Below the pieces are notes generated by a model. That model was given only the letters and a program-made list of their open reading frames with translations, did no database searches and had not been told where the DNA came from. A stretch of 64,000 bases of DNA from Octopus vulgaris. Lineage: Eukaryota. Of this stretch, positions 1 to 64,000 are shown piece by piece. A program made the position numbers and the translations under genes. The stretch covers positions 83,080,001-83,144,000 of the forward strand of contig OX597822.1 of assembly GCA_951406725.2 (NCBI GenBank), given 5' to 3'. The stretch's first letter is position 1. Every line of letters starts with the position of its first letter.

Positions 1-617
1 CACGAAGACGGATAAAATGCCGCTAAACATTTTGCCCGGTGTATTAACACTTCTTCCTGTTCGCCGCTTTATAATATTATAAAGCAATACGTTCGCTTAC
101 TAATCGTACTTCAGACTAAAACTACATTGAGATAAATAGCAAATTACGATGGTAAGCAGTACTGAAAACAAGAGGAGGAAAATGAATTTTTGTCACCATG
201 GAAATTAGTTTTTTCTTATCTCTCGCCAGTCATAAATCACAACGAATTTTAATTAACATAGTTCCCTACTGAAATTTCTGGGGTTTATGCCGAGTGATTA
301 TCTGATGAAAGCTTATGATAAAAGATTCATTTGAGTAACAACAGCCTACAATTATTGTCGGAAATTTCTTAAATTTAGATAAAAAAATCTCGATAATTTA
401 ATGTCGTATTTAAGATATATTTAATACAAATCAAGTGTTTCTTTTTGTTTATTTTAGTATTCTATACAGAAAAAAGATACTATTGGAATCCATACAAATC
501 TCTGTTTAGTGGTTACGACAATGCAGAAATTTCAGCAATTAGAATTTGGTAGATTTTCAATTGGAACAATTTCCTTTCAGGTTTTTAACTGTTTTAGAAA
601 ATATTTGATTAATTCTA

Positions 618-764
<147 letters not shown>

Positions 765-991
765 GTGTGTGTGTGTGAATGGGAGTATGCGCGCGTGTAT
801 ATATCCATGCATACTACATGTATCTATAACGAAAAGCAAAACTAAATAGCAAAAAATCGGCAAAAGTCCAAAGGATGTCCACACTTAATATTATTTGGTA
901 AAAAAGCTACTGGGTTACCTTTTCGTTGGTTATTAGAGGACAGTCTAAGAAAGACTAGGTAGAGAATATATATATATATATATATATATAT

Positions 992-1354
992 ATTCTTTTA
1001 TTCTTTTATTTGTTTCAGTTATTTAACTGCAGCCATGCTGGAACACCGCCTTTAGACCAACAAATCGACCCCAGGAATTATTGTTTTGTAAGCCTAGTAC
1101 TTATTCTACCGACTTCTTTTTGTCGAACCGCTAAGTTACGGTGACTTAAACACACCAACATCAGTTGTCTAGCGATGGTGGGGGACAAGCACAGACGCAC
1201 AGATACTTTCAGTTTCTGTCTACCAAATCCACTCCCAGGGCTTTGGTCGGTTCCAGGCTATAATAGGAGATACTAGCCCAAGGTGCCACGTAGTGGGACT
1301 GAACCCGGAACCATGTGGTTGGGAAGCAAGCATCTTACCACACAGCCACTCCTG
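992..1354 (-). mobile_element. tRNA-derived SINE, family 'B' (this window's label)
   Basis: Minus strand reads CAGGAGTGGCTGTGTGGTAAG...GGTTCCGGGTTCAGTCCC (A/B-box-like head), then CCTTGGGC, ending in a CCAGCATGGCTGCAG..CTGAAACAAATAAAAGAATAAAAGAAT tail. Homologous copies at 7896, 21537 and 37763. Confidence 0.8.
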
Positions 1355-1402
1355 TATACACACACACACACTCACACAGACATATACACAGATATATATA
1401 TA

Positions 1403-1633
1403 TATTTCTCTATTACCCACAAGGGGCTAAACATAGAGGGGACAAACAAGGACAGACAAACGGATTAAGCCGATTACATCGACCCCAGTGCGAAACTGGT
1501 ACTTTATTTATCGACCCCGGAAGGATGAAAGGCAAAGTCGACCTCGGCGGAATTTGAACTCAGAACGTAACGACAGACGAAATACCACAAAGCATTTCGC
1601 CCGGCGTGCTAACGTTTCTGCCAGCTCGCCGCC

Positions 1634-1635
<2 letters not shown>
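1403..1635 (-). mobile_element. SINE, family 'A'
   Basis: Head GGCGGCGAGCTGGCAGAAACGTTAGCACGCCGGG, B-box GAGTTCAAATTCC, central GACTTTGCCTTTCATCCTT..GGGGTCGATAAATAAAGTACCAG. More than 10 copies in the window. Confidence 0.8.
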
Positions 1636-1711
<76 letters not shown>

Positions 1712-1756
1712 CATATATATATATACATCCATATATATATATACATATACATATAC

Positions 1757-1848
<92 letters not shown>

Positions 1849-1889
1849 CTCATAAAAATACCTTAATAAACACGGCAGTATCACATTCT

Positions 1890-2075
1890 AAGGCTGCGAG
1901 CTGGTAGACTCTTTAGCACGCCGTGTAAAATGTTTTGCGGCATTTCGTCCCTGCTTGCGTTCCGAGTCCAAATTCTGCCGAGGTCGTCTTTGTCTTTTCA
2001 GAGTCGATAAAATAAGTACCAGTTGAACACCGGGGTCGAAATTGATGGACATGTGCCAAAATTGAAGCCGATATT
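1890..2075 (+). mobile_element. SINE family A, diverged
   Basis: GGCTGCGAGCTGGTAGA...GAGTCCAAATTCTGCCGAGGTCG...GTCGATAAAATAAGTACCAG, homologous to the 1403 copy. Confidence 0.65.
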
Positions 2076-3460
2076 ACTACACATTCCCGTATCTTCAAGA
2101 TCAATATGATCGATGTCATTCAGAAGATTCTGCCATGTGATTCTATGCCTTAACGACGTTTCTTGTCTTATGGCTAAATTTATTTTTCATGGTATAATTC
2201 TTAGTATTCTTGGGAAGGTACGTTACTGGCAAAATCGTTAGAATACCAACCAAATATGACAGTGTTATGACCTTCGGAAAAGTTTTCAACGTCCCATAAT
2301 AGTATTTCACAATTTCCAGATTTCATCTTTTTAATTTTCATTTTAACAGTATGGTCTTCATGTTGTTGCTGTTGGCTTTCCGTCGAAGGTCGGTCACGAT
2401 CGAGCTTACATGTGATCAATGGCTGTGAATATCTCATCTTTTCAGCCTTAGTTAATCTTAACTATATTATCTAATATATATTTTAAAGGAATACGGTAGA
2501 GTGTAATTTGATAGCAATTCGGCAGCTGTTTCTTACAGGTCAAGTAATAGTGTGGATATTCTTAGATCCTTCTGTATTCATCATTAAATACCACATGGTA
2601 TTCGGTAAAATGTTTGTACTCGGTACGGGTGGATCTTCAGCTAACAAGAAAGCCTTCATGCAATAGCTCGACTTGCTAGAAAAATCGCATCGAAAACTTT
2701 CTTCAAATCTTAACATTCTAATGCGGATTACACTTTAAATAATATCGCCCAGGTCGCACTGGATGGCCATGCTTGGAATTTCTTTGATCATATACTTGAT
2801 TAAACCAGGTTTTCTTGGAGGCTAAACAACAACAACATACAGTGACAGATTCCTTTCTTGTTCTTTAAACTGGTTCAAAATAACTAAAATGACAGTTTGA
2901 ATAGCAACAGGCGGAAAAATCAATACTTACAACCATCGGAATTGCTTTCTTCTTATGTACAGTCAATAATAAATCACAGCCAATTTTAATTAAGAGTTTC
3001 AATACTTAAATAAGTGTATTGCATTCCAAAAGATTATCTGATTAACGACTCACTTTTGAAACAGCATATTACATTTATGGAAACTTTGCTATTTCCAAAT
3101 AATTAAAATAATGGATGCGATATATATTCTAATGGTTCATTGAATATTTTGAGCGTTCTGTAACAAAGAGGTTTCTTTTATTCTATCATTCACTCAAAGA
3201 GAAACATCCCCCTCCAGACGATTTTCTACTAGTCAATCTTCTTTCAGCCATACTTTACATCTTTTAGTTATTGGCTCGTGGTCATACTGGGGTATCGCAT
3301 TGAAGGGTTTTACTCAAATAAATCTTTCCAGGTACATATATTAAATGGTTTATTGATCTTATTTGCTAACCTGCTGATGTAACGAAGGAATAAACAACCC
3401 CGTACTGATTGTCTAGCGGTAGTGGTGGATAAACAAACACACACACACATACTTGTGCAC

Positions 3461-3643
3461 ACATATTTTTAATAACATCTTTACTCAGCTCCACATGGTT
3501 TAAAGTTTCGTGTGTGTGTACGACGCAGCAGTCTCATCAGATATCAGAAGACTCTTCTCATATCTGATGAGATTGATGTGTCCTACGCACCTATGAACCT
3601 TGAAGTCATACGACGCTGAGTAAAACTATTATTAAAAATATGT
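3461..3643. repeat. Old fold-back element (~88-bp arms) with decayed hammerhead motifs in both arms
   Basis: ACATATTTTTAATAA..TTACTCAGC..TCTCATCAGATAT is the reverse complement of ATATCTGATGAGA..GCTGAGTAAA..TTATTAAAAATATGT. Right arm reads TAT-CTGATGA...GAACC-TTGAA-GTC-ATA. Confidence 0.6.
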
Positions 3644-3817
3644 AATTCTTACCAAATATTTTGGGTGACACTTTCTTTCGTTTGTCCACTCACTCGTACA
3701 CACACACACACACACACAAGCGCACGCTTCAGCATACACACACACAAACCACGCCACCTCAAACACAAACCACACCACACAACACACACACACCACACTA
3801 CACACATACACCACACA

Positions 3818-4187
3818 CGCCCAATGGTTAGGGTAGCGGACTTGCGGTCGTAGTATCGCGGTTTCAATTCCCAGACCGGGCGTTGTGAGTGTTTATAGAG
3901 CGAAGACACCTAAAGCTCCACGAGACTCCAGCAGGGGGTGGTAGCGAAACTTGCTGTACTTTTTCACTACAACTTTTTCTAACTCTTTCTCCCTGTTTCT
4001 GTTGTAACTGTATTTCAAAAGGCCAGCCTTGTCACACTCTGTGTCATGCTGAATCTCCCCGAGAACTACGTTAAGGGTACACGTGTCTGTGGAGTGCTCA
4101 GCCACTTGCACGTTAATTTCACAAGCAGGCTGTTCCTTTGATCGGATCAACTGGAACCGTCGTCGTCGTAACCGACGGAGTGCCACG
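3818..4187 (+). mobile_element. tRNA-derived SINE, family 'C'
   Basis: TGGTTAGGGTAGCGGACTTGCGGTCGTAG..GGTTTCAATTCCC tRNA-like head, tail CGTCGTCGTAACCGACGGAGTGC. Copies at 44009, 47366 and 49271. Confidence 0.8.
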
Positions 4188-7060
4188 ATCTATGACATTA
4201 GGCACATTGGTCTCTTTTCATAGTGTTTACATTTATAGAAAGCTGTGGAATGGTAGAAACAAGGAAGAACCTGATAACTCTTCTATGGCTTTTAGTTTTG
4301 TCTCTGTTTCTTCTGAGTTCAAAACACATCGGAACAGTTTCGTTTTCAGCCTCTCAAACCAATAAAATCAGAGACTCAGTACCAGTACCAGTAATTTACT
4401 GGGGTAAATTCACTCAGCAGATACGTCATGCTGAGGTAAATCTATAATTACAATGATCAATAAAACTTTTGCAAAGCGATGTACTTAAATTTTAAATAAT
4501 AAAATGTTCGATCCGGCTGCGCAACAACAATTTTATTTGGCGTTATTTGGCTGTAATTTTATTTATAGTTTCTTAACTTCACAGTAAATTAGTTTCAAAC
4601 GAGAAAATAAAACATTACAGGATTTAAAATGTTCACATTAAGAAGCAAAATAAATAAATAAATAAATAAATAAGAAAGAGAAACAAAAAGAAAAACAACA
4701 GAAAAAACACAAAGGAAATAAAAACAAAAGAAAAGATTTCGAACGTTTATTTAATGTGGCACTAATTAGCATAGCTTTTTAAATAACATATAATTGTTTT
4801 GATCGGGCCATATATATTTTCTTTCGAGCTTAAAAGCTATGATCGTGTGATTCGGCAGTTCTTTTCAAGTCTGATCACATTTTGTGGTGTATATACATAC
4901 GCACTCGCGCACAAATACGAGTGTGTTTATATATGTTTGAGTGTGTTGTGTGTGTGCCTGTCTGTCTGTCTGTGTGTATGTATGTATGTGTGTGTGTTTC
5001 TGTGCGTGTGTATGTGTCTGTGTGCATGTGTCCGTGTGTTTGTATGTGTGTATGTGTCTCTGTGTGTCTGTATGTATGTATGTATGTGTGAGTATGTACG
5101 ACAGGCTTCCAAACAGTTTTCCCCTATCAAATATTATTCAGAAGGCTTTTGTCCACCGTGCCTGTCGTAGAAGATAACTTGGCCGTGTCATCTTGTAGTG
5201 GGATCGACCTGGTAAACACCTGCTTTCTTATAGTAATTAGGTTGTAGGATGGGTTGTGATGGAGAGATGTAGAGAAATTTTCCTTTTAATTTGGGGTTAT
5301 GATATTGTTCAAAATTCATTAATGCGCGTAAAACTTTGTAAACGGGCCTGTATACTCAGGTGCGCTAGCTTCAGGTCATAGGATTGTTTTTTCTAGTGGT
5401 TTTTTATTAGTAGGAAGAGAAAGTTTTTCGGTCAGCGGAAGTGCCATTAGTTTTAGCTAACCCTGGTTTTATTGGATTTAATCCTTTACATTAGCAATAT
5501 ACAAATCAAAGTTCAAAGTCTAGTCCAATATTGAAAAGCTTAATTGGGTGGGTCAACATTTTTGTAATGGAACTTTTTAAGGTTCACAAAAAGATGTTAG
5601 TAGGTGGTATGTTTTAGTTGGTCAGTAAATTTCCTTACTTGTTGTTGTCATATAGGATATTTCCTGTTTGTATTTGGTAGGTAGAGGTAATTAGTGCACC
5701 ACGTTAGGGTATCTTTTACTTTGAATTTCTCTAGAGGATGTGGATAGGTGCAAAGGTTGCTGGTCAGTATATTTCTCTCTAGGGATTCGTTGTTCTGTAA
5801 GCAATTTGATTAATATGTAAATTTTAACCTTTGTGTTTATTTTTAGAGGCAGCGTTCCCTTGTCTGTTTGAATCGTTAGCATGGCAGATAAACTGCTTTG
5901 CGATAGTCTATAATAATTACAGCTCATAACATTTTTAGTTTTTTCATACTCCTAATAGAAATAAAATAAAGATAAAGTCCAGGATTTGATTTTATCGGTT
6001 GTATTCTTCAAAATTTATGGATTGTGTCAATGTTCTAAGACCTATATATATCATTAGCGACTAATACACTTGACACCCACTAGAGTACTGTTCCAACATA
6101 GTGGACGATGCTGCTACTACATATACAGACATCTTAGATGGCATCTAAAGAAAATCAACTCGATTAATTGGTATGGGTCAGCTCGGAAACCAACTCTTAT
6201 ACATAACAGATGTGTTGTCTCTTTTTTCTTGCTATTCTATTATACCATGGTGATATCTAGTCCTCTGAGCTGGCTGCTTTAATTCTTCATCCACTCTGAT
6301 ACCCGGACACACACCATTTCTCATCCGAGCAGATCTATGATCAAAGGCAGGAAATGATCAGTTGACACTTGCTGTAACAATATTGTTATAATTGCGAAAA
6401 CCATCACAAGTTGTCTATGTTTGAAGACAGCGCAAGAAAATAAATAGTGGAGTTGATTGCAGTAGAAAAGAACAGGAGAAAGATAAAGATAAAAAGAGAA
6501 TGTTAAAGCATTTAAATAAAGATCGTGTTAAATGACTAATGAAAGCAGTATTCTTTTTTATTAAAATATACTAAAATTGGCTGTTTAAACATTTTAATAG
6601 CCGTCAGGTCGTTCTCCAATCAAGCAACGTTTTTGAACACTAGAGTACTTTACGCCATAGAACTGTTCAATTTAGACTGATTTGGTCTAAATATACACCA
6701 CTACACTTACAAGATATATCTCTTCGTATGTATACAATGAACGAGACTTTGTTATTACTTTATAACAAGACAAAGCTAAAAGGTTACATCTAACATGGCG
6801 AATGACATTTCCAAACAACAAAGAATTTTGTTGTTCAAATAGAATTTACTTTGTTATTTTGATAGGCAATTCTAGTGTTCGTATTTCTTAATGTATTTAT
6901 CCATAAAATCACCGTCGCTTGCAGCAATCTGGCGCTAGTGCGATTAGTATACAGGTATATGCAACACATGTACATACGTACATATGTGTGTGCGAGTTTG
7001 TGTATGTGTGTGCATTTTTGTGTTACAGACATGCACACAATATGACTAACTATATATTCT

Positions 7061-7096
<36 letters not shown>

Positions 7097-7106
7097 TTAT
7101 ATATAA

Positions 7107-7192
<86 letters not shown>

Positions 7193-7355
7193 GTGTGTAT
7201 TTTTCCCTTGTTAACAACCAACACGGAAACAATAGATAAATAGTTACCAGGGTAGCAAAATATCACACAAGTAAAAAGGGCGTAACACCTTGTTTTTAAA
7301 GGAAGAAACTCCGGGTTTACCTGAATTATTTTGTATAATATATATAAATAAATAA

Positions 7356-7675
7356 ATGGAGTTAAACGCAGGTGTTATTCGAATTCTTTTACTTCCGACA
7401 CATGTTCCGAAGATATCACTGGTATTATTCCAAAGGAATAAAATGGTGTAAAACAATGTAATCTTCTCTTCAGGGAAATGAAGAAATAAAACTCTTTTTG
7501 ATAACTGAGAAGAAAAGCTACCTATTCTAATGGAGACACGAAATCTAGTTGTAAGGATATAAACGATTTTTTATCTTTATTGCATTACACCATTTTATTA
7601 CTTTGGAATAATACAATGATATCTTCGACACGTGTGTCGGAAGTAAAAGAATTTGAATAACACCTGCGTTTAACT

Positions 7676-7679
<4 letters not shown>
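7356..7679. repeat. Inverted repeat (~100-bp arms, ~120-bp spacer) abutting (TA)n
   Basis: ATGGAGTTAAACGCAGGTGTTATTC... at 7356 versus ...GAATAACACCTGCGTTTAACTCCAT ending at 7679. Confidence 0.8.
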
Positions 7680-7752
<73 letters not shown>

Positions 7753-7755
7753 CAT

Positions 7756-7834
<79 letters not shown>

Positions 7835-7841
7835 CATGCAT

Positions 7842-7895
<54 letters not shown>

Positions 7896-7896
<1 letters not shown>

Positions 7897-8229
7897 GGTG
7901 CGGGAGTGGCTATGTGGTAAGCAGCTTGCTTATCAACCACATGGTTCTGAGTTCAGTCCCACTGTGGTACCTTGGGCAAGTGTCTTCTATTATAGCCTCG
8001 GGCTATAATAGAAGTGGATTTGGTTTACGGAAACTGAGAGAAGCCCATCGTATATATGTATATGTTTTTGTGTCTGTGTTTGTGTCCCTACTATCACTTG
8101 ACAACCGATGCTGGTGTGTTTACGTCCTCGTTACTTAGCGGTTCAGAAAAGAATAATAAGTGCGAGAGTAGACTTGTTCGACTCCAGCATGGTCGCAGTA
8201 AAAACTGAAACAAATAAAAGAATAAAAGT
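7896..8229 (+). mobile_element. SINE family B
   Basis: GGTGCGGGAGTGGCTATGTGGTAAG head and CCAGCATGGTCGCAG..AAATAAAAGAATAAAAG tail. Confidence 0.75.
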
Positions 8230-8939
8230 ATATATATACACACACACGCACTCACACACGCACACACACACATATATATATGTACACACACACACATACA
8301 CACACACATATATCTATAACAGTATAAACACTCATGCATACGCACGTATTCACCGAAATGCCTGGAGGTGGCAGTAATGTTATGAAAACTGTCGTGTGAC
8401 ATATTGACATCTGATCGCTAAATAGTAAATAACAAATTTACTACAGCAAATAATATTTTTTCTTTACTGCAGATGGTATATTTAAAAAGAGATTTGAGAT
8501 ATAACCGTCTCGTCTCTGACCAGCTAATGTAGTAGCAGCTACGAGCGGTTGGTGGTAGTTTTCAGCAATTCTCGCTTATTGACATGCAAGTAAAATAAGG
8601 AAGCTCTATATGTTTTCTCAAACTTGAAGACTATGTAACTAAATTCCATTGAAATAATACGCAGCCATTGTAAAAAGAAAAAGGGGCAAAAATTTGGTTA
8701 TAGCACCTATATAACTGTGCCTGAGAAGATGAGATGCGTTGGCCGACCACTGCTAAACTGGAGTGGGTCACGACGATGACCACCACCACCACTACCACTA
8801 TCGCCACCGCAATCGTCATCACCCCTCCTACAACAACAACAACAACAACAACAGTCACAGCAACAACAGCACCATTTATTGAAAACAAATTTTTAAAAGT
8901 AAAATATAATAACTGGAAATATTTGTATTAAAATCGAAG

Positions 8940-9141
8940 ACAGAACGGATAATACGCCGGACAAAATGCTAGGCAGCATTTCGTTCGGCCTTACGTACGG
9001 AGTTCAAATTCCGCCGAGATCGAATTTGCCTTTCATCCTTTCGGGGTCGATGAAATAAGTACCAATTGAACACAGAGGTCAATATAATCGGCTTATCTCC
9101 TGCCCCCGAATCTGCTGGCCTTGTACCACAATTTGAAATCC
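8940..9141 (+). mobile_element. SINE family A
   Basis: GAGTTCAAATTCCGCCGAGATCGAATTTGCCTTTCATCCTTTCGGGGTCGATG, homologous to other family A copies. Confidence 0.7.
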
Positions 9142-10589
9142 TTATTAGCTTTAGCATTATACACGAAAATACTTTCTTGAACACGGGCAAAGCAGAAGAA
9201 AGCGATACAAACGAACTTCTAAAGAAAATCTTTTTGCTGAGATAAAATTTAGGGATTTTAATAATAGAAAACAATTCCTGATTAAACTTTAGATAAGATT
9301 TTTGTATATTGTTTATAAGATGTTATGAGGAAATTAATGTGTTAGATGTCCTATAGAATACTCACTCTATCTAGATCGGAACTGGATGACTCGATGCTCT
9401 TTTTTCGTGTCCTAAATGGTGCATTCGGGAAATCCAGTGGTTATCCGTCCGCTAGTTGCAAACCTCTGAATAGATCTGCAAGGTTTTAACGCCGTTTCTC
9501 CTATCGGCAACCCCCACCCAATCCAAATATGCATCCAAAATGATGTTCCAATTGACGTTTAACCCTTAAGTGAAGGACGTTCCGAGGAAAAGCTCCAGTC
9601 TCCCGAAGAAATCTGTTTGCTTCGCCCCTACAAGGACGTGGAGAGCTACTGGTTATTGGTGCTGTCCACGTCGAAGACTACCAAGTTACTTTCTAGGCCC
9701 ATGCAGATACTCTGTATTGAGGGATCCAGACCTTTCCGAAATAACACACCCACTTCACCTCACAATCCAGGCTGATTTGGGGAAGCATACATCTCGAATC
9801 CACCGAAAATGGACGTGAAGATTCGTAGCTGATGGTGACTATATCTATAATTAGTGACCTGAAGTTAATGATCAGGTGTTCCTGCTTCCATGGTGACCAC
9901 AGGCCACGTGCATTTATACTGCGAAGGAGGAGTTGACAGAAGGAAGAGGCTGAGAACGGTTCCCTTACAGTATTTCTCGAAGCAATTTTTGATGTAGTGC
10001 TTCTATATTTTTTCTGAAGTTAACCGTTTAGTTGCGGTATTTATTTTTAAAATGTGTGTTGTGATATTTGTATGATTTTGATGATGATGATGATGATGAT
10101 GAAGATCATGATGATGATGATTGTTTCAAAAAACACTAAATAGTTAATTCGTTTCACGATGTATGGAAAAGGAAGAGGACAACGAAGCGAAGAAAAATAG
10201 TAAAATGTGTTGAAATATGTGAAAATCCAGGAGTAGTTTCCGGTATGCGTTTGAATCCGTTTTAATGTTTAATGTTTAATATACATATATAACTTTACAA
10301 AGAAGCGATCATACATATATACAAACCCACATTAATTTCCTCATAACATCCTATAAACAATATACAAAAATCTTTATCTAAAGTTTAATCAGGAATTGTT
10401 TTCTATTATTAAAATCACTAAATTTTATCGCAGCAAAAAGATTTTCTCTAGAAAGTTCGTTTGTATCGCTTTCTTCTACTTTGCCCGTGTTCAAGAAAGT
10501 ATTTTCGTGTATAATACTAATACTAATAAGGATTTCAAATTGTGGTACAAGGCCAGCAGATTCAGGGGCAGAGGATAAGCCGATTATAT
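9081..10589. repeat. Inverted duplication: ~260 bp at 9081-9341 versus 10328-10589
   Basis: Arms are reverse complements; the ORF track shows the shared peptide PVFKKVFSCI..NCGTRPADSGA on opposite strands. Confidence 0.85.
9360..9935 (-). pseudogene. Decayed AP-endonuclease domain of an L1/Tx1-like LINE
   Basis: Manual minus-strand translation across frameshifts gives SINARGLWSPWKQ..DIVTIS, GVLFRKGLD, DFFGRLELFLGT..NWNIILDAYLD and DLDRV, matching the APE motif order (SxNxRGL, DIxxxxE, GDxN, LDR). Confidence 0.5.
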
Positions 10590-10668
10590 ACAAATGTATA
10601 CATTCATACAAATACTACATACGAGTATATACACACCTACCTACCGTCCTACAAACATACATACATAC

Positions 10669-10715
<47 letters not shown>

Positions 10716-10719
<4 letters not shown>

Positions 10720-11510
10720 CAAATTTGAGTTGATCCACTTTTCAAAAGAGGATACCTTGAAATTCCCATACTCCCTTCCTTCAGGTCAAACTCTCATGGC
10801 ATCCAACAACATCAGAGACTTGGGGGTAATTGTGAACAACATAAGCTGGGCCGCTCATATAAACAGCAAAAGCTGTCATAGTTCGCTCCTGGATTCTCAG
10901 AGTTTTCCAGTCGAGAGATATCCACGCCGTTATCCATCACTTCTCTACCTTTGCCGGACCCCACCTTGAATACTGTTGTCCACACGAAACAAAGTATCAT
11001 GAAAATTGAAGTATCTCAAAAGTCAATTGCAAAAAAGATAGATGGCATGATAGGTCTTGACTACTGGGGGTCGACTAGAAAAGCTCAAGCTTTATTCTTC
11101 CCAACGCTGCCGTAAGCGCTACAACATTTGCATGAGGGAGAAAATATTCCATCAGCATTGCCCAAATGATATTGGCATCGCCTTTACGATACACTCAAGA
11201 CTTAGACACTATGCCATCCGCCTACAACAGAAATTATACTCGCATCACATGACAACAATACGGCACAATTATTTCACGACAATTGGCCCCGCTGTCTTTA
11301 ACATTATAGCAAAACACAGGAACAGATCCCATAAAGTTCAAGAAGTCTTTGGCCAAATTCCTTCAAATTCCTACACCCGGATATGTCTCCGCAAATTATA
11401 ACTCTCTCCTCGAGTGGGTCATGTTTAATTCCTGATGTGAATGACTTTGCCAAATGGTGGTATTAAGTTAGATATGGCCTGGGCCAATACTGGCCGAAAC
11501 CTATCAAAGT
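10716..11510 (+). mobile_element. 5'-truncated CR1-like LINE relic (RT C-terminus plus 3' UTR)
   Basis: DKFELIHF..IRDLGVIV..SWAAHI, then RPHLEYC and LDYWGRLEKLKLYSSQR across frameshifts. Terminal GGCC-TGGGCCAATACTGGCC stem. A second copy lies at 31040. Confidence 0.75.
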
Positions 11511-11590
11511 AACTTTATATATATATATACACACATATATATTGCCTGTCTAACTCTCTCTCTCTCTCCCCCTCTCTCTCCCTCTCTCCC

Positions 11591-11692
<102 letters not shown>

Positions 11693-11923
11693 TTGGTGCA
11701 TAATTATTGCGGCTTTTTTCCAACAAATCTTATTCAACAAAAACAATAACAATTTTTAACAATAACATCTTTAAATGACAGTTGATCATCTGCCAAGCAA
11801 ATGGGAAGCAGTAATTGAAGTTGATGCTGAATATGTTGTAATCATTTAAAGATATTTTTGTTTACGTGTTGTTTTGTTGAATAGTTTTACATCGTAAGAA
11901 AAGCCGCAATAATTATGCACCAA
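11693..11923 (+). mobile_element. Mariner-derived MITE (internal deletion derivative)
   Basis: TIRs TTGGTGCATAATTATTGCGGCTTTT / AAAAGCCGCAATAATTATGCACCAA resemble mariner TIRs. Interior encodes DHLPSKWEAVIEVDAEY, similar to a mariner transposase C-terminus. Confidence 0.75.
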
Positions 11924-12332
11924 CAGAAAATATACATGGCTGTCTGTTTGTCTGTTTGTCTGTATATATGTATGTCTGTCTATGTATGTATGTTCAAATA
12001 CAATCGATATGAATTGCAATGCACTTTTAATAGATTGTAAAACAGAATTAAGTTGGTTCAACATTGAAACACGTTTTGTACAAGAGGCAGGAATCTTCCC
12101 ATATACTTCAAAACGATTTTGTCTCCTAACATCTCATATCCATATCTTCTTCTGAGTAAAGTTCTACAATCGTCTAGACAACTTCAATTAATCAAGATTG
12201 GACTTACTTCAAAGATTCTTATTTTCAAGATTTTTCTTATTATTTTCGGTTGTTTTTTTCTATCTTTTGCTAATCACAATGTAAATTGTAATTGTTAACC
12301 AGCTGGTGATTGCTGATATACATATACATACA

Positions 12333-12451
<119 letters not shown>

Positions 12452-12634
12452 TATAAAAATATGGTAAAGTAAAAGAATTCACTTTACCACACACCGAACT
12501 TTTCCGAAATAGCAGCCAAAAACTTGGCTATTTCTTCAACTGCAAATAAAAGTCTCCAGACAATGCATACTCAGAAAAATAACTCACATAGGAATAAGGG
12601 AAAAACAATGAAAGATCACATCCATATACGATAC

Positions 12635-12694
12635 CCGAGGACAGTCTGTTTCTGGATTTGTGGGTAAAACGCCACTTTTCTTTCATCAGCTCAG
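12635..12694 (-). ncRNA. Type I hammerhead ribozyme
   Basis: CTGAG-CTGATGA-AAGAAAAGTGGCGTTTTACCCACAAATCCA-GAAAC-AGACT-GTC-CTCGG: intact core, stem I CTGAG/CTCGG, GUC site. Confidence 0.75.
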
Positions 12695-13493
12695 AGATTT
12701 CTTTTGATTTAGATTTGAAAATACTAAGAATCAAACATACCCGTCCGATATCTGTAACATCGGACAAACTATGCCAGACATCCAGTACTAGCGAATCCAA
12801 AAATACGAATGAGATCTATTATTCTCCCTGTCCGCCCACGTGAGTCATAGAGCATTCCATTTCTACAGAGGTAAAAACTGCAGTTTAAATTCTTGGAGAG
12901 AAAGTATTATATTGTTATGAGAAAATGGGGGTCGAATCAATTAATTATTAATAAATTCGACCAAGCAGTATTCGGTATGTAAAGACCATTTACGGTATAT
13001 TTGAAGTATTAATTTATAAAAATATGGTAAAGTAAAAGAATTCACTTTACCACACACCGAACTTTTCCGAAATAGCAGCCAAAAACTTGGCTATTTCTTC
13101 AACTGCAAATAAAATTTCGGAAAAGTTCGGAGTGTGGTAAAGTGAATTCTTTTACTTTACCATATTTTTATAAATTAATACTTCAAATATACCGTAAATG
13201 GTCTTTACTATACCGAATACTGCTTGGTCGAATTTATTAATAATTAATTGATTCGACCCCCATTTTCTCATAACAATATAATACTTTCTCTCCAAGAATT
13301 TAAACTGCAGTTTTTACCTCTGTAGAAATGGAATGCTCTATGACTCACGTGGGCGGACAGGGAGAATAATAGATCTCATTCGTATTTTTGGATTCGCTAG
13401 TACTGGATGTCTGGCATAGTTTGTCCGATGTTACAGATATCGGACGGGTATGTTTGATTCTTAGTATTTTCAAATCTAAATCAAAAGAAATCT

Positions 13494-13553
13494 CTGAGCT
13501 GATGAAGGAAAAGTGGCGTTTTACCTACAAATCCAGAAACAGACTGTCCTCGG
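13494..13553 (+). ncRNA. Type I hammerhead ribozyme
   Basis: CTGAG-CTGATGA-AGGA...TCCA-GAAAC-AGACT-GTC-CTCGG. Predicted cleavage after 13548. Stem III ACAG/CTGT has a 1-nt loop (dimer-type). Confidence 0.8.
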
Positions 13554-13794
13554 GTATCGTATATGGATGTGATCTTTCATTGTTTTTCCCTTATTCCTAT
13601 GTGAGTTATTTTTCTGAGTATGCATTGTCTGGAGACTTTTATTTGCAGTTGAAGAAATAGCCAAGTTTTTGGCTGCTATTTCGGAAAAGTTCGGTGTGTG
13701 GTAAAGTGAATTCTTTTACTTTACCATATTTTTATAAATTAATACTTCAAATATACCGTAAATGGTCTTTACATACCGAATACTGCTTGGTCGA

Positions 13795-13825
<31 letters not shown>

Positions 13826-14067
13826 CGTATATATGTGTATTTATGTATCTATTTATATATATATACGTATATATGTATATATGTATATATACTTATATAT
13901 ATATATACTTATATATGTATATATATATACATATATGTATACATGTTTATACATATATTTATGTATAGATTTATGTATATATATATGTATATATATATAT
14001 GGATATATATATATATATTATATATGTACATACATATGGATATGTATATATATAAATATATATATAC

Positions 14068-14118
<51 letters not shown>

Positions 14119-14147
14119 CATACATATATATATATATACAAACATAC

Positions 14148-14203
<56 letters not shown>

Positions 14204-14274
14204 TTTTTATGTTTCAGCTTTGAGGCTGCAGCCATGTTGAGGTACCGACATATATATATATATAATATAAAATA

Positions 14275-14519
14275 AATGTGCCCTTTTAAAGTCTAGCCAC
14301 GCTCATGGGCACGGTTTCCCGGTTTCAATGGCGTTCCCCAGCTGGACGGGACGCCAGTCCATTGCAGCGTTACTCATTTTTGCCAGTTGAGTGGGCTGGA
14401 GCAACGTGAAATGAAGTGTTTTGCTCAAGAACACAACGCGTCACCCGGCCCAGGAATCGAGACCACAATCTTACGATAATGATGCTGACACCCTAACCAC
14501 TAAGCCACGCGCCTCCACC
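14275..14519 (-). mobile_element. tRNA-derived SINE, family 'D'
   Basis: Head GGAGGCGCGTGGCTTAGTGGTTAGGG..GGTCTCGATTCC, CORE-like TGTGTTCTTGAGCAAAACACTT..TTGCTCCAG, then TGGACTGGCGTCCCGTCCAG. Confidence 0.7.
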
Positions 14520-14526
14520 ATATATA

Positions 14527-14631
<105 letters not shown>

Positions 14632-14723
14632 TTAATCCAAACGGGAAAACAGAATAAACAACAACACGTGGAACAATTACAGTATTATTATTATTAGGCG
14701 CTCAGGAAAATGGAAGAAGGAGG

Positions 14724-14758
14724 GTATGACGTTTCGAGCGGAGCTCTTCGTCGGAAAC
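14724..14758 (-). ncRNA. Minimal PLE-type hammerhead-like motif (variant core)
   Basis: GTTT-CCGACGA-A-GAGC-TCC-GCTC-GAAAC-GTC-ATAC, with a U4C change. The copy at ~52118 reads TTGATGA-A-GAGCTCCGCTC-GAAAC-GTT. Confidence 0.55.
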
Positions 14759-16531
14759 ATAGGAGAAAGAAAGATCCCGAGACGGGAGGACAGAGGAAAA
14801 AAAAATTGCAGGTAGTCTTCACGAGGTCACATACTGAAAAGACGGAAGAGGTAAAAAGGAGGAAAATGTTTTTTAAAAACAGGAGAGCTGAATCAAAGAG
14901 GGAATGGTAAAAAAGGTGTGCGAGAAAACGAGGGTGTGTGTGTGAGTGTGTGCGTGTGTGTGTATGTGTGTGTATGGTGGACAGTGGCTAGTAGCAGGCA
15001 GTAGTAGAATTAAAGGAGTGTGTGGGGGTACCCTAGCAAGTCAGAAAGGCAGATCAGAAACAGGGAGGTATGTGTGTGTGCGTGTGTATGTATGTGTGAG
15101 TGTGTGCGTGTGCGTGTGTGTATGTGTGTGTGAGGCGAGATAAAAAAACAAAAAATATGTATATATTAGTGCGTGCAGGGCGAACAGATGACATAGCAAG
15201 TCTCGAGTGAGTGGTCAGTGGTAAAAAAGGGAGGAAGGAGGGAAGAAGGGAAGGAGGGAAAGGGTGGGGGCGTATGTAACGTGCCAGTGTGTGTGTAGAG
15301 TGGTAGTGTGTCCAGTGTGCGTAGTTGTGTGTATGGCAAGTAAATTTGAAGTGTGTGTAAGTGTAATGTATATATATATGCAAATGTGTGTGTGTGAGTG
15401 GGTGTGTGTATGTGTGTGCGTGTGTGTACAAAGAGGGGGGGTTTAAGGAAAAGAAAAACTGCAGCGGAGGGGAGGGGGGAAGGGGAAGATGGAAGAGTGG
15501 TCCCGCGGCGACAGGCGTGGGAGAACCCAAAGACACGCGCCGGCCCCAGATACGTACAGGAGATCTAGTCGGTCAAACCACGAGCGTGGTGCATGCATGC
15601 GTGTATGCGTGCGCGAACGTGCACAAGCGAGTATGTGCGCGCGCCTGCGAGTGTGTGTGTAAGTATGTATGTGTGAGTGTGTCTGTGTGTAAGTCTGGAT
15701 GTCAGTGTGTCCGATGAATGTATGTAAGTATGTGTGTGTATATGTGTGTATATAGATGTATGTCCGTGTGTGTGTGTGTATGAGTGTGTATGTATGTACG
15801 TGTGTAGGATGCATGTATGTGTATGGGTGTATGTATGTGTGTGTGTGTGTATGTATGTGTACGTGCGTGTGTGTGTGTGTATGCATGTATGCATGTATGC
15901 GTATGCATGTGCGTATGTGTGTGTGTGTGCATGTGTGTAGGTATATATGTATGTGCGTATATGTGTGTGTATGTGCGTACATGTGTGTGTGTGTATGCAT
16001 GTGTGTGTAAGTAGGTGTGTAGGCGTGTGTGTATAGGTGTATGTATGTAAGTATGTATGGGTGTGTCCGTGTGTGTGTATGCATGTGTGTGTATGTAGGT
16101 GTGTGGGCGTGTGTATATAGGTGTATGTATGTATGTATGTATGTATGGGTGTGTCCGTGTGTGTTTGTGTGTGTGTGTATGCATGTGTATGTATGTATGT
16201 ATGTATGTATGTAATGTGTCCGTGTGTGTGTGTGTGCGTGTGTATGCGTGTGTGTGTGTATGTAGGTGCGTATGTATGTGTGTGGTAGTGTAGGTGTGTG
16301 TGTGCGTGTATGTGTGCGTGTGCGTGTATATGTTGGTGTGTGTGTATGTGAGTGTGAGTGTATGGGTGTTAGTCATGCATGTGTGTGCGCGTGCAGGCGA
16401 GTGTGTGTGTAAGTATGTGTGTGTGTATGTATGTGTGAGTGTGTATGTGTGTATGTCTGTGTGTATGTATGTGCGTATAGGAGTATGTAAGTATGTGTAT
16501 GTGTATGTGTGTGGGTGTATGTATGTATGTG

Positions 16532-16567
<36 letters not shown>

Positions 16568-17630
16568 CGTATGTATGTGTATGTGTGTGTGTTTATGTAT
16601 GTGTGTATGTATGTGTGTAGGCGTTTGTGTATAGGTGTATGTATGTATGGGTGTGTGTCTGTGAGTGTTTGTGTGTGTGTAGGTATGTGTGTATGTATGA
16701 GTGAAGGTATGGCTGTGTAGGTGTGTGTGTGTATGAATGTAAGTGTGTGTGTGTGTACAAGTGTAATGTATGTATGTAGGTGTGTGTGTGTATGTGTGTG
16801 TGCGCGTGTGTATGTGTGTGTGTGTAAGTGTATGGGTGTATGTGTATGTCTGAAGTAGGTATGTGTGTGTATGTATGTATGTGTGTGTGTGCGGGTATGT
16901 GTGTGTGTGTGTATGTGTGTGTGTAAGTGTGTGTGTGAGTTGGTGTGCGTGTATGTATGTGGGTAGGGATGCATGCGTGTGTGTGGGTATGTATGTATAC
17001 ATACGCACGCACACACCAAGCACGCCCACACACACGAAGCACGCTCACACACACAACACACAAACAATACAACGCAAGCCCATCGGGCCGACCAACCCCC
17101 AGCACGCGCCAAGGCGTGCGCGCGCGGGGCCCCCCGAACAACCCGCTCCACGGGAACCTAGGATCCATCAACCAAAACCAGAAAGCAGAAAAGAGGGAGG
17201 GTTTTCCTGGGTGCAAATAGGTGTATATGTGTGTGCATTCGTGTAGAGGTGTGCATGTGTGGGTATGTGTGTATGTGTGTGTGCGTACATGTATGTGTGC
17301 ATGTGTGTGTGTGTAAGTAAGTATAGGTGTGTGAAGTATGTATGTGCGATGTGTGTGTGTGTATGTATGTGCGTATGTATGTGTATGTATGTATGTATGT
17401 ATGTCTGTGTGTGTGTGTGTGTGTAAGTATGTATGTGTGTGTGTATGTATGTATGTGTGTATGTATGTGCATGTTGGTTTGTATGTTAGTGTGTGCGTGT
17501 ATGTCTATAAGTATGTGTGATTAAATGTATGAATGTGTGTACGTAGATGTGTATCCGTATGTGTGTGTCTGAACAGGCGTGTGGGATGTAGGTAGGTGTG
17601 TGTGGGGGGTGTTTATCCGGAAAAAAAACC

Positions 17631-18262
17631 TTAGGAGGAGGGGGCTGTGTTAAGTCCGTGTGGGGTAGTAGTTTGTAGGGTGAAGATGTAGCGTTGCTCC
17701 AAGTGGAGCCTAGAAAGTGGACGACCATTGTGGGGGGCGAGACCAAACACTGAGATGTCATCTAGGGAATGGCTGGCCGAGCAGAAGTGGCGTGCGACGG
17801 GAGAAAAAGAGTGTAGGCGAACGTCCTTCAAATGTTCTGTGAATCGGTCGGACAACCGGCGTCCCGTCTGTCCTACATACAGCATCCCGCATAGGTTGCA
17901 TTTAATGCAGTAAATGAGGCCAGACGAGGTGCAGGTAAAGGAGTGCCTAATACGTACAGTTCGCCGGTTGGAGCCAGTGACAGCAGTGGTGTTGGTGATG
18001 AAGGGGCAAGTGTTGCAGCGGGATCTAGAGCAAGGGAATGATCCGTGTGGGGCTGAGGGGGAAGGAGAGAGGGTGCTGTGGACCAGGAGGTCACGTAGAT
18101 AACGCGCTCGTTTGAAGGAGGACAGGGGTGGGTTAGGGAAAATGGAGCGGGTTGTGGGATCAAGCTGGAGGCGACGGAAGGCACGTAGTATCTTGCGACG
18201 AAGGGGTAGGGTAGAGGGGTGGAAAAGGAGGGGGAAGGGGGTGCGGTTGGGGGTGGGTGGGA
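17631..18262 (-). CDS. Penelope-like GIY-YIG endonuclease with Cys-rich linker (C-terminal fragment)
   Basis: PCSRSRCNTC linker, then FTCTSSGLIYCIKCNLCGMLYVGQTGRRLSDRFTEH, PVARHF and LEQRYIFTLQTTTPHGLN. Frame is open to the stop; 5' end is truncated at a TA tract. Confidence 0.9.
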
Positions 18263-18458
18263 TATATACATATATATATATATATATATACAGAGTATTC
18301 GCAGTTAAATTTTCCTCGTCAGTCAACGACCAAAATGTAATCGTGGTTTCGCACCATTGTCATTGACACTTCTCAATATTGGTGGTGCCAGTGCTATATA
18401 TATATACAATAATTTCAAACAGTATTAAAATATCAAATTCACGAGAAAGTACGTCTAC

Positions 18459-18614
<156 letters not shown>

Positions 18615-19431
18615 TTGTACTTGTATATATGTACTTGTATATACACACGCAGATGTAAACTTATGCGTGCATCTATGTGTTTGTGATTTATCGTATAATA
18701 TTGTAAATTATTTGCGTATTATTTCCTTTAAAAGGTTAATTGCATTTAACTGTATGTAGCAAACCAAATTTGAATATGTATTCTCTCTATATATAAAGTT
18801 TGAGGCGGGAGGGGAGGGTTGAGATTTGTCAGAGCCGGTGGAGCATCAAACAACATGTCTGTTGTCATTTGTTCCAGCTTTTTGCAGTCTGAGATGTAAT
18901 ATTACCGAGTTTAATTTTACTGTTCATCCTTTCGGCGCCAATAAAACCAACATACCGATTCACTTCAATGGATTGTTGGACGAATTAAAGAATCACACGA
19001 AATGGTTTATGGTATTTGTTCCGGCGTTTTCTGTACTGAGTTGTCGGGTTGGGACGTCATTAGCAACATCCACTGGACCGTCGATGCCTCCAACCAAGCC
19101 CCGACACACACACAGACACACAGACACACAGATACATACACACACACACACACACAACAACAACAACAACAAAAACAACAACATAGTGTATTTAATCGGG
19201 ATGCTTGTCATAGACTTCTATCATAGGCGCAGGCGTACCTGTGCGGTAAGAGCAGCCGTCGTATATATATCTACGACGTTAAGACGTATTTCTCGATTTC
19301 TGTTTGAGCATTCCCTCACACCTGCGCCGCCGTAGAAATCTATATAGAGTCTGATCAGCTGTCCACAAGGCTTTGGTTTTGTGGATACGAAACTTTGGCT
19401 AACTCTATGTCTAAGATATAAAACTTTTCGA

Positions 19432-19987
<556 letters not shown>

Positions 19988-20469
19988 ATAGCACGTTGTT
20001 AAACGGCGGTGTATCAGCATGGCCGCAGCTCTGAGCTGAAACAAAAAAATATATACACACACATATATATATGTGTATGTGTGTGTTTGTCAGCTACCAC
20101 TGCTTGACAACCGGTGATGGTGTGTTTACATCCTCGAAATTGAAACACAACACTTCCTTTATTCATTGATTATCTGGTGTGTTCAATAAATTGTTATCCT
20201 CTAAGTCATACATTAAATTCGAAGGGTAGTCATTACTTTATCAGACCACCGCAAATTTGAAAATTACTCTGAGTATAGACAAGCATGCCTTCTACTTGGT
20301 CTCCAGGTTCCTAAAATCTTTTTCAGCCGTCCCTCGACACTTTGACCCATACTTCTCCTGTCTCCATTTCATCCTTCGCAGCCGACCGCAAACTGCTACT
20401 ACCGGAGAGTTCTGCAATACGAGAACAAAACATCACAAAATAAATAAGAATAATTTCTGGTGAGGGTTT

Positions 20470-20855
20470 AAGACGTGAGCTGGCAGAACCGTAAGCACAC
20501 CGAGCAAAAATTCTTAGCAGCGTTTCGCTTGTTCTTAGTTTTGAGTTCAAATTCCGCCGAGATCGACTTTGCTTTTCGGAGTTGACCGTTGAATATGTAA
20601 TCGACTCATTCCTCGAAATTGTTGGCTCCATGCCAAAATTTGAAATCTATAATTTCTGCATATAGTCAGTAGTTTTAGGAGAAGGGGTTTAATGGATATT
20701 ATCCACTTGACCGGGTTTATTACTTTATCGGTCACGAAAAAGTGAAAGGTAAAGTTGGCTACGGCAGGATTTGAACTCAGAAAGTCAGGAACCAGAAAAA
20801 AAAAAAATCACACTGCAAAACATTTTGCCGACATTCTAACGACTCTGCCAGCTCG
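20470..20855. mobile_element. Two diverged family A SINEs in opposite orientation
   Basis: GAGCTGGCAGAACCG..GAGTTCAAATTCCGCCGAG (+, 20470-20645) and GGATTTGAACTCAGAA..CTGCCAGCTCG (-, 20690-20855). Confidence 0.6.
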
Positions 20856-21061
20856 TCTTTTAATGACTTCTAATTTAGATAATTGCCAGCAGTTTTGCAG
20901 TGAGAGGTTTAGACAAGGCCATAGACACCAGTATGTGACTGGTACTTTATTTTATAAACCTCCCAACGTACGAAAGTCAAAGTTGATTTGAACTCGAAAC
21001 GTAGAATGGTAGGGATGACTTCTTCAAGACATTTTTTCAAACAGTTTTAACGATTTTATTT

Positions 21062-21350
21062 CGTTTTTGGATTTGGTTTGCACAATTCTTTATTTGAATT
21101 CGTGTGTTGAAGTATATTCTGTTGTGTCTAGGGAGAATCATTCTCTTTTAGTACCTTATAATTTAACACACTTACCGGTAAAATTTCCACTTCTTTTAAA
21201 AAACTTTCGTTGCGTCTTTTCAATAGCTTTGGCCCTGTCCGTTAGAACGCAGTGTGAATATCGGGCAGACTCAAAACTATTGAAAAGGTTGCAAGGCGCA
21301 ACAAAAATAAAAAAAAAATTAGAAAGAAATAAGTGGAAATCCAAACGATT
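21062..21350. mobile_element. Fold-back/MITE-like dispersed repeat (related pieces at 23925-24012 and 54820-55025)
   Basis: CGTTTTTGGATTTGGTTTGC..ACACACTTACCGGTAAAATTTCCACTT is the reverse complement of 54890-55023. It also has an internal inverted repeat. Confidence 0.6.
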
Positions 21351-21536
21351 TTACTATTTATAAAAGCGAACTAAAACTTCAAATGTTATTCATTGGCACT
21401 AAAATCAAAGAATTTGCCTGGAACCAAACATAGGGGGACTTAGCTGTAGACAAAACTGATAAACAAATACACTCAGACATAAAGTAATGAAAACAACTGT
21501 TAAGAATGAGTAATACCGAACTTAATTCTACAACTA

Positions 21537-21692
21537 GGAGCAGGAGTGACTGTGTGGTAAGTAGCTTGCTTACGAACCACATGGTTCCGGGTTCAGTCCA
21601 ACTGCGTGGTACCTTGGGCAAGTGTCTTCTACTATGGCCTCAGGCCGACCAAAATCTTGTGATTGGATTTGGTAGACGGAAACTGAAAGAAA
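21537..21692 (+). mobile_element. SINE family B, 5' half
   Basis: GGAGCAGGAGTGACTGTGTGGTAAG..GGTTCCGGGTTCAGTCC..CCTTGGGCAAGTGTC. Confidence 0.7.
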
Positions 21693-21739
21693 CATACATA
21701 CTTGATACGGAATAGAAATGCTAAGAAATACTTATATTT

Positions 21740-21795
<56 letters not shown>

Positions 21796-21835
21796 ATATG
21801 CGCGCGCGTACACATACAAATAACCGCCATATTCG

Positions 21836-22580
21836 TTTCTACACTAGGCACAAGGCCCAACATTTGGGAGAGGGGACCAGTCGTTTAGATCGACTCTAAT
21901 AAGTAATTGGTCCTTAATTTATCGACCCCGAAAGGATGAGAGGCAAAGTCGACCTCGGCGGAATTTGAACTCAGAACGTAGCGGCAGACGAAATATATAT
22001 TTCTTTACTACCCACAAGGGACTAAACAAAGAGAGGACAAACAAGGACAGACAAACGGATTAAGTCGATTATATCGACCCCAGGACGTAACTGGTACTTA
22101 TTTAATCGACCCCAAAAGGATGAAAGGCAAAGTCGACCTCGGCGGAATTTGAACTCAGAACGTAGCGGCAGACGAAGTATCTATTTCTTTACTACTCACA
22201 AGGGGCTAAACACAGAGGGGACAAACAAAGACAGACAAACGGATTAAGTCTATTATATCGACCCAGTGCGTAACTGGTACTTAATTTATCGACTCCGAAA
22301 GGATGAAAGGCAAAGTCGACTTCGGCGGAATTTGAACCCAGAACGTAGCGGCAGACGAAATATCTATTTCTTTACTACCCACAAGGGGCTAAACACAGAG
22401 GGGACAAACAAGGAAGGACAAACGGATTAAGTCTATTATATCGACACCAGTGTGTAACTGGTACTTATTTAATCGACCCCGAAAGGATGAAAGGCAAAGT
22501 CGACCTCAGAACGTCGCGGCAGATGAAATACCGCCGAACATTTCGCCCGGCGTGCTAACGTTTCTGCCAGCTCGGCGCCA
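21836..22580 (-). repeat. Tandem array of family A SINE bodies (~183-bp period, ~4 units)
   Basis: TTCTTTACTAC recurs at 22001, 22185 and 22368. There is a single head at ~22580. Confidence 0.85.
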
Positions 22581-22823
22581 TATTAGTTGTATATTATAGT
22601 TTCGACATAAACAGGAAATTAATTAAAATGGAGAGTTTGGGCAGAAAAATATGGAAAGTATTGAGTTACGAAGTTAGCAGATGAATGGTGATCGAAATAG
22701 AATGTATCTACCTTACATGGAAGGGTTCCAGTTTGAAAGAAATAGAAATCTACAGAGGATTACAGCCAAATAATTAAGAGTAGGACGAAGAAAATTAAAA
22801 TATCAAATTCACGAGAAAGTACG

Positions 22824-22895
<72 letters not shown>

Positions 22896-23038
22896 CCCCC
22901 CTCTCTCTATCTGTCTATCTTTCTATCTATCTATCCGACTTGCATGTGTCTATGTATTATTATATATGTATAAATATTTACATATACACATATGCCACTC
23001 GTATTTGATCTCTCTATTTCTCACTCCCTCACTCCCTC

Positions 23039-23106
<68 letters not shown>

Positions 23107-23369
23107 AGTGTGTGTGTAGAGAGAGATACATTCACAAACACACTTGTGTGTGTGTGTGTATGCACGTCGTATGTACGTGTATATATGTTTGTCTTAAAGG
23201 AAACTGAAAACTACAAACTAAAAACTAATACCCCGGGGTAAAAGATTTCGGTAAGGAGAAAAAAAACCCCAACTTATTAATAAACATAATCAGAACGGAA
23301 TTTGTAAATATACTGAAGAAATAAAAGAAAGCAAAAGAAAAAAAAAAGAGAAAAATAAAGCGAAAGAAG

Positions 23370-23600
23370 ATATGTCATGGCAAATATCCCACAAGCTTTG
23401 ATAGATAAAAAGTAAACAGAAATGGATGTGATTCTAGCAGAAACTAAAGGTCTAATCACAATCAACTACAAAAATAAAATTCCCGAAAGACGAAACTAAC
23501 ATGAAGTGTTAACTATGCAACCATGATAATGAAACAGTTAACCACATCATTTCTGGCGTTACAGTTCATGCCATATCGGAGTATACCCACAGTTGACGAT
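23370..23600 (+). pseudogene. Decayed Dong/R4-type REL LINE fragment
   Basis: HGKYP, ETKGLI and C*LCNHDNETVNHIISG parallel the intact elements immediately downstream. Confidence 0.5.
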
Positions 23601-23666
23601 GGTGAACAGCTGTGGTCCCTGTTCTTAGGGAAGGAGCTTCAAATCTTTTAGAATGAATTGCACACT

Positions 23667-23766
23667 GGTTCAAGCGGACACCAGTTCAAGCGTACACCGG
23701 GTTCAAGTGCACATCGAGTTCAAACGCACATCGGGTTCAAGCGCACATCGGGTTCAAGCGGACACT
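23667..23766. repeat. Minisatellite, ~17-bp unit, ~6 copies
   Basis: GGTTCAAGCGCACATCG-like units in tandem. Confidence 0.7.
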
Positions 23767-24012
23767 GAAGAATTTTAATCGAGCAAATCGACCTCAGTAC
23801 TCATGATTTTCAAAGCTTGTTACTCATTCTATCGGTTTCTTTTGTTGAACCGCTAAATTTCGGTTTAAGTGTAACTTTCTATTCAATAGGTAGCAGTCCA
23901 ATTTTTCTAAATTATTATTATTATTTTTCGTTTTTGGATTTGGAAATTTTACCGGTGAATGTGTTAAATCATAAGGCACAAAAAGAAAATAACTCTCCTC
24001 AGACACAACAGA

Positions 24013-24071
<59 letters not shown>

Positions 24072-24343
24072 TATTATTATTATTATTACAATTATTATTA
24101 TTATTATTATTCTATGTTTGACTTTTGCTTTATATTTGTACAAGTTGGCTCCAAGTCTCACCCAGAGACCTCAAGAGACAACAGGGTTGGAAGTTCATGT
24201 TGTTGTTATGCCTAGTGTGCCATATATTTGGGGGGTGGGGATGTTGTACTAATGAATGTCTAAAAAAAAAAATTTAAAAAAAAAAAAAAAAGTTTTTTTT
24301 TTATTTTTTTTACCGAAAATTATGTTTGTTTTAAACCTTGAGA

Positions 24344-25249
24344 TTACATAGAGAGTATTTTGCGTAGGATATGAGCAGTTCCCATGAGCACTATCTTTTG
24401 AACTTCTGCCATTTTTGGGTTTCCTGGTATCTGAGTTAGGTAGCTATCAGCCCCTTTTGCTATCATTCCCAGGGCACCTATGACAACAGGTATTGTTTTA
24501 GTCTTCAGCTTCCACATTTTGCTGATTTCTATTTCAAGATCTTTATATTTGCTCAGTTTTTGGTAGGTCTTGACAGATACGTTTATATCGATTGGGACAG
24601 TCATATCAATGAGGAGGCATGTTCTTTGTTTGAAGTTTTTCAATATGATGTCTGGCCTATTTGCATCTATCTTCCTGTCAGTTTGAATGGTGAAGTTCCA
24701 GAGGAGTGAGATGTGGTCATTTTCAAGCACTGGGGGTGGTTTGTGTTCCCACCAGTTTTTTACATGGGGCAAATCCAGGTTTTTACAGATTACCCAGTGA
24801 ATATATTGTGCAGCTCTATCGTGCCTGTTGAGATACTCTGTAGGCGCTAGAAGACTGCACTTGGAGACCACATGGTCAATGGTTTCATTTTGTTGCTTGC
24901 ATACACGACACGTTGGACTGCTTCTGATCTTTAATATGTTGGCCTGGTAGTTTCTTGTTGGTAGGCATTGATCTTGAGCTGCTATGATAAACCCCTCTGT
25001 TTCAGATTTTAAGCCAGAGGCCATTAGCCATTGATGGGTCAGGGCTTTGTCGATATCTGCATTATTCGCTCTCTTTGGGTATTTGCCATAGAGAGGTTTT
25101 TCTTGCCATTTATTATTCAGAATATCTAAGGCCGCAGTTTTGGCACGGGTTTTCATGCGCCTAGCTTTTTCTGTGCTTGTTTCTTGTATATCTATCTCTA
25201 ATTCCGAAATTGGTTGTATTCGGAATTCACTTAGATATTCCTTTGCCTG
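24344..25249 (-). CDS. Dong/R4-clade non-LTR retrotransposon, CCHC knuckle plus restriction-like endonuclease (5'-truncated)
   Basis: CRVC..ETIDHVVSKC, RHD, RPDII..LIDMTVP, KLSKY and IPVVIGALG. The 3' UTR runs to ~24110, and both ends lie in (TAA)n. Confidence 0.9.
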   Translation of the reverse strand, partial: QAKEYLSEFRIQPISELEIDIQETSTEKARRMKTRAKTAALDILNNKWQEKPLYGKYPKRANNADIDKALTHQWLMASGLKSETEGFIIAAQDQCLPTRNYQANILKIRSSPTCRVCKQQNETIDHVVSKCSLLAPTEYLNRHDRAAQYIHWVICKNLDLPHVKNWWEHKPPPVLENDHISLLWNFTIQTDRKIDANRPDIILKNFKQRTCLLIDMTVPIDINVSVKTYQKLSKYKDLEIEISKMWKLKTKTIPVVIGALGMIAKGADSYLTQIPGNPKMAEVQKIVLMGTAHILRKILSM

Positions 25250-25305
<56 letters not shown>

Positions 25306-25515
25306 AATTATTATTATTATTATTATTACTTTTTTTTTTCTTCTTTCAAATTTTCTTCCATTTCTTGCCGAGTGTCTTCCCGACTCCTAGGGCAAAGAAA
25401 CTCATAGTGTATATTGGTAGGCCATTAAACCAAACTCAGTAGTTCGTTCATTTTTATTTTTTATTTTTTTTTTATTTTTTAAAGTTAAATTAAAATACAT
25501 GAGCAGCAACAGTTC

Positions 25516-27516
25516 TCACATCGACAATGCTCTTCTCAATACGTGTGATGTACCAGTTAAGACAATCTTTTGCACTTCTTGCAGGGATGGTAAGCCAGGG
25601 ATCATTCTCATATAATTTTCGGTTCCCTTCTTGATCATTCCTAGTGCTCCTACGATCACTGGTATTGTAACCGCCTTGAGATGCCACATTTTCTCAATTT
25701 CAATGAGTAGGTCTTTATATTTTCTGAGCTTGTCAAACTCTTTCGCTGAGATATTATGATCACAGGGGATGCTCATGTCGATCAATAAGCAAACTTTATT
25801 GTTTTGGTCTTTCACAACAATATCTGGTTTATTGGCCTTGATGGTTCGGTCTGTATGTACTGGAAAGTCCCACAGAATGGTTACATTTTCTCCTTCAGTT
25901 ACAGCCTCAGGGTGGTGATTATACCACTTGTCGGCAGTTTTGATATTGTAATGCCGACTTATTAGCCAGTGGAGATATTGGCCAACTCTGTCATGTCTTA
26001 ATTTATACTCCACTGGTGCTAAGACTTTACATCCAGAGATTAGGTGGTCCACTGTTTCAATCATGTCGTTGCAGAATCGGCATTTTGGGTCTGCTCCATT
26101 TTTCATCACATTGGCCTGGTAGTTCCGGGTTGATAGGCTTTGGTCTTGAGCAGCCAGGATGAAACCTTCGCTCTCTGCTTTTAGCCCTGAGCTCCGCAGC
26201 CACTGATGGGTTTGCTTCTGGTTAACATCAGCTTGTTTGCTGCGGGTCACATATTTGCCGTGCAGAGGTTTCTCCTCCCACCTATCAGCCAATTGCTCGT
26301 GCGCTTTTTTCATTGCCATCATTTTCACCTTCTTTGCAACAATAGTTGCCGTACTTCCCTCGGGTTGTTCAGTTTGGGTATCCTGCACGAGATCAATAGC
26401 AAATTTTTTGCTTTCATTGATGATAGAATGAAGTTTCTTTCGTCTCTCGTGATTTTCCACGAGCTTTAGCATCCAGTCATTCGATATTTCGAGATATTTG
26501 GCCAGTCCAATTGTGGTTGTTTTGTAAGCTAGTTCAAATTGGATCAGGCCTCGACCTCCTTGGGCTCTGGGAAGGTAAATGCGATCTATGTCTGCCTTTG
26601 GGTGGTGCATCCTATTACAACTCAGCAGCTTGCGTATTTTTCTATCTATATTCTTTACTTCACTCATATTCCAGTTCAACACATTGTAGCTATAAGTAAC
26701 AACTGGAACTGCTAGGGAATTTATAGCTAACACCTTGTTACGTGCATTTAGTTCAGATTTCAGGACTGCACGAACTCTCCTATAACATTCCTTCGTGATT
26801 TTCTCTTTCATGCTTGCATGCTGAATACCAGAGCCTTCATTTATCCCTAAATATTTGTATGTTTGTTCTTGCTCAAGCTCTCTTATGACTGTGTCAACAT
26901 CTAACACGACTGAATTTGTGGTATTCACTTTCCCTTTCTGGAAAGTGGCCTTGGCACACTTCTCAAGTCCAAACTCCATCCCGATGTCATCGCTGAATGC
27001 TTTCACGGTGCGCAATAGGCCTTCAAGTTCATTATTGTCTTTACCATAAAGTTTTAAGTCATCCATATAAAATAGATGGCTTATTTTTTTATTGGCAATT
27101 TTATACCCATACCCTGTTCTGTTTAATTCACTTGTAAGGGGTATTAGGGCTATGCAGAATATTAAAGGTGAAAGTGAGTCACCTTGAAAAATTCCACAGT
27201 TGATGTTTATATTTTCTGAGGCAAGTACTCCATTAGAGTGGTATAATTGGAGATTCGTATTCCACAACGACATATTGTGCTTCAGGAAGTTTGAAATCAC
27301 AGGGGAAATTTTGAAGATGTCCAGCGATCTCAAGATCCATGGATGCGGTATACTGTCGAAGGCCTTTTTATAGTCAATCCATGCGGTGCTGAGATTTCTG
27401 CGCTTGTTGTGACAGTTCTCAAGGATCATACGATTGATTAGCAGTTGATCTTTGCATCCGTAAGAGCCTCGGCGGCACCCTTTTTGTTCAATGGGGAAAA
27501 TATCGTTCTTCTCCAT
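25516..27516 (-). CDS. Dong/R4-clade retrotransposon reverse transcriptase plus REL endonuclease (5'-truncated)
   Basis: IDYKKAFDS, GIFQGDSLSP, YMDD, YLG, CRFC..HLISGC, RHD and KPDIV..LIDMS. Upstream coding (KSPGKD..NFW, 27520-27775) is broken by a deletion. The element spans ~25345-27775 between (TAA)n tracts. Confidence 0.93.
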   Translation of the reverse strand: MEKNDIFPIEQKGCRRGSYGCKDQLLINRMILENCHNKRRNLSTAWIDYKKAFDSIPHPWILRSLDIFKISPVISNFLKHNMSLWNTNLQLYHSNGVLASENININCGIFQGDSLSPLIFCIALIPLTSELNRTGYGYKIANKKISHLFYMDDLKLYGKDNNELEGLLRTVKAFSDDIGMEFGLEKCAKATFQKGKVNTTNSVVLDVDTVIRELEQEQTYKYLGINEGSGIQHASMKEKITKECYRRVRAVLKSELNARNKVLAINSLAVPVVTYSYNVLNWNMSEVKNIDRKIRKLLSCNRMHHPKADIDRIYLPRAQGGRGLIQFELAYKTTTIGLAKYLEISNDWMLKLVENHERRKKLHSIINESKKFAIDLVQDTQTEQPEGSTATIVAKKVKMMAMKKAHEQLADRWEEKPLHGKYVTRSKQADVNQKQTHQWLRSSGLKAESEGFILAAQDQSLSTRNYQANVMKNGADPKCRFCNDMIETVDHLISGCKVLAPVEYKLRHDRVGQYLHWLISRHYNIKTADKWYNHHPEAVTEGENVTILWDFPVHTDRTIKANKPDIVVKDQNNKVCLLIDMSIPCDHNISAKEFDKLRKYKDLLIEIEKMWHLKAVTIPVIVGALGMIKKGTENYMRMIPGLPSLQEVQKIVLTGTSHVLRRALSM

Positions 27517-27774
27517 GAATGCATGTTTTCTCCGCCAGGATAGATGTTAGGATTTTATACGTGGTGGATAGTTTTTTGGAAGGTTGGTTTCATTATTCTT
27601 TGGGAGTAGGTAAGTAATGCCACTTGCTAACCATTCAGGTGTTTTCTTTGGGTCTCTCATAATTCCATTGAGCAGCTGAACTAGCTTACCGTGTGCGCAC
27701 GGGAGCGATGCGAGCCAGAAATTCGGCACCCTATCTTTACCGGGGATTTCCAATTATGGGCCTTCGTGAGTGCC

Positions 27775-27850
<76 letters not shown>

Positions 27851-27867
27851 CATCATCATCATCATCA

Positions 27868-27948
<81 letters not shown>

Positions 27949-27949
27949 C

Positions 27950-28883
27950 TTCGTAACACAGTGTAGGTAAAAATGCACCAGAGTCTTCAGTCATCTGTCA
28001 AGTCACAACAAGGACCTCAGCCCGATAATACTTTCCTTAAGATGTGCGATGTCTTGCATAAAGCTGCTTTATGCAAGACATCAATCTTGTATGGGATTTC
28101 CAGTTGCCTTAAGAAGTCTTGAAGTTTCAATGGGATTGAGCCGAACGCTCCGATCACCACTGGTATCACTTTTACATTGCCCTCTCGCATTCCATACAGT
28201 CTTGCCATTTCCACTTTCAATTCGGAGTACTTGGTGATTTTTTTCAAACTCTTTACTCACAACAATCATGTCTTTTGATATGGCTACATCAGTGATCTGA
28301 CAGTATTTGTCTCTCTTATTCAATATGACAATATCCAGCCTACGGTGTTCGATTACACGATTCTTAACCAAAACAGTCCAGAAGGGTGGTAGGGACATCG
28401 GCATGAAATTTGGGATTACCAAATTCTCAGTACTTAATATGAAAAGAAGGAAGAAAGCAGCCTGCAGAGGCTTGCAGTTACCATCAGGAGAGACCATGGG
28501 TGAACCCGACGGTAGTGGGTATAGATATTTAGGGATTTTGGAGCTGAATGACATTCTACACAGGGAAATGAAAGTCAAGATCAGCGAGGCGTATCAAAAA
28601 AGGGTGAAGATGCTGTTGAAATCCAACCTGAATGCCAAAAGTTTGATTACTGCAATGAATATCTGGGAAGTTGTGGTGGTCAGATATAGTGCATACATCC
28701 TCAGATGGACTAAGGAGGAAATATCAACAGTGGATAGAAAGACGAGAAAGCCGTTGACGCTGTATGGGGCACTACACCCTAAAGCAAACGTAAACAGACA
28801 GTATATGAAAAGAAAGAATGGTGGCAGAAGACTAATTAGTATAGACCATTGTATAAGATGCAAAAGGAACAACGCTTCCCGCA
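27950..28883. mobile_element. Third Dong/R4-type copy with an inverted 5' segment
   Basis: Minus strand 28017-28365 encodes the EN end (IEHRRLDIV, IPVVIGAFG). Plus strand ~28390-28880 encodes the RT/thumb region (DIGMKFG, YRYLG, HPKANVNR, GGRRLI). Confidence 0.85.
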
Positions 28884-28965
<82 letters not shown>

Positions 28966-28997
28966 TACTTTTAATCTACATGTTTGTTATAATCACC

Positions 28998-29063
28998 GAG
29001 ACACACCCGGCGTCCTAGGGCGTGTGAAGTATAACAGATGCTCTAGGATGCTGGGTGTGTCTC
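28998..29063 (+). repeat. 26-bp-arm hairpin between (TTA)n tracts
   Basis: GAGACACACCCGGCGTCCTAGGGCGT / ATGCTCTAGGATGCTGGGTGTGTCTC. Confidence 0.75.
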
Positions 29064-29130
29064 ATGTTACTATTATTATTCTTGTTATTATTATTATTAT
29101 TGCTATTATTATTATTATTATTATTATTGC

Positions 29131-29192
<62 letters not shown>

Positions 29193-29242
29193 ATTATTAT
29201 TATTATCATTATTGCTATTACTATTATTATTATTGCTATTAC

Positions 29243-29303
<61 letters not shown>

Positions 29304-30049
29304 TCTTAGTACGAAGAAGTTATATAATTTGTTTACTTGAAGTCACTTTATAGATATTGCAGCCAGTGATTATTACCGAAGCTGAGATAAACATCTTTTG
29401 TTTATCGTCTTGTGTGTATCTAAGTGCTTGTTTCTCTAATCCAAAATAAGACGTTACATGATTTCGCCATTCCGGAATCAAATATCGATTAAGAAATCAT
29501 AAGAACCAATAGTGGAAAATTTTAGACGGAAGTTAGTCAATATTCTTATTGTTTAGTCTTACACAAGCCACAATTCAACAAATCAGAGAAAACATCCCAG
29601 CACTGACCATCCCGTCTATTTTTTGTACTGGTATATCTAATACTAGTTCACACAATAATTTCCTTTTAAAATGTCCGTATTGTTTGATTTGATAGGGATT
29701 TGACTGCTATTTTTAGCAAGTCGGTGGTCTTAAGCAGAAGCTCGAAGCTTTGTTCAAATATTTAGCAATAATATTGTGAGGTTAATTCAACAGAACCAAT
29801 CTCTTCCTCTATAAATATTGATTTGCACAAAGCCACATCATTTTGTCCTGATGGAAGAAGGGAATAATCTATTAAATCAACGCCAACGTCGAAAAGACGA
29901 AATAATTATATGAACCTTCCGCTAATAAATCACCCTTCCTCTACAATCTTCGCTTGGTACCTAATCAAAATATGTCAACATTGCAGATGAATTCTTAATG
30001 TTCTGAGTTAAAATTGCGTGTTTTCTTAATTTATACTTTCCTTTACTAT

Positions 30050-30085
30050 TTTTCTGATAAAGGACCAACATCTGAAACGTCAAAA
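30050..30085 (+). ncRNA. Decayed minimal hammerhead-like motif (pLTR relic)
   Basis: TTTT-CTGATAA-AGGACCAACATCT-GAAAC-GTC-AAAA, with a G8A change. Confidence 0.45.
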
Positions 30086-30753
30086 CTTTCGGTTCTTTTT
30101 AAACGCCAAACTAATACAACGAGTTTTTACGTGTCAAATCTGAGTTAATCTTTTCCATCTATTCCATATTTGCTACATACATTTCTAGCATACAGAATAC
30201 TATTTATTGCATTTACGTATATAATATGCGTGTTAAGACGTGTAAATAACGAGTTGAATACATAAAGAAATGAATACAGTAAAGTAAAATAAATATCTGG
30301 TATAAGTGAGGAGATATTGTCTCTTTTGGATGGTAAGTGAGCCGGACCCTTAACAAGTGGGACAAAGGTACAGCGGTATTTCGTCTGTCTTTATGATCTG
30401 AGTTTAAATTCAGCCAAGGTCGACTTTGCTTTTCCTCCTTTCGGGGCCGATAAAGTTAGTACCAGTTGAACACTGGGGTTGCTGTTATCGGTTTGCCACC
30501 TCCACTAGAAAACTGCTGGCCTTGCGCCAAATTTTGAAATCATAATAAATTTTCTCCTTCACTCCATTATCCGTAAATGGAATATAACCGTTCGCGTTGC
30601 TTCCTTCCTTCTTTCCACTCCATATTGTTACCTATTTCTTGATAATTATCTTCTTTCAATGTTTCGAAATATCCTTTCGTGGAATAAATCAATCTGCAGC
30701 CTACAACCAGCCATTTAAATGTACATCTTCATGCACACACACACACACACACA

Positions 30754-30813
<60 letters not shown>

Positions 30814-30879
30814 ATATACATCTATATACATATACACATATATACATCCATATACTTACACATATATATGTATGTATGT

Positions 30880-31026
30880 AGAGCTCCTCACGAAACGTTA
30901 AGTCCTCCTTCTTTCTCTCCTTTCCTGGGCGTCCAATAACACGATACTTGTTCCACGTCTCCCTTGCATATAGTTAATAACACTATACTTGTTCCACGTC
31001 CTCTTTTTGTTCATGTTTGGATTAAC
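30880..31026 (+). mobile_element. Penelope pLTR fragment (same family as 14630 and 52070)
   Basis: GAGCTCC..CGAAACGTTAA..CCAATAACAC..TACTTGTTCCACGTC..CATGTTTGGATTAAC. Confidence 0.65.
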
Positions 31027-31039
31027 TGTATATATATAA

Positions 31040-31557
31040 GCGCCCCAAAGGTCAATCACAAAAAAAGATAGATGGCATGTCAGACCTCGACTACTGGGGT
31101 AGACTAGAAAAGCTGAAACTGTATTCACTCCAACGACGCCGTGAACGCTACATTATCTGTATGATGTAGAAAATATTTCATCAGCACTGTCCGAATAATG
31201 TTGGCATCACCTTCAAAATACATCCAAGGCTTGGACCACGTGCCATCCGTCCACAACAAAAATCTAAATCGCATCTCATAACAACAATACGGCACAACTA
31301 TTTCACCTCAATTGGACCCGCTCTCTTCAACATTACACCAGGGGCACGTCAAAACAGAAACTGACCACACAAAATTCAAGAAGTCTTTGGACAAATTCCT
31401 TCAAACAGTCCCGGACAAACCACCCACACCCGGATATGTCTCCGCAAACAATAACTCTCTGCTCGAATGGGCCTTGGTGCCCAAATCCTGGTGGTGCTAT
31501 TAAGTTAGACATGGCCTGGGCCGATACTGGCCGAAACCTTTCTAAGTTATTCTAAGT

Positions 31558-31560
<3 letters not shown>
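31040..31560 (+). mobile_element. CR1-like LINE 3' fragment
   Basis: Homologous to 11020-11510 (LDYWGRLEKLKLYSLQRRRERY; KFKKSLDKFL). Ends in a stem-loop and a CTAAGTTAT x2 tail. Confidence 0.75.
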
Positions 31561-31597
<37 letters not shown>

Positions 31598-31599
31598 AT

Positions 31600-31650
<51 letters not shown>

Positions 31651-31655
31651 TATAT

Positions 31656-32028
31656 AAAACCACTATTATGCAAATCAAACAAAGAAAGACTTAATCCAAT
31701 ACATAAACTAATTTATATTATTTAGTAATTTAACAATTATTAATATCCACTACGATCGTTTCATGTCTTCTTTTCATCACATCTTTGAGTAGTAGACGTT
31801 CTTCAGGTGGTTTCAAATATTCTTGGCGAATTTAAACTATGAACTAATTTTTATTAATAATTGTTAAATTACTAAATAATATAAATTAGTTTATGTATTG
31901 GATTAAGTCTTTCTTTGTTTGATTTGCATAATAGTGGTTTTGTCTCTAATATGTATAATATAATATTTTACTATAAATTGGATTCAATCCTAAATCTGAT
32001 TTTTCCCTGTAAGTTTGGATTTATTCCC

Positions 32029-32035
<7 letters not shown>
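31656..32035. mobile_element. Fold-back element (90-bp arms) with a hammerhead, in (TA)n
   Basis: 31656-31745 is the reverse complement of 31852-31941. HHR lies in the spacer; 3' extension runs to 32035. Confidence 0.8.
31747..31810 (-). ncRNA. Type I hammerhead ribozyme
   Basis: CCAC-CTGAAGA-ACGTCT...AGACAT-GAAAC-GATC-GTA-GTGG, with palindromic stem III ACGATCGT. Confidence 0.75.
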
Positions 32036-32096
<61 letters not shown>

Positions 32097-32134
32097 GCAT
32101 ATATATGTATAATATATATATGTAAGTCATTATT

Positions 32135-32750
32135 TAGTTTTATTTCAAGATTACTTGCCGATACAGAAAGAGTCGATTTCTAACCTAGATCCAAAGCTCC
32201 TTCATTAGAATTTCAACATCAACAGGGTATATTTGTATGTATATATATATATGTGCAGAATTGTGTGATTAGTTTTATGCATGTCGTTTTTCAGCTTTAT
32301 TTCAAGATTTCTTGCCAATAGAGAAAGAACTGGTTTCTAACCTAGATCCAAGGCTTCTTCATTGGAATTTCAACATCAACAACAGGGTATCTTTGTTTGT
32401 TTGTATGTATGTATGTATGTATGTATGTATGTATGTATGTATGTATGTATGTATGTATGTATGTATGTGTGTGTAGATTTGTATGTTTTATGTATGCATT
32501 CTCATGCATATATTTGCATATCTAGACATGCTCATACATATTTAAATGATAAACTTCTGGAAAGTTTTACAGATTTTTACAGTTCCAGTGATGGATTGGA
32601 TCTCTAGTTTTCGAATTAGCTTTCTCCTTTTTGATTTTCAGAAGCCTAATTTCTCAAGATTAGTATTTTGGCAGTGTGTTACATATCATAGGGCCCCAAT
32701 AACTACAGGTATAAACCTGAACCTATAATCTGGATAGAGTAACTGCATAT
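32135..32750 (-). mobile_element. 3' end of a REL-type non-LTR element with a duplicated terminus
   Basis: Minus strand gives FIPVVIGAL*..KLEIQSITGTVKICKTFQKFII*. A ~90-bp terminal segment repeats at ~32140 and ~32298. Confidence 0.55.
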
Positions 32751-33077
32751 TTATCAATAGTTGAGCGTAGGTGTTCTCATGTATGTATGTATGTATGTAT
32801 GTATGTATGTATGTATGTATGTATGTATGTATGTATGTATGTATGTATGTATGTATGTATGCATGTATATATATATATATATATTAATATAAACAGCAGG
32901 CTGCAATGTTTCATAAAAAGGAGAATCATAATTATCAGTAAATGTGACTAGGGTGTTAAGAAACACCTACATTAAAAGGAAGAGCTAAAATGCTCTAATG
33001 CTGTAGTTAACGCACAGGAATGAACACATATACACTAACAAGGAACTGAATCGTCCGAAAAATGCTGATCGAGAATT

Positions 33078-33126
33078 CTTAATACTGACGTCAGTTTCGG
33101 CAATTTCCGCTGCCTCATCAGTTAAG
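33078..33126 (-). ncRNA. Canonical type I hammerhead ribozyme in a ~285-bp module (32885-33170)
   Basis: CTTAA-CTGATGA-GGCAG-CGGAAA-TTGCC-GAAA-CTGACGTCAG-TA-TTAAG: all three stems and the full core are intact. Confidence 0.9.
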
Positions 33127-33166
33127 CCTGGTCGATCTTCGGCGTTTTCCGGACTCGCTTCTCTAG

Positions 33167-33220
<54 letters not shown>

Positions 33221-33959
33221 ACACATATATATATACGTATGTAACTATATGCAAGGAAGATGTACAGCCAAGCTTGTAAGTAACCTACAAATGTGAGAAT
33301 GTGGGATTGCGTGCACACGTTTGTATGTGTGTATCTCTGTTTCTGTGTGTTTTTGAAAATGTATGTGATGTATGTATCTATTTATACGTACATACATACA
33401 TACGTATATATGCATATATATATATGCACATATATGTGTATATGTATATATATGTATACATATATATATATAGAGAGATACATACATATATAGGGTGATA
33501 ACTACATTCACACACACACGTGTCTGTATGTGTATGTGTGCACAAGTTGTGAGTGCGTGTGCTTGTGTGTGTACGTGTGTGTGTGTTATGTTAGCCTTTA
33601 AAAAATCGTTATTTCTTTCTTGTGAAATGTTTTCGTTTGGGGAATTTGATTTGTTTCATTCTTCTTCTGTTTCGTGTCCTAACGCCATCTTTAGCGTTGA
33701 TGTTTTTAGATATTGTCGCCTTATCATTTGTTTTCAACTGGTGGAAAGAAAAATTTATTTCGCAAACTGAAACTTTTCGTTCTTTCTTTCTTTCTTTTTT
33801 TGTTATTTACACAAAGAAAGTAGTATTGATTAAAAGAATTGAATTGTTACTTCTTTATTTAGAATTTGTTGAAGAAAAATCTCTCTCTGCACTGTTCCAC
33901 CCGGTAATTATCCACTCTGGGAAAGACAAACACGCGACATTGCATTAAACACGAAACAC

Positions 33960-34060
<101 letters not shown>

Positions 34061-34442
34061 TGTTATTTGCACCGAGTATAGCGAGATCAGAAACGGTTAT
34101 ATGCCTATTCATTCTTAATACGTCTGGACAGCTTCGGACGCAAAATATACTGGACGTAGTATTTTGCGTCATAGAAAAATAACTTCTCCATTTTTACGAC
34201 GACGGTGTACAATTGTTTGCTGGTCGGTGTTTATACTCGCCAACCGATAAAGTATCGTTGAGTTCGAAACTTCCTGGACGAGTTAAGATTAAATAATAGC
34301 TCCAGGTTTTGCTGTACTCGGTTGAAATAGCGGTTATTTTTAAATGCTGGAAGATATAAGCTTGGATCAGCCCCAAAATTTGTTCTTTGAAAAAGTATAA
34401 ACAAAGCCAGAGCCTCGGTTTAGGCTCAAAGATCCGGTTGTT

Positions 34443-34486
34443 TCTGGCTGGCGAGGTACACCATGTCGAAACACCGGTGTCCTAGA
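34443..34486 (+). ncRNA. Near-canonical hammerhead (A6G variant)
   Basis: TCTGG-CTGGCGA-GGTA-CACCA-TGTC-GAAAC-ACCGGT-GTC-CTAGA, with palindromic stem III. Confidence 0.6.
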
Positions 34487-34907
34487 ATCTCCCTAGCCAA
34501 TGAACCGAGCGTGCCTTTCGTAACAGTGAAAAGTTATCCTCCTTTGATGCGCACTTGAGCGACCAGCATATTTTGCTCCCGAAACTGATTGGTCGTATTA
34601 AGAATAAACGAAAAGATAAAGAAAGAAAAAAAAGAAATAACAACAATAACAATACTTTCTACTATAGGCACAAGACCTAAAATTTTGTAGGTGGGGGTTA
34701 GTCTGTTACATCGATCTCAGCGTTCAAGTGGAATTTATTTTATCGACCCCGATTGATGAAAAGCAAGTTCGACCTCGATGGAATATGAACCCAGAATGTA
34801 GAGACGGAAGAAATAGTTATACTGATGATAATAATGATATTCTTCTTCTTCTTCTTCTTCTTCTTCTTCTTCTTCTTCTTCTTCTTCTTCTTCTTCTTCT
34901 TCTTCTT

Positions 34908-34938
<31 letters not shown>

Positions 34939-34989
34939 ATAGTAGTATTAGTAGTAGCAGTAGTAGTAGTAATAATAATGATGATGATG

Positions 34990-35077
<88 letters not shown>

Positions 35078-35520
35078 TAATAATAGAGACCCTTGACAAC
35101 GGGTTGTCCGCTCTTACAGAATTAAACGGAGCAAGTGAAATCGAGAGTTCTGAGAAGTAAAATAGAAATAATATTTATAATAACAATAAGGAAAGAAAAC
35201 CAAGGAAAACCAAGAAAACCACGACGACGACGACGACGACGACGACCACCACCACCACCACCACAATATATAAACAGCACCAATGAGGAAAAAATTCCGC
35301 CAAGGAATTAACATTCATACGTGTATAAACACATAGACAGACATATGTATTTAATTCCATACTGAGCAGGACATGCCAAAAGAGTCGGGTGAAGAAGAAA
35401 AAAAGGCAAAACAAAACCGATCTTCTTTTCCTTTGATACATCACACGTTGGCACACGCGAACGCACACAGCGGCGAGCAATACACAGGAATACATAGACA
35501 GACAGACAGACAGACTGATT

Positions 35521-35582
<62 letters not shown>

Positions 35583-36195
35583 CAGATAGTTAGATGGACA
35601 GGCAGAAGACAGATAGATAGATAGATAGATAGATAGATAAATGGATAGACAGATAGACAGACAGACAGACAGACAGATAGATAGACAGATAGATAGACAG
35701 ATAGATAGACAGATAGATATATGGACAGACAGACATAGATAGATAGAGAGATAGATAAACAGATAGATAGATAAATAGACAGACAGATAGATACATACAT
35801 ACATACAACAGACATACATGCATAAATATATAAATACATAGATGCACACACACACACACGGAGAAATGAACACGTACATGCACATACTTTATATGGAATT
35901 TCTCGACACATGACCCATGGTATTCGACATGGAGAAGCAGTCACAGGTTGGCACAACTAATAAGAAAAAACAATTTCATTTACATAAGTACATATGCAGA
36001 CACATACACAGACACGTAAAGTAAATTATACATAATACATACATATGCACGCATTTCATAGACATAAACAAATGTAGGAATGTATCATCTCAGAGACAGT
36101 TGTGTCGTTTAGAATATTCACATATTATCACACACACACGCACACAATTATATAGATACATTTAAAACATATATATTTATATACATATACATATA

Positions 36196-36238
<43 letters not shown>

Positions 36239-36302
36239 GTATATATATGCATATATATATATGTATATATATACATACATATATATATATGTATATATAT
36301 GC

Positions 36303-36348
<46 letters not shown>

Positions 36349-36420
36349 TCAAAACACACACATACACATATATATATAGACTCATTCAAAACACGCACAT
36401 ACACACAATACGATATATAT

Positions 36421-36535
<115 letters not shown>

Positions 36536-36946
36536 CATATATGTGTATGTGTATTTATATGTATTTGTGTATATATATGTACACACACACATCAACCGGT
36601 AGACACATACTTATATATGCACACATACTACCATACACGTTCTTATAAAAACGCATTTCAGTCTACGAATAAATACTTACACAGCAGCAGACCTCGATCT
36701 GCAGATATCGCAACGTATATGTAATAGTAAGAACACGAACACACGCAGCTGCAGCTACATACATGCAAGCATACCATACATACATACATACATACATACA
36801 TACATACATACATACATACACACATTCTAAAACAATGGAAATATCACAGAAAAAGAAACCTAAGAAGAAAAGAAACGAAAAAGAAACGGAGGAAGAAGAG
36901 ACGAGGAATAATATTGATGATGATGATATTGATAATAATAATAATG

Positions 36947-37006
<60 letters not shown>

Positions 37007-37492
37007 GGAAAATGTTGAAATACAAGAATACACACATATGTAAAATGGAAAACGTATGAATGTTAAATAAAAAGAAGTACATATACAAATGTAGAATAAA
37101 AAGAATAAAATTCGGTACAAATATTTATAAAGAAATACCATTAAGTATAAGAAATAAATCTACAGAATTGGAAAAGGAAACATTAAAACTGAATAAAAAT
37201 CAAAGAGAACATCAAGAAACAGACAGGTGGAGAAAACACGATGTTTTTGTTATGAAGATTTTATCTTATATGAGAATATTTCCCCCTCTAATTTACCATG
37301 AAGAAGATTAAAAGATATTTGTTTTGTTGAAATAACGGCTTGTTCCCAATTGAGACACCCATCAGAGCTAATACAGAAGATTGAAATATCTATACACTGG
37401 GTTGAAACAATATTGCTAATAATAGGGTAGGTTTTACATATATACATTACGGTACAGACGAAGTAATGCCTGTGTGCGTGCGTGTGTGTGTG

Positions 37493-37633
<141 letters not shown>

Positions 37634-37762
37634 GTTATAGTTTACGAATTTCACATCAGTGGAACAAGAGCCGTCTAACAGAGAAATAGTATTCTTTCGT
37701 TGGAATTTAGACATTATTGGGGTTGTTGAATATGTATGTATACATGCATGTATGTCTACAGC

Positions 37763-38340
37763 CGCAGGTGTGGCTGTATGGTAAGAAGTTTGCTTCCCAA
37801 CCACTTGGTGCCAGGTTCAGTTCCACTGCGTAGCATCCTGAACATGTGCTTCTATTAAAACCTTGGGACGACTGAGGCCTTGTGAGTGGATTTGGGAGAC
37901 AGAAACTGAAAGAAGGCGGAGAGCTGGCAGAAACCTTAGCACGCCGGGCGAAATGCGTAGCCGTATTTCGTTTGTCGTTATGTTCTGAGTTCAAATTCCG
38001 CCGAGGTCGACTTTGCTTTTCATTCTTTCGGGGTCGATAAATTAAGTACCAGTTACGCACTGGAGTCGATGTAATCGACTTCATCCCTTTGTCTGTCCTT
38101 GTTTGTCCCCTCTATGTTTAACCCCTTATGGGCAATAAAGAAATGAGAAACGGAAAGAAGCTCGTATATATATATACACACACACACACACATATATATT
38201 TATTTATTTATACATATATATATGTTTACGTCCCCACGACTTAGCAGTTCAGCACAAATGACGGATAGAATAAGTAGCACACTTAAAAATATGTAGTGGG
38301 GTCCATTTGTTTGATTAAAATTCTTCCAGGCGGTGTTTAG
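37763..38340 (+). mobile_element. SINE family A nested in SINE family B
   Basis: B head at 37763, A copy at ~37915-38145 flanked by GAAACTGAAAGAAG / GAAACGGAAAGAAG (TSD-like), then the B 3' half resumes. Confidence 0.7.
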
Positions 38341-40792
38341 GTTTTTTTTTATGTTAGGTTTTTGAGGTTTTTGTTTTTTATTATTCTTCCCAGAAGGATG
38401 GAGCTATTTTGGGAAGTGTAATGTTTTTCGAAGAATTCTGTCTCCAATTAAAAAATGTCGCTCTTCTTATTTTGATGTTGTTGCTCGATGCGTTGTTTTT
38501 GATGTTGTTTAGAAGAATCTCTGTGTGAACAAACACAACACTCAGTAACTTTCGGATGATCTTCAGCAAATTTTCTAATCTTTTTTCTTCAAAGATAAAA
38601 ACCTATCATTATGACGATCAATACAGACATGGCTATATATATACGTATGGATGTATATAAATATGTGTGTATATACGTAAGTATGTATCGGTGTATATGT
38701 GTAAATAGGTATCCATGTAAGTATTTAGGGATATCTGTATGTAAATATGTATGTGTGTCTGTAAATATATATGGATGTATATATGTAAGTATGTAAGTAT
38801 GTATGCATGTATGTATGTTTGTACGTATGTACATATGGATGTATATAAACATGTTTGTATATATGTATATATCGATGTATATGTGTAGATATGTATCTGT
38901 ATAAGTATTTAAGGATGTCTGTATGTAAATATGTGTATCTGTAAATATGTATGGATGTATATATGTAAATATGTAAGTATGTAAGTATGTATGGATGTAT
39001 ATAAACATGTATGTATATATGTAAGTATGTATCGATGTATATATGTAAATATCTATCTATATAAGTATTTAGGGATGTCTGTATGTAAATATGTATGTGT
39101 ATCTGTAAATACGTATGAATGTATATATGTAAATATGTAAATATGTATGTATGCATGTATGCATGTATGTATAGCTATCTTTATTGACTTAAACTTTTGT
39201 TTCTAACGAAAGATGATTTTTAAGAAAGAGACAAAGATCTAACATCGAATTTAGATATCAACAACAGTGAAGATTTTCCTTTTGAACTTCAGAAAAGTTT
39301 TGCATATTTTAATCGCTCTTTTTATAGACTGAATTTGAAAAATAAGAGTTAGATACTTTCTTAACCTAAAATACCCAGTTTATCGTGACATGACAAAGTT
39401 CACAAATGATTATGGACACAAAATTCAGTTTATAAGTTTGAAAGAAAAGATGTAGGTTTCGATGAAGTTTACAATAGATGTTCGCTTTCCTTTTAATTTC
39501 TAAGCATATTATCACAACCTAAGAGATCCTGGCTTTTCTTTAAGAGTTAATGTTCCACGTATTCTGTCTTATAACGATACCTTATAATATGCATTGCTTT
39601 ATATCGTTTGTAAGGAGGGAAAAACACATATTCGCCTCAGAAATGGATAATCACGTTCTCTCTTCAATATCCAAGAATAAAAGCGTAATCTGCTTTGATT
39701 CATTTGCATTGTCTCCTTATTCTTGTTCTCTTCTTTGTATTTTGATATAAAAGATAAGGAAACCATATTTCGACATTTCACGGCTTCATCACAATAAAAA
39801 CGAAAGAAAAATTATTAGTTTTCGAAATAATAATTCTTGGTCTAAATTTTAGTCACACATTTTAGTCTTTCTCTCTTTCTCTCACTTTAACTTTCTTCCT
39901 TTTAGTCTGCCTGCCTCTCTCTCTCTCTCTCTCTCTCTCCTCTCTTTCTCTCTGTAGGTATATAAATATAATATGACTCACACACATACACATAGATGCA
40001 TGCATATACATGCATGTATATGCATATATCCATCCATCTATCTATCCATCCACTCATCCATCCATCCATCAACCCACCCACCCATCCATCCATCCATCCA
40101 TCCACCCATCCATTCATCCATCCACCTATCCATCCACCCATCCAAAATTCATCCAAAATCCATCCATCCATCCATCCACGCACACATGTATGTAAAAATC
40201 AGTGTTGATTTACCAGAAACGACAAGTTACAGGACACAATACAAACATCAAGTGTTCGTTAATACCTTACAACTGAAAGTCTCTGATTTCGAATACTCGG
40301 AGCTGCTCGTTTCATTCAAAATGAGGTCTAAATTTCTTTGAAAAGCATACACGCAGGTTTGATTGTCTGTAGGCGCAGGCATGGCTAAAGCCGTGTTTGA
40401 GCAATGCCATAAGATTGAATTTGCTGACGGAAAACTGTGTGGAAGCACATGCATATATACATACATAAATGTACATACCTACATATATATGCACATATCC
40501 ATGCATATATGGGTACGGGACATATAAGAAAAAACGGAGACACAATGAGAAATGAAAACATAAAAACATAGAAAACGAACTTTTTTCGAACAACGACAAA
40601 AAACAGAGAAACGAGACAGGCAACAAAGAACATTCCCCTTCATCAGTTGTCCCCTGTTTCATCTACTCCGCGTTTCGAAGATATATATATATATATATAT
40701 ATATATTAAGCACACACACACACATATTATATAAATATAATATATATATATATATATATATAATAAAAAAAAAACACAGGCACACATATATA

Positions 40793-40990
40793 AAGGGGAG
40801 AATTCACAAAAAAGCAACAACAAAAGACGAAGACAGGTGGTGTAGACAGCAAACATGTATTAGTATAACGCTCGGGAAGTGAAGAAGTCTTTAACGTTTC
40901 GAGTCTACGTTCTTCCACAGAAAGGAACACAGAAAAAAACAGGGAGAGAAAATAAAGAATGTGTAGTGGCTAGCGATCTATCATGGCGAA
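40793..40990 (-). mobile_element. Second pLTR-like family with a variant hammerhead motif (copy at 53526-53708)
   Basis: Both copies share GGGGAGAATTCAC..GAAGACAGGTGGTGTAGA..AACGCTCGGGAAGTG..TAACGTTTCGAG. Minus strand reads CTGTGGA/CAGCGGA-AGAGCGTAGGCTC-GAAAC-GTT-AAA. Confidence 0.6.
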
Positions 40991-40994
40991 TACA

Positions 40995-41072
40995 CAGGTC
41001 GTCGTCGACTTAGGATCAATATTGGTTCCGACTGACTGGTCATAAGTCGATTTGGTCGTAAGTCGGCCTGTA
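40995..41072. mobile_element. Possible Tigger/pogo-type MITE relic
   Basis: CAGGTCG..CGACTTAGGATCAA ... TTGGTCGTAAGTCGGCCTG imperfect terminal inverted repeats. Confidence 0.4.
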
Positions 41073-41988
41073 GGTCTACATAGCTTTGTTGTTTATATTT
41101 TTATATTCTTAAGGTATATTCTCAGGTAAAAGCCACACAGACGGCATTCTGTATTGTACTATTATAATGGCGTTGGAGTCTCAAGGTGTTGTCTTATAAA
41201 AAATTACGTGGTTGCCTCGATGTTTCCGTGATAGGATAGTTATCCAACACAGCGGCGATCGATAACCAAACCCAGGGGAAGCATTTGTTAGCTGACATCA
41301 CCCGTAGACGGGTTAATTTCTAAGAAATCGAACCCATTATATTTCAACTGGACTATTTATTATTGCTGCCGGGTGCACACGTACATTTCTATTTGTTGGT
41401 TTGTTTATGTCCACGTAACTTCGCGATTCGGTTTAAGAGACAGACAGAATAAGGGCCAGTCTAAGAAGACAAGTGAAGTTGTTCGACTAATTACTCAAGA
41501 TAGTGCGCAGTTTGGCCGCAGTCCAATGATTAAAACAAGAAAATAAAATATAAGAGATAACGTCTAAACATGCATGGGAGCGTTGGTTTCTTGATATACA
41601 AAATAAAAGACTAGACACACCTGGAATGTCTTTAGTCGAGGTTCTGCTTAAGAAGTTTAAATCTGGAAATGTGTGACAGGCATTCATGATTCTTTTCCGT
41701 TTTTCTTTTATAGCTTTCTTCGATATGAAAATAAATAAACAGAAGCTTCGAACTTTTGTGAGATTCATAAGTCTGGGGTGCCTCTGGCTGATGAGACAAG
41801 AATGTACAAACACTGCCTGTCCAAGAATGCCCTGCGCTATTGAATCGAGTCTGTTATGAACTGTGGTAAAAGAGAAGCTGTTCTGTGACGAAACACAACA
41901 GCAATTAGCATATTCGTGTTCGAATTTGGCTGAACATATTCAAAATGAATAAGAAAGTTCTCGTTTTGATTCTCGGACTTCGTCGTGC

Positions 41989-42728
41989 ATATAACAATTT
42001 ATTAGGAGTTACTTGGTCTCTGCATGCATCAGCAAGCAGTTTATTTGCTGAAGTTAAAAAATGTATTTCGCACTTTTGTCTGATTCATTATTCCGACGTC
42101 GAAACATTGGTAGCCTGAGAATCCTTTGCACTAACGGATCAAATGTATTACGAACACGCATTTATCGCAAAGAAGTCCTTCTCCTGTTAGGTAATCATGT
42201 TTAAATCTACAGGAACATATTAAACACGAATATGCATGTCATCGCATATGTGATTAATCGCATCAGGAATATTTTTTTTCAAATATCTTAAGAATGAAAA
42301 CAGAAGAAAAGTAGAACGGACTCTTGCCATGATTTGTGGTGTTAACTTCAGAGTGAGAAAAATGGGCGGTCTGCTTGTATTTAAACACCATGATTCACAT
42401 TTTCAGAAGAAACTGATATAACTTGCAGTTAATAATTTTTATCAAAAGTCGATTTTACAATCAATTCACAAGATATATTTTTGACAGATGACAACTATGT
42501 TCCACTAAAAAATACAACGGCAGTTCATATATATATATATATATACATACATATATATTTATACATATATACATACATATATATATGTATATATGTATAA
42601 ATATATATATATATATATTTATACATATATACATACATATATATATATATTTATACATATATACATACATACATATATATTTATACCTATATACATACAT
42701 ACATATATATTTATACATATATACATAC

Positions 42729-42763
<35 letters not shown>

Positions 42764-43253
42764 CATATACACACAGACATATATATATATATATATATAC
42801 ATATATATTTATACATACATATATATATATATTTATAAATATATATACCCACACTCATATATATTTATATACATTTAATGTACTTATGGTGATGTATGTA
42901 TAAATGTAATATACATTAGGTATACATGTGTACACATATAAATTCATATATGCATACACACGCATTCACCTCTAATAAATTTGACTCGTATCTTATGAAA
43001 AGAAACAAAAATGCATTCAAAAGTCTCAATGAAGTATTAGGTGACAATGTGGAGATACAGCTGGATAAGAAAATCGTTCATAGATTTACTGATATCTTTC
43101 GAGGTGTTGCTTTCTTCTTCTTCTCTGATGTCTAGTTTTCCTCATTCTTTCTTTTCACTTTGAAAATACATATTATAAGTCTATTATTATTTATGTTTAT
43201 TTTGACATAAATATCAAATATGTAGAAACTATCTTAGAATAGTGTGTACGTAA

Positions 43254-43346
<93 letters not shown>

Positions 43347-43830
43347 CATATATATATGTATATTATGTATGTGTATGTGTGTGTGTATGTATATATGTAC
43401 ATATATATGTATATATACGTATATAATATATATATATATATACATACATACACATATATATCTATATATATATATATATACATACATACATACATACATA
43501 CATACATACATACATACATACATACATACATACATACATACATACATACATACATACATGCGATTAATCACATATGCGATGACATGCATATTCGTGTTTA
43601 ATATGTTCCTGTAGATTTAAACATGATTACCTAACAGGAGAAAGACTTCTTTGCGATAAATGCGTGTTCGTAATACATTTGATCCGTTAGTGCAAAGATT
43701 CTCAGGCTACCAATGTTTCGGCGTCGGAATAATGAATCAGACAAAAGTGCGAAATACATTTTTTAACTTCAGCAAATAAACTGCTTGCTGATGCATGCAG
43801 AGACCAAGTAACTCCTAATAAATTGTTATA
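41989..43830. repeat. Inverted duplication: ~275 bp at 41989-42263 versus 43558-43830
   Basis: Arms are nearly identical reverse complements. The second copy is embedded between (TACA)n and (TA)n. Confidence 0.9.
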
Positions 43831-43839
43831 TATACATAT

Positions 43840-43904
<65 letters not shown>

Positions 43905-43909
43905 AATAC

Positions 43910-43940
<31 letters not shown>

Positions 43941-44008
43941 CATACATATATATATATATGTGGGTGTATATATATATATATATACACACACACATGCCCA
44001 TATCGTCG

Positions 44009-44382
44009 TGGCACTCCGTCGGTTACGACGACGAGGGTTCCAGTTGATCCGATCAACGGAACAGCCTGCTCATGAAATTAGCGTGCAAGTGACTGAGCTC
44101 CCCCAAAAATAACATGTACCCTTAACGTAGTTCACGGGGAGATTCAGCGTGACACAGAGTGTGACAAGGCTGGCACTTTGAAATGCAGGTACAACAGAAA
44201 CAGGAAGAGAGAAATTCGTGGTGAAAGAATACAGCAGGGGTCGCCACCACCACCTGCCGGTGCTCGTGGAGCTTTAGGTGTTTTCGCTCAATAAACACTC
44301 ACAACACCCGGTCTGAGAATCGAAACCGCGATCCTATGAACGTGTGCCCGCTGCCCTAACCATTGGGCCATTGCGCCTCCAC
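44009..44382 (-). mobile_element. SINE family C
   Basis: Reverse complement of the 3818 copy, with head GTGGAGGCGCAATGGCCCAATGGTTAGGG. Confidence 0.8.
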
Positions 44383-45078
44383 TATACACACATAGTGATT
44401 TGCGAATCATACTTAATACTTCTATTTTCTTTTATCTAATATTGTCTGTGTTGTATATAATGGAGGTATGGACATATGTACATAGAGAATGAGGGAGAAA
44501 GAGAAAGATAGAGAGAAGGGGGAAGAGAGAGTGGAGAAGAGGGAGAGAGAGTTGAGTGAGAGAAGGTTTTAATCTATCAAGCTTTGGAATTTCATTTCTA
44601 TCTACATTTTAGTTTCATAAAATTTGCTATATTTTACATTCTATTGCTTCATAGCTTCTTATACATGCATTCTCAACGAATATAAATTCTCAATATGGTA
44701 CCTATTACATAGTTACCAAGATGTGGTATAAATGTTTTATAGTATTATGTTATGACTAAAATGGAATATATTTTCACTGGCGTTAAAGTATATACTCATC
44801 ATTTCTCTTTTTGTATATTTCCACAATTCTTTCGTCTAAATACAGTCTATGTCATGTCTACTTATGCTTTATGGATTTTACTTGATACTAGAAATATATT
44901 CTTTTTGTATAGAGTGCTTAAAACCTAATAAAACACAATATAATATTTAGCTAATAAGGACATTGCAGTTTCTAGAACCTTCAGATACTTTAAGTTAAAA
45001 TGTCCACTACTGTATCATTCTAAATATATATATACACCGTTGAAAATGTGTTTCAAATGCGTTCACTGACGTACACAC

Positions 45079-45129
<51 letters not shown>

Positions 45130-45132
<3 letters not shown>

Positions 45133-46799
45133 TGCGCCCCACATTATAGGCAAATCAACCTTCTCTCAATAAATAAATGTATATTCGTTCAAAACCAGTT
45201 GTTTTCCCACTGACTGTTGACCTACCTGTGCACATTCTGTCATAATAAATCGGATTTGCGCAGACGAAAACAAACGGCGGCCATTATCCTGTTGCAGCAT
45301 TTCTGGTGTCCCAAATCATTTGGCAGGTGCCCAGTTTAAGTGTTATTATGGGTCAGAAACGGGATCTTACCTCGAATGAGATAGAAATATAAAAAATACT
45401 GGGAAGAGATCACTAAAAAGTGAAGATATTTGTGCAGTCTCATAATTCTGTTCGGTCGAGGGAAGATAAGGCTAAGTCCAGGGTTGCTTCGACTAGTACG
45501 TGTGAAAAGGGAAACTGCAGAACCCATGTCTGACAAGTACAAAAGTCTTCAAACGTAGTGGCAAGGAAAACACATCGAAAACTTTTCTACTCTAGGCACA
45601 AGGCCCGAAATTTTAGGAGAGGCGGGTGGGGAGTCGATTAGATCGACCCCAATACGCAACTGGTACTTAATTTATTGACTCCGAAGGGATGAAAGGCGAA
45701 GTGGACCTCAACGGAATTTGAACTCAGATGGTAAAGACAGGAAGTACCGCTAAGCATTTCTCCCAGCTCGCCGCCTCTGACGTATCAAAAAGTACTAGGT
45801 AGTCAGGAATGTTAAACCTGTTACAAGGCCACCACCCCTCTGAAGGCTGTTCATAAGCGGAAGAGCCTGAAATGGGCAGAAGAATACATGAAGACAGATT
45901 TTTCAACAGTTCTGTTCAATGACGAATGCCGTGTGACTCTTGACGGACGAGATGGCTGGAGTAAAGGTTGGGTATCAATCAATGGGAACCGTCCACATCG
46001 TTTAAGACGCAAACAGTGGGGAGTTTAGGTCATGTTTTGGGCTGGCATCGTTGGTGATATGATGGTCGAGCCATGGAAAGTCCCAGGTCGCATTAAGATG
46101 ACATTGAAAGCATATATTACCTTCTTGAAGGGAAATGTCCAACCGTGATACAAAAAACAAAAACTTTCATTCAAGAGAAAGCTGGTCTTCATGCAAGATA
46201 ATGCCTCGTCGTATGCAGTGAAGAATTCTAAGGAATACCAACAGCAAATAGACTTCTATGGAGGTCGTTTGATGGAGTGGCCACCTTCTTCCCCTGACAT
46301 AAACCCGATCGAGAACCTGTGGAGTGTCCTGAAGAGGCACGTTTACCAAGATGGAAGGCAGTTTTCAAGTAAAGTTGTCCTCTGGATGCTATTGTAGATG
46401 CTTCTCAAAGCATGACACAAGAGGATATCATCACCTTAACAAATTCAATGGATCACAGTCTAAGGAACGTTATTGCATGTGGAGGGTCATACATCAAACA
46501 TTAGGAGCTGTATGACATCATAATCCCATGATTATTTTCATTCGAACGTATTATATTTACCATTAAGTATTATTATGTTTACGTATTATCATTTTTACCA
46601 TTACCTTTATGAATAATTTTTTGTTCAGCCTTTACTTTTGAATTAAATACATATTTGTTCTGACACAATTATCATTTTTATTATACTTGCCTAATAATTT
46701 GTGATGGTGAAAATGTTGCCCATTCACAAACATGGCCGCCATTTGTTGGCCTTTACGCAGATCCGATGAGAGAAGTTTGATTTGCTGTGAGACGCAGTG
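45130..46799 (+). mobile_element. Decayed Tc1-like DD37E (TRT-type) transposon with a SINE insertion at ~45583-45776
   Basis: Ends TA-CACTGCG / CGCAGTG-TA. Translation gives VLFNDECRVTLDGRDGW and QDNA...WPPSSPDINPIE, with 37 residues between D and E. Contains stops and frameshifts. Confidence 0.85.
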
Positions 46800-46816
46800 T
46801 ACATACACACACACAC

Positions 46817-46948
<132 letters not shown>

Positions 46949-47033
46949 CTGTGAGCTGCAGGCACGAGAATGAGTCGAAACAATTATGGAGGTTTTGAAT
47001 AAGAAATCTCGTGAATTCCATTTTATGTCTCTG

Positions 47034-47115
<82 letters not shown>

Positions 47116-47211
47116 ATCTCTCTCTGCCTGTCTGGCTACCTGCCTGCCTGTCTACCTGCCTGTCTGCCTACCTGCCTGCCTGCCTGTCTGCCTACCTGCC
47201 TACCTGCCTTC

Positions 47212-47332
<121 letters not shown>

Positions 47333-47365
47333 GGTTATTTATATATATATGGAAGTGGAATGGAA

Positions 47366-47745
47366 GCACTCCGTCGGTTACGACGACGATGGTTCCGGTT
47401 GATCCGAATCAACGGAACAGCCTGCTCGTGAAATTAACGTGTAAGTGGCTGAGCACTCCACAGACACGTGTACCCTTAACGTAGTTCTCGGGGATATTCA
47501 GCGTGACACAGAGAGTGACAAGGCCGGCCCTTTGAAATACAGGTACAACAGAAACAGGAAGTAAGAGTGAGAGAAAGTTGTGGCGAAAGAGTACAGCAGG
47601 GATCACCACCATCCCCTGCCGGAGCCTCGTGGAGCTTTAGGTGTTTTCGCTCAATAAACACTCACAACGCCCGGTCTGGGAATCGAAACCGCGATCCTAT
47701 GACCGCGAGTCCGCTGCCCTAACCACTGGGCCATTGCGCCTCCAC
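47366..47745 (-). mobile_element. SINE family C, well preserved
   Basis: Full head GTGGAGGCGCAATGGCCCAGTGGTTAGGGCAGCGGACTCGCGGTC..GGTTTCGATTCCC through to the tail. Confidence 0.85.
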
Positions 47746-48368
47746 TATATATATATATACACACACATGTATATACATATATGTATGTATGTATGCATGT
47801 ATATAAGTATTTATGTAATCGGCTTCTGAGGATCTTTTCTCTGAAACCCTTGGAGTAGACGATACAGTATAGTAGATTTCCATAGCCAAATTCTTATCAC
47901 AGGGTCTCAGCAAATCCGGGATTTAGTTTAGATTGCTTGTGTTCATCCAGAAAGCAGCAAAACTGACTGAAAGCGGATTTCGACTGAAGGTAAAAGAAAT
48001 GCTAGTTTAATTCTTTATACATATGGCCATCTTATATCTATAATCACAGATGACTGAACACAGAATACCTCCATATATAACTGACGGAAGAGTGTCAATT
48101 CCCAACGCCATATCCACATATCGAATTGGATAAATAATCATTCTTGTAACAATACTGCATCTCTTGGGATGCAGCATTGGGTTAAAAGAGCAGAAAATTA
48201 AAGTCACAATACGGAGCAGATGAACAGCAGCGAGAAAAAGATTCTATGGAATCTAATAACATTATGTATTAGACTTTATTATTTTCAGCATGGCATCACA
48301 AATATAGAAACACGCATATACATAAATACATATATTGATACATACATACATGCATACATACATATGTA

Positions 48369-48458
<90 letters not shown>

Positions 48459-49270
48459 CAGATATGTATGTATACATATATATATATATGTATGTAAATA
48501 TAGATATAGATGATAAGTATTTGTGTGTGGCTATATGTGTGTGTGTGTATATATATATATATATTTATATATATGTATATATTTATATAGAAACATAAAT
48601 AGCTAAATAAATCTATACATAGATATAAACAGATATAGATCGACTAGGTTATGAGGGAAGCCAGGTAACACAAAAGTAAAGCAAACAGATAAATAAGATA
48701 GTTAGATAGATAAAAAGATAGAAAGACAGAAAGATAGATATAGAGATAGAGAGATAGGTGGATTCCTGGGTAGATAAATAAATTGGCAGAAAGATATATA
48801 AAGGCAAGAATGAAAAGAAACCGCAAAATTGCTGTAGCGAGAAAAATAGGAAGAAAGTTGCATTATCAAAGGCGTAGATGGATAGCTATATACGTTCGTA
48901 GATTGCTATTTAAATGCAACAAAGAATAAAATATGTGGTTTATATTGTTTGCTCTTTTATTCAGATAGAACTAAGTTTTGTTCTATTTCTCTTACAAAAA
49001 GGGGAGAAAATGTCTTTTAAATGTTCAAATGCGCTGATTCTCGAGAAGTGATTTCAATCGCAGCAACACGAACCTATTCACATATGATTGTCTATGTGAG
49101 AGGTTTACATACATATGTATGTGTGTAAACATACATAAATGCATACTTACATACATATGGAGCTTTGAATCTTTGTTGGAAACCGGATCCCTCCTCAGTG
49201 GAAGATTTAAAATATTTAAAAGATAGAAGAGACTTACATACATTCCTGTATATATGTTTATGTATGTATG

Positions 49271-49580
49271 TGTGGAGGCACAATGGCCCAGTAGTTAGGA
49301 CAGCGGACTCGCGGTCGTAGGTTCGCGGTTTCGATTCCAAGATCGGGCGTTGTGAGTGCTTATTGAGCGAAAACACCTAAAGCTCCACGAGGCTCTGGCA
49401 GGGGGTGGTGGCGATCCCTGCTGTACTCTTTCGCCTCAACTTTCTCTCACTCTTTCTTCTGTTGGCCTGCTCGCTTAGCCAGCGGGGTGGCGTCGTTTGA
49501 AGGCTAAAACAATGAGCAGCGCATTGAGACCAGCGATGTGTAGCAACATCTGATAGCCTGGTCGGTCACGTGATCACGTG
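49271..49580 (+). mobile_element. SINE with family C head and an alternative tail (tail alone at 58170-58288, minus strand)
   Basis: Diverges from C after CTTTCTCTCACTCTT into TTGGCCTGCTCGCTTAGCCAGCGGGGTGGCGTC..GCCTGGTCGGT. Confidence 0.75.
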
Positions 49581-50339
49581 ATGTACGTATGTATATATTT
49601 ATATATATGTAATTTGTTTGTATTTTATGTATTTATCTTTGTATGTATGTTATTTGTTATTCCAGACTTGAATTCTGATAAAAAGGTGCTGGTTTTTGGC
49701 AATGCAATACAGCTGGAGTGCTGGAACTTGGATATCGCCAACAGTGAAGAAGAACAAATAATATTTGGTAAAAGTTTGGCATAATTTTAGTGTTCCACTG
49801 CTATATTGTGTTTGGCAAGTGAGTGCTAGCTTGTTACTTTCTTTGACGAAAAACTCTAGCTCCTAGAGGCTACCATGTAGACATTTAGTAACCTACCATA
49901 ACCAAGTGCACAGAGGGTTATTAGGATAAATGTGAATGTATACCCCTGGGCGGAGAAACAGTACGTTCTGAAGCAAATGATTGAAAAGGTTTAACTAACT
50001 TTGAAAGGGACGTGCGTATCTGTTGGTCAGATGATTTTCTGATCTGAATATTACTTCTTTGCTCTAAAAAACTAAATCAGATATTTGTATTTAGCGGAGA
50101 TTTTGATGCGAGTCTTTCAGCAATATTCCTTGAATTAAAATATAAGTTTGAGCTCAGCAAGAGCAATATTTTCCATAATTACGCTAGGGATGTCCTTTCT
50201 ACGAATGATAGCGTGCAATGTTTTAGCATTATCCACCTGACCTATTGGAGGCTAGTTGCTTATCATACATACATATATGTGCATACGTACATGTATGTAT
50301 GTATGTATATGTGTGTATGTATGTATGTATGTATGTATG

Positions 50340-50981
<642 letters not shown>

Positions 50982-52067
50982 TATATATACATATACTTAC
51001 ATACATATATACATTTGTATATACATATGTGGGTGTGTAAATATAATATATAGATGTATATATTAGAGAAAAGGGTAAAAAAAGCATAAGGTTGCTTTAA
51101 TATCCTTCTGCGAAACCTGTTGTCATTCTCTAAACATTACACTTCAAAGCGCACCACTTGCATTTATAATTTCCGATAAAATATCAACTGAGGTCTCGTA
51201 GGAAATATTTTAGTTCACGTAGACAATGACGTCAACTGTGCGTCTGTTATTTTTTCTCACAGATAGATAGACAAGGTTGTAGAAAGAGTGTTGGGAAAGC
51301 ACGCAAATACCAAAAAAAAAAAAAAACCCAAAAAAACAAAGCAATAAACGAAACATCGTATATTATATTTATCCTTTCATTCACGTAGTACTAATGTTTT
51401 TTAATTCCTTTACCGGGGCAAAAGAAATTTCATGCCAGTGTTCAAATGTTGTGATTATATGAAATTGATCTCAGTCGCAGTATCGCGAACTTTCCGGATA
51501 TAATTGAAGAGCCGTTGTCCAAACAACACAAATCGAATGTTGAAGTTTTTTTTTCGCAATATTGATACAGACAAACAGGTAGCTTTGGACATATATATAT
51601 ATATATATGTTTATATATATATATGTTTATATATGTGTGTATGCGTGTGCCTGTGTGTGTTTGTGTGTATACATATATGTATATGTGTGTATGTGCGCCT
51701 GTGTGTGGGTGTATATATATATACACACGTGTGTGTCTGTGTGTGCGCGCGTGTGTATGTGTATTTACGTGCGTGTGTGTATGTACATACGCATATTTAT
51801 GTCTGCATGCAAGCGTATAATTGTGTGTATGAATATAGGCTTTGATTCATATATGTTTTCATATACATATGTACACGCACACACACACGCACACACACAC
51901 ACATACATTTGCATACAGTTGTTTATATGCGAATATAAATTTTGTTTTATATATGTCTACACTAACATATGCTCGGATGCCTTCCCAACCGCTCTCTCTA
52001 TTTTGGTGAGCTGTCTAACACGCGAACAGGACACTATACTGCACACAGTATATATATATATATATTT

Positions 52068-52254
52068 GGCGATTCTTTTTCCTCCGTCTTCCCTTCCTTA
52101 GATTTTTCCTTTTCTATGTTTTTGATGAAGAGCTCCGCTCGAAACGTTAAATCCTCTTTCTTTCTTTCTTTTCTCGAGCATCCAATAACACTATACTTGT
52201 TCCACGTCCTCGCGTTGTTGTGTTTTCTCTTTGTGTTTTCATGTTTGGATTAAC
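52068..52254 (+). mobile_element. Solo Penelope pLTR with a minimal hammerhead-like motif
   Basis: Reverse-complement homolog of 14630-14810; contains TTGATGAAGAGCTCCGCTCGAAACGTT. Confidence 0.7.
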
Positions 52255-53438
52255 GTAAAGCATTTGAGGACATACCTTTTTGGGGTCATTGCTGCATCTT
52301 TTACTAGCTCTGTATAATCTTTGTTTCAGAAAATAATAATGGCAGACCCTCGGCTTACTCAAGAAATCAAGAGGCATGCTGTAATTGTGGTCATAAAGGC
52401 TGAGCATAGCGATTTAGAAATATCTCGACTTTTAAAAGTTGCCAGATCTTTCGTCTACAAAGTTTGAAAGGAGCTAGAGCTTAAAGATGGAAACATATCA
52501 CCAGTATCAAAGCATGAAAAGCATTCTAAACACTCTGAAATTACCAGAAGATCTGAATTAATTTATCTACCAAGTTCAACAGACCGAACAGTCAGAAATG
52601 TTGTCCGCGAAGACATCAGATATAAATCTTATATGATGAGGAAAGCACAATTTGTCGGAAAAAGCAAAAGAAAACCACTACATCAGATCTAAAAGTCTCT
52701 TAAACAAATTGAAAAATCCAGCAGAATATTTGATTTGGTTTTTCTCAAACGAGAAAAATCTTCGACCAAGATCAAAAAGTCAACAGAAAAAATGACAAAT
52801 GGTTATGTGCAGACTCTTCTGAAGTTTCAAGTGTTATGCATACAAAATTTCCTGCAACTGTCATGGTTTTAGGGGTTGTCTGCAATAAAGGACATGTGAG
52901 TCTTCTTACTCCTTTTCACAAGGCCTTAGATGTAACATGAGGTCCTGGAAATAATTGTTAAGCCTTGGATAGACAGAGTATGCAATGGAAGGCCATATGT
53001 GTTTTAGTTAGACTCTGCACTATCACACATGGCTCTAGTAACACAGGAATGGATGGCTGAAAATGTTCATGATCACATGACCCCTAACATTTGGCCTCCC
53101 AATTCCCCAGATCTCAATCCATTGGACTATTACATGTGGATCGTTGTTGAGAGAGAGGTCAAGGAACACGCCCATAACACCAAAGATTCTTTGAAAGCTG
53201 CCATAGTCAGAGTAATGTCCAAAATGAACCAGGGCCACTTGATTCGAGCATGTAGATGATTTAGATCTCGTATAGAAGCAGTTGTTGAAGCTGAAAGTGG
53301 CTTTATTAAATAACATTATAGAAAAAAGGTTTATTTTTATCTTCATAGCATTTTTTGATAAATAAAGTTATTATCTTTTATTATACAACTGCATGTCTCA
53401 TAAACATAAATCTGTCCTGAAATATCTTACGCACCCTA
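52255..53438 (+). mobile_element. Decayed DD37D (maT-type) transposon
   Basis: N-terminal MADPRLTQEIKRHAVI..ISRLLKVARSFVYKV, and DSA...WPPNSPDLNPLDYY with 37-residue D-D spacing. Right end is GCACCCTA-TA; the left TIR is missing. Confidence 0.8.
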
Positions 53439-53904
53439 TATACATACATACATACATACGTACATACATACATACATACATACATACATACATACATACA
53501 TACATACATACATACATACGTACATGGGGGAGAATTCACCAAAAAGCAAAAGATGAAGACAGGTGGTGTAGATAACAAACAGGTGTATTAGTATAACGCT
53601 CGGGAAGTGAAAAAGTCTTTAACGTTTCGAGCCTACGCTCTTCCGCTGAAAGGAACACAGAAAGAAAGAAGGAGAAAAAATAAAGAATGTGTAGTGGTTA
53701 GCTATCTACATACATACAGTTTAAAATTTCAAAGTGAACTAAATTTTTCATATCCCACCAAACAGATAACAACACCATACGTGGGTGATGACATTCTTTT
53801 GCCTGGGGTGCCGGTATTTCTCCTTTCACTACCCACTGTCTTCGGCGCTTGACATTTTTATAGAGAACCCATCTCTCGTCACCTGTCGCTATCCGAAAAA
53901 AAAA

Positions 53905-54232
53905 AGTCGGATGTAGAGGGTTTGTAGGACACAGCGTGAGACGACTGTTGTTATCGTTAGGCCTAACTCATCGTAAAGTCAATACCACCATGACTGATAT
54001 CCAATCTACAGTGGAGAAGGCTAGCCACTGGATTTGGTTAAAAAGAGACGATGAGCGATGGCTAGAAGTATATTGAGTTCATCATAACCAGCTGATCTAG
54101 CAAGCGGGGCCTCATATCAGTGAGGGGGCCGGTGCGCATTGATGCCGTCGAGAGGTAGGCCCCGAAACGGCGCGCATTCTCTCCTGATGACCCCATACAC
54201 TTGCTAGCTTCCGATATACGGAGCTTTTAACT
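53905..54232 (+). mobile_element. Hero-clade REL retrotransposon 3' end
   Basis: VGCRGFVGHSVRRLLLSLGL..VEKASHWIWLKRDDERW matches the Hero C-terminal pattern (EVGCRGF..AS.W.W.KR), followed by a structured GC-rich 3' UTR. Confidence 0.7.
54097..54207 (+). ncRNA. Candidate rearranged (non-circularly permuted) hammerhead ribozyme
   Basis: Strand order is TGCC-GTC-GAGAG (54143-54154), GGCCCC-GAAAC-GGC (54158-54171), CTCTC-CTGATGA-CCCC (54179-54194). Stems I and III pair correctly, and the whole is closed by CTAGCAAG/CTTGCTAG. Confidence 0.65.
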
Positions 54233-55023
54233 GGTAGCACTTGCATGTGCAAGTTGTTTGCAAGATATATATATACCTTACAGCAAAGAAGAATACACTT
54301 TCACCCTCGGCGCGCGATTAGACTCGGATAGTTTGTGAGGAACCCACTTACCCAATTTGCTGACTTTTCCGATGGCACGCAGACAAGCATATACGCAAAT
54401 GGAAACTGAAACACATAACCATATATACACACACAATTTACTTCACACAAGGACACATATGGAGACACGTATCCACACATATAGAGATGCACCTCCCTGC
54501 ATACAAACACGGTACATAGTTGCAAAACACACACACATGCTCAGACATGCAGACACAAGGAGACAGAGGTGCATACATATACAAACACGCACACACATAC
54601 ATAAAAATACACAAACACGGACATGAAAGCATATGGATATGCAAAATACATACATACAGATGCATACGCATACATACATATGCATACACACTCACATATA
54701 TACATACACACATGTATACATACATGCATACACACTTACATACATGCATGCATAGGCACACATGCACACACACTGACTACGCACATGCGCACAAACAAAC
54801 AAAAAGGAATGCTGTGTAAATAACGGACAGTCAAGACTATTGCAAAGGTTGCAAGACGCAACAAAAATTTTAGGAAAATAAAAATAAGAAATAAGTGGAA
54901 ATTTTACCGGTGAGTGTGTTAAATTATAAGGCACAAAAAGAAAATGGCTTTCTCTAGACACAACAGAATATGCTTCAACACACGAACTCACATAAAGAAT
55001 ATTGCAAACCAAATACAAAAACG

Positions 55024-55069
<46 letters not shown>

Positions 55070-55145
55070 TCGGGGTGAGTACTTGATAATTATAAGCACC
55101 TGTGTATACCGTTTGGTGGTGTAGGTGGTGGTGTAGCTGTTGTGT

Positions 55146-55223
55146 GCGGCTGAAGAAGGCCACAGACATACATTATGCATTGTTATAAATCTGTCTAATA
55201 AAGGCCCGAAACATATGTACCGC
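55146..55223 (+). ncRNA. Type I hammerhead ribozyme in a ~195-bp module (55066-55260) between TA tracts
   Basis: GCGG-CTGAAGA-AGGCC...GGCCC-GAAAC-ATAT-GTA-CCGC, with palindromic stem III ACATATGT. Confidence 0.8.
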
Positions 55224-55255
55224 TGAATCCTTGGCATCATGTTTTTATTTTGATC

Positions 55256-55322
<67 letters not shown>

Positions 55323-55362
55323 TAATATATATATGATTAATATATATATGATTAATATATAT

Positions 55363-55870
55363 ATGATTAATATTCATAAAATGCAAAATATGTAGACCAG
55401 GTAGGCATAATTCGCCCCTGCCTTTCAATCTCAGTATTAAAGCTATGCATAGTACTGCTGTAGTATATGTGCTGCGCACATTCCTACAACAACGATCTCT
55501 TTATGTACTAAAACTCAGTCGCACGCCTGTGATTCGCTTAATTGCTATTTTTTCCGTGTTACATAAACGTCACCAACTGCATACCCTGAGTTATTACATA
55601 TATACATACCAGGCACATGCTGTCAGTAATAACTCAGGGTATGCAGTTGGTGACGTTTATGTAACACGGAAAAAATAGCAATTAAGCGAATCACAGGCGT
55701 GCGACTGAGTTTTAGTACATAAAGAAATCGTTGTTGTATGAATGTGCGCAGAACATATACTACAGCAGTACTATGCATAGCTTTAATACTGAGATTGAAA
55801 GGCAGGGGCGAATTATGCCTACCTGGTCTACAAAAAATAAGATATTTTGCATTTTATGAATATTAATCAT
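55363..55870. repeat. Near-perfect fold-back (~235-bp arms, ~28-bp spacer) abutting (TA)n
   Basis: 55363-55597 is the reverse complement of 55626-55870. Stuttered ATGATTAATATATAT units occur at the left junction. Confidence 0.9.
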
Positions 55871-56328
55871 AGCAACGTTCATCATTTAATTGAATTAGGT
55901 GCATATTTTGCCATAAAAGGAAAATGTAACTATCGATCTATTTTATTCAGAGTAGGCACTGCCTATCTTGCCTACCCAGGCGGCACGTCCCTAATACATA
56001 CATGCATACATACATGCATACATACATACATACATAAATACATACACAGAAACATACATACGTACGTACGTAATACATACAATATATATATACATACATA
56101 CATACAAACAGACACACATATGTATGTGTATATATATATATATATATATATTAGAAGGTTTGGAGATGATGTACAGGCATTATATATTCGAAGAAATGAG
56201 GTACTCAGAAATCGGGATGGTTTTATATTTACAGATATTTATTAGCATGTTACATGTTTTTATACATCATATATCATATGTCATATATAATAGCGCTTTC
56301 GTCCATTCTAGTTGAGTCTTCAAATTGA

Positions 56329-56441
<113 letters not shown>

Positions 56442-58121
56442 ACATGTACATACATATATATATATGTCATGTATGGTTCAAAAGTCATTTTTCTAAGATC
56501 TATTGCATCATTAGAAATATCTAAGTAAATGTTTTCCCAATTAGAAAGAAAATGTCATACAAATCATCACTCTTCTAAATCTTTCACTGTTCAACTTACA
56601 ATACATCACCCAGTGCAGCAAACGCTTCTTTTCACCAGCACGTCAAGATCGATGATTAATTAATATGAAATGATGTGGCTGTTTAGCTGAACCACGTCAT
56701 ACAGTGTACTGAAGTCAGAAATTGGTTGCACCTGCTGCCTGATTTGTTTTGGGACAAACCTCATCTACCGGCGCTCATAGAAACATATTTTGAAGTTAAA
56801 CCACTATGCACACATTCCAAAACAGGCAATGTGCAAACATACACATTATAACCATCGCTAATGCGCATTCATACAATAAATGTACACCCGCAGCATAAAA
56901 ACGACGTACAAATACATTCAACTTCTAAACAGACATTGCAACACAATGTCTGTTTTAACAGTTGAAATTGTCTACTCACGCATCCACACGGCCGCACAGA
57001 ATGCATATGCATACCTCCCACTAACACGGAATGAATACTTATTATGGTAGCATGAAATTGTAACATTATCACTAACTTCTTAGTTATGATTAGCACTAAC
57101 GAAACCGGTCGACTATGTAAATATTTTATTTCCTAAAGAAAGTAAGAATATTTTGCCAAACAGAAAATTTCTGTGCATTTTGCTTCTTTTTATATTTTTT
57201 ACTACAATCCACCACGTATAAAGTAATTTTATTATCGAATCTATGGCCAGATCTACTGATTTTCGCAAAGTTTTCTTTGCAGGAGTCTCTTTTATTATCA
57301 GTTTTCCCCCCTTTCTACTTCGCTAGGCTGTAAGCCTAGCTCTCTTACCCTCTCTTCTCCTTTCTGATATTGCATATGCTTTTCTACTTAACGGGCAAAA
57401 TCTCACAGATTCCATTTACTAAACACTTATCAGTAAATAAGAATAAAAAGTGTAATGAACGATACCTGGAAATGAGGAGACGTTTAATTAGAAACTAATC
57501 TCAATGGGCGATTTACAGGCAGATGAACATGTTAACTTATTTCCCATTGTAAAACGCAAGGATGTTCTCCGTTTAGAACTGACTGAAAGTGAGGTGGCTG
57601 CTGACGTCTGTTAGAAAAGAGCAATTTTCTGGTCGGTTTGGTTCTAAAATACCGTAGCAGTGAAATTAAGTACAGCAGTCGGAAAAATGGAAATAAGTTA
57701 ATGAAATGTGAAACTTAATGGAACTTCCCATTAGTAAATTTAATATCGTTGCTAAGAAGTGCTCAGGAGAAGACGGTGGTGTGACTGAGGCAGTAGTTTT
57801 CGGAGTCTATTGTTGTTTCTAGTATACGCCACTCACTTTTTTGACGCCTTTCGATCTCCCTGAGCAGAAACCTTTCAAGTGACTTTTACTTCTGCATGTG
57901 TGACAACTTGGCTTTCTCGCTTAAATCACCCTTATCATATCTTTCTGCACTTTCGAAAGAACGTCGTGCTCGTATGGTTCAGCGACCTTTGGAATTATAC
58001 GAATCCACCCAGCCCCCCGATATTGGTCACTGTAACAAACAACAAAGATAATACTTCGTTATTGTATACATACCTACACACTCAAACACGCGTACACACA
58101 CACATGTATGCGTGTTGTGCT

Positions 58122-58173
<52 letters not shown>

Positions 58174-58362
58174 CGTCACCGTCACCGACCAGGCTATCAG
58201 ATGTTGCTACACATCGCTGGTCACAATGCGTTTCGCACTGTTTTAGCCTTTAAATGACGCCACCCCGCTGGCTAAGCGAGCAGGCCAATATATATATTCC
58301 AAGTATATATATATCTATAGATAAATATGAGTATGTAGTATGCATATGTACGTATTTACATC

Positions 58363-58440
<78 letters not shown>

Positions 58441-58620
58441 CACACACACACACACACATATAGGTTATGAGAGGTAGTGGTGTCAGTAAGACCCAAAGAT
58501 GCCAGGTAATGCTGAGTAAGTGCTATGGACAGACCATAATTAAGCTCCAGGTTCGGTGATTATGCGAATAAGGAGTCCAATATAGGTCATATATCAGCGT
58601 GTGTATATATAAAAAAAGTT

Positions 58621-59374
58621 TTTTCAGAATGCGATAAAAAAACCAAGGCTGTGAAGATTTTAGAACATTTATAAATAGGTCTTACAGCTGTTTCCGGGAT
58701 ATTTATTATATTCCTTCATCGGAGACGGTGTGAGAAAATGGTTAAGCAATAGTTAATTTAGATAAGATAGGAAATAGAGAGTGGAGTGGAGGAATGAAAA
58801 TAGATGTGAGATATGCAGAGATATTGCATTTGTAGATCCATTATTTAGGCAGAATGGTATACATATAAGATTCCAATCCCTTATGAGTAAAATCCAATAG
58901 TATCTAAAATTGGTCATTACAAGTATAAAGTTTGTATACAGTGCTATTGAATCAAGGTTTTATTTAAAGTGACCTAAAGGTAGAGAATGTATTTGTAAGG
59001 TCAAATCGAAAACAGGTCTCTTTAAATAAAACCTTTGATTCAATAACACTGTGTATAAACTCTATACTTGGAATGACCAATTTTAAATACTATTGGATTT
59101 TACTCACAAGGTATTGGAGTCTTATATGTATTCCATTCTGCCTAAATAATGGATCTACAAATGCAACAGTTCTGCATATCTCACATCTATTTTCGTTCCT
59201 CCACCTTACTCTCTACTTCGTATCTTATATCAATTAACTATTGCTTAACCATTTTCTCACACCGACTCTGATGAAGGGATATATAATAAATATCCTGGAA
59301 ACAGCTGTAAGACCTTCTATCTATAAATGTTCTAAAGTCTTCACAGCCTTGGTTTTTTTATCTCATTCTGAAAA
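58621..59374. mobile_element. Palindromic PLE-like element (~355-bp arms) with an outward-facing hammerhead in each arm
   Basis: 58621-58975 versus 59014-59374 are diverged reverse complements. HHRs at 58679-58726 (-) and 59264-59313 (+). Confidence 0.85.
59264..59313 (+). ncRNA. Type I hammerhead ribozyme (partner copy at 58679-58726, minus strand)
   Basis: GACT-CTGATGA-AGGGATAT-ATAATAA-ATATCCTG-GAAAC-AGCT-GTA-AGAC. The partner has a perfect GTCT/AGAC stem I but a CCGATGA core. Confidence 0.75.
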
Positions 59375-59444
59375 TAAATTTATATATATATATATATATA
59401 TATAAATATAATAAATACACACACACACACATATATATATACAC

Positions 59445-61262
<1,818 letters not shown>

Positions 61263-61263
61263 G

Positions 61264-61306
<43 letters not shown>

Positions 61307-62370
61307 TTATATACCCATATGTGTGTGTGTGTGAATGTGTTTGCGTGCTTGTGTATATGCGTATACATATATGTGCTGAATGTGCGTGTTTGCATATGTG
61401 TGGATATTTTTGAGACAATTTTGACGAGTTGACAAAAGTGAAACAGGAAAATAAAACGGAAAAGTTTAACGAGCATTTCAAGAGAACGGATGCAATCAAC
61501 AATTGCGAGATTCTCTAAATATTATCAACTGGAATGTGAGGCCCATCACGAATATAGGGAAAATATAGAAAGACTTCCTGGTCAGGAAGATTGACTGTTT
61601 AATGAACCAAACGGTTAAGTCTTTATATAACATTATAGGATCAGAAACATGGTAGAGCAAAAGAAACGTTTTGCCTACATAATTATTGGTTTATTTACTG
61701 ACCTGGAAGAATGTGGTTAATAGCAGGAATAAGTACGATGTCTATCTATAATTACAGTTTACGTTATCACAGATTGGTATAAAATAAGAGAGATTAAAGC
61801 CAGAAGAAGTACCATTAAAACAGAATGTCAGAAAGATAAAAATGGCATATTTCAAAGGGAATGGTAAAATGAGAGAAAAAATATTCAAAAACATTTAAAA
61901 CTGAAAAATATAGATTAGAAATATACTGCGAATTCGACAATAGGCAGAAAGAAGGAAAATAGAACACTTTCAGAAAATACTTCTATAAGAAAGCTATTAA
62001 ACATAGACATATCGGTGCGTGTTTATTCAATATCTAAATTTGTGTGTTTCTGTTCATATATATATGAATATTTATGCATGCATATTGAATATGTGTGCAT
62101 TTATATGAATATACATACATATATATTTAATGTGTATACATATAAGCAAATTTAACTGCATATATACACACACATTCAATTTGTATGAGAAGCACTATAA
62201 ATATTAGGTGAATTTAGTATTTAGTACAATATTTTTGTCGTCGTTGTCGTCGTCGTTGTTGTTGTTGTTGTTGCTGTTAGCAGAAGCATGTTTAGTTAGA
62301 GACCGATTCCTACTTTATTGAAAATATTTGAAGACTAGTAAATAAAAGTAAATTTACATATGCACGCACA

Positions 62371-62420
<50 letters not shown>

Positions 62421-62827
62421 TATATAAATATGTATATATGTGTTTGTGTGTGTGTGTGTGTATGTATACACACACACACACAACAACAACAACAACATAA
62501 AGATAGTACGCTTATGTACACGCATATTTCTTCCCAAAGCAATTTCATTGAAGTCATTACTTTATAAACGCCAATAAAAAATTTTTTCGTCTTTTAACAA
62601 TGAAAAAAAAAAACGGAATATCGATTTCTGTTCTTTTGAGTAAATATGAAGAAAATGAAGAAGATGCATAAATGTAAGTTTCTATGAGATTGGAATTGGT
62701 AAGTCAATATGGATAAATTGTAAGAATTCGAAAAAAATTATAACGATGTTGAATTCTTGATTGAATCTGATTATATTCCTCGCTCATTTATTTAGATAAA
62801 AATAAATTTGCGATTTGCATGGAATAT

Positions 62828-62886
<59 letters not shown>

Positions 62887-63726
62887 TTGTTGTTGTTATA
62901 TTTTGTAAGAGTACGACATAAAATTGAGTGTGAGCTAGAAGTCAAGCGAGTTTATTTGATCTCCAGTTTTAACTAGTTCACTTTATTTCATTTCACTAAG
63001 GTCGCTAATGCCCCTGAAAAAAATGGGAAACAGCACGTTTCCCTTTAACTACAATAAATGCATATTTCTAAAGTATCAGCAATTTAACTCTTATTTGTCG
63101 CAACAGTCTAAGTAATTGCATGAATTTGCAGAGCCTCATGTAGAAAACAAGGGGTTAGTAACCCTCTTGAGAGATGAACTCAGAATAAGTCAATTAGGAA
63201 AACCATACACTATGTCTCCACCTGTTTCCGGCTCCCCTACGAGTTTAAGTGCCACAGCGTCGAGTTTGCCTTTCATTCTTTAGGGGTCGATAACGAAAGG
63301 TTTGCATTATCATTCTCGGTAAAATAAGCATCAGTTCAGTACAGAGCTGAACTATGTTTAAACAACAGCATTGTTTATTTCTAATTGAGATAGAAGGCCA
63401 TCAGTTTTGAAAGGAAGGGGTGAGTTGATACCATCATTCCCAGACTTTTACAGGTACCGTATTTTATCAACCCCAAGGGATATGAAACAAAGCTGAACTC
63501 TGCGGGATTTGAACACTGAACGTTCAAACACCCCCATAACAAACAACAATTATTGAGTCAGAAAAAACTACTTCAATCCAGATAAGTACAACGTATTTGC
63601 TGAGAATTTTTAATCTTACCTATCCGCTAACCTCCTATTTACGATAGCAGCTCTATGCGAATAAAATAGTTTCGTTTGAATCAGTGGCATTGAACGTTGT
63701 TCGTCATTCAAATTCAGCACTACTTA

Positions 63727-63943
63727 AGGCGGCGAGGTAGCAGAATCGTTAGCACGCCGGACGAAACGCTTAGCGATACCTCGTCTTCCGCTACCTTCTG
63801 AGTTCAAATTCCACCGAGATCGACTTTTTCTTTTTCCTCCTTTCGGGAGCGATAAATTAAGTACCAGTTGCATACTGCGGTCGATCTACTCGACTGGTTC
63901 CCTCCCCTAAAATTTCGGGCCTTGTGCCTAGAGTAGAAAAGAA
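63727..63943 (+). mobile_element. SINE family A with the alternative tail
   Basis: GGCGGCGAGGTAGCAGAATCGTTAGCACGCCGG head and GGGCCTTGTGCCTAGAGTAGAAAAG tail. Confidence 0.75.
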
Positions 63944-64000
63944 TTTCAGCACTACTTGCTCCTTCGAAGGCTGAAGCTAAATATTATCCACTACTTAGTA

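Follow-up and report, generated by a model that had tools for sequence, protein, structure and literature searches.

Copies of a HERO-like retrotransposon in the genome of Octopus vulgaris carry in their 3' UTR a pseudoknotted hammerhead whose strands follow one another in an order that belongs to none of types I-III, and whose stem II is completed by an upstream strand instead of being entered directly from the CUGAnGA strand. The motif is real and deeply conserved, and it is likely to be active. This rewired hammerhead is tied to an unusual replication pattern; the structure of the motif and the arrangement of genomic copies are observed, and cleavage, ligation and an internal start of reverse transcription would each have a part in the cycle proposed from them.

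The motif was found in the window, the stretch of 64,000 nucleotides of O. vulgaris DNA that was analysed, in a copy that is 99.7% identical to positions 3374-3738 of the unit of a full copy in locus L031 (Table 1). The full copy contains a single 1,175-codon ORF with a Pfam match to RVT_1 and, in order, an N-terminal C2H2 zinc finger, RT, CCHC knuckle, RHN and PD-(D/E)xK endonuclease, the domain motifs lying at positions 100, 615, 954, 979 and 1063; the portion of this ORF retained in the window matches protein P0002 at 65% (tblastn). The family shows the hallmark of RLE non-LTR elements, a fixed 3' end with variable 5' truncation among copies. The element is called HERO-like from its C-terminal motifs, and its anatomy agrees with this label; protein homologues were found in fish and lancelet, none of which bears the HERO name, and the RT tree was built without named HERO reference families. 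The family is young and present in high copy in this genome (2.8 Gb), which yielded 2,582 first-look candidates, 40 scored copies that were all 99-100% identical, and 868 and 1,469 occurrences of two 16-mers taken from the motif. The copies are scattered over many contigs, matching the largely non-specific or microsatellite-biased insertion described for the HERO clade in the accessible text of PMC4640811. Searches of viral contigs with the element protein gave no relative, and those of phage DNA no match; three matches in prokaryote genome records (L112, L113 and L114) are eukaryote-type retrotransposon DNA and probably represent eukaryotic contamination of prokaryote assemblies.

Several features of the family and its surroundings were noted along the way. 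The L031 reading frame is open from 4605, its first Met being codon 61, and the head of the unit (L031:4605-4720) contains four to five imperfect GGAAAGAC-type repeats with a spacing of ~20 nt; such repeats also precede the ORFs of the distant relatives L052, L057, L065, L072 and L098 and are possibly promoter, translation or protein-binding sites. In the same genome, L124, L125, L129, L136, L137 and L144 are derivatives of ~1.0-1.45 kb with an internal deletion, in which 680-850 nt from the start of the unit and 340-620 nt from its end are retained; most of them have a tail-head junction, and they are likely to be non-autonomous, retrozyme-like offspring. Another RLE non-LTR retrotransposon, split by microsatellite sequence and with 20-30% protein identity to the HERO-like family, occupies window positions 24347-27546 on the minus strand; the HERO-like tandem pair of L031 was inserted within a copy of this type and is hence flanked by it.

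Table 1. Coordinates of the HERO-like copy and of the hammerhead motif in the window
Feature	Position	Strand	Remarks
5'-truncated HERO-like RLE non-LTR retrotransposon copy	53904..54267	+	last ~365 nt of the 3,738-nt unit
C-terminal end of the 1,175-codon ORF (endonuclease domain end) and stop codon	53904..54076	+	ORF of L031
Helix IIa, 5' strand	54097..54109	+	54097-54104/54200-54207 (8-bp) and 54106-54109/54191-54194 (GGGG/CCCC)
Inserted hairpin H	54110..54124	+	54111-54115/54120-54124; C54110 unpaired in the 5-G copy
IIb 5' strand, true stem II	54125..54130	+	GGGGCC pairs with GGCCCC 54158-54163
P4 5' strand	54131..54136	+	pairs with 54173-54178
Block S: stem III 5' strand, GUC, stem I 3' strand	54143..54155	+	predicted cut C54149/G54150
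Block G: IIb 3' strand, GAAA (G12-A15.1), stem III 3' strand	54158..54172	+	
P4 3' strand, stem I 5' strand, CUGAUGA (C3-A9), IIa 3' strand	54173..54207	+	
Post-ribozyme tail	54209..54267	+	hairpins 54209-54223 and 54240-54253; fixed 3' end GCAAGAY
Predicted 3' cleavage product, 118 nt	54150..54267	+	stand-alone genomic insertions elsewhere

The hammerhead core of the window copy is complete, with C3-U4-G5-A6-N7-G8-A9 supplied by CUGAUGA at 54184-54190, G12-A13-A14-A15.1 by GAAA at 54164-54167 and the cleavage triplet GUC at 54147-54149. Stem III pairs 54143-54148 with 54167-54172, and stem I pairs 54150-54154 with 54179-54183. From 5' to 3' the strands run IIa 5', H, IIb 5', P4 5', III 5', the UH cut and the first stem I strand; after a short linker there follow IIb 3', GAAA, III 3', P4 3', the second stem I strand, CUGAnGA and IIa 3'. 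The blocks thus appear in the order S-G-C, which matches none of the circular orders CGS, GSC and SCG of types I-III. The initial annotation had recognised this order, and every strand and coordinate that it quoted was found in place; two corrections apply, in that it counted G54125 twice, in the hairpin and in GGGGCC, and missed a sixth helix, P4. The window copy has five G residues at the junction, with a 1-nt junction defect and only 4 bp in proximal IIa, and a six-G form closes the junction perfectly; among loci fetched from the same genome, which were not deduplicated, 28 have the five-G and 21 the six-G form. Beyond the fold lies the tail, likely the protein-binding and RT start region. 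Directly after IIa, a TCCRG...YGGAG hairpin occurs in the window (54209-54223) and in L033-L035, L037, L039 and L040, and other relatives have a GCAGT...ACTGTA hairpin after the ribozyme; either hairpin is a candidate protein-recognition element near the RT start.

Relatives were gathered by the C-terminus of the protein alone, the motif playing no part in the selection. The set comprised 79 metagenome loci (taken from the 80 best among 330 confirmed, at 34-56% identity) and three others, or 83 loci with the octopus copy included; nine with <200 nt downstream were set aside, three of which nevertheless carry the motif, leaving 74 informative loci. GAAAY followed by CUGAnGA was present within 520 nt after the ORF in 58/74 loci, as against 0/74 on the reverse strand and 1/64 in the coding region, and within 900 nt in 60/74, as against 3/74 on the reverse strand. 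With one farther copy, 1.65 kb downstream of the ORF in L084, and six core variants read by eye, the total reaches 67 of the 74. The variants are U3.G8 (L036, L038), U3-A8 (L059, L072), G12A (L110) and a degenerate copy (L107). U3-A8 in the close relatives L059 and L072 probably reflects one event, and the replacement of C3-G8 by U3-A8 is a known active core swap, according to the part of PMC3088659 at hand. Five of the seven loci that do not show the motif end 308-1,067 nt past the ORF; in L074 and L076 the motif is deleted and a tail-head junction is present all the same. A motif-less clade was considered and rejected, the motif lying farther downstream in L053, L056 and L084 and being degenerate in L107. 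In the clade of L053, L056 and L084 the 3' UTRs are long, at 0.6-1.7 kb, and here too the motif lies close to their end. The fish models P0079, P0083, P0085, P0087, P0093, P0119 and P0120 have C-terminal tails of the ...GRPGEGV type, which appear to read into the ribozyme region as far as the cleavage triplet; the ORF may overlap the ribozyme fold in some fish families.

Pairing was examined in 41 loci under 80% identity to one another (mean identity 52%). When each strand was paired with its own and with foreign partners, the z-scores were 18.4 for IIa, 12.5 for IIb, 15.0 for III and 15.6 for I, compared with 1.5 for direct pairing of stem II. Direct stem II pairing was rejected on this score, and the position directly 3' of A9 gives C.C or U.C in 29/41 loci; position 10.1 does not follow A9 at once, as it would in a three-way junction. 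The upstream bridging strand proposed in the initial annotation is supported. That strand provides a G opposite C11.1, forming G10.1-C11.1 in 37 of the 41 non-redundant loci, and IIb is therefore the true stem II; in the window the G10.1 equivalent is G54125, opposite C54163. Two helices, IIa and H, are inserted between A9 and G10.1 and joined by linkers of zero length. In a stacked four-way junction, the tandem G-A pairs of the core would lie on IIb, and IIa on H, so that the standard catalytic core would stay intact even with A9 and G10.1 unlinked. U16.1 closes stem III in 41/41 loci, and N17, whose identity the motif parser left free, is C in 15, U in 15, A in 11 and G in none.

Six helices are conserved and, in these alignments, covary across divergent HERO-like elements. 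When 24 of these loci, from one clade and with ends set by our own parse, were aligned with MAFFT, 88% of the cells were paired, compared with 37-43% in a slid control, and double changes were seen in 34/38 pairs over the six helices (counts of sequences, not of independent events). Stems I and III are both present with covariation. P4 was found by best-match search in 41/41 loci, at 4-11 bp, and has double changes in 6/7 pairs, and RNAalifold, unaided, recovered IIa, H and IIb with zero-length linkers. These results support what the initial annotation had proposed, namely that the 3' UTR of an RLE retrotransposon holds a hammerhead that is pseudoknotted and not circularly permuted.

A chance arrangement of short motifs within one repeat is scarcely credible, even though two results might seem to suit it. 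The MFE fold of 54078-54240 is unremarkable (z -0.99), which is expected because the RNA is doubly pseudoknotted, and Rfam has no counterpart of the motif: searches with E up to 10 gave no match, nor did ten relatives at the gathering threshold, and scans around the motif returned microsatellite-driven miRNA matches alone and no ribozyme family. A C-before-G spacing is present in 2/74 loci. A core-only descriptor gave four matches in each shuffle set (60 shuffles of the window and 20,000 of the element). The full-fold descriptor matched once in the window, on the plus strand only, with no match in the 60 window shuffles and 0/20,000 in those of the 364-nt element, and the chance explanation is refuted by conservation and covariation across the 41 divergent loci.

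Self-cleavage is predicted, and likely, after C54149. The fold had been suggested to define the 3' end of the element; copies end instead at a fixed point ~118 nt downstream of this site, and it is with a hotspot of 5' junctions that the predicted cut coincides. Nine copies, from a search that selected for them, start exactly at G54150 and run to the normal 3' end. Three overlapping searches with equal ascertainment placed 6/12, 9/19 and 8/14 junctions exactly at the cut. In their union, over the nine positions from offset -3 to +5, 16 of 30 junctions fell there (p ~2e-8 against a uniform distribution), which likely makes the peak a fossil record of cleavage in vivo at the predicted site; a control region ~250 nt upstream had three junctions and no peak. 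The distinct genomic copies beginning at G54150 number 17 in all. Three of the counted junctions, L244 (the same as L151, at offset 0), L166 and L248, join upstream parts of the element and not host DNA, as would be expected if RT jumps from the cut end to elsewhere on the template. C54149 lies in a CpG and 15/17 flanks at the peak end in T; a few of the peak junctions may be deaminated junctions at -1/-2, and three undeaminated ones were seen in all. In a single case, the foreign contig L052 starts 1 nt past its own predicted cut and continues into tail, head and ORF. An apparent 5' hotspot at the start point of the window copy (unit 3373) was not borne out on re-examination.

These junctions bear on whether the fold might be a catalytically dead derivative of a hammerhead that serves as a protein-binding or RT-positioning signal, with the peak reflecting an RT stall. 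In favour of such a fold, the 3' UTR folds of R2 bind the element protein (PMC6765202, in the portion consulted), the copies end 118 nt past the site, and stem II has no covalent link to A9, a link assumed necessary in the part of Eckert 2023 (PMC10085705) that was accessible. There is in addition a second, broader cluster at +21 to +26 (54171-54176, in the P4 and III strands), with 8/10 junctions counted from 30 of 37 matches fetched, which is possibly an RT stall on the folded core and indicates that RNA structure, too, can stop RT. At the cut itself a folding stall is not favoured: the peak is confined to a single nucleotide, at the scissile bond, a position that ranks 12th-14th of 17 in the folding-stall model. 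From the fold of the template still to be copied, stalls are expected at +1 to +3 and +13 to +16 but none at 0. All letters of the catalytic core, the exclusion of G at N17 (0/41) and the U3-A8 swap have moreover been kept. We regard a dead fold as improbable, and the ribozyme as very probably active.

The 5' ends of longer copies point to an unusual template. Among the top 30 head-matching copies (40 scored, 74 candidates), 25 extend upstream into the tail of another copy, one of them with just 5 nt of tail and two looking like duplicates, and the other five start 37-61 nt inside the unit. The continuity of tail and head in 25/30 copies means that the element has no fixed 5' end and that its template was circular or multimeric. 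Of the 25, 18 cross the cut site intact and none stops there; a complete upstream ribozyme is restored in 16. The same arrangement is seen in relatives, 13/43 foreign loci running from the tail into the N-terminus and six long foreign contigs repeating the 3' sequence ahead of the ORF. Self-insertion beside an older copy was rejected as the source of the tandems; the junction always leads from the tail to unit position 1, and the upstream copy is the truncated one. The 3' flanks of 70 non-tandem copies agree with the head sequence ATCTA in 69, 62, 39, 48 and 41 cases at the successive positions, the first two being the A and T of an AT at the 3' junction; this is consistent with pairing of the primer with RNA extending beyond the junction, or with a plain preference of the nuclease.

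A template of long linear read-through RNA would account for the tail-head junctions equally well, and we consider it a possible though clearly less likely setting for an active ribozyme. Cleavage would then free the element RNA from host transcripts, strip downstream poly(A) or limit the activity of the element, and full copies would be made from uncut or still-paired molecules alone. Consistent with this, ~98% of copies cross the cut site unbroken (by estimate, ~14/868 stop there), a proportion that also fits slow or mostly uncut RNA, and the starts of the partial copies upstream are scattered at will, reaching to -1,380 at least. Direct evidence for a circle is confined to a contig of 1,283 nt from run X1, a run of uncertain type presumed to be RNA, that closes on itself across tail and head; its unit is ~1.25 kb with an internal deletion, and it can derive from a tandem array. 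Penelope-like elements, too, occur in tandem and partial-tandem repeats with an internal RT start (PMC11167929, accessible text). A linear template nevertheless needs long master arrays in every lineage, where only pairs were found among the top matches, and it leaves unexplained why a topology that clamps both cut ends has been kept across proteins just 34-56% alike.

We somewhat favour, for these reasons, a cycle in which the hammerhead cuts head-to-tail transcripts into RNAs of unit length, which then circularise for RT, and give the same modest preference to a role in a circle or nicked circle more generally. Read-through of a partial-tandem copy would yield RNA with two ribozymes, and cleavage by both would release a molecule composed of tail, 5' UTR, ORF and 3' UTR up to the GUC. 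Its two cut ends would re-form the fold (~25 bp in four helices) and would either be joined, by the ribozyme itself or by a ligase of the host, or stay together as a nicked circle; the exchange of product strands held by ~25 bp may be slow, and circle closure in retrozymes seems to be the work of a protein ligase rather than of the ribozyme (PMC7229834, as far as the text was available). The element protein would nick AT(CTA) target DNA, with copying started inside the RNA at the tail-head junction. An RT that rounded past one unit would rebuild a partial tandem, and on templates that were still cut it would run off at the cut and give the 118-nt inserts. That HERO-like elements as a whole are autonomous LINE-type elements replicating by way of hammerhead-made circular RNA of a seventh topology, with an internal RT start, has in our estimate about an even chance.

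If the seventh-topology reading is true, block C is split by a four-way junction inserted after A9 and ahead of G10.1, contrary to the stated assumption that CUGAnGA cannot be parted from stem II; going by the literature searched, animal-type genomes would here have their first hammerhead that is not circularly permuted. A whole retrotransposon clade would gain a 3' UTR ribozyme that the Rfam models have missed, one whose predicted cut is already recorded in the genome as a one-nucleotide junction peak. If the circular reading is true, each long insertion rebuilds a master with two ribozymes, and the element can do without a fixed 5' end of its own. Copying of an R2-like element from a circular or multimeric template, with RT starting internally, would be convergent with Penelope elements and retrozymes. 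Because it clamps both cut ends, the fold may also be of use in the production of circular RNA.

A hammerhead variant whose stem II is formed over a long range and which has an additional hairpin, the RAGATH-1-hammerhead, was reportedly described by Weinberg et al. in 2015. RAGATH-1-hammerheads are known from bacteria or metagenomes. The Rfam model for this variant, RF03152, has 77 positions; the present motif may overlap with it in architecture, and the Rfam searches described above returned no match between them. The portion available of a 2026 paper mentions hammerheads with extra helices, citing Weinberg 2015. The accessible parts of PMC6155905, PMC11702757, PMC7650587, PMC13580325, PMC5737381 and PMC11014351 contain no description of the motif, and the openly accessible literature that was searched held no report of a hammerhead in a HERO 3' UTR.

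The closest known relatives in architecture are the type-SGC hammerheads, HRIMA-1 and its variants, described by Eckert 2023 (PMC10085705, the source in part for what follows). These share with the present motif the block order S-G-C, two core pseudoknots, all core nucleotides, a short linker that leads from stem I into stem II, and an additional helix by which the distal sides of these two stems are joined; P4 is by analogy likely the counterpart of this type-SGC stem I-II interaction helix. Type SGC keeps block C whole, whereas here A9 leads into IIa and the G10.1 strand lies upstream behind H; Eckert 2023 assumed an insertion of ≤1-2 nt at most between CUGAnGA and stem II. The initial annotation had taken non-circular hammerheads to be known already from eukaryotic repeats; as far as that text extends, such hammerheads occur in metatranscriptomes and metagenomes, SGC itself in metatranscriptomes and not in eukaryote genomes, and the genomes of known organisms provide just one bacterial GCS candidate. 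The motif would work like a type-SGC hammerhead yet is a member of neither SGC nor types I-III.

Among ribozyme-bearing mobile elements, Penelope-like elements resemble the HERO-like family in having partial-tandem copies, a hammerhead in the terminal region and AT-rich targets, and an RT start inside the RNA, which is proposed here, was shown for Penelope-like PAc (PMC11167929 and PMC6765202, both in part). They differ in their GIY-YIG endonuclease and in their small type I hammerheads that work as dimers, in contrast to the PD-(D/E)xK endonuclease and the monomer-competent pseudoknotted fold of the present family. In retrozymes, tandem repeats are cut by hammerheads and the unit RNAs circularise, the same pattern as proposed here (PMC7229834, in part). 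Retrozymes are non-coding, 170-400 nt in length and of type I or III in the passages available from PMC7229834 and bioRxiv 10.64898/2026.07.22.740005, whereas the octopus element is autonomous and 3.7 kb long, with deleted derivatives of 1.0-1.45 kb besides. In R2, likewise an RLE element, and in L1Tc, a self-cleaving RNA frees the non-LTR element from a longer transcript; according to the accessible part of PMC6765202 those ribozymes are of the HDV class and cut at the 5' end of the element, whereas that of the HERO-like family is of the hammerhead class, with its predicted cut in the 3' UTR, 118 nt before the end that is copied.
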